Assembly: GCF_024521635.1 (NCBI RefSeq)
Contig: NW_026250412.1
Location: forward strand, 682,001-746,000
From: Tricharina praecox
Taxonomy: Eukaryota
Length of the DNA: 64,000 nt
Direction: 5' to 3'
The position numbers were made by a program, and so were the translations under genes. The notes below the pieces were generated by a model. The model saw only the letters and a list, made by a program, of their open reading frames with translations. It did no database searches and was not told where the DNA came from. Shown piece by piece: positions 1 through 64,000 of the stretch; position 1 is the first letter of the stretch, and each line of letters opens with the position of its first letter.

Positions 1-271
1 GCTGCTCCTGGCCCGAGGCGACGTGGAAGCGGACTCGAAGGACACCAGGGGCCGGACACCGCTATCGTGGGCGGCCGAAAGCGGGCACGACACGGTGGTG
101 AAGTTGCTCCTGGCCCGAGGCGACGTGGAAGCGGACTCGAAGGACACCAATGGCCAGACACCGCTATCGTGGGCAGCCAGACGTGGACATAAGGAGGTGG
201 TACAGCTGCTCCTGGTCCGAGACGACGTGGAAGCGGACTCGAATGACACCGGGGGCCGGACACCGCTATAG
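1..271 (+). CDS. Ankyrin-repeat protein, 3' fragment (5' end outside the window); possibly the C-terminus of a fungal NLR-like NACHT-ANK protein
   Basis: Near-identical 102-bp/34-aa repeats (GRTPLSWAAESGHDTVVKLLLARGDVEADSKD; GQTPLSWAARRGHKEVVQLLL). The frame is open from the window edge to TAG 269-271. Confidence 0.85.
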   Translation, partial: LLLARGDVEADSKDTRGRTPLSWAAESGHDTVVKLLLARGDVEADSKDTNGQTPLSWAARRGHKEVVQLLLVRDDVEADSNDTGGRTPL

Positions 272-2026
272 TGAGCGGTCGCGAGCGGGCACCAAAGGGT
301 GGCGCAGATGCTCCATTAGCTCTACTCCCACTCGTAACAGCACACTACGTTGCTAGACTACTTGCGTATCATGCTTAGCACTTAGATGTCATAGGTTCTC
401 CGACTCTGTGATTATTGGCAAGCAGACATTCGTCAATATCGAGTTCACCGTTTTTTTTTGTGTCCTGCATTCTTGCAAACCCGATACTGTATATTTTTAA
501 ACAAAGGCATTAATTACATTAGCAATTACACCCCAGGTTACATATGGAATTATAACTCCAATTGATCAGCCAGCCCAAAGCATGTAGTCAGATTGAACTC
601 TTCTCCGTGATTTTCTATTGGTGATTCTCTTTTCAAGTTCTGGTAACATTCCTTAATGCGAGTGGGGCGACGAGCTTTCCCGATGATGCGAATCTAGCCC
701 ACGTTTGGCCCATTGGGGGCTCAACCTTGAGCTGAACAATCATTTTAAAGGCCGGAAATACTTCGCCATATTTCCGCTATGTACCGCGGGCTCTATGCAA
801 TGCTCATAAGTTGGCCTTTCCTATGAGTGGTCACAGCTCCCTCGACGTCGTATATTTTGGTCTTGAATTTGATTAATATTTTTTGAACCGCCACAACTAG
901 GGCAATACTAAACTGCCTTTGATGACCGGAGGCTGTTCGAAGAGCTCCAAAAAGCTAATGTTTTGGCGGCCATGAGAAATGTCCTTAAAGTTTTGACATT
1001 CTCAGGAAGATCATTTTCCGCAGCTTGACGGCATTTCCTTCCCCGGCCTCGTTACTCCAGCATGGGAACGCCTAAAATTGACGCCGGAATCATCTTGTTT
1101 TTTTCCCACCGAGACATCAACTTTAATCCGTTCAAACCTTGGTTTCAGCCATGTGGTTGCCGAGTTGTGGACGCACTTATGTACGTTCAGAATCGGCCGG
1201 AAAAGCCCAGATGAGCGTTTCTATGGTACAATGCTTGAGATAGGTACTTACCGAAGTACTGATTTACTGGGCCACCAACTCATTTGTGTCAGATGGTATC
1301 CTCGTGTGTCGGGGCAATAGTAGAGCAACAGACGAGTTCTACATACCTATGGCTTCTATATACGGCTTTCGTTTGTTTCGGTTACCACCTAGTATTCATT
1401 TGAAGGGTCGCTGGCGAGCTGGCGCCGTAAGCTGGTATATTTATTCGGAGCAAATTTTGTAAATCCAACCCAGACCCACGAAAAATGTACAGTATCCAAT
1501 TATACACGTAAGTTAGGTATAGAAAACTGATTCACAACTTCGTGGGGGGGTGTATGCATTCGCTGGAAGTGGTCAGTGTGGGAACCGGGCCCAGTACATT
1601 CTACCAGTGCTTTCGGCTCTGCCGGACTCGTTGCTTTCGGCCTTCAGAGATATTCGCTCTTGGTTACTTTTGTCCGTCATTGCGTCTATTTCCAGCTGGC
1701 TATAGAATGGATGGGGCAAGTGTCGATACGATGATCTTCGGTGGACCGAGTGCCAGATGTCGACTCGGGGTGGCGGGAACTTGTAGGCTTTTGAGCCAGC
1801 CATGGTATGTATTGTACATACTTCACGGGCTTGAAAGTTGTACATACATTTTTCGAGTGATGGTGATATGATGATTCACCTTTTGCCGCTGGCTGTTTTG
1901 AACCTCGGACGAGTGAGAATTCACATCATTTAAGTATGGTACCTACACCCGCATCCAGTTGGATCGAATCGATATGTTAATTCGGCCGACCAAGTACCCG
2001 TAGAATAGTATATACTCTACCTATTG

Positions 2027-2281
2027 TGTTGTCTGCCACCACCATGAAAGGAGCAAGTAGGATAGATAGAGGATCAGATAAGATAGGAGGAGGGACTAGT
2101 CGGATCGGTGAATCCGAATGGTAGTGATAGCCGGACTAGCTGAATCGGGTGGCACCGAACGGTGAGGTAGCAGCAGAGGAGAGCCACATAAGATGGCTCT
2201 TCGAAGTTGAATAGAACCTCAACTTCTCCATCATCCTTCGTTTTCGCCGTTCCCTTCCAGAGCTATGTTATATTGGCAACA
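2027..2281. mobile_element. Possible solo LTR (~255 bp)
   Basis: Segment bounded by TGTTGTC...GGCAACA (TG...CA with short inverted termini). No clean target-site duplication. Confidence 0.3.
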
Positions 2282-4820
2282 CTCATACTCACATCATAGG
2301 ACCAACAAGACTGGCAATAGCTACTAACTAGTGCTGACGCATAGTCTTCGCGTCTCCGGACATCGGTCATTAGCTTCCGGCTTCTGGGTTTGAAGTTTGA
2401 AGTTTGAGCTTGAATCACTTTCGGCTACATTCGAGCTACGTATCTTCGGGAACTGGGAATGATCGTGTGTATACTCACTCTGAATATCCATCCAGGTACA
2501 CTCCACCCAGGTCCACAACTCGGCTCGACGTATCGATCTATATACTTCTTGCTTCTTGCGCCTCTACTCCACGCTAGGTACTATGGGTAGGTATACTCTA
2601 CAGCTGAAGCCCGAAACAGGCTCGATCCTGCCCGTCGCCGATTCTACAGCCCATCCACAGCCCGTCCGCCTGTAGCTGTCTACTACCTAGTACAATAGCC
2701 GTTGATTGTACCTATGTGCTCGTGTACCAGGAGCTACCTATGTACCTGCGCCACACGGCAGGGGTCGAACGAACTTCGAAGATGGATGGATGGATCGAGT
2801 GATATTCTATGCACGCCTCCCCCGCCCTCCGCTCCCCGCCCGCCTGATCCACTTCCTCAAGTACTCTGTGTAAAGTACATCGCCCCAGAGTCTTTGCCTT
2901 TTTTCTTCCCGACTCCATCCACCCTTCTCCCTCTCCCTGGAATCTCCCTCCCCGCAGCCTCCCCGTCTCCTCCCCGCAGCCTCCACCGGCAGCCTCCACC
3001 CTTCCCTCGCCCGCTGCCTCGATGGCAGCCTCACCCGTAGCCCCACTCGCAGCCCCACCCTCTAACTACAGCCGCGCCAACCGCTCACCGCCTACCACAA
3101 AGCAGCCACCAACGTAGCCGCCAGACACGTCAAGTCCATGCGAGCTTGCCTTCGAGCTTTACATGCGAGCTTGCAAGCTTAGATGCAAGCATGCGTGCAC
3201 AGACCCCCCCCTCCCTGCCATCCAGCGCATCCACTACCCGTAGCCACCTAACTAGCCGCCTCGCAAGTACCGTCCGTCCTACGAGATCACCGCCCGCCGT
3301 CAGGCCTCACCGTCGCCAACCAGTTAGTGACAACCACACTTGCCACTTGCCACTTGCCACATCACCGCACCGGCTAGAGCGACTATGTAACTAACGCAGC
3401 GCGGTGCGGTGCGGTGTTCTCATCTGATATCACTGGGTGAGCGGTCATCGCTTTCCCCTCCCCTCCCCTCCCCTGAGTCCCCTCCCTCGCTGCCTGCGTG
3501 CTCTAAGTACCCCACGTCTAGTTTGCAACGTTGGGTAGCGGTAGCGTAGAGGGGATTATCTACTATACATATCTACTAGATATATGTAGGATCCACTGAT
3601 CCAGCATTGGGTACCGGTAGCGTTAGCGGTAGTTAGCGGTAGCGTAGAGGAGAATAGGAACATTGGGGTATGATATGTATGATATGTTCCTGGAGCACCT
3701 AGGTAGTTAGCGGGTACAAACGAGCCGGACTTGACACTGTCACTGTCACTGTCACGCAAATGAAGCTCGCTCCCTCCCTCCCGCCCGCCCGCACCGCACA
3801 CACGCACCGCAAGTGCAAGTGCAAGTCCAACACAACACAACCATCCTTCAGATTCAGCTAAGAAGTAAAGGCCATTGTGTCCCCCGCTGTCCCCCCCCCG
3901 CCATTCACCTCCCCTCCCCTCCACCCCACCCGCCGCCGCCGCCGTCAAACCACGCAAGGCAAGTCTTCCCGCACCAGTAAAGACCGGAAATCCTCCCTCC
4001 TCGCACCTCCCTCCCCCCTTCCCCCCTCCACACCCACACACACACACACCGCTACAAAAAAAAGGGAACGACACGACACCCCGCCCCCAGGATGCCTCAT
4101 CTCACGGACAGAAAGTTCAACTGAATGACTCCGTCCGGCGTTCTCCCCCTCTTCTCTGCCCGCCGTCCACCGCCCACCGGCCCACCTCGAGCTCCCCTAG
4201 CTTCTTAGGCTTTTCGGATTTTATCTCTTTTTTTGGCGTATGCGAGGACTAGATTGGTCCCCCGAGAGTACCTAGTGGCCCGTGGCCACAGACTGGTTGG
4301 GCCACTGATGGTGATGATCCAGAAGAAAGAAGAAGAAAAAAAGAAGAAAAAAACGAGTGGAGAGAGATATTAAACAAGAATAACAAGAGATGCGAAGAGC
4401 AATATGAACAGAGGAACAAAAGTGGTATCCAAAGGGGGGGGGGAGGGGGGTGGGTCAAATCTGTTGAAGACGCATGCGATAGCAACGCAGAGGCGCCAAA
4501 AAGAAAACAGATACTAAAAATGGTATATGAAGGAAGGCAAGAAACGAAATCAAAACAAATCGGGATATAAGGACACATGAAACAAACGCCGATAAGTCGA
4601 GCACCCACCCGATAGCTGTAGCCTTCAAAGGAACCCCTCGAAACAAAACAAAAAAGAGACCACACGCCCAACCACTGTATGCAAGCAAGAGACGGAAGGA
4701 ATAGGAACGAAACCCCCACCAATGTATCATAAGGACCCAATTGCAGCAAAGAAATTCCCAACGACGGAAGCAAACCCAAAGACCTCCCTCCAAAAAAGAA
4801 CCCAAAACGCCACGTGTGCT

Positions 4821-5888
4821 TCAAACAGAACTGAGCTTGACCAAAGCCTCTACCGCCTCTCTCTCTTCCCTCGCCCGCTTCTGCTCCGCGGTTTCGATGA
4901 AGATCGCCTTATGCCGGTGGGCAATGAACCCGGATGCCGGTGATTGGGCGTAGCTGTCCCAACCATCCGAGGTTATGGGTGACCCCCCTTGTCGCCGAAG
5001 AGCCGCTGCCCCCATCTGCGCCCAATCTTCCTCGTCGGTCATGTCATCGTCCTCCGAAGAGTCGGCAGACACCGACATAGCGTCGGCCATGTCGACATCT
5101 TCATTGTGGGGTCCCTCTTCCTCCGACTGATGGAATATCCCCGACTCGGTGTAGCTTCCCGTCTGGACCATGCCCGATGAATCCGTGGGGGAAGCCGACA
5201 GATCAGCCTTCTCGAACCTGATTGCCGACAGCGGGGGCGAAATCGGCGCGGCAGGGCGTTCCCGTGGCGGGTCACCCTTCATCCTCGCATCCCACCGTCC
5301 CCAGCCAATCTTCTCAAAGATGACATCTCCATCGACGCCACCCACCTCTCCCATCACGCCGCTGGCCCCACCCTTCCCCTCCAAAGCCCCAACCACGATC
5401 CTCCGCTGTTTCGCTGGTGGTATCGAGCTGAATCCCGGCAACGAAGCAATGAGGTACGCAGTAATGTGGCGGATCGCCAGGGGCCCATGCTGTAGCAAGA
5501 TGCCCGGCAGGTGGTGCTTCGCAAGCAATGCGGACGAGATGGCGCTCGAGGTTTCGGCTAGGAGGTGGAACATGGGCGTTGTGCCCTCGTCGGAGGCTTT
5601 CGCCTCAACAACATTGACGCCGCCAAGATGATCGACTCCGGAGCCGGGTTTGCGAGGATAGTGGACGGCGTGGGACGAACCGTGGATCGACGTCCCTGGA
5701 GTCGCCGTCGCATGGGTGTTCAGCACATGCTGAAGCTCAGGAGAGATGTTGAGATTGCGGTCGGTCACGGTGGTGGCGGCGGCGTCGTAGCCACGAAGGT
5801 GGCCGTTGGGAATAGCGACGCCCTGAGACTTCATCTTGACCGCCAGGGCGGCAGCCTCGAAGACGGCGGCGGTGAGTTGAGAAGCCAT
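4821..5888 (-). CDS. STB3: Sin3-binding / RRPE-binding transcription regulator, Stb3 family
   Basis: Single-exon 355-aa ORF with Stb3-domain motif LAKHHLPGILLQHGPLAIRHITAYLIASLPGFSSIPPAKQRRIVVGALE...FEKIGWGRW, the motif TDEEDWAQMGAAALR and C-terminal EREAVEALVKLSSV. Confidence 0.85.
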   Translation of the reverse strand: MASQLTAAVFEAAALAVKMKSQGVAIPNGHLRGYDAAATTVTDRNLNISPELQHVLNTHATATPGTSIHGSSHAVHYPRKPGSGVDHLGGVNVVEAKASDEGTTPMFHLLAETSSAISSALLAKHHLPGILLQHGPLAIRHITAYLIASLPGFSSIPPAKQRRIVVGALEGKGGASGVMGEVGGVDGDVIFEKIGWGRWDARMKGDPPRERPAAPISPPLSAIRFEKADLSASPTDSSGMVQTGSYTESGIFHQSEEEGPHNEDVDMADAMSVSADSSEDDDMTDEEDWAQMGAAALRRQGGSPITSDGWDSYAQSPASGFIAHRHKAIFIETAEQKRAREEREAVEALVKLSSV

Positions 5889-5914
5889 GATTGCGGTTTC
5901 TTTTCAGAGGATGT

Positions 5915-6070
5915 TGTTGGTGGTGGTGGTAGTGGTAATAGTGGTGGTGGTAGTGGTAATAGTGGTGGTGGTAGTGGTAATAGTGGTGGTGGTAGTGGTA
6001 ATAGTGGTGGTGGTAGTGGTAATAGTGGTGGTTGTAGTGGTGGTGGTTGTAGTGGTTATAGTAGTAGCGG
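5915..6070. repeat. 21-bp GTG/GTA-rich tandem repeat (GTGGTGGTAGTGGTAATAGTG-like, ~5-6 copies) in the Stb3 5' leader
   Basis: Directly visible tandem units. Confidence 0.9.
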
Positions 6071-9000
6071 TAGAGGAGGACGAGGACGAGGGCGAGGAGG
6101 AGGCGGGAAACGGGAGAGGCTTTGAGCTACAGGGATTTGCTTTGTACTGGAAGAGAACCCGAGAAAGCGAGTCAGCAGATGCGCGCGCAAACGGGCCTTT
6201 GATGTGAAGCCAATAAGACTGCTGCTGCAGTACGTAGCAACAACATGGCAAGGAGAGAGAGCTCGAGTCCGACGACAACAAGGGAAATTATTTGGGGACT
6301 TTTGCCGAAGCGCGGTCGCGGTCGTCGGATGAGTAGAGGGTAGTGGTTGTTACTCACATCGGGGGCTAGCGAGTCGCGACGAAGAGTGAACTTGTCGGGG
6401 ACGGATGATAGCGTGTCGCTTCGGAGGTTGAATAGTAGATAGGGTACAGAGTAATAGGGCAACAAAATATGCTCGACGAAAGCTCTTTTGTATGCGTCCT
6501 TGCTGTCTGACGTACTTGAGGTAGGTATTGATAGGTGTGTATTATTGTGCCGGGGGGTGGTGGGTGGGGGGGACGGGAGAGGGGGGGTGGGGGAAGAGAA
6601 GAAGAAGAGAAGAAGAAGAAGAAGAAGAAGGAGAAGAAGAAGGGAAGGCGAAGAGGAAGAGGTGAGAGCGTACGCTACGGTACGGGTCACCAAGTCAGGA
6701 GTTAAGCTTCCCGAGCTGGCACCTCCCATGGCATAATCCAAAAGTCCTGGGGGTGTGTGAGAAAGACAGGACAGCAGCACCCACAGACGAACCAGATGGA
6801 TGCATCCCGCGGGTGTGCTCGTCCCCCGATTGGCCGGTGCCGCACAGTAAATGAGCAGTCGTCGTCGACGACGACTCGTTGGAGCAGGGCAGGGCAGGGC
6901 AGGGGGGCGAAGGGGGGACACTCAACCAACGCAGTTTTCGAGTTGGAACTCCACCGAATATCCCCGCGGCCAAGGAACCAACGCACTCTCTCGTTCTTCT
7001 CTCCACTCTCACTCTCACTTCTCACTCGCCAGCAGAGCTCTCGGAAGTCGGTTTGCGGCCTTTTCTGTTGCCGGGACGTGGGTGGGTAAGTAGTGTACTT
7101 GGGCATGTAGACTATCTCCTTCGCCTGTACATATGCTACATTATTAGCTGTGGGCCAGGGCACCAAAGATGCGACGGCGTGGGCCGTGTGGGCTAGGATA
7201 TAACTACACAACTAGTTTGTGGGTTACCGGTACCGTAGAGAAGGTAGCTGGACTGTCGTTTGGAAGTCCCCAGAGCGGCGTGGAGCAACCTGCTAGATAC
7301 TCTAGTATACATACCGTAGAGCCCTTCGCCCGGCAGCAGCTGCAGTGCTGTTGTCGTGGTATGTACATACGCATAACCAAGTACTCAGCACTCGCGATCC
7401 CCACAACAAGCGCGGGAGAGTTCGGGCGGGCGCGAGAAAAAGCCGGGCAGGACTCAGGACTGAGGAGAGGGAGGTGTTTGGTGTGGGCCCCATACTCTAT
7501 GTAGTTGCTATATTGGCGGGCGCTCATCGTCCGTGGGGCATCATCAGCACCGGGTGGAACACCTGGAACACCATGGGGAAGCCCAACGAAAGGAAAAGAA
7601 AAGCAAAGAAAGAAAACTCCTCGATGAGGATATTAAAGTGATGGGGATATTAAAGTGATGTGATGCGATGTGGCTTCCGTAGGTAAGAAGTAGTGACGGA
7701 ATTGCAGCAGATGGGCTAAACGGAAACCAATCTGAATACACGTCGCATCCTCCTCCTCTTCCTCCTCATCGAATCGACAGCGGTCGCTTTCACCAAGTTC
7801 TAACTACCACCTATAGGTATCCGTGAAGCCCGACGGGGTGGTGCTTGCGCCTACGTGGGAGCCTCGACGAACACCCATCGTCTTAATTACCGCCACAGAA
7901 CGAGCGTGGAGATAACACGACCACCAGGAAGAAAAAAGCAGTCGCAGAGGATGCCGACATGTCGACCACGGCTGCAAGGCCGTACCGCTATTCCTGTTGA
8001 AAGGGGGGAGGGGGCGGCGGGCGATAAGTATGATAAAGATATCGAGAGTATGTACTCTGCATAGCGTTCATGCACTCTTCTATCTCTCCCGAGCAGCAGT
8101 TTCCCGGGCGTCTTTCTTTCGTTGTGTTGTGACAAGCGGAATGGCCCCAGCAAAGCCTTGCCGAGCCTCCGATTGTCCGACAAGGAATCGACGAGTGATG
8201 CTCTGTGGGTTGCCCTCGCAAATAGACCGTGGTCTATCATAGAGCCCAAGTACACGGCCGGGGGAAAAAGCTCAAGAAGAAAATGAGCGGGTGCATAGCC
8301 TCAAGCTGCTCAAGCTTCTCAAGCTTATATTCTCAAGCGTCGTCACCATCTGTACAGCTCGAGTATGGTATCATACATGGAACGTATTGGTATTGTTGGT
8401 GAACCAATCCAACAGCCTGGGAACGACGTAGATGAGTATTGAGGCCTGTGTCTGCTGCCAATACAGCAAGAGCTATAGCAATCATTCAGGGTCTGACCAA
8501 GGATCCGAAGTTACTTAGGGTCGAGTTATGATATGTACCAATGTAACCACTTCCAGTGATCAGCCACCGTCATCTCTCGGCGACCCTTGATTCCCCTTTC
8601 CCCTCCGTGTAGGCCCTGCACAGGAGGGCTGAATGCGTCATGTATGTAGGTATATCAGGGTCTACAGCCGGGGCTGCGGTGGTTTCAACCTTCAACCTTT
8701 GTCGTCTGTAACTAGGGCGGAGCAATGGTGATGGCATTCATCGACCCATAACCCTCCAGGTACTGACAGTGTTCCCCGCCGGCAACTAACTAGCCGCACG
8801 GCATCCGCATTCCCCCATCGCCCTCCTCATCATCGAGCACTGCACAGCCTGCAGACATCGCTGCGTAGATTACCCCCTTCGACTGGCTCATCCAAATTCC
8901 AATCAGTCCCTCGCCATCTCGCACGGGGTGCAGCCCCGCCCCGCCCCGCCCCGCCCCACCCCGCCGTTCTTCTCGCAGAGCTTGAGCAGCTGCAGCCTCC

Positions 9001-11750
9001 AGCCCGAGTTGCCGCGCATGAATCCAAGCCCCGGCGGCGGCGGCGATCGCTGATTCCCTCGAGTCCCTACATAACTAGTTATATCGGACGAGCTCGAACG
9101 GTGCACCAATGAAATCCTCCATCCCAGACACTCATCACCCCCCCCCCCCCCGCCGCTGGATCGTGGGATCGCCGCTTCGTTTCGCAGGAGGGAAGGAAGG
9201 AAGGAAGGAAGCGTCGACTCCGCGCGCGCGCGCGATTGATCACTGATCATCGCTTCCTGGAACACGTGTGGAGGGGAGGGGAGGGACCGGTTCCCACCAC
9301 CACCACCACCACCACCACTGCAACGGCGCCGTATGTAGGGTGGGTGCGTGGGTGCGTGGGTGGGTAGACGCTAACTACCGTACGTTCGTCACACCTTTTG
9401 ACGTTGGATGCTGGAGAACCAGACATGAGGACGGCTGGCCGTGGTTGGTTGGTGGGGGTGCGGGATATGCATGGAAACAGTTATCGAACGGGATGTCTCG
9501 ACGGGGCTGGGGCTCCTATCTTACCCCCCCCCCCCCCCCCCCCCCCTCCCCACACACATAAGGCTCCGGCCCGGTAGAGTCGGCGAGTTGGTCGGCTTCA
9601 GACCCAGGTTCCCCGGTTTGTGAAACCCACAACCATCATAGTAGTACATATGGCCGTACATACTATACATACGACGGAATCATTTCCGGCACAGCAACGC
9701 TCAACCCCATCGGCCACCACGACCCGAAGTCGTATCACTGCGCAGCTGCGAATCGCACTCGCGGGACGTAAACCCTCAAGGCGGGCCCAAGAGACGCCCG
9801 AGGCGAAGGTTGTTGTGTTGCATGCGGCGTGCAAGTCGTCGGGTTCATCCCTGCTATCATAGATACATAACTCATAGCAGAGTATGTACTTGGAGCTGCC
9901 AATAAGTGGTGCCTCACCACCATTACGAATTATAAGCACTAGTCTATATTAGTAGCGCACTAAGCCAGATACAATCAAATGAGTGAGTGGTTGTAACTAA
10001 GTTGTATGGAAGAAAAACGCTAAGTTGTATGGGGAAAAGACTGGTGAGGCAGCACTTACCCTTACACCCGTGTACATAGGATGTAGGTAGGCGATAACCA
10101 CGCGGCTGACTAACCCCGCACGCTTCCACCAATCAAATGCTGTATTCCGCGCACTCATGCCACTAGTTACCGTACGTACCCAAGCTCATCCCGAGCTCAT
10201 CCCCAGACCAAGCTGCCCGCGCCGGCGCCGTTGAGAACCGGTCCTCTCCGCACGTGTTTTAGGGTTCTCCATAATTAGCATCCCCCGCTTCGAGTCTTCG
10301 ACGACCCCCCCCCCACACACACCATCATAGGCGCTATGCGATACATAGACACCAAAACATTTCCCCGCACTCCGTGTGTGTGTGTGTGTGTGTGTGGGCT
10401 GGGCGGACCTCGAAAAGTTCGTTTCGTTTCGTTTCGTGACTTTCATTTCTGGCGGGGGTTCTTTGTGTGTGGGGCATGGGTGCGGGTGGTATGTACCATG
10501 AGGTATATGTAGTGGAGGTAGGTAGTTTGCTCTGCTCCGATCCTCGGAGGCAGGCGGATATCGTGTCCGCTCACGGTTATGTATAGGTATGGTATGGACC
10601 TACGGGCGTGCATGTGATGCATGCCGTTAGGAAACGACGACGACGTCGTCGTCGTCGTCATCATCGCGCGGGTGTGTAGGTACGGTACATAGTAAGGAAA
10701 AATGGGATTCCTTCCGAGGTCATGCTTGTCCGCTCCATCACGTCAGCGACATTCAGCTGAGATTAGATTCAGCTGAGGTTCATCATCGAGACGGCGGCGG
10801 CAGCCTGGTCGTGGAAGTTCGAGTCCGTTTCGGACCTTCTTCGGGAATTTCGTGGAGGGGCTGAGTGATCTGTCGTGTTGTGCGGATGGCCTCGTCGCTA
10901 TTATGTAGGCTCGCCGTTTGTGACTCGATAATAGTACTTGGAGTTGGAGCTCGGTGCTTCTGCCTTCGAGAGTATTGTTGGTTGAGATGAGCCATAATAG
11001 GTACTTACTAGTTGGTGTCATAATGTTCTATTCGGTCTCAGAAACTCACTCGCTCGCAGGCGGCCAGATCCCAGATTCCAAGTTTCCAAGTGAGGAATTC
11101 ACTCTTGTGCTGCGGTACGCTTCCAAGCCGTATGTACAATATTTACCAGTACTTACGTCTCCAAGCCTGCAGCTTCTTATTTCCCTAGGCGGCGAGGCCA
11201 GGCTTTCGTAGGATCAGTTCCTAAGCCTCCAGTAGTACTACCGCACGGATATCAATGCAGCAGTCTTGGGAGAATACAGATTTAATTTGGTATTTGTTTT
11301 TTCCCTACAGTCTCAATTCTACAGTATCGAATAAATTATACGCAGTGTTGTAAAGATACGCCTCCTCAAACGCCGGAAGGCCTACCGCAGTTCTTCCGAA
11401 TGTAAAATATTACGCACTGTCCAGCGTACCAGAGGACTACCGGAGAAATACCGGAGAACTACCGGAGTACATACTAGATACCTAATTCGCACAACAACGT
11501 ACCTAGTGCAGAGAACACGTTGTCATTCTAATCACGTAGGTAGTTCCTAGACTGCAGTCAAACTATGACGACGAGATTCCTACGGAAAAAAGGCTGTGCT
11601 GAGCAGAATGCTCCGGTCACTGAATCCAAACCCTCCAACAGTTAGTCAGTTGAAATGGGAACACTGGTTGAAACAGTTCAGTTTTGGTTGATTTTGTATG
11701 AACTTGCAGTTCAGTCAGGGGAGGGAAAGTGGGCGAGATAGGGTCCTATT

Positions 11751-11897
11751 GTCACGGAAAAAGCGATAGAAAATGGGTTCATTATGCATACTATCTTTGA
11801 ATGGTCACGGAAAGAGCAATACAAGATGGGTACAGTACTAGTTTTAAATGGTCACAGAAAGAGCGATAGAAGATGTTAACAGTACTAACTTTGAATT
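11751..11897. repeat. Three degenerate ~47-53 bp tandem repeats (GTCACGGAAAGAGCGATAGAAGATGG...)
   Basis: Units begin at about 11751, 11804 and 11851. Confidence 0.75.
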
Positions 11898-13085
11898 CCT
11901 ACTCTGATGCCACCTATTCATGATAGGAGTACGGTGATTGAACCTCTTGATGCTTCCCAGAGCTTTAACACTCTCCACACCTAGCGAATGCCGACGATCA
12001 GTCGGAATCATCTTGCACTCGGAGAACAGCCGTTAGGAAACGACGTTGCTGCGGCGGTTCCAGCCACCATTCGTTCGCGGCAGGACTGTTTCAAACATTC
12101 CTCTCGACAGGCAATGATCAATAGGCCTGGAGCTCGTCAACTGGCGCCATCCTACTTGGTGGTTGGCCGGTGGGTTGGTGGTGGCAGCGGGTTTCTCCTA
12201 AATTTTTAAGCCTCACTAAACTATTGGGCCAAGCAGTTTTCCCAGTTCAAAACCTGGCAGTTGGTTCGGTTTGCCAGTTGGTTCAGTTCACTACCCCCCA
12301 ATAGCTGGTTGGTCCGAGAATACCCCCAGTTTGTTCCCAGTTCGAATTGTTGGAGGTTTTGTCTATCAGCGAGAGGAGGAAGTGTGAGCGAGAGGAGGAG
12401 CTGTCGGCGAGAGGAAGTGTGTAAACTTCTCTCGACCCCACCGCCGGGCTGAATGAGTGTTGGTAAAGGAGTCGTCCGCAAATCCGTTGTGCTACTGCAT
12501 CTACCAAGCCCATGATACTCCAGAAGATCGCATTGTAAGGACCCTAAGGTACTGGTAAGCACTGATTTCCGCAAGCACGGAAGTCTTTCAGTAGTGATAC
12601 CGCAGCCATCCGGTCAAGATCACGTAGTACTGCCGAAGTTGACCGAATATGCAGTTTTGTATACAGAAAGAACCTACAACTACACGCTTGATATAAGTAC
12701 GCAGTGCATTGCAACACTGTAGAACTCTCGCTGTCTGTAGATGACGCATTGCCTTTCAATACGTGATGTGAGAAAGACGGTACGGCTTCTGTCATGTAAA
12801 TATGTGTTCTTTAGACGTTTCTGAAAGTAGGCATACGTATTGAACAAAAATCTGGTCGTTTTTCAGTATTCAAAGGACCGCGGTATTCTTCCCGTATCAA
12901 TCGCACCCCACTTCTTACTACTTCCTATCCCTTCGCAACCCGCCGACCTCGAACCCGAACCCGTTCTTCCAAGCCTCCGAATCCAAGCTTGCTCTCTCTC
13001 AACCGACACCCACACGTTCTCATCCAAAGCGTATGTACACCGAAGCCAGGCCTCGTGGTGCACAGCCTCATCTAACTGTGGCTGA

Positions 13086-13172
13086 ATGACCGAGTGACGA
13101 ATGACCGAGTGACCGAGTGACCGAGTGACCGAGTGACCGAGTGACCGAGTGACCGAGTGACCGAGTGACCGA
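13086..13172. repeat. 8-bp tandem repeat (TGACCGAG)n, ~10 copies
   Basis: Directly visible. Confidence 0.95.
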
Positions 13173-14344
13173 ATGGCCGGACGGAGCCCGGCTTTTCAGG
13201 AGGAAGTCAGGAGGCCTGAAGAGCGGATACCAAAGCTAAATACCGGATGCCGAAGACTGGATACCGAACACCAAAGACTCAGGTGTCCGGGGGTCCGGTG
13301 AAAACACCGTTTTTTTTGGTTCATTCGATCGTGGATTGCGTGCGGCCTACCGACCTATCCATCTACTATATAGTACCAGTAAATAATGGCAGTACACACA
13401 CATTCCGTTTCTATGTCTACTGTCCAACTCAATGAGTCCACTCTCGTCAAGCGGGCCAGATGTGGCTTCCACATGCCCTCCGCCCTGACCATTAAACCTT
13501 GATGAAGACCCAGTTTTTGCTTATGTTTAACCATTAATTACACGACCTAGCACTACTGTAGTAGGTCATAGCGATATACTCTACACATACAGGTTCAGAC
13601 CCATCGATCGCACGGTACAGCCGAGTGACACTCTATGCCTCCCCCCCATTTCGGCCTCCGCATCTCGGCGTCATTTCGGCGAGGCGGTCCTCGGGATGGC
13701 GCTCGGGAGGATTTCCGGCCCGCACACACGCACGCTCGCTTCCACCTCCGAGTTTCCCAACCCACCCCATCGCAGCGTGCACACTGCACACTGCAGCAAA
13801 ACCTGCGTCCGTGTTGATCCTGCAAATCTGAAATCTGGAGTGGGTATGATTCCAAATCTGGAGTACCGTATGTACAATTCCAAATCTGGAGTACAATTCC
13901 AAATCCGGAGGAAATGGAGTATATCCGCATTATTTCCGATTCCCTGTATGATAGTATGGGGCCCGGGGGTGTGTGTGCGTGTGTGCGTGTGTGCGTGTGG
14001 GTGGAAGATGATGGCAGGTGGCGGTCGGTGGGTGATCGATTTGCAATACAGATGTCGTCATCCCCCATGGCACATCCCCCGTCCCCCTCCCCGCGCGCTC
14101 CCCTCGCACGCCGGGGTTCTCCGCCATAGCACCGCACCGTCCACCACCGCAGAAATAAACCAAAACAAAGACACACGCACGCAAACCCGCCGAAATCCGA
14201 GCCTCCGAAACCGAAAGCATAAATACCCCCCCCCCCCACACACACACGAAGGAATTGTCGCTGCTTGCTCATCGACAAATTTCCTCGTCTCAACCGATAC
14301 TCACCATAGCTTCTCTACTCCGCCGCTTCTTCGGAACTTCAACC

Positions 14345-14829
14345 ATGGTCTCTGCCGCTGCGAAAACGAAGGTTCAGAAGATTATCGACGAGAACCCGGT
14401 TGGTACGTATTACGTTGGATGAGGGGATGGGGGGATGAGAGGTGGGGATGGGGGGTGTGATGCGTAAGATTCGTTGCTGATGGGATGGAACCGTGAATAG
14501 CCGTCTTCTCCAAATCCCACTGCCCCTACTGCCGCGCCTCAAAGACTACGCTCTCGGAGCTGGGCGCAAAGTTTTACGTCCTTGAGCTCGACCAGATCGG
14601 TACGTTCTAGCTACGTGCTGTTTCTTTCAACGTCCCCGCCGCGAGGGAATGCTAATCCCGTGTATGAATAGATGATGGTGCCGAGCTCCAGGAGGCTCTT
14701 GCCGAGTTGACGGGACAACGCACCGTGCCAAACATCTTCATCGACAAGCAGCACATCGGCGGAAACTCGGATCTGCAGGCTAAGAAGAGCCAGCTGCCCC
14801 AGTTGCTCAAGGCTGCTGGAGCTGCTTAG
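14345..14829 (+). CDS. grx1: Dithiol glutaredoxin (CPYC), 3 exons: 14345-14402, 14501-14599, 14672-14829
   Basis: Spliced translation MVSAAAKTKVQKIIDENPVAVFSKSHCPYCRASK...LELDQIDDGAELQEALAELTGQRTVPNIFIDKQHIGGNSDLQA...AAGAA*. GTACGT...TAG introns with CTGAT/CTAAT branch sites. Not listed in the ORF track because of the introns. Confidence 0.95.
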
Positions 14830-15000
14830 ACGAAGAGGCTGAGGAGGAGGAGGAATGGGGGGTTTTCACGCTGTTTTCTTAGAGTAAACTTGCGTGTGCT
14901 CAATGAATAAAGATGGTTCTTTGATGTAATGCGATTTCTCCGGTATGAATGTACACGTATAAACAGCCAGCCAGCCCACAATCCCCAATTTTGTTTTACT

Positions 15001-16176
15001 TTACACCCCCAACGTCGCCGCGGGCCTCGACGCCAGCGCCAACACGCCCTCGATGATGCTCTTTCTTGCCGGCTCACTGGCGGGCTTCGCACCTGCCAGG
15101 TAACAGAGCCACAGGGCCTTAGCCACGCGCGGATCCCTAATGCTACCCAAATTCTGCACCGTCTGCTCCTCACCCTTCCCGCCGAGCTTACCATCGTTGC
15201 GACCCGTCGGATCGTAGTACACACCGAACACGCCGGCCGCGTCCCGTGCCAGCAGCAGCGTCTTCTGCTTGGGCACGCTCTTCTTGAACGCGCCGCCAAA
15301 CAGCGCCTTGAACTCTGCCAGCGCGGCCGTGAAGGCGTCGTCGTCGTACGATTCATTCTTGGTCGAGCGCGCTTGGATCCCGCGGACCCAGCCGTCGCGG
15401 AGGTGCTGGAAGTCTGCGCCGCATTAGCCCCTCTTCCCCCTCCCTACTGCGACGGCGACAGAGAACAAACCAGTATTCCTCGTCGGCACGATCCTGAACA
15501 AGCTCCGGAACTGCGCGCCGCCGGCGAGCACCTCCTCCCACAGCTTCTCGCCCTCGACGGGATCAAGCAGGCGCTTCCTGAGCTCCTCCTTCTCCAGCGC
15601 GGTGATCGAGCTCGCTGTCGGATCAACCCTGCGCACGAGCGCAGTCTGCACCGCCGCCAGGTCATCAACATGCACGTAGAAACCGACGACATACACCTGG
15701 ATGCTGAGGAAGCTGACAGTCCTGATCCCGAGGCCGAGCAGCGCGTACTCGGCATTGTCGGGGGCAGTGACGCGGGTGGGGAACGGCGGGACGCTGGTAG
15801 TGCCCGAGTCGACGAGGCCGTCGCCGAGCTGCAGGGCGACGGGTGTGGCAGGATCGAAGCCGGCGGTTGCTGGTGCAGGCGCTTCGGTCTTGTGGGCGGG
15901 CTCGTTGGCGATCAGGTAGACTAGCGCGACGAGGCCGACGCCGCCCGCGCCGAGCATCCAGCGGCGCCGCTGCATGGAGATTTCCTCCTGCGAGTGTTTT
16001 CCGGCCGCCGAGGACGGCGAGGTGGGGCGTTTCGGTGGCGGCCGCGGGCGCACGGCAGTCGGTGGCTTGGGGAGGTTGTAGAGGCCGTGCAGGTCCTGGC
16101 GGACGGTGGCGTAGCCGCGGCGGCAGAGCGCCTGGCGTGGGCAGAGCTGGAGGAGCGCGCGGGTCGTGGTGGCCAT
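15001..16176 (-). CDS. AIM18: Aim18/Aim46-like mitochondrial chalcone-isomerase-fold protein; intron 15470-15414
   Basis: Arg-rich presequence MATTTRALLQLCPRQALCRRGYA, one TM segment, motifs LLGLGIRTVSFLSIQVYVVGFY, RIVPTRNTDFQHLRDGWVRGI and LWLCYLAGAKPASEPARKSI. Confidence 0.88.
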
Positions 16177-16631
16177 TTTGCGGATTGTGTGGTGGTTGTT
16201 TGTTGGGTGTTTATTGTTGTTTGGCGGGGAGGTGCGTTTCCGGAGGTGAAGGTGGCGTGGTATGGGGGGCTTGGCATAGGTAATACACATACTAATGGCA
16301 TGCAGGAATATAAATATCACTCGGCGAATCGTCAGCAGAGCTCTGGGGGACCATTCGTATTCCCATTTCAACCGACAAACCGTGCCAGAATCACAAAAAC
16401 CTATTGCCTACAGAGAACCACACCGACAACAATGAACCCATGTAAAAATGAAAAACACCCCCGTGTGCAAGTAAGTAGCTGTAGATCTTATGCTATTACC
16501 GGGAACGGTGACTGAAAGAACCCCAACCAACCCAGTCGCCGGAGAAGGAATTCCAAAGTCAAAGTAAACGGGAAAAAAAGAACAAGCAAAATCGTCTATG
16601 ATCGCATCCTCTCCCTCCCTCTTTCTCTCTC

Positions 16632-17312
16632 TTATGCAGATTCCCTGAGGGCCTTGTCCAAAGCATCCAAAGCACCCTGGATCTCCCTGACGACCTCTTT
16701 CCGCCTAGCTCTGATCTTGGGGTCTTCCGTCTCAACTCCATCAAGCTTCAGCAGCTCTCCCATGATGGTCTCCCCCAGTCTCCGATGAATGTCGGCCCTC
16801 TTCTCTGGCGATTCCGCTCCATCACCGGCGATGAAATCGTCAACGAGCGGGAAGAGCGTGGCGACGACATGATCACGAACAGCCTCGATCTTCTCGGAGG
16901 GACCGAGCTTCACCTTCGGGGGCGGCGGCAGGGTAGCAGCAGCAGTGTTGGGCCCGGGCCTCGACGGCGGAGCAGAATTCGTGCCCACGGCGAGGATCTT
17001 GGCACCGTGCTCGATACCCAGCGTCTGCAGTGTGACGTTGTCGTCCTTAAGCTGGCGGCCGGCACAGATGAGCGAGAGGCGCTTGACATCGACACTGGTG
17101 ATCTCGGCAACCTTGTCACGAAGGTGACCGACGTTGAGGGCGTGCGTCGCAATCGTGTTGGTGGGGTACTTGAAGAGGTACTCGTTCGCGCCGTGCTTGA
17201 CCGTCAGAACGTCCTCCGGTCTGTAGGGATCGACCGAGTTATCGCCGGAGATGGGGCCGGCGTACACCGGGGGTGGGCCGCCGCCACCGCCGAGTCCCAG
17301 GAAGCGACGCAT
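16632..17312 (-). CDS. BAG-domain Hsp70 co-chaperone with ubiquitin-like domain (Bag101/Bag102/BAG1-like); first AUG at 17312, frame open upstream to 17576
   Basis: UBL-like segment VGHLRDKVAEITSVDVKRLSLICAGRQLKDDNVTLQTLGI and BAG motif HRRLGETIMGELLKLDGVETEDPKIRARRKEVVREIQGALDALD. Confidence 0.9.
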   Translation of the reverse strand: MRRFLGLGGGGGPPPVYAGPISGDNSVDPYRPEDVLTVKHGANEYLFKYPTNTIATHALNVGHLRDKVAEITSVDVKRLSLICAGRQLKDDNVTLQTLGIEHGAKILAVGTNSAPPSRPGPNTAAATLPPPPKVKLGPSEKIEAVRDHVVATLFPLVDDFIAGDGAESPEKRADIHRRLGETIMGELLKLDGVETEDPKIRARRKEVVREIQGALDALDKALRESA

Positions 17313-20300
17313 TATGATGGCGGTGGTGGTGATGAAGCCGATCGAAAGGGCGAGGTGTGGGAGGAGATCGATCAATGGCTTTGGGGGCGAGTCCGGGGCG
17401 ATGTAGAGTTGGAGAGCGGCGAGCAGAGAATCGAGATTGGAGATGTATGGATCCAGATGGGGACCGATCCGTGCGAGGTAGGGAGCGAGAAGGGAGTTGG
17501 CACGCTCTATGTAGGGAGCGATGCGGATGAGGTAGTCGTGGGGTGTTGGGTGCGCCAGCTTGACGGTTGGTGTAGGTTAAAGTGGAAGAGGGGGTGGTAA
17601 TTTTTTGGCGTGGTTTGGTTGGGGGGTGGGGTGGGTCGTGTCAAACCCGTGACGTCGGGGAACTTTGCTCTACTTTGCGTGATTGAGCGACTGGGCTTTT
17701 CGTTGGCGGATTGATCCGAGGGTGTTCTCGAACAAAGAATCGAGCAGGCAGCAGTGGCGTAACGTGGTCCAAATGCAATGCACGGTAATGCGAAATCTTG
17801 GGGGGAATCGGGGGTGGCAGCCAAGAGAAGCAGTACAAATCACCAAGCAACGGGATAGCGGACGGGCAATCGCTAGAGTACTTTTGTATATCACTCCAAT
17901 CTAATCCCGAATCGAGAATAATGTCTGCTGCAGAGTTGGTTGTCGAATGCGCGATGTGATGGTGGTGATGGTGTTGCTGGTGGTGGTGGTGGTGATGAAT
18001 TCGAACGGGAGGGCTGTAGGCGCATGTGCGTATGCGGAGAAAGTGTTGAGTCTGCAGAAAGACAAAAGTGTGCGAGGGAGTGTGTGCTGTGAGGGCGATG
18101 GAATGCGTTTGTCAGGAGGAGGGACTCGGTGTCGTGAGGTGAGCGGAAGGGGCGTGACTGCAAGTGACTTTGACGCTCAGGACTCAGCACTCAGGAGTTG
18201 GCTCTTTTGACACGGTTTCCGCCCAGCGAGTCAGCCACCCTACCCTACTCTAGTGGGTGTGTCTCCCTCCCAGGCCAAGCTTTCCGGAGCTTCGGAATCG
18301 CGATATCTCATCCGCAACGAGAGTAAGCAGAGTACGATACAGTAAATTAGAGTATGATACAGTAGAGCAGAGTGGAATAGAGTAGAGCAGGTAGAATAGG
18401 GTATTGGCTCTCGGTCAGGAAGTCAATGAGACATGGCAAAAATCTAAACTCTGCTGCCTGCCGATATACCTATTTTCCAGAGCTATCGTATGTATGATAC
18501 GTATCCCGATTCGCCGGACCATTTAGAGACAAAGGCAAAGCATCTGCCGTTCGGAACACGGAACAGAAGAGGAGAGAAGTTCTGAGAAGAGAGGGAGACG
18601 AAGGATGACCATTGACCGGTCTCGCCCGAAGCCATTATTCCGGTACTCTATCAACAGAGTAGAGTAGGTAGTAGATGCCTGCCGCATCGAACAGGTGAGA
18701 CGTGTGTGGATGTGGGAGTGCACATTCCTCACCCTGCTTGGGAGTTTGGGACGGGACGAATGAAGGTCTTCGAGATGTCGGAAAGGGCGCAAGATTCCCA
18801 GCCTCAGCCTCAGCCTCAGCTTCTTCCAAGCTGCTGCCTCGTACTACTAATAAGTACTCTCATATACTTGGGCGCAGCCCGAAGGCTTGCGGCAGACAGA
18901 ACCACCGGCAGGCGACAGGTAGTGAGTCGTCGTCGCGTCTCTGCATATGTACTGTACAAACATCCGTGGCAAACGCGGATGGTGCGCATGGCCATCGCAT
19001 CTACCACTATACTACCGTATATAGTATATATCGATCAACACAGGGATGGTACTACCGGTAGGTGGTAGCTATCCCACGGCTTTCGGTGGACTCCCACGGC
19101 GCTGGCAATTTTGAGACAACGATAGTAGGTAGCGTCCCGGCGGTCCGTATCCTGCGAATGGGGGCCATTTCCGACGGTAACTATGGGCATGGTTACCGGA
19201 GCCGATAGGTAGCTTCCTGAGAGTAGAGTACATATCTGGAGTACATACCGGAGGTGCTTGCAGTTACCGCTGAATGCTACGGTATATACATTCCGCGCTG
19301 CTGCGAGTTCTCTCGTGGGTATCTGAATGGCAAAAGGGCATGCCCTTTCGTGGCTCTCCTGGCCGGTGTCTGACTCCGGGGATGGCTGACTACCGGTACA
19401 TACCCAGAGTTAGTACCGTAAGGCAGGTGATCGGCAGGAGAGGAGGAGGCAACTCGCCGATTTTGCCACATACGCAGCTCAGCTGGCGGCAGGCGGATGA
19501 TGGAATACTACTCCCCCAATCAATACCGTACTCCTCACAGACACCACCACCGCCACACCGTGTCTCTCGGAGAAACGCCTCTGCCCTGCTGCCTAAGCCA
19601 TGTCAACGCTTTTTAGATATTTAACCTGCCTTTTTGCAGCTCAATCACACAGCGCTGTGAATACCTATTGGCTCTTTGATGAGCTGGTTCGGACGATACC
19701 ACTGGAGTGGAGCAGAGTATGGCCCTCAGTAAGACGCCATCTGCCCTTCCGGTGATGTTCCACTGTCGGTGTCGCACTCCAGTCTCCATCACCTCCAAAC
19801 AACTCCCCCAATCGAGCCTCTAGGATTCTGGGTGGCGAGGGACGCTACCTGGTAATTGCAATATTCGGTGCGAGACATACTGAATTACTCGTGAATGGTG
19901 AATTCTGAACTAGGTGGGTATTCGTGTCTGGTGGTGGCCGATGAACGTTTGGTATCCTGCCAGGAGCTAAAGTGATGGAGTTTGTGTATGTGGGTTGTAC
20001 CGGTAGTCGAGAGGAGGTGTAGGCATGTGAACTTCCTCCCACCGCATCGGTCCCACATGCGGCATTCAGCGGTGCAAACCTCCAAGCCGAGACGGGGTAT
20101 GTACCTGCGGGCAAGCGCGGTTCTTCAAGTCCGAATTGGATCCGACTAAGTACCTAGCATGACGTGAATGAAGCCTCAGACTTCAGGCTTCAGGCTGACG
20201 TTGGTTCCTGCATTACTCCACTCCGGCTCGGTCGACTGTGAGACGAATCTGAATAGACCCTCGACGCCTACTAGCTAGTAGCGTTTGTACCTATGCTGAT

Positions 20301-22506
20301 TACGAACGGACATTGATCTTTGAACCCTCCGTATGCACGCACGCAACCATCCCTTGCACCTGCGTTGTGAGATTTTCACATTCGTGCACCGAAAGTTATG
20401 CATGATGCACTGCTCGACGCTCGCTCGCTCGTGGGACCCCTCCTCGCCCGCCAAGGGAGGGATGGGGGGAAGGCGGGAGGATCGAGCTCGCTTAACGTTA
20501 ACGTTAACCTGCATTGCCTACGCCCACTCTATCTATGAGTCTATTCATATGTCGCTCGACCCCCCCCCCGCCCAGCCGCGTTTGACGCCTGGTTTCCTGG
20601 TCTTTGAGGCGGTGAAACGCCGATGGCGTCCACTGGAGTGGTAGCGAACCGCTACGCTGTCAGATCGGCTTCTTCCATCCTTCGTTGCTGCCTATCTACC
20701 GGGATCCTCCCATCGCTTGATCGCTTCATCAGGGGCACTATGATCCTGGCCACTGTGAAGTTCCCTAGATACCGTACCGGACGTCCGGCGGCCTGCCGCG
20801 TTGCTTAAGCACGGAGCACGGGGTGGGGGTGGTACGGTCACGGAAGTTCCTGGGACCTGCACGCACTTTACGCGGCGGCGACGGGCGTCGAAGCCGCCGC
20901 GTGCCCCGAGGTCTTCGGAATGCAAGGAGGCGAGGGGTGGGAGTAATGATGGTGGTGGTAGTGGTGGAAGGGAAGGGGATTTGGGGTTTGGGGATTAAGG
21001 ACGGAGAATGATTGAGTTCTGTGAGGACCTATTCTCACTCACTACTCGATGACTGGCCCTCGTTGGAGGAGGGGGATTTAGAGGTTGACAGCTATCCGGT
21101 CTTTCGGCGCAAGTATCCCGTTTGTTCCAAGCGTGGAGCACGATTGGCGACGGACAAGCCTCGGTGGAATGATAGGTAGCCCGGCTTCCGCGAGAAGGTA
21201 GAGCGTTCTGCTAATAGCACCGTAGTCGACTTCTCGGCGAAAGGGCAAGGGGCGCTTGCTGTCGAGTCGACCGCACGAGGTCATTTCGTCAGGGGCAATG
21301 ACTCCAGCTACCAAGGTAATTGGCAATGAAAGTCCCACGCCGAATGCGTCACGCGAAATGCCCCACGGAGAAGACTCCTACATACACCCACAGAAGCACC
21401 CAGCGGCCAGATCGATGAAGCCGTAAATATCTCTTGACGAATCTTACCGCAGTTTCCCATTGACCACCAGAGTCGCACTCGCCACGTGACGTTGAGCCCT
21501 CGTGGCCGGCGATGACTGATCCAAGCGGATTTGTACTAGTAGCTAGCGCGGGGGGGGGGGTCGTCGCTTAGCAAGACCATGGGGTTCGAGCTGTGGTGGA
21601 AACACATTCTTGTTGGTGCTTCTCCTTGCGCATCAACAATTGGCATCTCGGAGTCGCTTTTCTGTGCCCCCCCGCCTTCCAGCCTTTCAGCCTTGCATGT
21701 TTGCCACCGTCATCTGCAGCTCATGTGACCGTGAAACTTCTCTGTGGGATTCCTTCTATGCATACCCACTCTTCTCTGCCTTCCGCCGGTACCCTACCAC
21801 TGAGGTTGCCATTGCTCGATTGAGGTTCCTGAGATGCCCACAGAGATGAGACCAGGATGTTTGCGGAGAGTACCAGCTGCTGCTAGAGTGCCGCTATGCC
21901 AACCCGCAAACAGAAACCTCCTGGAACTCCCTTCCTCTCTCCTTCACACACCACCTCCCCCGAGCTCCCTACTTTTTAAATTCTTCTCTGCTAACCTTCG
22001 AGCAGACGCATTCGAGAGCGCCATTCTCGGCCGCCTCGATACTTACCCATTGGTCTTTCTCTTCTGCATCACATTAATACTATTGGACTATTGGCTGCCA
22101 TCTCTCTCCCATTCTGATTCAGTGGTTTCGTTTCGCTTCGACCCTCCGCTCTTTGCCAAAGCAACCCTAGCCACCTGCCCACACTTGCTGCAACTGCATT
22201 TGCCCCCCCCCCGTTTTCTCGGTTCCGCCCTCTTCGTCGTCGTCCGTGTCGACTTGTGTGGCCAACCTTCCACCACTTCAAACTTCCGCCCCCCATAGCC
22301 TCAAAACCCAACCACCCTATCTTTTGAACCCACTGCACGAAAAGAAAGAAAAAAACATCACCTCTTCTTCCCCCCCACCGTCAACTCCCATGAGTTAGAG
22401 GAAGCTGCACACTACCCTCCCCAATACGATCCGTTCTCGTCTTTCTTCGTCTCGACAGAAAAGTTCTCGCTCACACCACAGACTTGAGCTTGTCGAGACG
22501 TCCAGA

Positions 22507-24454
22507 ATGACGGCTGTATCGACTTTGCCTTCTACCTTTACGCCTCCTGCGTCGTCGCATGGCAAGAAAAACAGCGAAAGGGGCGATTGGGAATTCAGTG
22601 TGCCGATAGATGGTGTAAGTAGAAACCCATCGAACCCGCTCTGTTTCTTCGGAAAGACGCGTTTCGAAACGTTTTTTTATGTTTTTATTCTTTTAATGAT
22701 GAATGGACTGACTGACACTCGTGTTCGTTTGTCCCCATAGGGCGATGATGGCGATGTCTTTCAAGGACCACACAGCCATAACCTCTTCAACCACCGAAAC
22801 TACACCACCGAAAAACCCCACGCTGGGTCAGCCACGAAGGGTGACTTCAACGGCTCGCACATCAATGGGTACAGTAATTCTCCGAGCAGCGACTACGACG
22901 ATCGCACTGCAGGGCAGGCTGGAGACGACGGCAGGCATTACAGCGACTACCTGGCTGCTCCACGAGCACCTTTACTTTCTGCAAAACACGACTCGGTAGT
23001 GTCGTCCAACCACGACGGAGATTCCGTCTTTGACTTGTACGGTGGCAGGATGTCGGTGGGTAGCGGCGTCAACGACGACTTTTCGGGCCCCACGTTGGTA
23101 TCGGAGGAAGATTATACCAACAGCCATGCTCTGAAACAGTCCGATCGGGTGGGCAATGGTGGAGGATCGGAAGCGTCAAAATGGATTCACAGGGACAAAC
23201 TGGCTCAGATCGAGGGAAACGAGGCTGACGACTACCTTTTCGATATCGGGCAGTCACGGTGGATCCACAAGGACAAGCTTGAGATGATCGAGATCGAAGA
23301 GCTGCAGCGGAATGGTGGATCACCCTCACAGGCAACCAGCACCCTGCCGGGAACCGACGACAAGGACCTCCAGCAACATCGAGCTTCCTCCCACCTCGGT
23401 TCCGATGACGACGACGAGATCCACGGTCCCGATTTCTATGAGATCAGGACGCCGGAGGAGCTAGCCGCCGAACAATCACAGGAAATCCACGAGCTACGGA
23501 AAGGCTTCCGCCGCAATCCCTCGTATTCTCGGATACCGCTCGCATCGATGTCGCCCCACCCGATCCCGCAGCAGTTCATTGAGCGGACGACACCGCTGCC
23601 CCGCACAGCTGTGACACCTAATGGCTCGGACGATGGTCATACGATGGTTATGCCTACGCTCCGAAAGCGTTCGTACTCTGCTGGATCGAACATGCTTCTG
23701 GACGACCGAGAAAACACACCGGTGGAACAAGGGACACCAACGCCAGCCAGCAATCTGAAATCACGAGCCGTCGCTTCGCCCACGCGAGCGAGTAAGACCG
23801 CCTCTCGTACGAACTCGATGGCAGGAAAGCAACGCACTCGATCGAACCCCCAGCTTAACCACCGACCAGGAACTTCCGCGTCATATCTATCTCACGGTCC
23901 TCCTCCGGGTTCTTCACACAAGAAGCCGGAAGGACAGCCACCCTGGGCATTGGCGAGCTACAAGCCAGACCCAAGTTTACCGCCCGACCAACAGATCATT
24001 CCAACCCTTGCCAAGCGGCTACAGCAGGAACAATGGGAACGGGATGGCGTGTATGCTACTGTCTACGATCGGGAAATGCGGCCCCTGCAGGTGGGTGCCG
24101 CCCCGGGTGAGGCTGAGAAGCCGGTTGCTGCGCAGCTCGAACGTCCCGAATCACCCAAGGAAGAATGGCCTTTGAAGAGCTCGCCACCGACAGAGCCCTC
24201 CGAACCAGCAAATCGGCACGAACATAAGCCTAGTGTTGCGGAGGGTGGATATCGGACAATTCCTAGTGTGAGTATCTTGCCGAGTTACGTCACCTTGCTT
24301 CTGGGTGCTTTGCTGACATACTTTGATCTGTATATAGATCCAGAATCGCCCCGCACACGAATCTGCGGCACCACCACCGGTAATCAAACAGATGCAACCC
24401 GTCGACGAAGACAACGAAAAGAAGAAGAAATTCGGTTGCTGCATCATCATGTAA
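22507..24454 (+). CDS. teaR: TeaR/Mod5-like prenylated cell-end marker; exons 22507-22614, 22741-24267, 24338-24454
   Basis: Motifs SKWIHRDKLAQIE and PEGQPPWALASYKPDPSLPPDQQIIPTLAKRLQQEQWERDG. The spliced C-terminus is KKKKFGCCIIM* (polybasic plus CaaX). GT-AG introns keep the frame. Confidence 0.82.
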
Positions 24455-27143
24455 TTGCTTCGTCCACAGAACTTACTGGCGGTGGCTATGATGGGTTCTA
24501 CACCGTCATCACCCCAGTTGCACCCCAGGCACTTGGTTTTCTTTCCATCATTGTATAGAGCGGGATTGTCTTGCAGATTACACTGGCATATATCCTTTTA
24601 CCGCGGTGTCTTTTTTTTATTTGTCCATTTTCCGTTTCCCTTGATTCTCATTTTCTAGGAGTTCATTCGGTCGATCAACAGCTCTCTTCCGTACCATATC
24701 CTCATCAGGCTGCCTGCAAACTCCGGACAGTCGCTTGTTACTACTACTATTCTAACCATCCTTTTTTGGCTACCACTCGAAATTCCTTGCATTCATCCAT
24801 ACATTCGATGGTCCCTTACACACTCTCTTGCTGTTTCCTTGTCATGTAGTCATTTCTTTGCCTGGTTTCCGTGCTTTCCTTGAGTCCATTTTTGTGCTCG
24901 GCGAATTTTAGCGACTTTTTTTATTTTTTCTCTCTTTCTACAACGTTGGGCTGGCTTTTCTGTTTGGTGTGATGGGGTTGTTTGGTTGATTCGTTTTTGT
25001 CTTTACTCTTTGTTTTTTCTTTCTAAACCGGGTTTTGAGAGGTGCGGTGCGGTGTCTGTCCGCGTGTGGTGTGTGGTGTGTGTCCGTGTGTCCGTGTGTC
25101 TGTCGGTCTCTGTCCGTGTCCGTGTGTTTATAATGGAAACCTTGCAGTTTTTTGTTTTCCAGCAGCAGCGCTTTTTGTTCTCTCCCTTTTTCGCCGTCAG
25201 AGTTTTTTTTCTGTTCTTCGTTTTTTTTCTTTCTTTTTTTGCGCATTGCATTGCAGTTGCATAGCATAGCATTTTACTTCATAGTGGTTTGGTTTGGAGC
25301 TCTGCGTTCATTCACCTTACTTGACTCATCTTTATCTGCTCTGGGAACCCTCACCCTCACTCTCTCTACATCTCTCTTCCTGTCATTTTTGCTGCATGTT
25401 GCATCCGTGTGCGATTGCTTTGTTGTGCTATGCTGTGTTGTGTTGTGTTGATTTTTTCGATTTCGTTTTGGTGTTTTTATAGTTGATGGATGGATGGATG
25501 GATGGCCGCGAGATCGGGCTGGAGATGGGTTGTGGATGTGGATGTGGATGTGGAATGGGGAGAAGGGGGTGGCGGAGAGATGCAGAGAAGCAGAGAGAAG
25601 CTGAGAGGAGTCGGAGAATGAGATGAGTGGATGATATTTGGGCGGGTTTCTGTGATTGATTGATCTTGATCTTCTTGACGTTCGCTGACGTTTGTTGGTC
25701 CTGCAGTGAAGTGGTGAAGTGGTGAAGTCGTTCGTTCTGTGGCACTCGATCTTACTCCGCTGCCGTGGTAGCTTCAATAGCACTCGGTAAGTCGGTGGAA
25801 CACCTGCGTAATCGATGGCCGCCCGATTTCTTGCCAGGTGACCGAGTCCGTGCGCGAGTGATTGTTCCAAATCTGCGCCAGAACGAGAGGAACTTAGAAG
25901 TGCAGAGATACACATGTAGAGCATGTATGTGCGAAGAGAGGTGCATGCTTCCCAGATACCTTGGTGCTTGCAGTAGCTTCGTTAGGTGGGTAAGTCGATA
26001 TCGCACGACGGCTCTCCGGAGTCGTCAATTGCGAAGTGAGAATGAGAGCTTGAGTTTGCATTGAAGACATGTGATCCAGTGATGCTAGCTGCACCCGCAC
26101 CCTTACCCACACGCAGAGCGCAGAGCCGCACGAGTGAGCGCGCATGCACCCGCGTCATGCCCCCTCCAAGCGGCGGCCGCCGGCGACTAATGCAAGCGTG
26201 GTAGATCCTGTTTATCCATCCACCTATTCGCGATCGGGACATGATCGACTGACGGACTGACAGGCTGACGGGCTGGCCGCCCTCCCATGGAACGAACAGT
26301 CGATTACGGTACGGTATCGGAACCATGAAGGGTGAGGGGAGGGGAGGGGGCGAAACCTTTTTTGAGAAAAAAATGTTGGGCTTGGAATGAAGAAAAGGAA
26401 GAAGAAAAAGTGTATGTGAGAGTGAGAGCAGGTAAAGTTCTGAGTTTACGGGACGTTGGAGGAGTGTGGCAAAGGTGACAGCAATTGGACGTGCTGCAAC
26501 TGGCCTACCGGGCTTGAGCCTTGACGTGCCCGCCAACCAACCAACCAACCAACCAACCCAACCAACTAACCAACCCAACCAACCAACGGTCATCATCAGA
26601 TCAACCCACTCCGACTCGCGTAGAGTAGTTACCATACTCTCGACTCTCGACTCTCAACTCTCGACTCTCAACAACGAACACCGCCTTGTCGCCGTCGTCA
26701 TTGCCGCCTCCGCCGCCGCTGCCCGCTCAACGACTCCACGACTCCATCTACCTATCCTGCCCATTCTTACCACGCACATACTTCCCTTCACCTTCGGGAA
26801 GGAAGGGGACTGAGTTTTGCGCGAAACAGTTTGGGTTTGTTTTCCAGGCCAGATCGAAACTCTGCTTGCTCGCCTTAAACGTTCCATTCTCGCTCGAGAA
26901 CGAGAACGAGAATTGTTCAAGAACCAGAACCAGAACCAGTCAGCACCGAGGTGTAATTCTGATTTGTACCTAGGCCTACCACCACCACGATCACTCTCTC
27001 ACACACACAACTACAATATAGCATAGCACCCCCGACTTCTCTCCCCCCACCACCACTCTCGCACGCACACACGAACGTAACGAACGCAACGAACGCACGC
27101 ACGCAACGACCGTCGACGGAAAAAAAAAGTCGAGCGCACAGAC

Positions 27144-29535
27144 ATGCCGCCGCCGTCGAATCAACGCCGCCCGCGCACCCGCCGAGTCAGCTCCTCCGAC
27201 CCGCACGATGAAATGCCAGACTCGTCGCCGTCCCGTCCGAGGACGAAACGTCGCAAGGTATGCCAAGTCTACATCCCCGCCTGTGTGTATGTGTGTGCGA
27301 GCTCGCCGGGCGCCGTGCGCACAGATGAAAAGAGAGTGGAGGAGAACTTTCGCGTGGAGGGCGTGGGGGCGACGATGACGCCGGCGCCAGATTATAGCTA
27401 ACGTTGATTCCGCGAAACTGCAGGTCGTGCCACCCGTCAAGACCACCGAAACATGCACACCGCAAGACCGCGTCAATGCGGTGATCGTATCGCTCGCGAT
27501 GCCGGACGGCGGCCAGCCACCCGTGGTGTCGACGCAGTTCGCCAACGAGACGAATTTCCAAGAGAATGCGCACGGCATCACCGCGTACGCTAAGGTCGCC
27601 GGCTGCAACTGGACCTACTACGTCAAAGACCTCGTCATCCGCATCGGACGGCCGCCCGACACGCGGCCGGGAACTGGCACCGCCGGCTCGCCGACCCCGC
27701 CCCCCCTCAAGCCGGAGGATACGGTGCACATCGATCTCGGCCCGAGTAAGCTCGTCTCGAGGAATCATGCAATTATTTCCTACGACGGCGATAATACCGA
27801 TGGCGTGCATGACTGGCGCATCCATGTGATTGGCCGCAACGGCGTCAAGATCGATGATGATTCGTACAAGAAGGATAGTATCGTCGTGCTGCGCAGCGGG
27901 AGTGTCATTGAGATCGGCGGCGTGCAGATGATGTTTGTCCTGCCGAATAAGACCCCCGTCATCGCCACGTCCATCATGCGCCGTGCGCGCCTGCGCGAGT
28001 ACATCATCGACGAAGAGGTCCCGCTCGAGTTTGGTCCGGTTAAGAAGGAATTTGGCCCAGATGCGACGATCAACGGCTTGACCACCCCTTCGGCGTTGGC
28101 AGATGGCGACGCGCCAGTAACGGCGGTTGCGACGACGGGCGGCAAGAGATCACGGTCGAATACGCAGATTGGAGGTATCGGTGGAAGTGCTACAGCACCC
28201 ATCTACCAACGGGGTGTATTACTGGAAATGACCGAAGATATGGATTACTCGCAGGATGCCTTGAAGGAGATTAAGCCGCCGTATAGCTATGCCTTGATGA
28301 TCGCGCAGGCTATCCTCTCCAGCGAGACCGAACAGTTAACATTGTCGTCGATATATCAGTTCATTATGGATAAATACTCCTTCTACAGGCATTCCAATAT
28401 GGGCTGGCAGGTGTGTTTTTTCTCCACCGCACAGAAAAGTTGAGTGAGCTAAAGTGCGCAGAATTCGATCCGTCACAATCTGTCACTGAACAAGGCTTTC
28501 CGGAAAATTCCGCGTCGCACTGACGAGCCAGGGAAAGGCATGAAATGGGAGCTTCTGCCAGAGCACCGTGATGAATACATTAAGAAGCTGCGGAAACCCT
28601 CCAAAGGCGGACGGCAGGCTTCGTCGCAATCAGGGTCGCCGTCTTCTCCCAGGGGAGGAGCCCAGAAGACACTGCAACCGCAGCCCGTGAGACCGATGCG
28701 TTCGCTGGATGATCCCCCGACACAGGGCCACGAGGGGAGTAAATCGCCTCCGCGCTCCATCACCCCGCCACCTATGCCCGCGTACAGGGTGCAACCTCTG
28801 GAAGCATACACACCTGACCGCGGCTCGCGCCTCCCCGCTCTCCGCAATCCCGACAAGACGCTAGTCGACACGCCAGGGCCACCGATACGCCACAGCATCA
28901 GCGGACTGGGCGCGCTCTCGGGCCTGGGTGACTCCACCACCGGCGGCGGCGGCGACTCCATCCCCACCTCGCCGACCCGCCGCCCCCACGCCTGCAACGA
29001 CGACGACACCGCCGGGCTCTCGGCGCTCACGCCCGCGCCGCAGCGGCACCACCCGCGCCTCGCCCCGCCCTCCACCGGCCGCGGCCAGCTCCCGTCCAGC
29101 TACCTCCCCACCTCCAGCCCCGCGCCGTTCTGGAAATACGTCCAGTTCGGCTCTACCCCCGCAAAGCCCGACGGCTACACGCCGCTCAAGGACCTGCACT
29201 CGTCCAGCCCCCCGCCCGCCATGTCGAAGCCCGATGACCCCGCAAAGAGAAATACCATCCGCGAGCTAGGCAGCCCGCTCAAGGATCGCAGCGGAGGATT
29301 CCATCTAGGCGGCCCGAGACATCTGCCGCCCCACCTGGTGCTGCCGGATCCTAAGGAAGAGGAGGACGATGATGGCCTTGGCGACTTTCCCGGCGTGGAT
29401 TTGGCTAGGTTCGTTCCCCGCCCTACAATTCGGGAAACGTGAACGAAGGCTAATATGACTCACTACAGAGGTTTCGAGAAAATCGGAAAATACCACGTCA
29501 ATGGCCGGTTTGCGGAGAACGACGGGTGGGTGTGA
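27144..29535 (+). CDS. fkh2: FHA + forkhead transcription factor (Fkh1/Fkh2 class); introns 27258-27423, 28411-28461, 29409-29468
   Basis: FHA motifs [34 protein letters not shown] and GRNGVKID. Forkhead motif [14 protein letters not shown]...[31 protein letters not shown]. Confidence 0.93.
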
Positions 29536-30226
29536 TGTTCATGTTGATTTTGATGGAGCTGCTTTGTGCGTTTGTGCGAATTGTGGTTTGTATATGGCTG
29601 AGCCACCATGTAGGTACTCTAGAGACGAGCTCGTGTGCTTGGTGATTGGTGATTTGGTTTCTGAGCATCAAAAAAAGGAAATGGAGTTTGCTTGTTTTTT
29701 CTTCTTTCTTTTCGTTTTTTTTTCTTTTCCTTTTATTTTTTCTTTTGCTTTTGGAACAAAAAAGGGAGTCATGGTTTGGTTTGGTTGGATTTGATGGGAT
29801 CGGATTGGATGGTTGGAAAAGGTGTTTTTACGGTTGTCTTTTTTGATTTGGTTGCTTTGTGTTGCTTTGTCTGGGTAGGTGCGGCCTTTTTGAATCTACT
29901 TACCTACGATGCTGAGTGTGTTCAGCGTGTTGGGGGTATGATATAACGTGCTTGCTTGTGGGTATTGTGGGCGAGGACTGAGGAGGGGAGGGTAGTCACT
30001 AGCGAAATAGATTTGGCGGGGTGTGTTGATCCTCAAGTGTTTATCGCTCGGCCTTCAACCTAGTGAACAGATTCTTGAGTGTTTATCTTATCACTCGGCT
30101 TCCAATCTAGAAAGCAAGCAGATCCTTAACTCCTGGCCATCACCACTCTACAGTCTATTCACAGTCTATAGATTAGTAGTTCCCCTCCACTCCCTCCCAA
30201 GTCCCAAGTCCCATCACCGCTTACGC

Positions 30227-32751
30227 TTACGCGGCCATATAATGTTTCGTTTTCTACCACCCCGCCGCATTAGCCCTCCCCCCCCACCATCGCAACCCAG
30301 GAAAACTTACATTCTTCAAAACCCCCGCCTGCCCAACCGCACGGGTAAAAATCTCGCGGTACTGCTCGATACACTCCTGAACAACCGCCTGCTTAGTCAT
30401 GGTGCCCTCACAGATCTTTTTCATCTTCTCCTCCATCTCCTTGCGCAGGAACGGCTTCGACAGCGAGTTCTCGAAGCCGATCTCGTCGTACCCCTCGATC
30501 AGCGCGATACCTAGGCTGCTCGGGACGAACTCCTCCGTGCCTCCGCCGCCGCTGCTGCTGCCTGTGGCGGCTGCGCCGCCACGGCCACGCCCGCGCCCCC
30601 GCCCGCGACCGCGCCCAGCTGGCGCGTCGTCGGCTAGTGGGGCTGCACCGGCTGCGCCGGCGCGCCCTTTGGGACGCGTAAAGACGTATTCGCGGTCTTT
30701 TATCTTGGTGATGTGGTCAGCCATAGTGGCGTCTGTGCCGATGCCGTTGACGTCCATGAGGCCGATGAGTTCGGGCTCGGTGAGGAAGCCTGGTGCGGTG
30801 GTCTTGCCCTCTGTGATGTTCGCCTCCGTGGGGATGAACGTCTCGCCGATGGTGAAGGCCGGGAGCTGCTGTGAGGACTCCCATCGGTCGTACGGGTACA
30901 CGTCGAGGTAGTTGCGCGCGAGGACTTGGAGTCCGCTCGCGTAGAGGGATTCAGAGCCCCACTGCAGGGAAACTTTGCTGCTTTGGCCGATCGCGTCCAG
31001 ACTGCAGCACGCCAGGAAGCGTCGTGTGATGAATTCGTATACCCGCCGCTCCGTGGCTGAGAGCGTCGTCGGCGCTACGAACGCTACGGGGTGGATTGGA
31101 GGGTGCGCTTGATCGTTATGCGGGCCGGTGCGCGGTTGCGAGAAGCCGCCGTTCACGAGTCTTCATGCTGTGTTAGATAACGTAGGTAGCGAAAGTGGGG
31201 GCGAGGGCATACTGGGTTGCGAATTGGCCCCATTCGTTGCTGGCGGTTTGCTTTTGTACCAGCGCTTGTAGGTCCATGCCGCGGTCGAACTGGTCGGTCT
31301 CTGTACGGGGATAGCTGATGAAGCCTTGAGTGTACAGTTTTTCTGCGACCTGGATGGAACCATGTTAGACACGGAAGGGAGGTCATGGGATGAGAGGAAA
31401 CTGACCTCCATCACTACTTTGGATGTCAAGCCTAGGAATCTACTCCCCAGCTTTTGCAGCTCAACTGTGGTCAATGGTAATGGTTTCCTAGTCGTCCATC
31501 ATCAGCTTTCGTAACTTGAATTGAGAGAGTGGCATACCTACCATTTCTTCGTCGGCTTCGTGTTGACATCCGTGACCTTCGCCGTCTTTGCCTGCAGGCA
31601 CCTTTCAAACAGAATGACAGTCATCATGCGATCATAGAGGACATTGCGATCCCAATTGAAGTTGACATTAACCTCATCCTTCCTATGATTAACTTTGATG
31701 GACCAAAACGGCTCGGGGACAAAATTCTTAACCCTCCTAAACCGATCCACCACAAACCCAAGGGTCGGGAACTGACAGCTGCCATAGCTAATGATCCTAT
31801 CCTCGAGGCCAGGAATGCTCTGCAGCTGCAGTGTCTGCCATCTTGTAAACGCCGCGCCAATCCTTAGATCCAGCTCCGTTCTTGCGGCCACAGCCGCCGC
31901 CTGGTTCTCGTCGAGGTTTATTGGCCGCTGCGCAGCAGCAAGAATGTGGCTGCGCTCGATGTTGCTGAACTTCGCCCGCTTCACCTGCAAGCGAGGGTTC
32001 ACCCCCAGCGCGATGTCCCGCACCTCCGCACCTATGTACTCCCCCTCCCGGTCGCAGTCGGTCCAGATGAACAGCGCCAGCGCCCCCCGCGCGTACGTTC
32101 GGATGTTTTCGGCGACGTCGTTGCGTTCCTGTCATGTGCGCCGTCAGTATCTCTACAGAAGGTGGAGAGGGGGACCAACTTTGATCAACTGCTCAGTCGG
32201 CGCATCAAACAGCTCTCCGGGGTGACAGGAGTGCCACTTCCTATAGTCGCTAGTAAAGTCCCACTCGACGGTATGTCCTAGCACAGAGGTCATGACGACA
32301 TTGCAGTGGCCCCACGGCGCGGGGAACGTGTATGTGAACTCGTAGTTCTTGACATACTTGTTCTGGGTGGGTCTCTAGGGAATTCAGTATATGAACAACG
32401 AGGGTTGGGGGCGTCGTAACGGACAGCTGTGAATTGGCCGCCGCTGAGGTGCCCCGCCACGGCTTTGGCGATCGAGGGCTTTTCGGCTACACAGAGGATC
32501 TTTCCGGGCATGCTGGAGGAACGGAATGCTTTGGTGGTGGGAGAGCGAGGTGCTTTGGTGGGAGCACGAGCTGCTTTGGTGGGAGCACGAGCTGCTTTGG
32601 TGGGAGAGCGCACTGCTTTGGTGGGAGAGCGCACTGCTTTGGTGGGAGAGCGGGCTGCTTTGGTTTTGATATCTCTTCGGAGGATAGTCAATATCAGCGG
32701 ACGATGGGCTGCGGGCTGGCGGAGCGCGATTCGAACGCCGTAGAGGTGCAT
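30227..32751 (-). CDS. top3: DNA topoisomerase III (type IA), multi-exon; conserved start at 32511, in-frame upstream AUG at 32751
   Basis: TOPRIM motif ILCVAEKPSIAKAVA, IWTDCDREGEYIG, DLRIGAAFTRWQT, SYGSCQFPTLGFVV, catalytic-Tyr region GFISYPRTETD, AHPPIHP and GIGTDAT. Last exon KTKHYMAA* at 30253-30227. Confidence 0.95.
32527..32665. repeat. 21-bp coding tandem repeat (~6 copies) encoding (A/V)RSPTKA / RAPTKA heptads in the Top3 leader
   Basis: Units such as TGCTTTGGTGGGAGAGCGCAC repeat in frame. Confidence 0.92.
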
Positions 32752-32801
32752 TTCATAAACTCTATGACAGTCTGGTTCACAAGTGGGGAGACGTGAAATG
32801 T

Positions 32802-32832
32802 TAAAACGCGCCCTCACGTGATCACCGCGTTA
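32802..32832. promoter_or_regulatory. MCB-like CGCG cores and a CACGTG E-box just upstream of top3
   Basis: Sequence TAAAACGCGCCCTCACGTGATCACCGCGTTA. MBF-type sites are common at fungal DNA-metabolism genes; function here is inferred. Confidence 0.4.
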
Positions 32833-33206
32833 AGTGACCAATGGGAATCTAGGGTATATTGCTGCCGAATAGCATTCGGCCTTTCTTCCAGCAGTAGTTA
32901 CTCCTACAGACATCCGTGAGAGAGAAGTGCTCATTGCCCAGGCAATCCGAACTCCATCCTCACTCGAAAGGAAAAAAAGAAGAGGAAAACAAACAATAGA
33001 CAAAAAATCATAGCCGTCGCTCCGTAACACCCAGCAAAAAGCAGATTATCAAGGAAACCAATTGACGTAGAAATACAGCTCAGCCCCCAGGTAAGGATGA
33101 GAAAGACGAAGCAATAGGAGATGAAGAAAGGAAAAAGAGAAATCAGAAAGAAAAAACCCTGACATGTGAAGTACCTGGACATGTGCGTTCAATTAAATGC
33201 GCAAGT

Positions 33207-35680
33207 CTAATTCCTACGTCTCTTCTTGTTCGCCCTTCGGCCCTGCATGTTGTCTTTGCAGAGGGGACAGAACCACTTGATGTTTCTAAAATCAGTTCCT
33301 GGGCTGACCCCGACACAAGCAAGGTGGAACCACTCCTTGGGACACTGCTTGCCTGTCAGCTCTGCTTTCCGCGGTACACAATTGAACAGGAGGTACTTAC
33401 ATTGCCATTATCGCAAGCTATCATGGTTCCGTCGCTGACCTTGTCGCACACGCAGTATGGGTTGAGATCTTCGCCCTTGTCATCGGCGTCGGCAGTATCT
33501 CTACCACTCTCTGTCTCTCCGCCATGCTTCTTTCTTCGTACACCAGTGCCGGGACGTTTCTCGGCGGGCTTCTTTCCACCGGTCACTCTACCAGAACTTA
33601 CGGGAGTACCAGAGTTGGAACGTTTGTGGGAGCTAGACACTACAAGTGGGGGCGGAGATGTGGCGGAAACAACTGAGCTGCGTTTTGGGCGTTGGGGAGG
33701 AGGGACTGAGGTGCCGGGCGGTCTAGATGGCGGCCTTGTTGAGTGCCTCTTGCTGGTACGGTTTGGAGGTTTGGACGGTGCCTCACCATTGATGCTGCTG
33801 TTAACATTACTGGTAGAAGTAGCAGTGATAGCATCTGATGGTTCGTCGATATCGGGGACGTCTGAGAGTTCGTCGTCGGATTCTAACGATTTCTGTCGCT
33901 TGGCAGCCTCTGCAGCCTCGGCAGCAGCTTTCGCGGCTTCGGCTTCGGCTTCGGCTTCGGCTTTCTCCTTCGCCGCCTTTTCCTTAGCAACTCTCTCTTT
34001 TTCAAGCTTCTCCTGACGCTCCTTGTCGGCCTTTTCTTTGGCGGCAGCAGCAGCAGCAGCTTTAGCTTTAGCTTTTGCCTTGGCTTCCGCCTCCGCTTTA
34101 GCTTTAGCTTCGGCCTCTGCCTCAGCCTCCGCTTCGGCCTCAGCCTCAGCTGCAGCCTTCTCCTCCGCCTCTCGCTCCAACCTCTCCTTGGCTAGTTTAG
34201 CGGCTTCCTCTTCTTCCTTCTTCTTCCGACGCTTTGCTTGCTGTTCTTTGCGCTGGCGCTCCTGTTCTTCCTCTTGGAGCTTCTTCTCAACTTCGACGGG
34301 ATCCAAGCCTGAGCGTTCGGCTTCACGTGCGCGCTCCTTCTTTTCCTCTTCTCGCTTGCGTTTCTTGGCCCTATTAAGACGCATTCCCTTATTTTCGCGA
34401 GCACCGTCACCATCGTCAGGAAGGATTTTCTGTGGGTCGCCGATGCCACCATCCTCCGGACCGATGAAGACCTCCGGCTTTCCCTCCCACTGGTCCTTGA
34501 AGTTGTCCTTGTTGTTGGGACCTCTGTCCAAAGCTTCGAGCTCACGGACAATCATCGTTACCGAGGGAGTCCATCCGGCGTTCTTCTTCATCCGCTTCCT
34601 CAGCCGAGCCAGCTCCTCGTTAGTGAGTTGGTTCCATGGTAACTGAGCGTTCGGGATGACGGTGCCGTCTGGATTTCGAGCTGGCGCACCTCCGGAAAGC
34701 AAGGGATCGGCGTTCGGGAGCTTTGGCGCCCGTTTGATGGCGAATCCTTTCTTTTTCTTGCTCGTTCTAGCCGCGTTATGGAGAGCCGGAGTTTCAGGTA
34801 GATCCTCCCATCCGCCTTCGTCGTCCTCAATGTCTGTCTCGTCATCCCCCCCCAGTTCGGCTGCTGGAGTCACGGGCTTCTTTAGTGGTCGCCGCGACGG
34901 GGGAGGACGGCTGTGTGGGGTTGCTCCCAGCCGGGGTCGTCCGCGGCCGCGAGGAGTGGACTGTGGTGTTCGTTGTGGCGAGGAGGAATCAATCTTTTGA
35001 TTGACACGCAGGTTTATTCGCGGCGGGTACGGGTGCTCGGGTTTCTGTTTCGGTGGCCTCTTCTCTTCCGGCGTTGGATCTCTGGACGGAATAGTGATCG
35101 TACCAAGCTTGCCGTGGATCGCTACGATACGCGAGTGGTGAAGTTCGACCTGTCGCCGTCAGCCGTGCCCAAACCAATTGCATGTCCCCGAGAGCCTCCT
35201 ACGTGTTCCAGCAATCGTTGGGCCTCCACCGTAGCCTCCCGCGCCGCACGCATGAAGTCGTTCCAGCGCTGCGTGATCAGGTAGCGAATCTCCATCTCCT
35301 TGTCGCTAGCCGACGCCGATTCCATCGCGCGCAAACCGTTGACGCCATTCGACAACTGACCGCCCGCGGCCGGCCGAATCGCAGATCGCCTACGCGCAGC
35401 CGAGAGGTGGGCGAACTCCCTGAGGTACCCATCCAGCTCTGTGCGTGCTGCTTCGCGGCGCCGGTGAAGGTCGCGGATGCGCCAGAGACAGCGGCTGATG
35501 TCGCTCGGGAGGTACTCGGTGTCTGCACGCGCCTCCGTCGTTCCAGTCAGCTCAACCAACCAACCAACCCAACAGCCATGACGCGGTGGCGGGGGTGCGT
35601 CACGTACAATCGATAAACTCCCTGACAACAGCATCCGTGTCAGGGTCCTCGGACGCAGGTTTTGTGTCGGACTCTGACAT
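33207..35680 (-). CDS. ING-family-like PHD finger chromatin protein (ING N-terminal helix, AT-hook-like motif, coiled coil, PHD); at least 3 introns
   Basis: Spliced N-terminus DPDTDAVVREFIDYTEYLPSDISRCLWRI, PRGRGRPR, RLRKRMKKNAGWTPS, and PHD PYCVCDKVSDGTMIACDNGN/CPKEWFHLACVG...KWFCPLC split by an intron. Confidence 0.85.
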
Positions 35681-37668
35681 TACGAGAATTCGCCTCGACT
35701 TTACGACAGGTGGTAGCGGAGGCGACGGGTGCTTCGGAAGAAGCAGCTTCTCGTGTTCTATTTGGAGGGTCGTGGTGGGTGGTGGGTGGGTGGGTGGGTT
35801 GGGTTGTGGGAGGGGGTGGTGGCCTTCGGGGTTGGAGGTGTTGGGGAGATTGATTCGCGGTCGGGGGGCCGGCTAGTAGGACTGACTAGCTGGCGATGGG
35901 GCTCTGCTGCGGCGGCGGCGGCAGCAGGGATTCGCAGGGCACTTGTGCAGCACCCACCCACACGCTGAGAAGGACAGGAAAATACCGGAATATTGCGGGG
36001 GAGGGGGCAAGCACCTGAGGAGAGGAGGCGGGAGCTGGCGGTATTTTGTGGTGACTGCGAGGATGAGGATTGCGAAAGAAGACTGAGACAAAGCGAAGTC
36101 TGTCCTCTCATATACCCCAAAAGTCTACTCACTCTCGCACTCTATTCAGCTCGCTCTATGTACGACTGAATTGCTAGATGCAATTCACGCTGCTGGTCAG
36201 CGAGACGCACATACACACGAGCCTTCCTTCGCCCATTCGTCAGATCGGTTCTCGCCGACTTTCCTTGGCGATCTGTTCCCAAGGAAAGAAAGCCACTTGC
36301 AGCATAAGCATCGGCACTCCCGCGCTCTGCAGCGATCACGACACCCGCCATGACCTCGAGGCGAGTACGAGAAGAGCGTGGACGCTGCAACGTGACGACG
36401 CTCCCGCCATTACCTGTTGGAATGCGCTTACCCTGGGAGGCGGGGGTAAGCAAGTGAGTACTTTTATCCAAGTATTTACTCTACGCGAACCAGGACGCGG
36501 AAGAGTAATTGACATTTATTGGCCCGACAAAGGACGATTGCACAGAAGCATGGGAATTAACCACTGCATTTGTCGAATTTGATCCCCATTCAGCCGAAAA
36601 CTCCATTACCGCCACTATGATAGCGAAACGCCCAATAAACAGAAAGCAAACCCCCACGGCCCACCTCGTGCAAACAATCGATCGAACTCTGTCCTTTGGC
36701 CGCTCACGATCCTACCGATTGTGCCCGAACCAGGCGGGGAATCACTCTCGAAAACAGGCTCGACAGCTCCCCTCGCCGCCCCCGGAATGCCAACGCGGAA
36801 GCTAGCCGACCAGTGGTGGACGCGGATCCTCGAGAAACTGCTGGTTGAGATGCCTGCCGGCGATAGTTACCCCGTCCATCACGTCTGATGCACACGATCG
36901 TGTGGTTATACTCTGCTGAACGATCACCAGCCGCTGAGACTGCGAAATATCTGAGTTGAATGACGCAGAGTAGCTGTCGGGAAGCGCATGAATGCCCGCC
37001 CAAGAAAAACACCCTTCCGAAAGAACAGAGTCGACGGATCCTCAAGGGGATGAAGATTGTGCCGAGTTTGCCTCGGGAAGGAGCATTCGAACACGAGCCT
37101 CCAAGAGAAGCCGACGTCGGGCACACCGCCAATAAGGACGAGGTACCCAAGTGGCAAGTACCCGTAGCGCGGGCATCCGCATTGTAGATGTGCACGACGC
37201 ACGTTGCGTCCGGCGGAACGATGGGCAGCATGCATCGGAAGTAAGGCCTTCCCTATGTAGATAATTCTCTTTGCTGCCTGTCAGTACTTAACCATCTCCG
37301 TCGCTGCAACTGATGATCGGTCGCGGGTGTTCGGGACTCATAGTTTTTGTGACCCACATGCACGGCTTTTCGTCAGGGCTTACCCGTAGGTCACTTGGTT
37401 GAAGACACCTGGAGTACCGTGTGTTCCACGGAGGTGGGTGGCGGCAGTTCTGCACGAGCGGGAGCAACCGAGTTGGTCAGTCCATGGGATCGCGGCACTA
37501 GAATCATCTCTCTAGAGTGCGTAGAAGAAAACAATTTCTTCATCTTCTTCGCTTCCCTTGTTCTTCTTTGTTCGCATCCCCGGTGCGAAACAATTCGCTC
37601 CTGTACGACACGGTCCGTATTGCATCAGCGGCTGGTTGGATTCCGGTGTCACTCGTCTATCGGTATCT

Positions 37669-39615
37669 ATGAACCGCATCAGAACACTCTTGCGGTTGCG
37701 TGGTGTGCCCCGCAATTGCGCTCGGAAACCCAACAGCCTCGAACATTCCTTTGTTGCACCTTACTCCTCCACCTCTACCCCCACCACGACCACGACAACG
37801 ACGACTGCGACAGCGACGACAACAACTGCTACCGCAACCACCTCAAAATTCGCCAGCCGGCATACCGTCCCTTCTTCTTATTCTCCGCCGACCGTTGACA
37901 CCGCTACACCCGGAGTGCTCGTCCGCCGCGTCGCCAACTCGCAGCGGAAAAGAAAGAAGAAGAAGCCGGAAGAGGAGATCCTCGTCGAAACCATGTTTGT
38001 CCTGGTCAGCACCATCCGCGGGTGGGGCAACACCGACCTCTTCAGCCGGGCAATCCAGCACGTCCTACGTCCGTACTTTGAAGGCGATGAGTTCTACAAC
38101 CGCAAATGGGATCTGTAGCTGGCCCTGAACCCCATGTTTAATTCCGTGCCGTCATTAACCTATGCTCCCACCAGGTATCACTACGAGACTTCGGTTCGAG
38201 ACTTCTTCCTGCTGCCTATCGACCAGGCGCAGGAGTTCCTGAAGGACCTATCCGAGCAGACGGGCATCACTAAGGGCCTCCTCGACCCTCCCAACAAGCT
38301 CGCCTTCTTCATTTCCCCGGAAGCCGCGCAGGAGGAGCCAAAGTTGATCGGTAGCGTCTCCTCGAAGGAGGAGTTCAACAAGCTCGTCGCTGCGCACAGC
38401 TGGTCGGACGAGGTGATTGCCGACCGAAAGAAGAAGGAGAAGGTGAAGAAGGCCCGCAAGAAGAAGGAGAAACAGAGTCTCGCGATGATGGGCTACAACT
38501 CGAGTGTGCGCACTGCACGCCAGCACCTGGGACTTGGGATGAAGGCGTGTGCAATGAAGGAAGCCGCCGGCGAGGGAGTCTCTGAAGACCGTCCCAGACC
38601 CGTCCTGGTGGCAATCGACGTCGAGGCGTGGGAACAGGACCACAACCAGATCACCGAGATCGGAATAGCGACGCTAGACACGGCATTGATTCCGTCGGCC
38701 GCCGAGTTGCCAGCTCTTTCGCTGGCGGATATGGACATGGCCAACATCGACTACGACAACCCCGCGCCCAAGACCCGTGCCTCCGTCATCAACGAGCTGA
38801 TCAAGTGCCGCCACCTGCGGATCCACGAGAACCGCTCGCTGAGGAACGGAATATACGTTAGCGATGCGGCCGACAAGTTCGACTTCGGCGAGTCAGAGTG
38901 GGTAAGCCTCGGCGACGTCCCCGCGATCCTGGGCGAGTCTCTACGCTTCTTCGACGAGAACGGCAATAAGAGGAACGTCATCATCGTCGGCCACGACGTA
39001 AAACAGGACCTGGCATACCTCCGCATCACCGGATATGACGTGTGGAACATCAAGGACCTGGAGGTGATGGATACCACCGCCATGTACAAGGCCGTCAACG
39101 ACGTGCACGAGTCCCGCGGTCTCGGAAGAGTACTGACGGACATGGGCGTGATCTTCTGGAACCTCCACAACGCTGGTAAGCCTCGCCCGCTCCTCACCCG
39201 CTCTCACCCCCGCGACGCACACTGACACAACCCAGGAAACGACGCAGCCTACACCCTGCAAGCCTTCGTCTGCCTCGCGGACCGGGGCCTGCCACCGTAC
39301 AGCCACCAACCGGCCTCGCCCGTCGCCGTCCCAGCCGAGGACGAGATCCCGCCCGCCACGCTGCCGGAGCCGAAGGAAGGCGAGTACCCAGACTACGAAG
39401 ACCTTGTTGAGTCCGGCTGCATCAGCTACATCGACCCGGCCAAGAACCAGCTGGGCCCACGGCCGAAGTCGGGCAAGAAGGGAGGAAGGGCCAGGGCGAA
39501 TCGAGACGGCTTCGAGCCTCCGCAGGAGCCGAAGAGAACGGTTACCGCTCAGCAGATCGCGGAGGTCGAGGATGGCTGGGGCACTAGTAAACCCGTCGAG
39601 GACGATGTGTGGTAG
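37669..39615 (+). CDS. QIP (QDE-2-interacting protein)/Gfd2-YDR514C family DEDDh exonuclease; introns 38115-38174 and ~39176-39235
   Basis: Motifs LVAIDVEAWEQDHNQITEIGIATLDT, HLRIHENRSLRNGIYV..FDFGESEWV, IIVGHDVKQDLAYL, VMDT and spliced LHNAGNDAAYTLQAF. Confidence 0.82.
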
Positions 39616-40035
39616 GGAACGACAGAAACGCTCAGGGGCTGGGTGGCGTGGCGTTTCGTGGGCTTTTTCTTGACTTGTTGGCTTTTTTTTTCTTCTTCTA
39701 ATTTGTGACGGCACGATTTGTACCGGTGACGGTGACGATGGTAGGTTGGTTGATGATGGGAATACTTGCAGACCCTCCCCTCAGCATACTTCTACATATG
39801 TTCATCCAATTGTTAGGCTTGGGGCTTTGCTGGTACGGCAATACCTGCGAAATAGATGTTGATGACATGTGTAGTTACCTACAATAAACGATGGATCCGT
39901 TTCCTGACAGAATGAATACCTAGCATAAACTACTATATATCCGGTGAAGAGACGCTGCCCACCCAGAGACGTCGGATATCCGCAGCCAACTACATCACCA
40001 TACCAACGGCGCAGCGGTCACGAGAAGTCTGGGCC

Positions 40036-40130
40036 ATGAGACCACGCGCTTGTAACAGTTGCTTGGAACAGTTGGTTGGAACAATTGCTTGGAAAAGTTT
40101 CTTGGAAAAGTTTCTTGGAAAAGTTACTGG
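40036..40130. repeat. ~13-bp degenerate tandem repeat (GGAAAAGTTTCTT / GGAACAGTTGCTT)
   Basis: About 6 visible units. Confidence 0.75.
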
Positions 40131-41639
40131 GAGCTGACCAGCGCTCGCCTGTTTACGATCGCCGCCGCCCCACATGACAAACACCAGCAGTCAGCAGCCA
40201 ACAGTCGGCGCGCCGGGTGGGTGGGTGGTTTATTCACGGACCGAACCAACCGTGTACCGGTATGAAGAGCGGGCTTGGGAAATGGGAGATGGAAGTCGCC
40301 CGGCGCCGTCCCTCCGACCAGCGCTGGACTCGAAGCGTCGGCCGCGGCTGCGGCTGTGGCTGTGGCAGACTCATCATCCGCAGTCGTAACCCGGCGGCGG
40401 GTTCTGTGCTTTCGGAATGGGGTGGGGTGGGAGTGGATTCGCGTTCGGAGCTCGATTCAAGGGCTGGGAATGGGAGTCACATCTGAAGACTGAAGCTTGC
40501 CAGGACTACACGGCGATTAATGTTGTATGTAGCTTGGCTGGTAGAGGTAGCTTGGCTGGTAGAGTTAGCTTGGTTGGTAGAGGTAGAGGTGATTTCCGTC
40601 CTCGAGCTCTCCAGCCACTGTCGAGCACAGAGCTGGGGCAGATTGAGCGACCTCCCGTGCCTTCCTCAAGTCACCCAGCAACCCAGGGTTTGGAAGAATA
40701 CAGGAAAAGGCTTGGAAGAACTGTAGGCTTGGATGGATGGTTAGGTACAGTCTTCGTACTGTACATAGCTCGTCGTTTTTACTTGCCGTTGTATCCGAAA
40801 GAGACGCCGATCAGGGACCATGGTTGTCCCCGCAGCCGTATGTAGTTGGGCTCCTCTGTTCCAAATTTCGCGACTAAGCATTCGCGGTCGAAGCCGGACT
40901 GCGCGCAATCTTTCGACGGCTCGCTCTTCCGCCGCAGCCTGCCACGGCCTTAGTCTCACACATACCTAACTTGTCCCTCGCGCCACTCCTCGGCCCCATT
41001 GTCCCGCAGTCAAGTAACAGGTTTCACGGGATTTCACTCGGTCATCAATTCGCACTCCTGACTGATGACTAGTGCGAGCTCCCAGTGATCATAAGCACCA
41101 CAAGTTGCAGTGGCCATTGAGAGAACGGCAGTGGTATGCACAAGTACTATAGAGCACCGCCATCCGGCAGAACTAGGACGGCGGCGGCGGGGGTGGCAGC
41201 GGGTGAGTGATCTCGCATGATTCCCCTAATACGGCGGTTCTGAACCGTCAATTCTCGGGAATGTGTTGCTGTGTTGCTTAAACAGAGGTTTAGTCACCCA
41301 GTTTGATGTCGAGCGGATAGGGGAGACAATGGTAGGTGAGACAGGTGGATCGAGGGCCATTGAACATGTAATGCGATGCACCAGAGTCTGTTTGTTTATT
41401 CATTGATTGCATGCGACCTATGTAGATCATGGGAATATCTCCCTGTTCACCCCCGTTTCCACGCCACTGTCCAACCCAACTTTCATCGAGCGGCCCGATG
41501 TGGCTTTCCCTGCCCTCCGCCCTGGCCTTTCCCGAAAGTAAATCTCCATCGTTCGCCCCGCACCCACGCGCCCCGTACACTCGCCGCCCGTACTCGCGCC
41601 CGCGCTCTCAAGTCTTCCCATCTCCGCTGCACGTCTCTA

Positions 41640-41960
41640 GTCCGCTATTCTACATCGCCTGGCTCCTCAAATTCCGCACCCTCCTCCTCCTTATCCTCCT
41701 CCTCCTCCTCCTGGAGTCGCCTCAGCTCCGCTCTCTCTTCCCGCTCCCTCAGCTCCCACTCCGACACCTCACTTACTGCATCTTCCTCATCAGTATCTGG
41801 GATCCTCCTGCCCACAACAGTGGAGGAAAGGAAGTCGAGGATGGCTTGGCTGCACCGCTCGTCTGCAAAGAGGTCCCGGATTTTGAAGCGGTCTTTGCCC
41901 CTCCTTGTCTGCTTCCTGACTTCTGCCCATAGTGTCTTTTACTGATGTTTCCAATTGAAT
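41640..41960 (-). mobile_element. 3'-terminal fragment of a fungal non-LTR (LINE-like) retrotransposon ORF2
   Basis: The minus frame reads NWKHQ*KTLWAEVRKQTRRGKDRFKIRDLFADERCSQAILDFLSSTVVGRRIPDTDEEDAVSEVSEWELRERE, which resembles from memory the C-terminus of fungal LINE RT/RNase H proteins. Confidence 0.6.
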
Positions 41961-42257
41961 CCATCCAGATAGGCAGCCACATACGACCGACCAACCGATC
42001 ATGCTGAGTCCAAAAGAGCTGCAGGGCCCGCCACTGTCCCAAGCAGGGCCACCGACTCGCTGGCTAGTCAATCCAAATTTCTCATTTGGCTGGGGGGAAA
42101 ATCCGACCGGTTCGCAGCAACGAGTGCTTGTTCGTCGTTCGCGAGAAATGCTCGTCCGGAGCGGCGACGGTCGAAAGTCTGTTGTACCCGCCTCCAGATC
42201 GGGCACATTTTCTTGATGCGGCCAGTTTCGGCACAATAAAAACAAATGTTGTTGTCA

Positions 42258-43088
42258 CTAGAGTTGTGTGGACGTTTGCCGGCCGATGGTCGAATGGTTG
42301 TTCATATTGCAAGTGGTACACCACCGGTTGTTTGACTCCGCTTGACCATCTTTTCCTCCGCTTCCACCTCTTCCATTTCCTCCGCTTCCACCTCTTCCGT
42401 TTCCTCTTCCGTTTCCTCTTCTTCCATAGGCGAACCGTGCTACACCCAGTGATTCACTGTCTTGATCTGCCTTCCTAGCCAGTCTGTTCTGCTCTGCATC
42501 TCGGAGGGCTTGAGATATAGATGCAACAGTAGCCATGCCTGCCGGCAACCCCAACATCATGTCGAGCGTGGGTTGATACTGCTCAGGAGTTGTGACGTAG
42601 ATATGGTACAGGAACTTTTCGTCCGATATAGCACCTTCGGTTCCGGTCAGCTGAGCTCGCAAGCCATTCAGGCGGGCGAGATATGCCAAGATGCTCTCAC
42701 GGGGTTTTGGACGGGCGATGTCGAAAGCCTTGCCGATTGTTCCACGCCGGCCAAACGAGGCCGCACCGCCGAGTATCTTCGCAAGCGTATCCCACATTTC
42801 TTTCGGATCCGTGATACCCGATAAGTGGATGCCAACCTCGTGGGTACAGGAGAGTAGGATTACTGCCGCAGCAAGACCTTGCCGCTTTTTGAAGCTTTCA
42901 CGTTTCGCGACGTTCGCGGCGGAGTTGCCGATAGGCATGGCTTTTTCGGTTTCTTCGCCCGTAACGATCTCAAATGCGAGCTTCGCCGAGAGGATTGCCG
43001 CAATGCACGGTTTCCAGACGTCGTAGTTGTCCGAGGAAAGATTCTCGAGGGAGCCGTACTTGCAGTGGTACATTTCGGCGGTCAACAT
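42258..43088 (-). CDS. Copia-type Gag (Retrotran_gag_2/UBN2-like), C-terminally disrupted
   Basis: 276-aa ORF with gag motifs, a GRGG-rich linker and a CX2CX4H knuckle lacking the final Cys. Confidence 0.8.
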   Translation of the reverse strand: MLTAEMYHCKYGSLENLSSDNYDVWKPCIAAILSAKLAFEIVTGEETEKAMPIGNSAANVAKRESFKKRQGLAAAVILLSCTHEVGIHLSGITDPKEMWDTLAKILGGAASFGRRGTIGKAFDIARPKPRESILAYLARLNGLRAQLTGTEGAISDEKFLYHIYVTTPEQYQPTLDMMLGLPAGMATVASISQALRDAEQNRLARKADQDSESLGVARFAYGRRGNGRGNGRGGSGGNGRGGSGGKDGQAESNNRWCTTCNMNNHSTIGRQTSTQL

Positions 43089-43698
43089 GGTGGATTACGG
43101 TATGCGGGTGGCGATAGGCAGCTCGTTGTGTTGGAAGATAGTGATTTGATAGCGCTGGGCCGTGCTCGTAACCTGTTGGATAGCAATGAACGAGTATTGT
43201 ATTGAGAGAGTCTGAAAGCCTCGAGAGAAGATATAAAAGAGGGGTGGTAGGTGGCCAGTGATTCCGCCGTCATGACCGAGTAAGCGACCAAGTAACGAAC
43301 TAGGGAGAGAGATCTTCAATTTATTTCGCATGCAGCCTATCTAGACTATGGCGAACCGTCGCACTCCTTTCCTGCCCGCTGTGGCCGGCCGGAGTGGAGA
43401 CCCCGCTACCGGCCAGCACGATATGGAGCCGTAAGGAACGAACGACTCGATATTGCAACACCAACGCCTCGAAACGACCGAGTGATGCCGAGGTCGGTGT
43501 GCCCAACTACTATTAGCACATACATAGGGCTTGAAGGCTAGAATCCCGGATGTGCTTTGGTCTATATACCACATACTATGATAGCCCCTCGACCGTTTAC
43601 AGCCCGTTCCCGGCTGTGGCAATCGACCGGAAAATCGGTACTACTGCTTTCTGACGCACACGCACAATATGTAACGAGATTGAAACCTCATGATATTC

Positions 43699-44133
43699 TT
43701 AGATAGATAGCGATTTAGAGTAGGTAGATGCAAATAAGCAGATTCTATTTGGTTGTTTATGTACAGCTTTGTGGTGGGGCCCGTGTTGGCCACTATGCTT
43801 TGCAAGAGTGACGGCGTCACAAAGAGCCTCAGAGTGTTGTAAAACTCGCCATCCGACTCGAGCTAGGTAATCGAACTGTGAGATATCTGTTTCTGACTCC
43901 GCTCCTGGAGGAGGCGACTGACTCGGAGGGAGCCATAGGCAAATGTGTGTTCGAACTTCGTGGACGGCGCGGGCGAGTGACTTTCGATTTTTTCGATTTT
44001 TTTCTCGCCGATCTTTTGCCCTCTTCGTGGGGTCAGGCTCTGTGTAGGAACTTTCGCCGTCTGAAAGGAAGGAGGGAGCATCGTGAGAGATGGGTTTGTG
44101 TGGATGGTGGCGGTGTGGGTTTCTGTCAGGCAT
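43699..44133 (-). CDS. Hypothetical small basic protein, possibly a divergent bHLH
   Basis: Open frame (track ORF to 44229; internal AUG MPDRN near 44133) with a basic stretch KRAKDRREKNRKNRKSLARAVHEVRTHI. Confidence 0.3.
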   Translation of the reverse strand: MPDRNPHRHHPHKPISHDAPSFLSDGESSYTEPDPTKRAKDRREKNRKNRKSLARAVHEVRTHICLWLPPSQSPPPGAESETDISQFDYLARVGWRVLQHSEALCDAVTLAKHSGQHGPHHKAVHKQPNRICLFASTYSKSLSI

Positions 44134-44719
44134 GATCGAGAGGTTTGAAAGTGCTTGACAGTGCTTGATGATTGCCTCAACCGAGTCTCCTAGGTATGAG
44201 TTTAAACCGCTGCGTACATAATTTATCATACACTTCGTCAGCTAATGCTATCAGACTTCAGGTGGAGCTAACATGAAAGACGGTATTTTTTTGATGCGGC
44301 AAAGTGGTCATAGTCGTCGAAAAAGCCCGGAAACTCAATATCTACGACAAGCCGATTGGAACTTTAGAAGCGGGACAACAAGCGCAGCCGAGAGGGCGAG
44401 TGACCTAAACTGGTCGAACGTGTGCCCGCTTTAGCTGTGTGAAAGAACCACCGGGATCGCTCCAGGCTCCAGCTTCTTCCGCCGGAACTGAAGCCAGTCG
44501 GGACATGCGTCAGGGCTCTTTTACTCTACTCTATGTATGTACTCGATGGGTCAACGGTACCTTCTAGTTATGTAGTTAATGCACGCAGTGCGTGGTGATG
44601 ATGGCGGTGGTGATGGTGGTGGCTGGATGGCTGGATGGCTGATGTGTATCCCCCCACCAACACCACTAGTGAAATGCTAAATCCTTAGCAGCTTCACAAA
44701 AAAAACTCGCCCCGAACAG

Positions 44720-44738
44720 CTCTTTCTATTTCTCTTTC

Positions 44739-44804
<66 letters not shown>

Positions 44805-44840
44805 CCCCCCCCCCCCAAAAAAAAAAAAAAAAAAAAGGGG
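44720..44840. repeat. Compound microsatellite: (CT)n followed by poly-C and poly-A runs
   Basis: Directly visible. Confidence 0.95.
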
Positions 44841-45161
44841 GTCACTCACTGGAGCTCTATCCACAAGAGGTCGGGAGGAATTGAGTTTTCGAGGTCGGCC
44901 CCCTTCCCCGTTGCCCATTGCCCCCTCGCCCCCTCGCCCATCCCCCACGCATGGATCCTCCTCCCCCGGAAGTCCGCACCGAATTCGATTCGGGGCGGGG
45001 GGGACGAGAAAGTTCTCGAACACGGTGGCCGGTGGGGTCTCGGCCGCGGCTAGTTAGAGTAGCTAGAGTAGGTAGCTAGAGCTCGCTCGCTACCTACTCT
45101 AGGCACTCCAGAGGGGATCGGTCCGTTGGATGCGCACGGGTAAATTGCTAGGCCGCAGTGT

Positions 45162-45260
45162 GGAGATTGAGATTGGAGATTGGGGATGGAGATTGGGGAT
45201 GGAGATCGGGGATGGAGATTGGGGATGGAGATTGGGGGTGGAGATTGGAGATGGAGATCT
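45162..45260. repeat. 12-bp tandem repeat (GAGATTGGGGAT-like)
   Basis: Directly visible degenerate units. Confidence 0.85.
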
Positions 45261-48157
45261 GAACGTTGAAGTTTGATGTTGGTTGATCGATATAATATCT
45301 GCTATTTACTCTATGAAGGTATGTTTGTTGTGGTTGTGGTTGTGGTTGTGGGGTATACTCACAGTTACTATGGTAGCGTTGCCCGCTCCATCCACAGTCC
45401 GAATCCCGAATTCCCTCACCGGAAAAACCTGACTCTGTCCACTCTCCAGTCTCCACCTCCTCCGTTCCACCGCGCGACATCCCCCGACCCGTGTGCGTGT
45501 GTATGGAGCACGACCTAGGCATGTAGAGCACCTAGAATACTCTATGCGCATGTCGTGACCGTCACCCATGAACTTAGCACAGTTCAACGTTACGAGGAGC
45601 GCATACTCTACATACCTGTTGGTTTTCTCTGCGTCGAGATACGAGACTCGAGTATTTACGGCATGTTTTTATTACAATCCACGGTCGTCGGTATTACGAA
45701 TTTACGCCGTGCGGTCGTGCAATCTTGGGAGGGGGGGCTATTTATAGGTGGCCACCGTTTCTGTGGCGCACTGGCGCAGACTCCGCGTGGACTGGAGTCT
45801 GGAGGGGAGTCCACGGACGCCAAAACTAGAGTGTGTAGAGTAACTACGATGATCCAACGGACATCGCTCCCCTCCAGGTGACGGTGGCACGGACTGGGCA
45901 AGGACGGTGGTGGCGGTGGCGCGAACAGAGGACAAAGAAGAATTGGAAGCTTCAGACAACGACTTGGAATAGGTACATAGTGGAATTCAACCATCGCGAT
46001 TCGCGACAGAGGGGATTTTGATGGGGTTGTGCACTTGGAAGTTGGGAGTCGAGGCCCTTTCCGAGTTTCCGACAAGCCGAGAAGCCGGCACCCCAACCCA
46101 AGCCCAAGCCCGTTCCGTCAAATACAAGCTTTTTTGCCAAGAGATCCGCATTTCCCGCGAAGGACTTTAGCCCAGAGTTCAAACGCGGGATTTGCTTGGT
46201 CGGTTGGAGTGACTGCTGACTTGGAATACGGTAACCAAGTGCTGATTCACTTGGAATAACCACCCACTTGGTTACTCGGCTTGCGAATGTCATACATTGG
46301 GTGACCGCGACGACAGTGGGCGGTGCTTTTTCTCAGCTGAGAATCGTCTCTCCCCCGGAAGATGGTTTCCCCCCTCCGCCCCCGGCACCATCAGCTTCGC
46401 CGGGTTACATGAATGTGCCGGTAACTACATACATCGTCGACCTACATGAGGGTGACGTGGATGCTGCTGCTACCGCATTGGAAAGAGGAGCTGACGACGA
46501 CTTTTTTATTTTTTCTTCTTTCGTCTGGCTGGATGGATGGATGGAGCGAACAGGCCGGCTCGCCGGTGAGGTGAGGCGAGGGGAGTCTGCGGTACCGTAT
46601 CGGATTCTGATTTTCTGCAGTCGCAAGTGGTTGTTTCCGATGCCCTTGCTTGACTTGAATCGACTCTTCAAGCACATTGTGTGCCACTATCCGCATGCTC
46701 GCTCGCTGAGGCTAGGTATGCTCTAGTTACTCTGCCCTGGAGTCTGGAGTCTGGGAGCACCATCATACTCCACCTAGGTACGGTACTTTGCTCTAGGCCT
46801 CACCCTCGCTGAGGCTACTCGATAGTACTCTGGAGTAACTACCCCGAGGCTACTCTGCTCGGGAGTACTCTACCCTACCCTACCCTAACTAGAGTACCTA
46901 CGCTACATGTACTCTAGGTCTCACTCTCGCCACCGTCCAGAATCCGGCATCGACATCCACGACCGTCACGGAGCCCACGAGTCCTAGCATATCTCACGCG
47001 GCAATCGCCCCGAGGTTGAGGACCGAACCATCATACGCTAGGTACCTATCGTCGTGGACCGTGGTGTCGCCGTTGCCGTCGGTGTTTGTTTGTTTGTTTG
47101 TTTGTTTGCGGTTGCTTGCTGACCATGGCATTCAGCCTCCGCCCAAAACTCCTCTGTTGCTACTACTCGAAAGTTTCTACCCTTCTCGATCGGGAGGATC
47201 GATGTTGCAATCAATCGCCATCCTGTGATGCTATGTAGTTAGTAAGCATGATAATGATGCCTGTAGCAGATCCCACCGCCCAGTGCATACCAGGTATGAT
47301 GTAGGTACTACAAGTATCTACTTGCCTATTGGATGAGCACATACCGTACCTACTGAATCCCATTATGGTACTATGGAGCCAATAACTTCCCCCGGAACTC
47401 CCACTGCGTATGTATCCTGCTGCCTGCACGGGAACGACGGCGGAGAACACCAATCAACCCCACACGGCTCGCTCGCCCGTGTATGATTCTTCACATGGGC
47501 ACTGGCGGACAACCCAGGACATCCAAGCACAACTGGGGACAACCAAGGACAACACCCTCGTAACAGTTGCAACCACCTTGTGCCCTGTGCTGATCCAAAA
47601 TTGGACGGTGTTTTGCTCCAATCGAGAAGCATTCCCCGTGTGACGGCACTCTACTCAAGGTCTCCATGTAGAGTAACTACTAGTAACCATATACTCTAGT
47701 TACTCTACATACGAAGGCAGTGCTGGGTCTGTGCAACGAACGAATTACTGGATACTACCTAGCAACTAAATAGACCTTCACGATGCACCGACCCCCGGGC
47801 CCGCAACCTGGTGCGTCACGAAGGTAAGCTTTCTTCACACCATCGTAGCCTGTCCGCTGGCCGTACCCGTTGGTTACATCGAGTTCGCCGGAAATACGTG
47901 CATTGGCTCGATACCTATGAGCGTGGGGCCTGCGCCGAGGACAGAGGGGAGAGAGGGCCGCGTGTTGTGCTGACCCCCCCCCCCCCCCCCCCCCCAAATA
48001 AAGTCACATCGGCCTCCACCTCCACCTCCAGCACCAGCACCCTCACCCTCTGGTTAGACTTCGTAGTAAGTAGATACTTGGCTCTTGGTCCGAGTCCGAT
48101 ATCGAAGAAGAAAACCCCCCATACACGTCTCCACCCTCCAACCGGCCAACCTGCAGC

Positions 48158-50375
48158 ATGATCAAACGCTCCGGCCAACCATGGGGGGCGGGCCTTCTCG
48201 GCCTGCTGCGCTCTCTCGGCCTGCCGCGAAAGCGCTTCATGCTGATCGGCCTGTTCTCCGTCATCTTCCTGATGTACACCTTCATCAACTACAGCAACGC
48301 CATCCACGCGCGGCTCGGCTTTGGCATCGTGTCGGCGCAGGCCCCCGTCGACACCATTCCCGTGTGCATCTCGCCGCTCGGCGTCTCGCCCACCGTCCCG
48401 CCGCTCAATAACCAGCTGCCGGTCCAGGACGTCATCGTTCACACACCACCACCATCGCCATCATCATCCCCGGTCGGCAACGACGACGGCGATGCCGACA
48501 AGAAGGAGGCAATGCATCCGATCCCGCACTTGATGGAGGCCGCAGAGGCAAAGTGGGCCGCTATGCTGCAGCGACAGTCGAGCACACTCGACGCCGCAGT
48601 CAAGGAGTACAAGCGGCGGTACGGCATGGCGCCGCCGGACGGCTTCGATCTGTGGTTTGAGTATGCACGGAGCAACAACCTGAAGCTGGTGGACGAGTAC
48701 GACGACCTGATGGCGACGCTTGCGCCGCTGCGGAGGCTGGGGCCGAAGGAGGCCCGGCGCAGAGCTGAGAATATGCTCAAGTTTGGGTTCGAGGAGTCGA
48801 TTGGTGGGTTGGTCATCGATGCGAAAGATGGCGTGTTTTCGTACTGGAAGGATCCCAAGGCGGAGGAGGAGAAGAGGAATAGGAAGAAGAATAAGGCGGC
48901 TAAAAGGAGTCTGGTTGAGATGGAGGGTGAGGATGAGGGTGGTTATCGTACCCGTGGATTGCTCCGTATGCTCGAGCCGCTGAAGGATGTTCTGGGTGAG
49001 AAGGTGGCCGAGTGGCCGGCGTTTGCCATTCCTGTCAATGAGTTGGCCGAGGCAAGGGTGGTGGGCGGTGACGATGAGAAGTGGAAGGCCCAGACGGATG
49101 CGTTGGAGACGAAGAAAGAAAAGTATGAGTTGGATGATCTATGGCACCGGCACCAGGTTGCGGCTAGAACCCTCTCGGAAGACCTGATCCATGCTTGTGA
49201 TGCCAACAGCCGTTACGGAAAGATGGCGGTGGGGACCAGGTTCGAGTTTGGCATTCACGAAGTTCTGGGTTCGAATGGCGACTTGAAGGGAGAGGGTTCC
49301 AAGGCCGAGTTCGTGACGGACCCGAATGCGGATAATGACATGTGCGAGAGACCAGAACTGATGGCTGTACGTTCCTCTTTCTTTCTTGCTTTATTTTGTC
49401 ATATCACTAACGCTCGTGCACAGCTCCATGGAGTCCACCGCGGAACACGTTCCACAACGAAGGGCCTGTATCCCATGCTTTCCTACGGTCACCCCAGCGC
49501 CTTCAACGACATCGCCATTCCCTCCCGCTATCAATGGGATGTCGACGGCTCGTACGAATACTACGACGGCGATGACGTCGCTTGGGAAGAGAAGGAATCC
49601 AAGATCTACTGGCGCGGCGAACCCAGCGGCGGCGGCCACGGCGACCAATACTACGGCAGCGTACATCCCCCGTCTCCCTCCGCAACGCACCCTCTAACCC
49701 GTCTAGATGCACCGCCACCGCCTCGTAGCCCTAACCAACCCAGCGCACTTCAAGACCTCCGTCCTTGTCAGCGGTGCCTCCGCCTCCGGGGCGCTGATCC
49801 AAAGCACCGAGCCCGCGCACATCGCCCAGACCCTGACGAACATAACCTTTTCGGACATCAGCAGCATGTGCGAGATGTTCGGGTGCGATCTGCCCAGCAT
49901 ATTCCCGTTCGAGGAGCGCAACGATTTCAGCGAGGCCTGGAAGAACAAGCTGGTAATCGACAGCGACGGCTGGGGCCCCAGCGGGCGCTGGCGCGCCCTC
50001 ATGGCTAGCAAGAGTACCGCTATCAGAAGCAGCATATACCGTGAGTGGTTCGGTGAGCGACAGATGCCTTGGGTCCATTATGTTCCGGCGTCCGTGGGAC
50101 TGGGCGAGCTGTGGGGGCTGCTGGGGTTCTTCTTGGGCACCAGTGAGAGCCCGACGCATGATGCAGAGGCTAGGAAGATCGCAGAGCAGGGCGCGTTGTG
50201 GGTTAAGGAGCATATGCGCAAGTAAGTCTCCCGTGCACACACACACACCCCCTCCCTCCATCACTCCATCAGCTACTAACAAAAATATAGACAAGACATG
50301 ACAATCTACTGCTTCCGTCTAGTGCTGGAGTTGAATCGGCTGTTTAATGGCGAGGAGTGGGTGTATAAGGGCTGA
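48158..50375 (+). CDS. CAP10-like glycosyltransferase family 90 (Cxt1-type beta-1,2-xylosyltransferase-like), type II membrane protein; introns 49367-49423, 49661-49706, 50222-50290
   Basis: N-terminal TM segment, HPIPHLM..QSSTLDAAVKEYKRRYGMAPPDGFDLWF, WEEKESKIYWRG, KLVIDSDGWGPSGRWRALM, SIYREWF...PWVHYVP and DMTIYCFRLVLE. Confidence 0.9.
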
Positions 50376-51169
50376 TTGATTGATTGATTTTCTACATTTT
50401 TTGGTTCGGAGTTTGACTTTGGTTTTGGTTTTTTTTGGGGCGTTATCAGCGAATATTATTGGATATTGGATAGCATATATGGCATGGGATATGGCATTGT
50501 TAGATACCGGTCTTTTTCGTTTTCCGCATGGGTGGGTTGGGGGAATGAGAGGGCAACGGGGGGGAAAGGGGGGATGCTGTGTATATAGATTTTTTCATTT
50601 TGTAATGCATTTGCATGGAAGACATTGGACAAGCCTTGGGTTGTGCATGTGATTCTGTCCTGACGAGTCCAAGAGTGAATCCAGGTCAACAGGGTGCATA
50701 AATATCACTCGGATCATTTTCCAAGCACACTTTCCTGCAAGCCGGCAGGTATTCCTTCATAATATCCTCGGTGAGGGTGGACATTTCCAAGTATTTAACC
50801 CCAAAAGCACCCGCTGTTCGGCGTATCTGTAAATACCCGTTTCCACTATCGGGACTCGGGAGCTGGCCCACTACTATACTATTACTACTAGAGTGACTAC
50901 CAGCCCGCTGCCTGGTACCCTTCCAGGCCCATTATTCCAAGCCCGGTATTCCAAGCCTGCACTTCATGATTCATCCAAGTCCGGAGGACTCGCATACTAT
51001 ACACTTATTTAGAGTACACCTGGAGTACAGGTACGCTAGCTATAAGTAGATCGGAGAGGGTATTAGAAGGAACTGTTACTGGTCTGGTCTACTGGGCTGG
51101 TATCGTATCGTGCTGTCACTGGGTGGTTTGGTCTTGGACCCTTGGCCGGGGTACAGCACTCGGGCACAG

Positions 51170-51795
51170 CACTCGGGTTGCTTAATGATTGCCGATTGTT
51201 GCTTGCCGATTGCCGGTAGCGGATTACCACCGCTCTGCCTGCGCCCTCGGAGTGAGTGAGTGAGTGAGTGAGTGAGTGAGTCTCAGGGTGCGACCAGCAC
51301 TTCCACATACCGTATTATTCCCGTATCATTCCCGGCTTATTCCCGTCTTGTGGCTGGAGGATAAATGGGCTGCTCGAGCACGAATGGGCTGCTCGAGTAT
51401 GAATGGCTGCTCGCGCACGGATAGGCTGCTCAAGCACGAATGGGCTGCTCAAGTATGAATGGTTGTTAGAGGATGAATGGGCTGCTCGAGCACGAATAGA
51501 CTACTCAAGCACGAATGGGCTGCTCGAGCACGAATGGGCTGCTGAAGCACGAATAGGCTACTCGAGCACGCCGAGTCCTCGGTCACATCACTCGGGTACA
51601 TCATCTGGGCTGGTTGCTCATTGCTGATTACTGGCAGCCGGTTGCCGCCGCTGTCGACCTACGCCTAAGGAGTGAGGAGTGAGTGAGTCTCGTAGTGCGG
51701 CCGAGCATTCTCCCGCACCAATTATTCCCGTCTTGCGGCTGGAAGATGAATGGACCGCTCAAGCGCGAATGGGTTGCTCGAGCACGCCGAATCCT
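51170..51795. repeat. ~410-bp degenerate tandem duplication containing a 19-bp minisatellite (GAATGGGCTGCTCGAGCAC, ~11 copies at 51362-51570)
   Basis: GAGTGAGTGAGTCTC...ATTCCCGTCTTG.GGCTGGA.GAT.AATGG occurs at ~51270-51370 and ~51677-51755. Confidence 0.85.
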
Positions 51796-52264
51796 TGGGC
51801 ATACCTATAGAACCTAGCTTTCTTCCGTCGCAGACGTAAACGCTGCAAAGACTTTGTGCATAGTCTACCCTCCCTGTGTACATACGAGGACCGGAATTGG
51901 TCGCACGGCTTCGGGAACCTAATCTACTAATCTACCATCGTCTTCCGTCACCGTTCGAATCATCGTTAGATCTACGGAAGTTGCGAGGAGAGCTTGGATT
52001 CTTTGTCAATATGTGCTAACCTGGCCATTCACAGATATCACTCGTGCTCTGGATAATAAAATAATTCCGACTTCAATTATTCCAGGACCACAGAGCGAGG
52101 ACTTTGCACTGAGTCCCTAAGAAGTCAAGTTCAAGTCCACCGTTCCTCATTTTCGGAACCCAGAAAATCCGCATGAGCGGAGGAAGCTAAAATACATGTC
52201 CGAGTGACATAAAAAAAACCATCAACCCATAAAATACAAATCCATCCATGCAAGCAATCAATCT

Positions 52265-55200
52265 CTAAACAACCACCAAAACACCCGCATCGTCGTTCAG
52301 CTTGAATTGAGCATAACGTCCTCTGAACCTCACCATGTCCTCCTTCTCCGGACCACCAGCTTTGAGCTCGCGCATCAACCAGACTCTAAGCATCTTCTTC
52401 TTTGGGTACTCAAAGCACTCAACGACAGTCATCAGTGCATCGGCATCCCACTTTCTTCCTTGCTCCGCAAGCTCACGGACCCTCTTCTCGACCCCATCCC
52501 ACTCCAGAACGGCGTGTTTTCCCATCCCCTGGGAGAGGTGCAGGTCACGTTGCCACGGTGGGTGATGGCTGAGGACAAGTCGGAGGAACCCCGAGATGGG
52601 GATGAAGAGCGGAACACCGCACGTGGTACAGTGCTGGGTGTGCTCCGTTTCGAGGAGGAACTTTAGAAACTTAACGGTGAGAATGAAGTTCCAACGGTTG
52701 GAGAGGAGCATTTCGCCTAGGATGTGGGGGTGGTTGGTCGATGCTAAGAAGGGCCGCGACGTAAGGCTTGGTGTGATTGCCTTTAGGAGAGATGAGAGGG
52801 CAGCTGTGAAGGCGGGAAGGAAGAGGCACCATTTGTGAGTATCCTAAGACCGATATTAGCAACGTGATGACAGATCCGACCAGGATGGGAACGAACGGGC
52901 AGCAGCAATGTCTGGCGGAGACGGTCCCATATGGCGGTATATAAGAATGGGTCTCTGCCCCACCACCCATAGTCACTGATCAATGTAACAAGTCCACACA
53001 TTCCGGCTAGAGCCCATGCAATCAGCTCCGAAATCAAACGCACCAGGGAGATCCCTTACGAAGGACATATGCCGTCACGTAAGGCTTCGACATAAGTGCC
53101 TTAATCATTGTTCCAATCATGTTGTTCTTCGCCTCGAGAACATCCGTGGATTCTTCCAGGATCCTTCTGCCCAGCCTATTCAAACCGACTCCTGTCACAA
53201 CAAGAAGCTCGACTAAGGCTCCTACCGATGCCGAATGGAGCGCGCTCAACCTCGAGGTGAGCAGTGGACTGTAGCAAGCCACAATGTATTGACGAGCCGC
53301 CATCTCAAGGTCAAAACGGGTGGCCAATGCGGTGCCTGAACTCCGTCAGAAAAAGTAAGGGCGCCGAGAAGAAAGGGTAGGACTAACATATTGCCTCGTG
53401 AGACCTGGCCAGCAACGTCGAAAACTGAATCATGGCTGTGAGCGTCTCAATATGCTCTTCGAGCTTCTCTAGTGGCATGCCGGCCGCTTGATTTTTTCCA
53501 CAGATCGTGCAGATCGCTTCCATATCCCTTAGGAATAGCGGTACCACTGCGGTGTTTCAATCAGCAAATAATTGCCCGTTTGTGACCGTCACAACTTACT
53601 GTCATTAATTCCTGCGACTACCTGTGCCAGTTTTGTGGCACTAGAAAGCTTATTTCTTGGAAAACAGACCAATACATTGCGGCACCTCCACCATGCTATT
53701 CTTCGTCAGTGATACTGACGGAGAGAAAGGCGGGGCAAAATTTGTACATACCTTCGATAGGAATCCACTCCGTTTCCCCGGCGGCCACAAAACATCTGAT
53801 GATAAGCATGGCAAGCTGTTGGGTTAACAGCGCCGGTTTATCCTTCTTGATAAGTAGGATGACCTTCAAGACTATGAGGAGAACCTTTTGCATTTGTGCA
53901 CCGATCTTCAACGGATTATCAGCGTTGGAGATAAACCCGGAATTGAACACTTCGCTAAAGAAGTCCTTCGTCGTTATCAGCAATACCCCACAGCCTCGAT
54001 GTAATGAACGTAACTAACATGGAATACACTAAAAGCAGTCTCGGCATGTTCCGAAATAATTTTGAACACCACATGCGTTTCGGACCATTCACCGGTGCAT
54101 GTAGTCTCGAGCCAAGTGGCGGTCATGGCCATCACAAACGTCGAATCCGTAGCTCTTCTCTTCCACAGCCAGGGAATGACCCACTCCGCATTTGCAGCCA
54201 CGAAGGATTGAGGACCAAGCTCCAGAGCATCGCGTGCGGTAGCCTTCGGAGTTTTTGATTTGCTCACCCGCGGAAGAAGACTCACGTAGCTGATGTAGTC
54301 ATGCAGCAACTCGATCACTTTAGCATCCGAACACGGCTTGAAATCTAGCTGGCGTGAGCACCTGTTTCCTCTTAGCTCGCGAGAAGAATTGTACGCACCC
54401 AGAAAACCCCGTTGGACTTGGTTGAAGATGTAAATCAGCGCCACCCTGATGGCGCTCTCCGGATGTGCCTTCAACCTCCTGTATGCCTCGGTATGCTGTA
54501 GCACAACCTCGATATTCCACGGTGCCCTGAACTCCGACATCCTTCTCGCCATCGGATCGCTGTTGATCCAGGTCACAAACATCACTCTGAGATTTGAAAA
54601 TTCATACTCCTTCGAGAAATCGTGTTTGTCCAGGGCTGCGGCGTTTGGGAAATTGAAGGGCGCCGGAGTAAACGCATTGATGTATTCGGGGGTTTCGATG
54701 CCAAATTGCCGCTCGAGAGGCTGCAGTACCGCAGTGATGATGTTGTGCACATCCGCAGGCCGCATATCCACGCGGAGCAGGCCTTTGAGCAGTGATGAGC
54801 AGTTCGGCAATTTAACTACCACAATCGTTTCGTCAGAAGCAGGAGAAAAGATGGGATGGAAAGAACACACGGAGAGACTTCGCCAGCCGTAGTGTATTCT
54901 GCCTATACTGCTCACTCTCCACGCGCCACCAATTGGCCCCGGTGGTCAACAGCAGCAAACACTGCCAAATCGGAAATGTGCACTCGGCCAGCTCATCAAG
55001 ACCTGCCCAACCTGTCACGGGAATGCTATACAATAGCTCCGAAAGCACCGTAACAGCAGTGCCATGGACATCCACCCATTCGCGGATATTCCCATGCCCG
55101 CCTGTCCCCTCCAGTGATAGCGTCTGGATACAGTAGAGGAGCAGCTCCGAGACGAAGCGGAAGCCTGAGTCACCGAGCCGGTGAAAGTTGGGGCGTATGG

Positions 55201-55585
55201 CAGTCAGGAAGGAAAGCCCCGTGGCGGCAGTCAGTGGGCCATTATCCTCCTTCTCCTTCCCTTTTCCATGGGCAGGATACCTGCCCAGTGCTGCATCGTC
55301 CTCGTGCTTGCCAGTCCATAGCATAAAGAAACGCTGCTGATAAGAACTCAAGTCTGTGTGCGTAATTTTGAAGGGGTATTGACTGAGCAGGATGTGGAGG
55401 TTGATTTCGACGAGCTGTAGGATTGTAGTGGATTCGTACTGGGCAGCCCGCATCATCAGTGTTTTCGTGGGGGTATCAATTGGACCTGGAGACTCAGTCC
55501 GGAACTGGACTGAGTCCAATGCAAGGAGGTCATGGAGGAGGGAAATGAGGGCTGAACGGGTGGTGGTGGTGGTGATGGAAGCCAT
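52265..55585 (-). CDS. Large (~900+ aa) multi-exon protein of unknown function, Leu-rich and probably alpha-helical
   Basis: Track ORFs 54833-55585, 53977-54915, 53696-53983, 53034-53327, 52783-53043 and 52265-52711 join through about 7 canonical GT-AG introns with CTRAY branch sites (e.g. 54915-54816) into one stop-free frame. Confidence 0.75.
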
Positions 55586-56424
55586 GGCTGGTTGTTGTGG
55601 TTGTTGTTATTGTTGTGGTAGTTTGAAGAGAGAAACGAAGGTGGTCGACGACAGTGAGTGAGACCGACAGTGAATGACACCAGGAAACATGCAAGAGTAC
55701 CTATTTGGACTCAATTGGTCACACAAATCATAGAATCTCACTCCATTCGCCAGTAGTTACCAAAATGTTCATTTTCCGCCAACATTACGAATGTCTTAAT
55801 TGCGGATGGGCCGGGCGGAGGGCAATAGGGAACCCACATCGAGCTCGTGGCCAGCGGTCGGAGACAGTGGGGTTGATCCGGACGTGTACACAGCCATGAT
55901 CTGCAATGGTCGAATGCTACGATAATGAAACAAACAAAAAACGAATGTCTTGACGATCAAACGAGAAAAATGATACAAGACGAGCGAGAATACAGAGGGA
56001 GACCGAATGGGAGCAGAGTAGGCAGGGGGGTATGGCAGACCTGTTTGCAGATGATCGCTGCTCCAAGGCAGTGTTGGAATTTTGAAGACCACAGACGTGG
56101 GCAGAAAGTTCGCCGTAGAAGAGGCAGAAAGTTCGCCGTAGAAGAAGCAGTCGAAGAGGGGAGTGAAGCCTCCGGAGCCAACGGGCGTACTCGGCAGGAT
56201 TCTGTGGATGTGGGTCGTGTGAATAGGCGGTGGCAACACCTGTACAGCTTCACTCGTTCTTCCATTTGGTAGGCAGCGGGCTGTGATAGCGGGGCGGGCA
56301 GAATGAGTTATTTCGGTTCATCACACTGCCACAGTCTCGAAAGGCTGTATGCAAAATTAATTGATGTTTTGTTCTCTCTCTGTCACAAGCCGTCCACTCC
56401 CACGCTCACCCAGCTCCGGTCTGT

Positions 56425-56992
56425 CTACATAACCAACTTCTGCGCCAACGTAAACCCATACGCCACAGTAGCCACAAACGCCGCCAAATTCAACAGTGAG
56501 CTAACGCCATGCATGACACCAAACCTCTTATTGAGCGCCTTCATCTCCAGCGACTTCTCGCCCTCATCGTAGTACTTTCTCCCCTCTTTACTCTCCTGCG
56601 CCTTCCTCTCGCGCATGATCGCCGTCGTCGCCGGGCCCACCGCCACTAAGTTCACCGCCGACGTGGCAAACGTGATCAGCATTGGCAGCGCGGCCTCGGT
56701 CGCCATGAGCTTGTCGTAGCTGGCCGTGGGATGCGAGAGGAGCACCGCGAGCGGGAGCGCGATCTGCATGCTGAAGTACACGGGAAAGATCCGTTGCTGC
56801 AGGAGGCCGAACATTGGCCTGGGGAGCGCGCGGAAGGCTACTACGCCGCCGATGAAGGACTGCATACATGTCAGTAGGATGCCCGCGGTGTGGGTGCAGG
56901 ATGAATACCTGGTAGAACTGCGAGCCCAGAAGTGTGCCGTAGCTGAGCACGTGCCATGCTGCGGCTGAGGTGAGAGAGGCGAGGAGAGGCAT
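56425..56992 (-). CDS. TMEM205-like (DUF4149, YPR098C-like) membrane protein; intron 56908-56860
   Basis: Spliced HVLSYGTLLGSQFYQSFIGGVVAFRALPRPMFGLLQQRIFPVYF...NLVAVGPATT...LNKRFGVMHGVSSLLNL. Confidence 0.9.
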
Positions 56993-57468
56993 ATTTTCGG
57001 TTCGGTATATATTTGTGCTTGTTGGATTGAAGTCGAGGTTTGGAAGCGTGAGCTATCTAGATGAGTAGATATAGATGTGGGGGACAGCGGTTACGGAGAA
57101 TGACCACTGCCTGAGCTCAGATGAGGTGGCATGAGTTCTAAGATCCATGACGCCACCAACTTCATCGGCTAAGGCTAGGCTAATCATGAACGGCGACTCA
57201 GGCGAAGGCTTTACCCTGTCTCGACTCTCGATTTCCAAGCTCTCGACAGCATCAAGTATGAGTATCCTGTAGTTGAATGGAGCTCGAGACGCTTCATTCT
57301 GTTTCGATGTCTCATTGAGCACGACGCAGCGTGCCGAAACCAGACCTGAATCCTCACATTTAGCACTGACCACGAATCCGCCAGGATCCCACGGAACTCC
57401 CCGTCAGCCCTACGAAGCTCACCTCGAGCTCCATCTAGCTGCCGACTGCCACCACGATTACTATTCCA

Positions 57469-58740
57469 ATGGCCGAGCTTCCCCCCTCGCGCATAGTCTA
57501 CCACCGCGTCTACGCCGACCCACCCACCCGCTCCGAGCTGGCTCCATCACAGCTGACCGACGACGGGCTCCCGCAGCTGCCGCCTCCGCCACCATCCAAG
57601 AAGCAAAAAGAAACCGCCAAACGCAAGCCGCTGCCAAAACTCACGACGCAGCGCCTCGCGCCCGTTTCCGTTTCCGCCGGCGGCAGCTTCGATGGGCCGT
57701 CCTCCCCGCTCCTCGCCGCAGCCCTCCCCCCGCCAAAAAAGAAGCGTCTACGAATAACCTGCATCTCAGACACACACAACCACACGCCTTACCTACCACC
57801 AGGCGACGTGCTGATCCACGCGGGGGACCTAACGAGCCAGGGGACGTATTCAGAGCTGTCGAACGCACTCTCCTGGCTTCAGCGGCAACCCCACGAAGTG
57901 AAGCTTCTCGTGGCAGGTAACCACGACGGCGTCTCTCTCGATCCAGAGTACACCCACACATCCACACTCACACCAGCGCAATCGCACGCCGCAAACCTCG
58001 CGCTGTTCTCGACGCCCGCCGCGGCCCGCGCAGGGATCATCTACCTCCGCCACGAAGCGCGCACGATCACGCTGCGCGACGGCCGGCGCTTCCGCGTGTT
58101 CGCATCGCCGCTCTCGCCCTCGCCCCCGCCGCCGCCGGGAAGCAAAGCCTGGGGTTTCACCTACCCCCCCTCCACCAACCCCTGGCTGTCCATCCCCGCA
58201 GACACAGACGTGCTGATCACACACACGCCGCCGAAATACCACCTGGACCGCTCACCGTCCAGCCTCCCGCCGCAGCCGCACGCCGGCTGCCCGCACCTCC
58301 GCGAGCGCCTGTCGCAGGTGCGCCCGGTACTGCACGTCTTCGGCCACGTCCACGTCGGCCGCGGCGTCGAAAAGGTGCTGTGGGATGACGCCGCGGCGCC
58401 GCGGGTGCGCCACAAGGAGGCGCGCGTGGTCGAGATCCAAGATCCGCACCCGCTGCGGATAAAGAGGCAGTTCCTCGTCGATACGATCCGTGTGAGAGAT
58501 CATGTGGTTGTGCGCGGCAGGGAGACGCTGCTGGTTAATGCTGCTATTGCCACCGGACCGTGGAGTAGAGACACCGGACATCCCGGCTGGGGGAAGGCGG
58601 TTGTGGTGGATGTTGAGGTGGAGTGTGGGGATGCGGCTACGGCTGCGGCTGCTGGTGCTCAGGATGGGTTTGGACAGGAGGGGAGGGTGCGGCTTAGGGG
58701 CGTTGGGGAGGGGTGGAGTGCCGTTGATGTTGTGCAGTGA
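57469..58740 (+). CDS. Calcineurin-like metallophosphoesterase (MPPED1/2-like)
   Basis: Motifs CISDTH, IHAGDLT, VAGNHD, LITHTPP, HVFGHVH and LVNAA; single exon. Confidence 0.92.
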   Translation: MAELPPSRIVYHRVYADPPTRSELAPSQLTDDGLPQLPPPPPSKKQKETAKRKPLPKLTTQRLAPVSVSAGGSFDGPSSPLLAAALPPPKKKRLRITCISDTHNHTPYLPPGDVLIHAGDLTSQGTYSELSNALSWLQRQPHEVKLLVAGNHDGVSLDPEYTHTSTLTPAQSHAANLALFSTPAAARAGIIYLRHEARTITLRDGRRFRVFASPLSPSPPPPPGSKAWGFTYPPSTNPWLSIPADTDVLITHTPPKYHLDRSPSSLPPQPHAGCPHLRERLSQVRPVLHVFGHVHVGRGVEKVLWDDAAAPRVRHKEARVVEIQDPHPLRIKRQFLVDTIRVRDHVVVRGRETLLVNAAIATGPWSRDTGHPGWGKAVVVDVEVECGDAATAAAAGAQDGFGQEGRVRLRGVGEGWSAVDVVQ

Positions 58741-59769
58741 CTTGTCTTGTCCGGACGGGTGAGATGGTGTGTATGAGTAGAATCATTATCGTGACACCAA
58801 TGGACAGATGTGGATGGAAAGTATTTACATTACATACAACAGGTGAAAAGTAAATCCCATCGCCGTTCCTAATAAAACGATAAAGAAAAAGAAAAAGAAA
58901 AAGAATCTGCATCACCCATCCCATCCCATCCCATAGCTGTCCCCTCCACCTCCACCTCCACTTCATACATCCCACCCCACATAATCAACATCATCAACCA
59001 TCAACCATCATGCTTTCGACGCGAATAAGTAAAAGCGGGGAGCAGAAAACAAAAAACTCAAAAACTTAAAAACTCAAAACTCAAACTCAAGAAAACAACC
59101 AAATCATATCCTCAACAGAAAACGTGAACAGGAGAAAAAAAACAGTAGCGAAACTTTTCTACCCTATAATCGTCTAGAAAGGAAAGGGGAAAAAAACACG
59201 AACCAGCCAGCCAAAGCATCCATAATTATCCATCATTATCAACCATGTGAATTGTGCACTCGATTGCACTCGAGTGCACACCGAGACCGAGACCGAGAGA
59301 CCGAGATCCAGCCAGTGGACGAAGACAGACAAGAATCAATGATATCGCACGCCCCCGAGTGTGCGAAGAATGAAGATAAAGAAACGATCAGAAACCCCCC
59401 ACCCACCCCCCATACAGTAAAACTGAAGTTAGAACCCATTTGAATGCATTTTTCATCAATCAATGCCCCAAATTCTGTTGCGGTAACACCAAATCAGACG
59501 AACTCCATGTCCTAGGAAAGAAAAAAAAGAAATAAATAAAAAAAGGCGCTCAAGAAAAGAAAGAAAGAAGAAAAAAAAGTACGAAAGAAAAAAAGAAAAA
59601 AGATGTAGGAAAAGAAAAAAGATGTAGGAAAAGAAAAAAATTACGTCCCAATGAAAATGAAAAAATGAAAACCAACCCTGTTTACCAAGCCAAACGAAGA
59701 GAAAAAGAGGCCCCCCATTATTTTCAATCAATCAATCAATCTGCACGCGCGAAGAAAGAAAAGTCACAT

Positions 59770-62700
59770 CTACTGATTCCTCCTTGTGCTTGCATCGATC
59801 GGCGATGTCGCCAGAAGGGCTTCCTCGGGACCCGGTAAGTCTTCGAACCATGGATGTGCGATCACTTGCTCGATCGTAGGGCGTCTGTCGACATCGCGAT
59901 CCAACATGGTCTTGATAAGATCAAGTGAAACCTCCGACATGACGAACGGAATCCGTGGTTCGCGGTCCATGATCTCGTCGATCTGGTCGACCAGTTAGTA
60001 ATGCATCCGCGTAACTGTGGGATGAATTGGGGGACCAACGTTGTAAAAGGGATTCTCTTTGTAACAGATTGTGTATAGCAACACTCCCAGCGCCCATACA
60101 TCCTGCTCTTTCCCTTTATAAGACTTGCCCTGCAGAACTTCCGGAGCAGCGTAATCTATAACACCTGTCAGAAACCATGCAACATCGAATACACCAGGTT
60201 GAAACTACTCACCAATAGTCCCCACAAACACATCAAAAGGTCCATTCTTGATGTACGCCGAACTGCCGAAATCAATCACCTTGATATTGCCAGCACCGTC
60301 AAGCACCACATTCTCGTCCTTGATGTCTCGGTGGACAACACCAGCTTTGATATGGAGATGGTACAGTGCGCGGGCGACCTGGATAAAGATGCTGCGGCAT
60401 TCGTCCTCGTCCATATTGACCTTCAGTTCTATGTAATCGAACAAATCCATTCCCGGCAATCCGTGCGGCACCATCTCGATATAGTAGTTGACATCGTCCT
60501 CGAAGAAATCAGTCATCTCGACAACATTGGGGTGCTTGAGCCCGTCCCGTCCGAGGTAATCGAGAACGTGGATTTCGAGGGGCACCGTCCCAAGTCGCCG
60601 GTCTCGGGTCCATGTATCGACGAGAATCCGCCGCTTCGTAACGTACTTGAGAACGACCCGCTTCATGTCTTTCCGCTTGTATCTGGCCAGTTTGACCTGG
60701 CCGTACGCTCCCTGGCCCATATCCTCAAGGATGACGAAGTCTTGAATGTTCTTCTTCCGTTTGGCCACAACTGGAGTCGGGGAAGCGGCTTTCCGGTTGG
60801 CACCCTTTGACGACGTGTTAAGTTCATCCTCGGAGCTAGGCGGGGTCGGAGACTGATGGAGTTGCTTCGATAGTTCCTTCCCTGGGGTTTCCGGGCCCGG
60901 AGTAGGTAGGGCGGGAGGAGTATCGGGCTGCCCAGGGCTCGGAGCTTTCGGCGGGGTGATTGGTCGGTTCAGCTCGAGCGAAAGGGGATCATTAGTCGCC
61001 GATGCAACGTGCAGATGCTTCGAATACGTGATCCACAGAGCATAGACCGTCTCCGTCTTGTCTTCTATCTCGTCCTCGTCCTCGGTATCGGAATCGTCCG
61101 CAATAGCGTCCTCATCCCGGTACTCCGAGATCACCACCCTCATTTGCACGTCAACGTGAATATCCGATCCATCGCGATGTCTCGCGATGACTCCGCCCGG
61201 AACCGAGAACGTAGACATCGCGTCGCCGCTCTTGTTTTCCCGAAGGGAAAGGATCGAATTCGCTTTACGGAACGAGTGCTCGGGTACAACCATCCCATCG
61301 ACCAAGCTGATGTGCTCCTCGTTGGTCAAGTAGTCCAGCATCTTCTCAAAGTTGGGGATGAGCTCCGAGATCGATAGACCGATAGGATCTAGATGACCGA
61401 GCAGTGCCGCCGCAAAAACAGCGTTGGCACTGGCGATTTTGAGTGAAGACGCAGAGAGAACCATGATTCCAGCAATGTGGGGGAAGGATGAGATTCGCAG
61501 TCCTCTGTGTCCTGGAATCGGTTCGACACCACAGGGAATCTTAGCTCCGGTGGCACTCGCAACCGTAAACTGATGCACCACCGTTGTCTTCTCGAAATCG
61601 ATGCTGCCGTCGTCCATTCTTGGAAGGGTAGGAAGCAAGTTGCGCAGTAAGGCTCCTGGCGCGGCAAGGTACGCGTCTCCAAAAATGTTGCTCAAGCTGC
61701 CCTCAGACCGAGTAACAATGTCCACGTTATCCTCGTCCCGCTGGGATGTATAAACGAAGGCTAGATCCTCACTAACTTCCTCCAAAACCCAAATCAACCC
61801 TCCCCGCTTTTCTTTGACCCAGAGACTGGCAGCCCCTGTATTACCATTACGCTTCTGAATCGGCACAACATCTCCGCAAAGGATAACCCCTCGATTCTGA
61901 TTAACTTTGACCTTCGGCTCCTGCGCCTTGGCACGGGCAGCCATCGGAAGTCCAGTGTAGAACATGTCCGATTTGGTCCTCTGGGCCCCCTGGTACATGA
62001 CGCCAGTCGAACGCGGTGTCGAACGCGGCGTACCATGTTGACTGTGCGGGTACGGAAACGAAGTCGATGTATTCTCGCCAGAGTTCAGCTTTGCTGACAG
62101 CCATCCTCTCCTCTCCTCTTTCACGACTTCCATGATACCAATCTTCCGGACTTCAGCCATGGTGACTCCAAAGACGAGGCAAGCCAAATCGTTTGCCGCG
62201 AGGATCGTCCACGGACTTTGTGCTTCCGTTGTGAAGATAGCTTGTGCGGGGGGCTGATAGCGGCTCGTGTGTCCGTGTACGGAGGATTTCCGGATCGCCG
62301 CGCGTGGACCGTTGTTAGCCCCAGCAACTTCCGAAGCTAGATACGGTTGAGCCAGAGCTTCGTACAGCCTGGATTCGAGCGCTAGGGTGGTTGTGTCGGT
62401 GTAGGTACGTCTCAGGCTGGGCCGCTCGGAGGGAGGTGGGGTAGTGCGACCAGTATTGTCCGATTCAGTGTTGGATCTGGATGTTTCTGCTGAGTCCGCG
62501 TCGATGGGGGAGTCTGATATATGGGCGACGTCCGAGACTCTAGTGTCAAGCCGTGTTGGAGCTTTAGGTTTCGCGAAACTCTGTTCGAACGGATTGCTGT
62601 CAACTCCAGCGGGTCCAGTGACAGGCCCGGTGAGCATCGGCGTCTTCTCCTCCGAAACCATGTCCGCCCTGCGCAGAAGCTCCATCATGCTCTCAACCTC

Positions 62701-63682
62701 GGCGCCGTTCCCATCCATTTTTGCCTGTGCGGTGGCTATCAGCGGAGACCGTGTACCCCATCCCAGCTTGTCTCTCATGAATTCGATGCTCCGCTTCAGG
62801 ATATTCTGTCTATTGTGGATGAGATCTTCGGACTGGTTCGCAAACGAGAAGGAGTGAAGCGACTCGGACGGAAACCTGGCGAGATCCTCGCAGGAGCCCA
62901 AGGTGGAGGTGGTTCCGGGTAGCGACAACGAGTTGACACGGGTGGAGGCGACCGATGGGGAGCGAGAGGGGATCATGAATCCTTGGGGACCGCTGGCTTG
63001 TTGTCGGATACGACGTAGTCCAGAAGTATAGAGGTGGTCGCCGTCACCCAGTAGAGTGCTCCTAAGTTGACGGGCAGGCAAACGTTAACACGGGTTTGGG
63101 TTGGGCGGGCGAGGCATCAGCCCAGCAGCAACAATAAGCAAGCCGCAACAAGCAAGCAAGCAACAATCCAACCGATGCCACCCAGCAGCGTCAGCCATCC
63201 GGCCAGCCCCCCTCCCCCAAGCAGCAATGCAACCACAGCCAATCCTCAACGCACCACCCACATGCCTCAACATGGTACACAGTGCCGCAAAGGGCATGTA
63301 GGTATGTAGGTATGTTTGCTCAGGTAATCCGGAGGGGGGAAGGTGGGGCTGAGTGGGCGCTGGGCGCTGAGTGCTGGATGCTGGGTGCAGGGAGAGAAGA
63401 GTTTCACGCATGCATGCATGTACATAAGTGTACGTACCGAGAGATCGAATCCATTCCATGCCGAGGCTCTTCCGTCGGTGCATTCGCATCGACCGAGAAG
63501 CGAATCTTCGGGCGGTTGATCTGGGGTGGGCCGTCTGGGGTCGCGATCTTGCGCGCAGTCATTATTGGGGGGGTCGATTTGGGTCTGATGAGGTCGCCGA
63601 TCGAGTCCGACCCACCGCTTCCTACAATTGGTCCAACGCTCCCGTCAGTGACACAGATTCTCCGCGAGGCTGCAGCGTACAT
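59770..63682 (-). CDS. PAS-domain Ser/Thr kinase (Psk1/Psk2/Ppk6-like); first intron 63437-63062 and two short 3' introns; start at 63682 or the MTARK AUG ~63562
   Basis: Motifs [78 protein letters not shown] and YAAPEVL. Confidence 0.92.
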
Positions 63683-64000
63683 GAAGAAGAATCCAAAACG
63701 GCATCCACCCGTCTTGACTTGGCTGTTCCGTCTTCAATCCCCGTAGACACCCAGGCCACAGAAGGCAAGAAGCAAGAAGCACCGGCGAGGCGGCAGCGAC
63801 AGTGGCAGGATATAGCTCCGTGGGGGGAAGGCAGATATTCCTGTGTGGGCTCTCTCTCTCGTTCCCTTTCTTTCTCTTCTCTCTTCTCATCTCCTCTCCT
63901 CTTCCCGTTCATGCTACTGAGGGAGAACAAACCCCGCCGACAACCAGCACACAGCCTCACCGCCGGAACATCACCAAGTCCCCCACCGCCCCACCCACAA

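Follow-up and report, generated by a model that had tools for sequence, protein, structure and literature searches.

An AUA codon and a conserved leader upstream of the dithiol glutaredoxin gene of Tricharina praecox may give rise to a mitochondrial isoform

Does the dithiol glutaredoxin (Grx) gene of Tricharina praecox encode a single protein, or does a second, non-AUG start ahead of the annotated one add a leader that would direct part of the enzyme to mitochondria? The question was raised by a preliminary description of a 64,000-nucleotide stretch of T. praecox DNA (the window; NCBI RefSeq assembly GCF_024521635.1, contig NW_026250412.1, positions 682,001 to 746,000, forward strand), in which an ATA codon stands in frame upstream of the ATG of the gene. 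In Saccharomyces cerevisiae, GRX2 is described as producing one mRNA with two in-frame starts: initiation at the first adds a mitochondrial targeting sequence, and initiation at the second yields the cytosolic isoform (PMC7286987). The preliminary description proposed that non-AUG initiation yields a mitochondrial Grx isoform in T. praecox as well. Comparison with orthologous loci and proteins supported this reading; the use of the AUA and the import of its product in T. praecox itself are inferred.

The gene at 14345-14829 is a Grx1/Grx2-type class I dithiol (CPYC) glutaredoxin of the PF00462 family. The letters of the window and their translations gave a three-exon CPYC glutaredoxin gene on the plus strand, with the main ATG at 14345-14347 (Table 1). 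In this family CPYC is the active site, and TVP and GG.SD are the glutathione-binding motifs. A search of the protein collection with the exon-3 translation (14674-14826) returned 302 candidates, 218 of them with E ≤ 0.001, and the best 120 were listed. The top match, P0002, was 100% identical to the exon-3 translation and also matched exons 1 and 2. It is the public model 'putative glutaredoxin Grx1 [Tricharina praecox]', with 104 residues and a precomputed PF00462.31 assignment, and it contains the motifs SKSHCPYC, RTVPNIFI and HIGGNSD. The residues C27, P28, C30, V71, P72, G82, G83 and D86 were invariant in alignment A1. Since P0002 begins with MVSAAAK, the annotated start is the ATG at 14345. 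T. praecox, a cup fungus, is a Pezizomycete. RNA contigs from four public runs (X1-X4) were aligned to 13900-15100, and both introns were found joined (14402 to 14501 and 14599 to 14672) in all four. The RNA label of X1 and X2 is a guess, yet their contigs were spliced and, for X2, polyadenylated.

Table 1. Features of the glutaredoxin locus in the window (positions are those of the window).
Feature	Position	Strand	Remarks
TATA-like CATAAATA	14218..14225	+	Followed by a poly-C/(CA)n run at 14226-14247; putative promoter function, judged from the letters
mRNA 5' leader upstream of the near-cognate start	14256..14305	+	No ATG in any frame
Initiation context CTCACC ATA G	14300..14309	+	A at -3, G at +4; AUA at 14306-14308
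13-codon N-terminal extension (I/M)ASLLRRFFGTST	14306..14344	+	Putative mitochondrial presequence with core LRRFF; basis: coding-type conservation, composition and motif
Exon 1 from the annotated main AUG	14345..14402	+	Context TCAACC ATG G; cytosolic isoform start MVSAAAKTKVQKIIDENPV
Intron 1	14403..14500	+	98 nt, GT..AG; joint in contigs of X1, X2, X3 and X4
Exon 2 with the CPYC active site	14501..14599	+	
Intron 2	14600..14671	+	72 nt, GT..AG; joint in contigs of X1, X2, X3 and X4
Exon 3	14672..14829	+	TAG stop at 14827-14829
3' UTR	14830..14929	+	Poly(A) site near 14929 (the loose end of X2 is an A run, then adapter)

The distance from the ATA at 14306 to the ATG at 14345 is 39 nt, or 13 codons, in the same frame and without a stop. 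The preliminary description had placed the ATA in ACC ATA G, in frame and 13 codons upstream of ATG 14345, and its coordinates were all correct. The frame is open back to a TAA at 14156-14158: the translation of 14159-14402 ends with ...SSQPILTIASLLRRFFGTSTMVSAAAKTKVQKIIDENPV, and the open frame from the TAA to the end of exon 1 reads ...QPILTIASLLRRFFGTSTMVSAAAKTKVQKIIDENPV, with the main Met as its first Met. The leader IASLLRRFFGTST contains two Arg and no Met ahead of the main Met, and its lack of Asp and Glu agrees with the acid-free leader described earlier. No ATG was present in any frame between the TATA-like CATAAATA and 14345; the earlier statement that no in-frame ATG separates this element (14218-14225) from the near-cognate start therefore holds, and for all frames. 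The near-cognate codon is in frame and favourably placed in ACC ATA G (14303-14309), and no stop intervenes between it and the main AUG. The context of AUG 14345 is strong, with A at -3 and G at +4. A run of 13 codons free of stops, together with a single near-cognate codon, is a frequent chance occurrence in 5' leaders, and the feature exceeds chance because the leader is conserved across orthologues, not from the window alone. As a protein query, the 81-residue translation of the upstream frame plus exon 1 gave 2 candidates, none of which was scored, since short matches do not attain significance in the database used.

The 5' ends of the RNA contigs were located at 14256 (X2, with 31 more letters unplaced), 14274 (X4) and 14294 (X3). 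The 31 unplaced letters of X2 fall in the repeat at 14218-14255, which was skipped in the read alignment. Adapter was found directly before 14282 and 14294 in X1 and X3, marking these positions as fragment ends, and they leave 12-24 nt ahead of the AUA. Every contig 5' end in the four runs was upstream of 14306, indicating that the AUA is inside at least part of the transcripts; the contigs do not define the cap site, and their 5' ends are a lower bound only. The preliminary reading depended on transcripts that start upstream of 14306, and the contigs of all four runs begin there. If 14294 were the major cap site, the AUA would be 12 nt away and its recognition would be expected to be poor.

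Other ways of starting the leader were considered and rejected. The ATA at 14297 (context CAACCG ATA C) is absent from the closest relatives, the metagenome loci L078 and L066, and for the in-frame TTG, CTG and ATT codons farther upstream these two loci retain only the homologous ATA. Splicing of an exon with its own upstream AUG to the leader was likewise rejected for the window: the RNA contigs had no joint upstream of 14345, and X2 was colinear from 14256. No RNA structure that might aid the near-cognate start was detected in 14256-14402, which had a z-score of 0.00, and 99 of 200 shuffles folded as well or better.

The conservation of the leader was examined in metagenome DNA. A search with alignment A1 matched 580 stretches of metagenome contigs, of which 439 were confirmed and 80 loci were kept. 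The Pezizomycotina-type exon 1 was located in 59 of the 80 loci, and the other 21, with different or unresolved N-termini, were left aside. Searching solely in the frame of the main ORF, we found the leader core upstream of the main ATG in 56 of these 59 loci (56/80 overall). Among the three exceptions, the contig of L006 begins inside the leader, and L007 and L043 are without one. The leader consensus is [I/M]-x-F-L-R-R-F-F followed by a S/T/P-rich stretch, in frame ahead of the main AUG. After identical context-plus-leader DNA was collapsed, 45 distinct leaders remained, the window included; they are related by descent, and therefore counts among them are not counts of independent events. 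The homologous start codon was ATT in 20, ATA in nine, ATG in 13, ACG in two and CTG in one, the CTG case being L052, whose assignment is uncertain. Orthologues with an LLRRFF-type leader begun by AUG or a near-cognate codon were what the preliminary description had proposed to look for, and such leaders were present in frame in 56 of the 80 loci, with ATG in 13 and a near-cognate codon in 32 of the 45 leaders. Five intron-less, cDNA-like contigs (L002, L003, L004, L005 and L008) include the ATT together with at least 70 nt upstream of it. The window leader was the shortest of the 45, with 13 codons compared with 15-21 in the others; 13 codons is short for a presequence.

Near T. praecox the conservation extends to the letters. 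L078 (91% protein identity) and L066 are the nearest relatives. The codons before the ATA are CTC ACC in the window, TCC ACC in L066 and CAC AAA in L078. After it, all three read GCT, a Ser codon (TCT, TCG and TCA, respectively), CTA CTC, CGC CGC, TTC TTC and a Gly codon (GGA, GGG and GGA). When five Pezizomycete-like sequences (the window, L078, L066, L021 and L023) were aligned as DNA, they shared an invariant island starting at CAnnATAGCTTC, whereas the sequence farther upstream is unconserved.

The two classes of start codon were found in reciprocal contexts. Among the non-AUG starts, A was present at -3 in 31 of 32 and C at -4 in all 32, with the consensus CCCACC. The upstream AUG starts all had a pyrimidine at -3 (T in nine, C in four, 13 of 13) and T at +4. 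The main AUG had a purine at -3 in 44 of the 45 leaders. A weak codon in a strong context, or a strong codon in a weak context, is the pattern that would be expected of a system keeping upstream initiation low. In all 57 rows the interval from the start region to the main AUG was free of out-of-frame ATGs, as leaky scanning requires. An upstream in-frame ATG was absent in 29 of the 32 distinct non-AUG leaders; in the exceptions, L042, L053 and L005 (a longer copy of L004), one lies 58-68 codons before the near-cognate codon. The frame is closed by a TAG two codons ahead of the ATT in L032, and by a TGA two codons ahead of the ATG in L048.

The variation within the leaders was of the coding type. 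Mean column entropies at codon positions 1, 2 and 3 were 1.28, 0.78 and 1.46 in the well-occupied columns. The invariant Arg was spelled CGC in 31, CGT in six, CGA in six and CGG in one, and the Arg that follows used AGA in 12, CGA in eight and CGC in eight. Over the RRFFxx block, pN/pS was 0.47 in frame compared with 0.68 and 1.84 in the shifted frames, with pS near saturation. Five sequences had stops in the +2 frame of the leader block. Eight leader lengths were observed (14-22 codons counting both starts), and every one was in frame. Taken across Pezizomycotina, these data show conservation of the leader at the protein level, together with a start codon at that site, as judged by comparing sequences. 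Translation of the leader in the lineage is, in our view, quite probable.

Annotated proteins were consulted as well. In 34 of the best 120 listed protein matches, which were examined for the leader, eight proteins had a leader of this type immediately ahead of the conserved Met. The leader begins with Met in P0081 (Truncatella angustata), P0098 and P0116 (Pseudomassariella vexata), and is reached from a Met farther upstream in P0033 (Salinomyces), P0101 and P0036 (Penicillium angulare). Two are partial models without Met, P0105 (Bipolaris zeicola, ...AKISFLRHFF...) and P0011 (Phyllosticta capitalensis, TIQFLRSFF...). Among the 34, the remaining long proteins mostly owe their length to reading through introns, and the Pezizomycete protein models begin at the main Met. 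A second search with residues 1-40 of P0081 gave 21 proteins, of which 11 were examined. Seven of the 11 had a leader of the form M[SN][FL][LIV]R[RKQ][FL]F, Met-initiated or behind a longer N-terminus, the named ones being from Nemania (two), Anthostomella, Apiospora, Xylaria and a Xylariomycetidae species. The MSFLRRFF leader of P0081 recurs in an eighth protein, P0075, which is another model from T. angustata, and two of the 11 were without a leader. A model of the Leotiomycete Oculimacula yallundae runs through ...LPTISFLRKFF.... In T. angustata and Apiospora arundinis the leader reads MSFLRRFF with its Met at the homologous site, and Amphisphaeriales and Xylariales provide named annotated proteins with Met at the exact homologous position. 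The leader-bearing models span Dothideomycetes, Eurotiomycetes, Leotiomycetes and Sordariomycetes, the class assignment being checked for four of the named species.

The leader has several features of a mitochondrial presequence. With Met counted first, the initial 20 residues of the extended N-terminus carry a net charge of +3, and no acidic residue occurs until position 28. For the AUG form the net charge is +1, and an acidic residue is reached at position 15. Across the 45 leaders, the net charge ranged from 0 to +3, Asp or Glu occurred in only five, and the tails were rich in Ser, Thr, Pro and Ala. The pattern hydrophobic-x-x-hydrophobic-hydrophobic is the one reported for Tom20 recognition. 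A core of this form with a basic x was present in 42 of the 45 leaders (LRRFF, IRSFF, FRRLF etc.), and it is LRRFF in the window. The maximum hydrophobic moment of the window leader was 0.80 in an 8-residue window, a value reached by 549 of 5000 shuffles of the 13-residue leader. Localization of a related protein is described in a preprint on the Sordariomycete Diaporthe amygdali, which reports four Grx proteins with DaGrxA as the sole CPYC member, and a DaGrxA GFP fusion that is exclusively mitochondrial and colocalises with MitoTracker (bioRxiv 10.64898/2026.09.28.755239). By analogy with the Sordariomycete-like loci, DaGrxA would be an orthologue carrying an AUG-type leader. The mitochondrial destination is suggested by the basic composition of the leader and its scarcity of acidic residues, by its Tom20-like LRRFF core, by yeast GRX2 and by the Diaporthe preprint.

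We propose the following model for T. praecox. The mRNA starts upstream of 14306, and most scanning ribosomes would bypass the weak AUA and initiate at AUG 14345, giving the 104-residue cytosolic enzyme. A minority would initiate at the AUA with Met-tRNAi, aided by the A at -3 and the G at +4, which would add the 13 residues (M)ASLLRRFFGTST. This basic, acid-free, Ser/Thr-rich LRRFF leader runs into the Lys-rich N-terminus of the enzyme and may serve as a short mitochondrial presequence. A single gene would then supply both cytosol and mitochondria, with a small share being mitochondrial. Taken as one statement, a mitochondrial Grx isoform made by AUA initiation seems to us a reasonably probable reading of the sequence data. 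That the leader is both used and mitochondrial in T. praecox is less certain than its translation in the lineage.

Three other explanations of the conserved block were weighed against this model. The least probable, for which we see very little chance, is that the block is an untranslated 5' UTR element, such as an RNA- or protein-binding site or promoter-proximal DNA, with the open frame being incidental. Nucleotide-level conservation around CAnnATAGCTTC would fit such an element, but the variation is concentrated at third codon positions, including switches between CGN and AGA Arg codons, pN/pS is lowest in the main frame, and the eight lengths are all in frame. In addition, 13 of the 45 leaders have ATG at the same site, which is annotated as CDS in named species, and the z-score of 0.00 gives no sign of a stable RNA structure. 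It is unlikely, though less so, that the T. praecox leader is a decaying relic kept by descent, with negligible AUA initiation and only the cytosolic enzyme being made. AUA is among the weaker near-cognate start codons. A relic would be consistent with that weakness, with the window leader being the shortest of the 45, and with fragment ends at 14282 and 14294 that lie only 12-24 nt before the AUA. However, L078 and L066 have the AUA, the A at -3, the G at +4 and the codons for IASLLRRFFG in identical or synonymous form although the upstream sequence has diverged, no stops, frameshifts or out-of-frame ATGs have accumulated, and longer transcripts exist, from at least 14256.

The leader might also be translated from AUA or AUU without being a matrix presequence, and act instead as a tether to the outer membrane or in the intermembrane space, as a signal for another compartment, or in tuning stability. 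This is improbable in our view, although it is the strongest of the three. It would fit a leader as short as this one, whose amphipathic moment lacks significance; in addition, glutaredoxin is described as being at limiting levels in the yeast intermembrane space too (PMC4294668). On the other hand, a presequence recognised by Tom20 would match the basic, hydroxylated and acid-poor composition and the LRRFF-type core that 42 of the 45 leaders contain, and the hydrophobic runs in the leaders are too short to form a signal peptide or membrane anchor. The colocalisation of a Sordariomycete CPYC Grx with MitoTracker, as given in the preprint (bioRxiv 10.64898/2026.09.28.755239), also argues for the matrix presequence of the proposed model.

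Both near-cognate extensions that add a mitochondrial presequence and the dual-start arrangement of yeast GRX2 are already known. The T. praecox gene resembles yeast GRX2 in belonging to the same CPYC dithiol Grx family and in the layout of two in-frame starts. In yeast, however, the two starts are both AUG and the extension is longer, whereas T. praecox has AUA as its upstream start (most relatives have AUU) and an extension of only 13 residues. In Cryptococcus, the mitochondrial isoform of ArgRS is described as starting at a near-cognate cccaccAUU, with a predicted targeting sequence, upstream of a strong AUG, and LeuRS is grouped with ArgRS as a near-cognate-started mitochondrial isoform (PMC7049704, Wallace et al. 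2020). The Grx leaders share the consensus CCCACC ATT with ArgRS. The Cryptococcus genes differ in gene family and phylum, and are described with ribosome-occupancy support, whereas the Grx leader is known from sequence and RNA contigs. Cryptic mitochondrial N-terminal extensions have also been described in yeast (Monteuuis et al. 2019, PMC6582344). Within the same subphylum, cpc-1 of Pezizomycotina is reported to have conserved AUU, ACG and CUG starts in near-optimal context with a conserved A at -3, and an N-terminal extension under purifying selection (PMC5487733, Ivanov et al. 2017). Near-cognate starts with A at -3 are thus common to cpc-1 and the Grx leaders, but the cpc-1 extension is described as having about 180 residues and as bypassing uORF control rather than targeting an organelle (PMC5487733). 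Fungal 6-phosphogluconate dehydrogenase is likewise described with a cryptic targeting signal in the annotated 5' UTR and a non-AUG start; unlike the putative presequence here, that signal is a peroxisomal PTS2 (PMC7214817).

No report of a non-AUG glutaredoxin leader was found in the titles and abstract openings of the literature searched. The word 'glutaredoxin' does not occur in the main text of PMC5487733, PMC7049704 or PMC6582344 (nor does 'GRX' in that of PMC6582344), though the supplements of these papers may list the gene. Two further papers were set aside: PMC3484665, considered for a mitochondrial Grx in Neurospora or Aspergillus, concerns a monothiol Grx, and PMC11285713 concerns Bol3. 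The non-AUG glutaredoxin leader would therefore appear to be what is new here, with unusually clear comparative support and a codon-context trade-off. Going by Diaporthe, for which four Grx are given with one CPYC member among them (bioRxiv 10.64898/2026.09.28.755239), filamentous ascomycetes would seem to carry just one glutaredoxin gene of the CPYC type.

In most public models Grx begins at the main AUG, and the enzyme they describe is therefore cytosolic only. Should the leader be in use, these fungi would rely for mitochondrial deglutathionylation on a proteoform hidden from annotation. More tentatively, the leader could be a translational rheostat of great age, already present in the ancestor of Pezizomycotina if not earlier, in which a deliberately weak upstream start would split the sole dithiol Grx between cytosol and mitochondria. 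AUU or AUA in CCCACC and AUG with a -3 pyrimidine would then swap freely while the mitochondrial share stays low. That share might also respond to stress, because near-cognate use rises as start-codon stringency falls under stress. We regard the rheostat as a possibility, and one with the odds against it. The reciprocal relation of codon strength and Kozak context offers a clean natural experiment on leaky scanning and isoform ratios, and the inconsistency of the public models (partial models, far-upstream ATGs and N-terminal extensions) would be due to this pairing of codon and context.

The N-termini of the public models of the Grx1 orthologues, proteins of the CPYC glutaredoxin family, were inconsistent with one another (P0011, P0105, P0036, P0033, P0129 and others). 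Some partial models begin within the leader, the conserved in-frame extension before the main AUG, or shortly before it, some were extended to ATGs far upstream, and intron read-through was found in many. This disagreement fits a situation in which annotators faced a leader that is open and conserved but lacks an ATG. Rare variants of the leader start were found at three orthologous metagenome loci: the start is ACG at L016 (context GCCACC ACG A) and at L053 (context CCCAAC ACG T), while the start candidates at L052 are CTG only, without an A at -3.

An intron-less relative, 67% identical, was present at L007:1198-1500. The FLRRFF-type leader is absent from this locus, where the upstream frame differs, and the locus may represent a lineage outside Pezizomycotina or a paralogue. 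The wood-decay metatranscriptome (X4) contained one contig identical to the window together with Grx1 contigs of a related species, which match 14501-14537 and 14757-14798, differ from the window by 3-4 letters and have loose ends encoding ...QNIIEENPV.

Two repeats lie on either side of the TATA-like box (Table), and 13900-14007 and 14218-14255 were treated as repeats and left out of the RNA contig mapping. Upstream of the TATA-like box, a contig of 151 nt from the public run X1 was observed at 14086-14217. Its depth was 415, compared with about 10^5 over the Grx gene, and it may stem from upstream transcription at a low level, from carried-over DNA or from an RNA of its own.

Table. Repeats near the promoter and the gene downstream of Grx
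Feature	Position	Strand	Basis
(GT/GTGC)n microsatellite, upstream of promoter region	13966-14010		
Poly-C and (CA)n run, between TATA-like box and first RNA contig ends	14226-14247		
Convergent neighbour gene	14831-16407	minus	minus-strand X1 contig and open frames
Open frames of neighbour	15001-15423 and 15424-16407	minus	frame reading

On the other side of Grx, a minus-strand X1 contig of 1311 nt maps to 14831-15100. This span takes in the end of the Grx mRNA, near 14929, so Grx and its convergent neighbour seem to share up to about 100 nt at their 3' ends. The N-terminus encoded within the open frames of the neighbour, MATTTRALLQLCPRQALCRRGYATV, also looks like a mitochondrial presequence.

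Follow-up and report, generated by a model that had tools for sequence, protein, structure and literature searches.

The window is the whole stretch of 64,000 nucleotides of Tricharina praecox DNA that was analysed, and the gene described here lies on its minus strand. A 226-codon open reading frame encoding a ubiquitin-like (UBL) and a BAG domain ends at TAA 16634-16632. The genome's own gene model (P0004) begins at ATG 17312, and the corresponding ATG is the start annotated by NCBI in Wilcoxina, Sphaerosporella, Geopyxis, Ascodesmis, Tirmania and Peziza. In frame with this ORF, 88 sense codons free of ATG lie between TAA 17579-17577 and the first ATG, 17312-17310. Since this TAA is in frame, it bounds the possible translation start of the extension, and from the TAA to the GCG codon the only near-cognate codons are AAG and CTG. 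The original prediction was that this frame encodes a membrane-anchoring N-terminal extension, probably initiated at a CUG. It had placed the TAA, AAG 17561-17559, CTG 17558-17556 and the first ATG correctly. The lack of ATG across the 88 codons was confirmed on the minus strand, the peptide quoted with the prediction is that of P0001, and TTAAC is present at 17580-17576 as had been said. The features are as follows.

17577..17579 (-), in-frame TAA, six codons 5' of the CTG
17559..18022 (-), ATG-free leader 5' of the CTG, non-coding; 463 nt, all frames without ATG, frame-breaking indels versus L001 and L002
17555..17561 (-), proposed non-AUG start AAG CTG G; CTG 17558-17556, A at -3, G at +4 (17555)
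17313..17558 (-), 82-codon AUG-less N-terminal extension, coding by dN/dS, lack of indels and lack of ATG
17400..17543 (-), predicted N-terminal helix, residues 6-53 counted from the CTG (AlphaFold2, pLDDT about 70-75)
17313..17375 (-), predicted transmembrane (TM) helix LIDLLPHLALSIGFITTTAII, residues 62-82, followed by MRRF (Kyte-Doolittle, AlphaFold2)
17310..17312 (-), first AUG, context ATA ATG C, directly 3' of the TM helix; the annotated 226-aa soluble form begins here
16980..17216 (-), ubiquitin-like domain (PF00240, E 1.9e-7, 31.2 bits, cut-off 25.4)
16650..16889 (-), BAG domain, three-helix bundle (PF02179, E 4e-19, 69 bits, cut-off 23.4)
16632..16634 (-), gene stop codon TAA

The structure of the long form was predicted with AlphaFold2 (mean pLDDT 79). 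The model has helices at residues 6-53 and 62-86, a UBL beta-grasp at residues 115-191 (pLDDT about 90) and a three-helix BAG bundle at residues 220-243, 251-273 and 280-307 (pLDDT above 90). The first helix contains 11-residue xPY(I/L)xRxxxLL repeats and is moderately amphipathic, with a hydrophobic moment of about 0.45. The TM-like segment noticed originally just before the AUG is borne out as a single predicted N-terminal TM segment, since the Kyte-Doolittle 19-residue mean is 1.76 for LLPHLALSIGFITTTAIIM and the second model helix lies there. The flanking charge of this helix is 0 N-terminally and +2 C-terminally. In an alignment of 26 sequences, the BAG residues E263, D273 and R286 are invariant and Q294 is nearly so; their spacing resembles that of the residues by which human BAG-1 contacts Hsp70. 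Judged by its domains, the gene encodes a BAG-1/Bag102-type co-chaperone with UBL and BAG, a putative Hsp70 nucleotide-exchange factor.

An open frame of this length is not by itself remarkable. At least 88 open ATG-free codons precede 31 of the 1159 first-in-frame ATGs in the window (simple expectation 0.02), and the open ATG-free frame taken alone is within chance. The extension stands above chance because of its coding conservation across species, and not by frame length alone. For this comparison, 31 metagenome loci were fetched and 26 were examined; the unexamined L017, L018, L023, L025 and L028 have identity and E-value rows the same as those of examined loci. L020 and L030 end before the N-terminal region; each of the 24 loci that do cover this region has the extension, with its frame open. 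These loci represent seven fungal lineage groups and are not independent samples, some contigs being near-identical. The seven groups all share the intact AUG-less frame, even where protein identity falls to about 26-30%. When the window, L001 and L002 were compared, the dN/dS of the extension was 0.17-0.23 at dS 0.4-0.6, third positions accounted for 21 of 33, 29 of 46 and 30 of 47 differences, and the 246 nt contained no indel. In the same three sequences, indels of lengths not divisible by three are numerous in the DNA just 5' of the extension. Between L015 and L031, the upstream DNA is 43% identical with gaps, and the extension is 78% identical and gapless. Between the near-cognate codon and the Met that follows the TM helix, all frames lack ATG throughout the 2883 nt from 14 representatives, where 36.2 would be expected from the main-CDS rate. 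The single exception to this absence is L011, in which a new ATG is the start. By this pattern of substitution, the extension is conserved as protein. The open frame in relatives and the synonymous bias that should accompany a genuine extension were both found, and no orthologue carries a stop or frameshift except L011, in which it is offset by the new ATG.

The leader in front of the extension is also poor in ATG. From 18025 to 17312, ATG is absent from every frame. The minus strand of the window has no ATG-free gap longer than these 713 nt, though the plus strand has one of 730 nt. In eight other loci with enough upstream DNA the leader is ATG-free for 325-557 nt, and L008, with only 207 nt of upstream DNA, is likewise ATG-free. 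L024 has an in-frame ATG 43 codons 5' of its GTG, and in the L015, L021 and L031 groups ATGs in other frames stand 25-230 nt upstream, which would be uORFs if transcribed. A conserved uORF from ATG 18025 was considered and rejected: the ATG is kept in the window, L001 and L002, and the peptide frame is not.

The codon that marks the 5' edge of the extension is a CTG in the window and in 10 loci; 12 further loci have GTG there. Wherever the context was checked, for the window and 22 loci, -3 is occupied by A and +4 by G. The near-cognate codon in strong context that had been proposed is thus conserved, as CTG or, in other classes, as GTG. A at -3 and G at +4 are the key context positions of conserved near-cognate starts in Pezizomycotina, as described in part of PMC5487733. 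The sequence GTCAAGCTGGCGC is identical within a group of only about 39% protein identity, and in these ORFs CTG makes up 13-26% of the Leu codons and GTG 37-44% of the Val codons. The window, L015 and L031 each have an in-frame stop 6-8 codons 5' of the proposed start, and AAG is the only near-cognate codon in between. L013 and L014 have a GTG with A at -3 and G at +4 and a shorter extension of 37 codons, a putative counterpart of the K[VL]A site. In L011, a 5-nt insertion directly after the CTG breaks the CTG frame (LAPSV-stop), and the same insertion makes an ATG in frame with the remaining extension at the same place. In named genomes, an AUG is found at or beside the same motif: MKVAS in Lasallia, MANSVKVAS in Trichoglossum and MTLLPPKLAQ in Penicillium rubens. 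Because homologues with an AUG before the K-[LV]-A-S motif preserve its amino acids as well, the conservation of the motif may be partly at the protein level. When 83 nt of the start region were folded in each of six lineages, no hairpin 3' of the start that could aid non-AUG initiation was found in any of the six (z -0.34 to -1.54), and the six regions had no common structure.

The start of the short form is conserved as well. The Met of the first AUG is invariant in the alignment. A TM segment is present in 76 of 162 homologues, and a Met stands at its end in 67 of the 76, as compared with about 12% expected; 59 of the 86 TM-less database models begin at the post-TM Met. The context of the main AUG is weak (T at -3) in 8 of the 14 representatives.

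These observations point to two starts on one mRNA, a reading to which we give a probability of roughly 0.7. A gene at 17558-16632 on the minus strand of this Pezizomycete fungus would be transcribed with a long, AUG-free leader, and a fraction of the scanning ribosomes would initiate with initiator Met-tRNA at CUG 17558-17556, which lies in good context. The product would be a 308-residue isoform, whose first 82 residues would form the long amphipathic helix and the one transmembrane helix. The latter would anchor the long form in a membrane. By analogy and from the bias of the flanking charges, this membrane may be that of the ER or the nuclear envelope, and the UBL and BAG domains may point into the cytosol or nucleoplasm. 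By leaky scanning, ribosomes that do not initiate at the CUG would meet their next AUG in any frame at 17312, just after the TM helix, and initiation there would give the soluble form of 226 residues. One gene would then make both a Bag102-like anchored and a Bag101-like soluble protein. CUG initiation, the use of both starts, the topology and the location are what we infer from the sequence.

An ordinary AUG in an upstream exon would do without non-AUG initiation if that exon were spliced onto AG 17560-17559, so that exon 2 begins at the CTG. TTAAC with an AG 22 nt later does resemble a fungal branch point and acceptor, and most lineages have an AG in front of the NTG (AAG; ACAG in L026), but L004 has AAA CTG and thus lacks the AG. 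The nearest ATG is 467 nt upstream, and among 155 frame-compatible combinations of ATG, donor and acceptor within 2.5 kb only 2 had a donor score of 3 or more out of 4. An intron of 500 nt, with the donor GTTCGA, would be the shortest, and no GT[AG]AGT or GTA[CT]GT motif occurs within 1.5 kb upstream. Moreover, with the frame supplied by an upstream exon, the frameshift and compensating ATG of L011 would be senseless, and in the Lasallia, Trichoglossum and Penicillium models the AUG directly adjoins the motif. A spliced upstream AUG, which would have overturned the original prediction, is improbable with no credible exon or donor within 2.5 kb.

We think it very unlikely that the extension goes untranslated, as the remnant of an ancestral extension with an AUG start, only the 226-aa soluble protein being made. 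Such a relic should decay. Instead, dN/dS is low at considerable dS, the extension is free of indels beside an indel-rich leader, the AUG-less frame is intact in distantly related lineage groups, and AUG is depleted in all frames, which is not expected in dead sequence. The existing gene models for this and the six other genera, all starting at the position of ATG 17312, and the fact that an 88-codon open ATG-free stretch alone is not rare, would fit a relic.

It is scarcely probable that another near-cognate codon is the start, either AAG 17561-17559 or an in-frame ATC or ATA 9-21 codons downstream, with CTG and GTG kept only within the K-[LV]-A-S motif: the amino acids of the motif are indeed kept in AUG-started homologues, but its Leu is always CTG and its Val always GTG although these codons have a usage of 13-44%, L026 has ACA for AAG, so that A at -3 is kept and Lys lost, the downstream ATC and ATA have poor contexts, and AAG is among the weakest near-cognate codons.

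The two-start reading can be compared with known systems. The extension of human BAG-1L carries a nuclear-localisation sequence, not a membrane anchor; no similarity between it and the fungal extension was detectable in sequence searches, and the human and fungal CUG starts probably arose independently. According to the part of PMC6821271 available to us, BAG-1L starts at a non-canonical CUG, the shorter isoforms start at downstream in-frame AUGs, and their locations differ. BAG-1L, BAG-1M and BAG-1S come from one mRNA and belong to the same UBL and BAG family with a CUG as the first start, as proposed here, and the human mRNA additionally uses an IRES and a G-quadruplex (PMC6821271). In the available portion of PMC3907333, S. 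pombe Bag102 is described with a single TM close to the N-terminus and with UBL and BAG after it, at the nuclear envelope/ER, its domains facing the cytosol or nucleus. This domain order equals that of the proposed long isoform. However, the TM of Bag102 lies within its first 31 residues, whereas about 60 helix residues come before the TM here, and fission yeast has separate genes for the anchored Bag102 and the soluble Bag101, in contrast to the one gene proposed here for both. S. cerevisiae Snl1 is described as having no UBL (PMC3907333), unlike the present protein.

Non-AUG N-terminal extensions with dual localisation are described in fungi, in the sections of PMC7214817 and PMC5487733 at hand, for the Ustilago PGD peroxisomal isoform, aminoacyl-tRNA synthetases and N. 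crassa cpc-1. The present extension resembles them, with a near-cognate codon in good context 5' of the main AUG, conservation as protein and an added targeting signal. It differs from them in that the signal is a predicted transmembrane anchor, carried by a co-chaperone, in place of a mitochondrial or peroxisomal signal, and in that the main AUG stands exactly at the end of the TM helix. AUG and near-cognate starts are reported, in the accessible part of PMC7049704, to swap between fungal lineages. A. nidulans BagA and B. cinerea BcBAG1, like the protein here, are Pezizomycotina UBL and BAG co-chaperones and are described as soluble (PMC6467101, PMC6013550). BcBAG1 is described as the only BAG gene of B. 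cinerea, with ER-stress and UPR phenotypes (PMC6467101). In the portions of these two papers available to us, 'transmembrane', for a BAG protein, and 'start codon' are absent. Our literature search returned neither a non-AUG start nor a TM isoform of a fungal BAG protein.

More tentatively, and with somewhat less than even odds, the Pezizomycotina UBL-BAG family, BagA and BcBAG1 included, may be an ancient two-isoform gene. The Bag102-like form, anchored in the ER or nuclear envelope, would come from a near-cognate start (CUG or GUG, with AUG instead in some lineages), and the soluble, Bag101-like form from the invariant AUG at the end of the TM helix. Start-codon stringency would set the ratio of the two, which could therefore change under stress, and the ER-stress and UPR phenotypes would be due to the missed isoform.

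If the two-start reading is true, many filamentous-fungal annotations miss the anchored BAG-1-type form, as in the 59 of 86 TM-less models noted above. The experiments on BagA and BcBAG1 employed the short form, and a hidden ER-anchored isoform would be a direct explanation for the phenotypes of BcBAG1. The two-gene solution of fission yeast, Bag101 and Bag102, would be achievable by one gene with two start codons. For translation biology, the family would offer a near-cognate start that is deeply conserved and occurs naturally as CUG, GUG and AUG, in striking parallel to the CUG-started human BAG-1L of the same protein family.

The BAG gene occupies an open frame of 314 codons on the minus strand (P0001), which runs from just past TAA 17579-17577 to the stop at 16634-16632. 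The first ATG of this frame was found at 17312-17310 (-) and is preceded by 88 ATG-less sense codons, as the original prediction had stated, and the CTG proposed as the start was likewise located at 17558-17556 (-), with AAG before it and G after it. The 713 nt from 18025 to 17312 (-) are ATG-free in all frames, the record gap for the minus strand in the window; the plus strand contains a longer one, of 730 nt. The open frame by itself is weak evidence, because a run of 88 or more open codons without ATG precedes 31 of the 1159 first-in-frame ATGs in the window. The gene that comes next downstream on the minus strand, at 15424-16175 (-), starts at ATG 16175, and its product begins with MATTTRALLQLCPRQALCRRGYATV..., an Arg-rich N-terminus that resembles a mitochondrial presequence, with a hydrophobic segment behind it.

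Pfam assigns to the protein a BAG domain with E 4e-19 and a ubiquitin-like (UBL) domain with E 1.9e-7. Those relatives that carry a name belong to the Pezizomycetes (Wilcoxina, Sphaerosporella, Trichophaea and Geopyxis, among others). Both the annotation of the genome itself (P0004, 226 aa) and most NCBI models of these relatives begin at the Met of MRRF. A Trichophaea hybrida model (P0017, 297 aa) contains the extension behind an upstream Met and misses most of the UBL domain (EDLKDDNVTL junction), probably through a mispredicted intron. The AlphaFold2 model of the long form, obtained from a 26-sequence alignment (mean pLDDT 79), has the following features, numbered from the CTG.

Residues 6-53: long helix
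Between helices 6-53 and 62-86: break at APDSPPKP
Residues 62-86: second helix
Between helix 62-86 and the beta-grasp: disordered Gly/Pro linker
Residues 115-191: beta-grasp
Residues 220-307: three-helix bundle

Across the protein, hydrophobicity over 19 residues peaks in the second helix (Kyte-Doolittle mean 1.76; flank charges 0 N-terminally and +2 C-terminally), in agreement with the transmembrane (TM)-like segment noticed before the AUG. Since this helix, the beta-grasp and the three-helix bundle follow in that order, the long form is predicted to share the TM-UBL-BAG layout of Schizosaccharomyces pombe Bag102. The first helix, at 17400-17543 (-), is composed of 11-residue repeats, xPY(I/L)xRxxxLL (IAPYIERANSL / LAPYLARIGPH / LDPYISNLDSL), with a hydrophobic moment of ~0.45; the repeats also occur in the protein P0005, which has additional copies, and in loci L007-L012. 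Amphipathic 11-mer repeats occur in apolipoproteins and perilipins. Because the periodicity of the BAG extension helix is reminiscent of these, it may rest on the surface of a membrane or lipid droplet and not in the lumen.

In metagenome contigs, 31 related loci were detected by a scan, and 26 of these were examined. The 24 that reach the N-terminal region form seven lineage groups: window/L001/L002-3, L004-6, L007-12, L015/16/19 with L031, L021/22/24, L026/27/29 and L013/14. All 24 retain an open frame with a hydrophobic helix and a Met immediately after it. The 82 codons of the extension, counted from the CTG, align without indels between the window, L001 and L002, and dN/dS is 0.17-0.23 at dS 0.40-0.63 (0.05-0.08 in the UBL core); third positions account for 21/33, 29/46 and 30/47 of the pairwise differences. 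The DNA directly 5' of the CTG differs from L001 and L002 by many indels whose lengths are not divisible by three. The extensions of L015 and L031 are 78% identical without gaps, versus 43% upstream, with gap runs of 4, 35, 2, 1 and 28, 5, 2; L007 and L010 are too alike for this contrast to inform. These patterns argue that the extension is real coding sequence, and an untranslated relic is contradicted by the purifying selection on it and by its depletion of AUG.

The 5' edge of conservation is marked by a near-cognate codon. The window and 10 loci have CTG, and 12 loci from less closely related Pezizomycotina have GTG, with A at -3 and G at +4 in every case. The 13-nt GTCAAGCTGGCGC is identical in the window and L007-12 groups, whose proteins are only ~39% identical; the context is AAA CTG GCG in L004, and AAG GTG GCT, ACA GTG GCT or ACx GTG GAG at the GTG. 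In these ORFs CTG makes up only 13-26% of Leu codons, and GTG 37-44% of Val codons. An in-frame stop lies 6 (window), 7 (L015) and 8 (L031) codons upstream, and AAG at -1 is the sole other near-cognate codon in these intervals; none was present in the 22 codons upstream of the GTG of L026. Between this CTG or GTG (NTG) and the Met after the TM helix, no ATG was found in any frame in 2883 nt from 14 representatives; the remainder of each CDS would predict 36. At the Pezizomycete loci, a further 325-557 nt upstream are ATG-free. A(-3) and G(+4) are reported as key context positions of conserved near-cognate starts in Pezizomycotina (PMC5487733).

A different start codon, or retention of the NTG motif purely at the protein level, is possible only in part, because the amino acids are kept even where an AUG precedes the motif. 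In annotated genomes, AUG stands beside a K-[LV]-A-type motif in Lasallia (MKVAS), Trichoglossum (MANSVKVAS) and a Penicillium rubens model that includes the TM extension (MTLLPPKLAQ, 394 aa; P0103/P0179). Exchange of AUG and near-cognate starts between fungal lineages has been reported for dual-localised tRNA synthetases (PMC7049704).

Reading of the extension from an upstream AUG exon, spliced onto the AAG at ~17559, could use TTAAC...AAG as branch point and acceptor. However, the closest upstream ATG is 467 nt off, the shortest possible intron would span 500 nt and begin at a poor donor, and of 155 combinations that fit the frame within 2.5 kb, just 2 offer a donor matching at least 3/4 consensus positions. 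Common donor hexamers are absent from 1.5 kb upstream, and L004 lacks the AG. Splicing is also contradicted by L011 (3017-3036), in which a 5-nt insertion right after CTG GCG CCC TC puts the CTG frame into TGA after five codons, turning it into a short uORF, and creates an ATG overlapping that TGA (ATGA), in frame with the extension (MIPYADFLDPY...). This locus reads as a natural swap of a near-cognate start for AUG.

The post-TM Met (ATG 17312 in the window) was invariant in the first alignment. Of 76 homologues with a TM segment, 67 have a Met at -7 to +6 residues from where the hydrophobic stretch ends, versus ~12% expected from Met frequency. The post-TM Met is the first residue of 59 of 86 database models that lack a TM segment, and also of the second P. 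rubens model of the same gene (P0180, 313 aa). Since a near-cognate start would be leaky and no AUG intervenes, most scanning ribosomes are predicted to reach the post-TM AUG and make the soluble form.

Some results fit CUG initiation less well. In L024, an ATG lies in frame 43 codons before the GTG, at a place where a stop is found in the related loci L021 and L022. The groups of L015, L021 and L031 carry out-of-frame ATGs at 25-230 nt upstream, which would form uORFs on any transcript that included them. In 8 of 14 representatives the base at -3 of the main AUG is T, and no downstream hairpin was found at the NTG start. An intron-like element of ~47 nt (GTAAGC ... ATTAAC GCAG) was observed at ~1680-1730 of L021 and the homologous place in L024, ~150-200 nt 5' of the GTG; its occurrence together with an out-of-frame ATG at -109 suggests that this lineage has a uORF and an intron in the 5'UTR. 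In the window, the nearest upstream ATG, 18023-18025 (-), within CATACGCACATG, is conserved in L001 and L002, and the frame of its ORF is not. A CAC/CAT-rich microsatellite just downstream (~17960-18015 (-)) is mostly deleted in both; this region could be a promoter or leader.

Human BAG-1L starts at CUG, and downstream AUGs give shorter isoforms (PMC6821271). In S. pombe, a TM segment anchors Bag102 at the nuclear envelope/ER and Bag101 is a cytosolic protein; the Snl1 of budding yeast is without UBL (PMC3907333). BcBAG1 (298 aa) is called the only BAG gene, with a cytoplasmic GFP signal and ER-stress and UPR phenotypes (PMC6467101). BcBAG1 and Aspergillus nidulans BagA (PMC6013550) are described as UBL-BAG proteins, and a TM segment or an alternative start goes unmentioned in both papers. 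In our literature search, neither a non-AUG start nor a TM isoform was found for any fungal BAG. The proposal of a CUG-initiated, membrane-anchoring extension was backed by all comparative tests that could be run, and initiation at the CUG, anchoring in a membrane and the use of two starts stand as candidate features. As judged from sequence, the BAG gene belongs to an established class, in which a conserved N-terminal extension initiated at a near-cognate codon supplies a targeting element; here this is a predicted membrane anchor on a BAG co-chaperone.

Follow-up and report, generated by a model that had tools for sequence, protein, structure and literature searches.

Animals provide one of the closest described systems. 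Human TOP3A yields a form with a mitochondrial targeting sequence when translated from M1 and the nuclear form when translated from M26 (PMC12585908), and nuclear and mitochondrial isoforms from two in-frame AUGs are described for both the human and the Drosophila enzymes (PMC12585908, PMC6514783). A presequence encoded between two in-frame AUGs is seen as well in Pif1 and Cca1/TRNT1, for which isoforms and localization have been demonstrated experimentally. The isoform ratio in yeast is set by leaky scanning for Pif1 (PMC11229318) and by alternative transcription starts for CCA1 (PMC12718117). The mitochondrial location of yeast Top3 is given as "predicted" in a review (PMC6514783), and fungal Top3 is described as being without the C-terminal zinc fingers of TOP3A (PMC10969213). 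In the literature searched we found no report of filamentous fungi with a Top3 isoform in mitochondria, and within this literature a dual-targeted Top3 would be new for these organisms.

The window analyzed in this work, a stretch of genomic DNA of 64 kb, comes from a soil fungus and contains on the minus strand the gene of Top3, the type IA DNA topoisomerase III (30227..32751), identified by spliced RNA contigs, Pfam and identity to orthologues. None of the sequencing runs listed is recorded as RNA, but the contigs of two of them (X2 and X3) are spliced and RNA-derived. They define the introns through GT..AG joints, which lie in plus coordinates at 32375-32424, 32128-32178, 31487-31540, 31347-31402, 31161-31212 and 30254-30310; five of these joints are seen in X2 and X3 alike and the sixth in X2 only. 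Exon 3 (195 aa) passes the Pfam cut-offs for both Topoisom_bac (PF01131, 87.8 bits with a cut-off of 35.1) and Toprim (PF01751, 25 bits with a cut-off of 23.1). It is 78% identical over 100% of its length to "DNA topoisomerase III" of Wilcoxina mikolae and Trichophaea hybrida (Pezizales), and a protein search with this exon returns 2522 proteins at E <= 1e-40. The conserved exon 1, MPGKILCVAEKPSIAKAVAGHLSGGQFTA (32425..32511, minus strand), starts at ATG 32511 in the context tccagcATGc, with A at -3.

The first-pass annotation had placed three start codons (32756, 32751 and 32511), an 80-codon leader and a 20-codon upstream ORF in front of this exon, and all are confirmed on the minus strand. 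The in-frame ATG at 32749..32751 (gaaATGc, G at -3), a candidate start for a long isoform, opens an ORF of 153 aa (32290-32751) that begins with MHLYGVRIALRQPAAHRPLILTILRRDIKTK, proceeds through the repeats and the segment AFRSSS, and then enters MPGKILCVAEKPS. Eighty open codons lead from this ATG to ATG 32511, so that the spliced translation counts 734 codons from the former and 654 from the latter. Top3 in the window has, in other words, two in-frame AUGs and an open frame, with no further ATG between 32750 and 32511 in any of the frames. The likeness to TOP3A consists in the same enzyme family, a basic segment between two in-frame AUGs and a downstream AUG at the conserved Toprim start. 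While the human segment has ~25 residues, that of the window has 80, two thirds of which are heptad repeat; the animal presequence shares no sequence similarity with it, and import, cleavage and use of the upstream AUG are here proposed. Pif1 and Cca1/TRNT1 are other proteins, and what has been demonstrated for them is inferred for the window.

We propose with moderate confidence, on the grounds of sequence comparison, that this gene may, like animal TOP3A, encode two isoforms, a long one bearing a mitochondrial-type presequence and a short one for the nucleus. AUG 32751 would start a 734-aa form with an 80-residue basic, acid-poor, presequence-like extension. This leader would send part of the enzyme into mitochondria, where it would be wholly or partly removed, and AUG 32511 would start the 654-aa nuclear form. 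The balance of the isoforms could be set by leaky scanning at the upstream AUG, the weaker of the two (G vs A at -3, no AUG between), or by transcription starts both upstream and downstream of 32751. Behind a conserved ..TKA block, a short linker would have expanded into the heptad array; such growth would be tolerable since what matters in a presequence or linker is composition and not exact sequence. What we infer here is that 32751 is used for translation, that the product is imported into mitochondria and cleaved, and how the isoform ratio is set.

A second reading, possible but doubtful, takes the 240 nt as plain 5' UTR, with Top3 made only from ATG 32511 and the array as a UTR minisatellite. 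Transcripts would then begin no further upstream than 32751, or the upstream AUG would be little used, and similarity to relatives would reflect core-promoter or 5'-UTR sequence and not a peptide. In-frame upstream ATGs with an open frame are, taken alone, nothing unusual. Leader frame 2 is likewise devoid of stops, in the window and in both relatives described below, and is as open as frame 0; the open frame alone is therefore little evidence. The absence of ATG in any frame over 32511-32750 is also what is expected for a scanned UTR. It is the comparison with relatives that makes the more-than-chance case for the upstream ATG.

These relatives are two metagenome loci, L005 and L031 (with L035 grouped with the latter), whose exons are 82% and 79% identical to those of the window. 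The upstream ATG of the window has an aligned counterpart in L005 and in L031/L035, and in all of them it is in frame with the conserved ATG. The leaders have different lengths (80 codons in the window, 37 in L005 and 33 in L031), and the differences are all multiples of three, be it the 129 and 141 nt relative to the window or the three gaps opened in the alignment with L031 (12, 3 and 3 nt). Against a plain UTR stand the length changes, all of them in frame, and an ATG kept in three species with similarity that begins there: from the upstream ATG onward, window and L005 are identical at 59 of 96 nt, ungapped, and at 14 of the 60 nt just upstream. In 5000 shuffled controls for the 59/96, the number of identical positions averages 26.2 and never exceeds 42. 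The absence of indels in these 96 nt likewise stands against the UTR reading, as the intron alignment of window and L005 has 29 gap columns for 147 aligned positions, 83 of which are identical (~57%); the exons are identical at 1099 of 1337. The first-pass annotation had regarded loss or a frameshift of the leader in close relatives as the outcome that would speak against its idea; with ATG and frame kept in both L005 and L031, the idea survives.

At the level of the peptide, the UTR reading fares better. Window and L005 leaders are identical at 12 of 32 residues, their differences fall on codon positions 1, 2 and 3 in the numbers 15/8/14, and 5 of 25 changed codons are synonymous, as read by eye off the alignment. 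Both the synonymous count and the 15/8/14 pattern argue that purifying selection on the leader peptide is weak at best. The -3 bases of the upstream and the conserved AUG are G/A, C/G and G/A, with the upstream AUG the weaker in all three species, which speaks for the dual-isoform reading. The leader of L031 contains an out-of-frame ATG whose frame runs beyond the main ATG, and that of L005 an out-of-frame ATG with a 4-codon ORF; these favor a UTR and are a poor fit with pure leaky scanning. The upstream ATG is not seen in the more distant L016, which has an extension of 4 codons only, or in L003, which has an open frame without ATG. Of 26 distinct metagenome loci collected blind to the leader, only 3 have an in-frame ATG at least 20 codons upstream with an open frame.

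The transcripts and the upstream flank bear on the same two readings. The repeat is present in the mature mRNA: the RNA contigs extend collinearly out of exon 1 and into the array, with no joint, reaching 32600 in X2 and 32580 in X3. The stretch 32601-32846 is covered by none of the RNA contigs listed, and these contigs break in the repeat and cannot show transcript starts, so the gap in coverage says nothing on transcription of 32751. Depth bins over 32694-32820 give 2.26 for X2 and 0 for X3. A conserved upstream block with GATCACGTGAGGGCGCGT (32785..32827, minus strand; BLASTN 79% over 43 nt) is a candidate promoter element. It ends ~54 nt upstream of ATG 32751 and ~52 nt from the aligned ATG in L031. 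As the distance to ATG 32751 is this short, a transcription start downstream of 32751 is possible, in line with the UTR reading.

We return to the dual-isoform reading and to the leader itself. Its non-repeat N-terminal part, codons 2-31 (32659..32748, minus strand), is basic and hydrophobic and contains the conserved block P(L)IL(T/A)(I/F)..R..(I/V)(K/R)TKA; its last six codons, AFRSSS (32512..32529, minus strand), abut the conserved Met. Of the 80 residues in the window leader, 20 are K/R and 1 is D/E, and the relatives have 0 D/E in 37 (L005) and 1 in 33 (L031). A composition so strongly biased against acidic residues speaks against a plain UTR. In the non-repeat leader, the GC content at the three codon positions (.66/.43/.64) has the pattern of the CDS (.58/.45/.73), and a codon-usage score, calculated over 29 codons only, prefers frame 0 (0.03 vs -0.32 and -0.22). 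The maximal helical hydrophobic moment, on the other hand, is not above that of same-composition shuffles in any of the three leaders (fraction reaching the observed value 0.38-0.47). For the presequence-like start claimed in the first-pass annotation, the basic, acid-poor composition fits and the hydrophobic moment lends no support. Its two-AUG scheme of long and short Top3 gains partial support, from the ATG and frame kept in relatives, the ungapped similarity from the ATG, the basic leader, the weaker -3 base of the upstream AUG and the similar extensions in other fungal Top3 fragments, and none from the moment. Protein searches with the leader (12 and 43 matches) return no match to the repeat leader, with the matches lying on exon 1 onward (17-50% of the query). 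A Pfam match of the leader to HV_Gp350_C-term was rejected as low-complexity (18.7 bits, below the cut-off of 26.4). We also rejected a 5'-UTR intron behind a TACTAAC-like block in the leader, for which the window and L005 provide no good branch or donor site and the RNA no joint.

We also surveyed Top3 N-termini in other fungi, as the first-pass annotation had suggested, and similar basic in-frame extensions are found in other Top3 fragments. The exon-1 motif lies within 6 residues of the N-terminus in 102 of 125 Top3 sequences surveyed, and the nearest named Pezizales orthologues are all annotated from the conserved Met (6 of 6 examined), in favor of the UTR reading. Among the matches listed, 43 of 146 fungal Top3 exon-1 fragments have an in-frame extension of at least 20 aa, a number to be read with the search profile in mind, as this included the leader and biased which fragments reached the listed 150. 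The 46 extensions of at least 15 aa among the matches listed contain 4.9% D+E and 16.3% K+R, compared to 8.5% and 10.3% in 137 intron read-through tails, and 37 of these 46 have a net charge of at least +3. In other fungal Top3 extensions, too, the residues ahead of the conserved Met repeatedly take the form R-(F/Y)-x-S-S/K; R-x-[FYL]-x within the last 14 extension residues shows no clear difference between extensions (8/46) and intron tails (10/109). The start Met is kept in related pairs; in one of them (P0140 and P0151) the extensions are identical at 21 of 33 residues, ungapped, vs 5 of 21 in the intron tails. Conserved extensions of the same kind in other lineages weigh against the UTR reading.

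Two gene models have a comparable architecture. Morchella sextelata (P0018) has an in-frame upstream-ATG extension of +71 aa with no acidic residue, and Podospora pseudopauciseta (P0010) one of +118 aa, whose T/K/S/P-rich low complexity recalls the repeat of the window. Both extensions are known as gene-model predictions and have no alignable similarity to the window leader, and sister species are annotated from the conserved Met (P0026). It is conceivable, but on balance unlikely, that Top3 genes across the filamentous ascomycetes carry an upstream-AUG mitochondrial presequence missed in annotation, to which an H1-like SPTK heptad minisatellite has been added here; the SPTK repeat may then stay with the enzyme after import, as a tail for DNA binding or phospho-regulation. 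If true, fungi too would serve the nucleus and mtDNA from a single TOP3 gene, as animals do, and most gene models of fungal Top3 would be too short at the N-terminus. Should the dual-isoform reading of the window hold, automated models built from the conserved Met would overlook a functional N-terminus. An in-frame minisatellite within a presequence would moreover indicate how loosely such signals are constrained.

The repeat was analyzed separately. The ~6 (A/V)R(S/A)PTKA repeats that had been described before the conserved start are borne out: Tandem Repeats Finder reports at 32535-32664 (minus strand, heptads in the Top3 frame) a period of 21, 6.2 copies, 91% matches and a score of 190. The unit has 5 matches in the whole window, all within the array, and 0 in 100 shuffles. 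An in-frame 3-nt insertion sits in the final copy. S/T-P-x-K/R is the consensus for SPKK and CDK sites, and the heptad peptide has multiple such motifs, with 3 complete S-P-x-K sites (SPTK) next to 2 APTK and 1 SPTT. In the alignment, the repeat and its SPTK sites are missing from L005 (ASPSPV) and L031 (AAAPTLT); judged by sequence, the array is a species-specific in-frame 21-bp minisatellite. Every contig breaks inside it, and the end piece of X2 in this region differs from the window by 4 letters.

The three SPTK sites, together with an A/K/P/S/T-rich composition, would fit a leader that is translated but stays nuclear, as a basic, histone-H1-like (S/T)PxK tail for DNA affinity or CDK-dependent regulation, and so would an N-terminal part with a hydrophobic moment not above shuffles. 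We regard this as quite improbable. The relatives, with SPSP in L005 and none in L031, keep the N-terminal block only; the conserved portion is therefore the non-repeat part, with its presequence-like features, and the leader matches no Pfam family above cut-off. The CDK/SPKK-type motifs of the first-pass annotation are thus present, but a conserved role for them is unlikely, as both relatives lack the repeat.

The out-of-frame upstream ORF (32694..32756, minus strand) starts 5 nt upstream of the in-frame ATG and is a short ORF that overlaps the start of the long form. That it serves to damp the long form, as was suggested earlier, is very unlikely: ribosomes on this 20-codon ORF would terminate at 32694, with 32511 as the only place left to reinitiate, but its ATG has a poor context (T at -3) and is not conserved, with no ATG upstream of the aligned ATG within 150 nt in L005 or 120 nt in L031.

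A piece of a further contig, X6 (labelled "DNA?"), lies at 32623-32728 and was kept out of the RNA evidence. Beyond the leader, the RNA contigs of the upstream neighbor have their 3' ends at 32847..32884 (minus strand), where X3 ends at 32847 in an adapter-like loose end and X2 at 32884. These ends leave ~96 nt to ATG 32751, and the stop codon of the neighbor gene is at 33207-33209.

The Top3 gene on the minus strand has two in-frame candidate start codons. The conserved start, MPGKILCVAEKPS, lies at ATG 32511 (A at −3), and an upstream ATG at 32751 (minus strand, G at −3) opens 80 codons that lead into it; between the two there is no further ATG in any frame. The first-pass annotation described these two ATGs, a repeat-bearing leader and an overlapping uORF, and all of these elements are present in the sequence. 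The out-of-frame uORF has 20 codons (minus strand, ATG 32756 with T at −3, ending at 32694), while the repeat is a 21-bp tandem array of 6.2 copies with 91% matches (32535-32664), which codes for (A/V)R(S/A)PTKA heptads and whose unit occurs nowhere else within the 64-kb window. Exon 3 (195 aa) matched the Pfam families Topoisom_bac and Toprim above their cut-offs and is 78% identical to the annotated Top3 of Wilcoxina and Trichophaea (Pezizales), which points to a Pezizales-like ascomycete as the source. Among public sequencing runs, the one that best contains this DNA is a soil metagenome. With the RNA-supported introns, the short and long products have 654 and 734 aa, respectively. Near the C-terminus a (GR)n tract, GRGRGRGRGRGRG, precedes a G/S-rich run (window ~30590-30640, minus strand); similar RGG-rich tracts are seen in fungal homologues.

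Contigs from two sequencing runs (X2 and X3) represent spliced RNA, since five GT..AG introns are missing from both, with joints at the same positions. Both read through from exon 1 across ATG 32511 and enter the repeat with no joint in between (to 32600 in X2 and 32580 in X3). It follows that the 21-bp repeat belongs to the mature mRNA and is neither promoter nor intron. The X2 piece that ends inside the repeat (window 32425-32600) has four other letters, with none in the rest of that contig; these may mean that the repeat variants of that organism differ in order or number.

Comparison with Top3 loci from metagenome contigs provides the main argument for ATG 32751 as a start codon. The nearest loci by BLASTN over the gene, L005 (~78% identity) and L031/L035 (~76%), both have an in-frame ATG aligned with 32751, followed by leaders of 37 and 33 codons. 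Neither the ATG nor the frame is lost in these relatives, and all differences in leader length from the window are multiples of three. The three leaders have the block (H/R)(R/A)P(L)IL(T/A)(I/F)..R..(I/V)(K/R)TKA in common. In the alignment with the window the relatives have no 21-bp repeat; a short linker, ASPSPV or AAAPTLT, takes the place of the array. From the upstream ATG onward, window and L005 are identical at 59 of 96 positions without a gap (shuffle control: mean 26, maximum 42 in 5000), and in the 60 nt directly upstream of the ATG at only 14. For the Top3 introns of the same pair the count is 83/147 with 29 gap columns, compared with 1099/1337 in the exons. Similarity thus starts at the ATG, in a leader spared the indels that are frequent in neutral sequence; it is this onset, together with the absence of indels, that argues most for initiation at 32751.

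The comparison also sets limits on this reading. Frame 2 is likewise free of stops in all three leaders (window, L005 and L031). Differences between the window and L005 leaders fall 15/8/14 over the codon positions, and the change is synonymous in only 5 of the 25 codons that differ (count read off the alignment), so the leader peptide would be under weak constraint. One out-of-frame ATG lies inside the leader of L005 and one inside that of L031. A degenerate exon-1 pattern, blind to the leader, picked out 37 loci in the metagenome contigs. Of these, 8 were near-duplicates and 3 had too little DNA upstream, which leaves 26 distinct loci; only 3 of these 26 have an open-frame, in-frame ATG at least 20 codons upstream. 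The extension of the more distant L016 is only 4 codons long. Locus L003 has 70 open codons upstream, with no ATG; at the L003/L007/L019 locus, whose exon 1 is like that of Choiromyces (Tuberaceae), this in-frame stretch before the conserved Met ends in ..KYAIHTRAPA, and an extension started from a non-AUG codon is conceivable.

The −3 bases of the upstream and conserved AUGs are G/A, C/G and G/A in the three species. The upstream AUG has the weaker base in all three, as would be expected if part of the ribosomes scan past it. For the proposal that the uORF damps the long form, neither L005 nor L031 has an ATG corresponding to that of the uORF, and this ATG stands in a poor context, which leaves a conserved function unsupported. 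The same applies to the SPTK sites, which are confined to the species-specific repeat.

In composition the window leader has 20 K/R and 1 D/E in 80 residues, and acidic residues number 0 of 37 in L005 and 1 of 33 in L031. The non-repeat part, of only 29 codons, has a GC content by codon position of.66/.43/.64, similar to the.58/.45/.73 of the CDS; a codon-usage score over these codons prefers frame 0. The composition is compatible with a mitochondrial presequence, but the maximal helical hydrophobic moment of the leaders is not above that of same-composition shuffles. Human TOP3A is translated from M1 into a form that carries a mitochondrial targeting sequence and from M26 into a nuclear form (PMC12585908), Drosophila has two forms as in human TOP3A, and yeast Pif1 (PMC11229318) and Cca1 (PMC12718117) follow the same two-AUG design. 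Top3 of the window resembles TOP3A, Pif1 and Cca1 in having two in-frame AUGs. Our literature search turned up no report of a mitochondrial isoform of Top3 in a filamentous fungus. A dual-isoform Top3 is partly supported by the comparison: the upstream ATG and its frame in L005 and L031/L035 speak for it.

N-terminal extensions occur in other fungal Top3 proteins. When 1.84 billion representative proteins were searched with a profile built from the three leaders together with exon 1 (A1), 284 matched at E <= 0.001; the best 150 were analysed, a selection biased by the leader in the profile. These were mostly short exon-1 fragments running on into intron 1. Among the 146 listed matches with the core motif and conserved Met, 90 begin at that Met, and extra residues number 1-9 in 9, 10-19 in 4 and at least 20 in 43. 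Within the same matches, 46 extensions of at least 15 aa, not phylogenetically independent, contain 4.9% D+E versus 8.5% in 137 intron read-through tails (Fisher p = 2e-6) and 16.3% versus 10.3% K+R (p = 7e-10), with a net charge of at least +3 in 37 of the 46. Start Met and length are retained in related pairs: the P0140/P0151 extensions are identical at 21/33 positions, gapless, against 5/21 in their intron tails, and those of P0144/P0186 at 25/43. A protein called from the conserved Met is no proof that an upstream ATG is absent; P0126 resembles L005 exon 1 and intron start, yet is called from MPGK. In 125 annotated sequences surveyed, the exon-1 motif lies at most 6 residues from the N-terminus in 102 and further in, at positions 13, 76 (Morchella sextelata) and 122 (Podospora pseudopauciseta), in three; 20 were missed by the regex, among them truncated models, variants and the query itself. 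The annotated extension of P. pseudopauciseta has 118 aa and is T/K/S/P-rich, that of M. sextelata has 71 aa and 0 acidic residues, and the Morchella conica annotation begins at the conserved Met.

The upstream neighbour's RNA contigs extend to 32847-32884, and a conserved block containing GATCACGTGAGGGCGCGT (32785-32827) lies just upstream of the leader; the Top3 promoter is thus confined to ~100 nt. The block ends ~54 nt upstream of ATG 32751 (~52 nt in L031) and was not found in L005 when the alignment was read. It holds a CACGTG palindrome with ACGCG-like motifs on either side, kept in L031 at a similar distance from the upstream ATG, which we take to resemble E-box and MluI-cell-cycle-box promoter elements. 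Transcription starts upstream or downstream of 32751 are both conceivable. The ~64 nt directly upstream of the L005 upstream ATG include a 56-nt intron-like stretch. Its donor (GTACTC) is weak and its TACTAAC branch site perfect; it also has a T-run, and its TAG acceptor lies 8 nt short of the ATG. If this putative intron is real, the transcript begins further upstream and necessarily contains the upstream ATG. The protein of the neighbour gene itself (33207-34591, minus strand, intron 33345-33400) contains a long low-complexity stretch rich in E/K/A and a Cys/His-rich C-terminal end (...WFCPLC), presumably similar to an ING-type PHD finger. Pfam returned no family for its first exon alone; the intron divides the candidate finger. 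Synteny with L031 extends to this gene.
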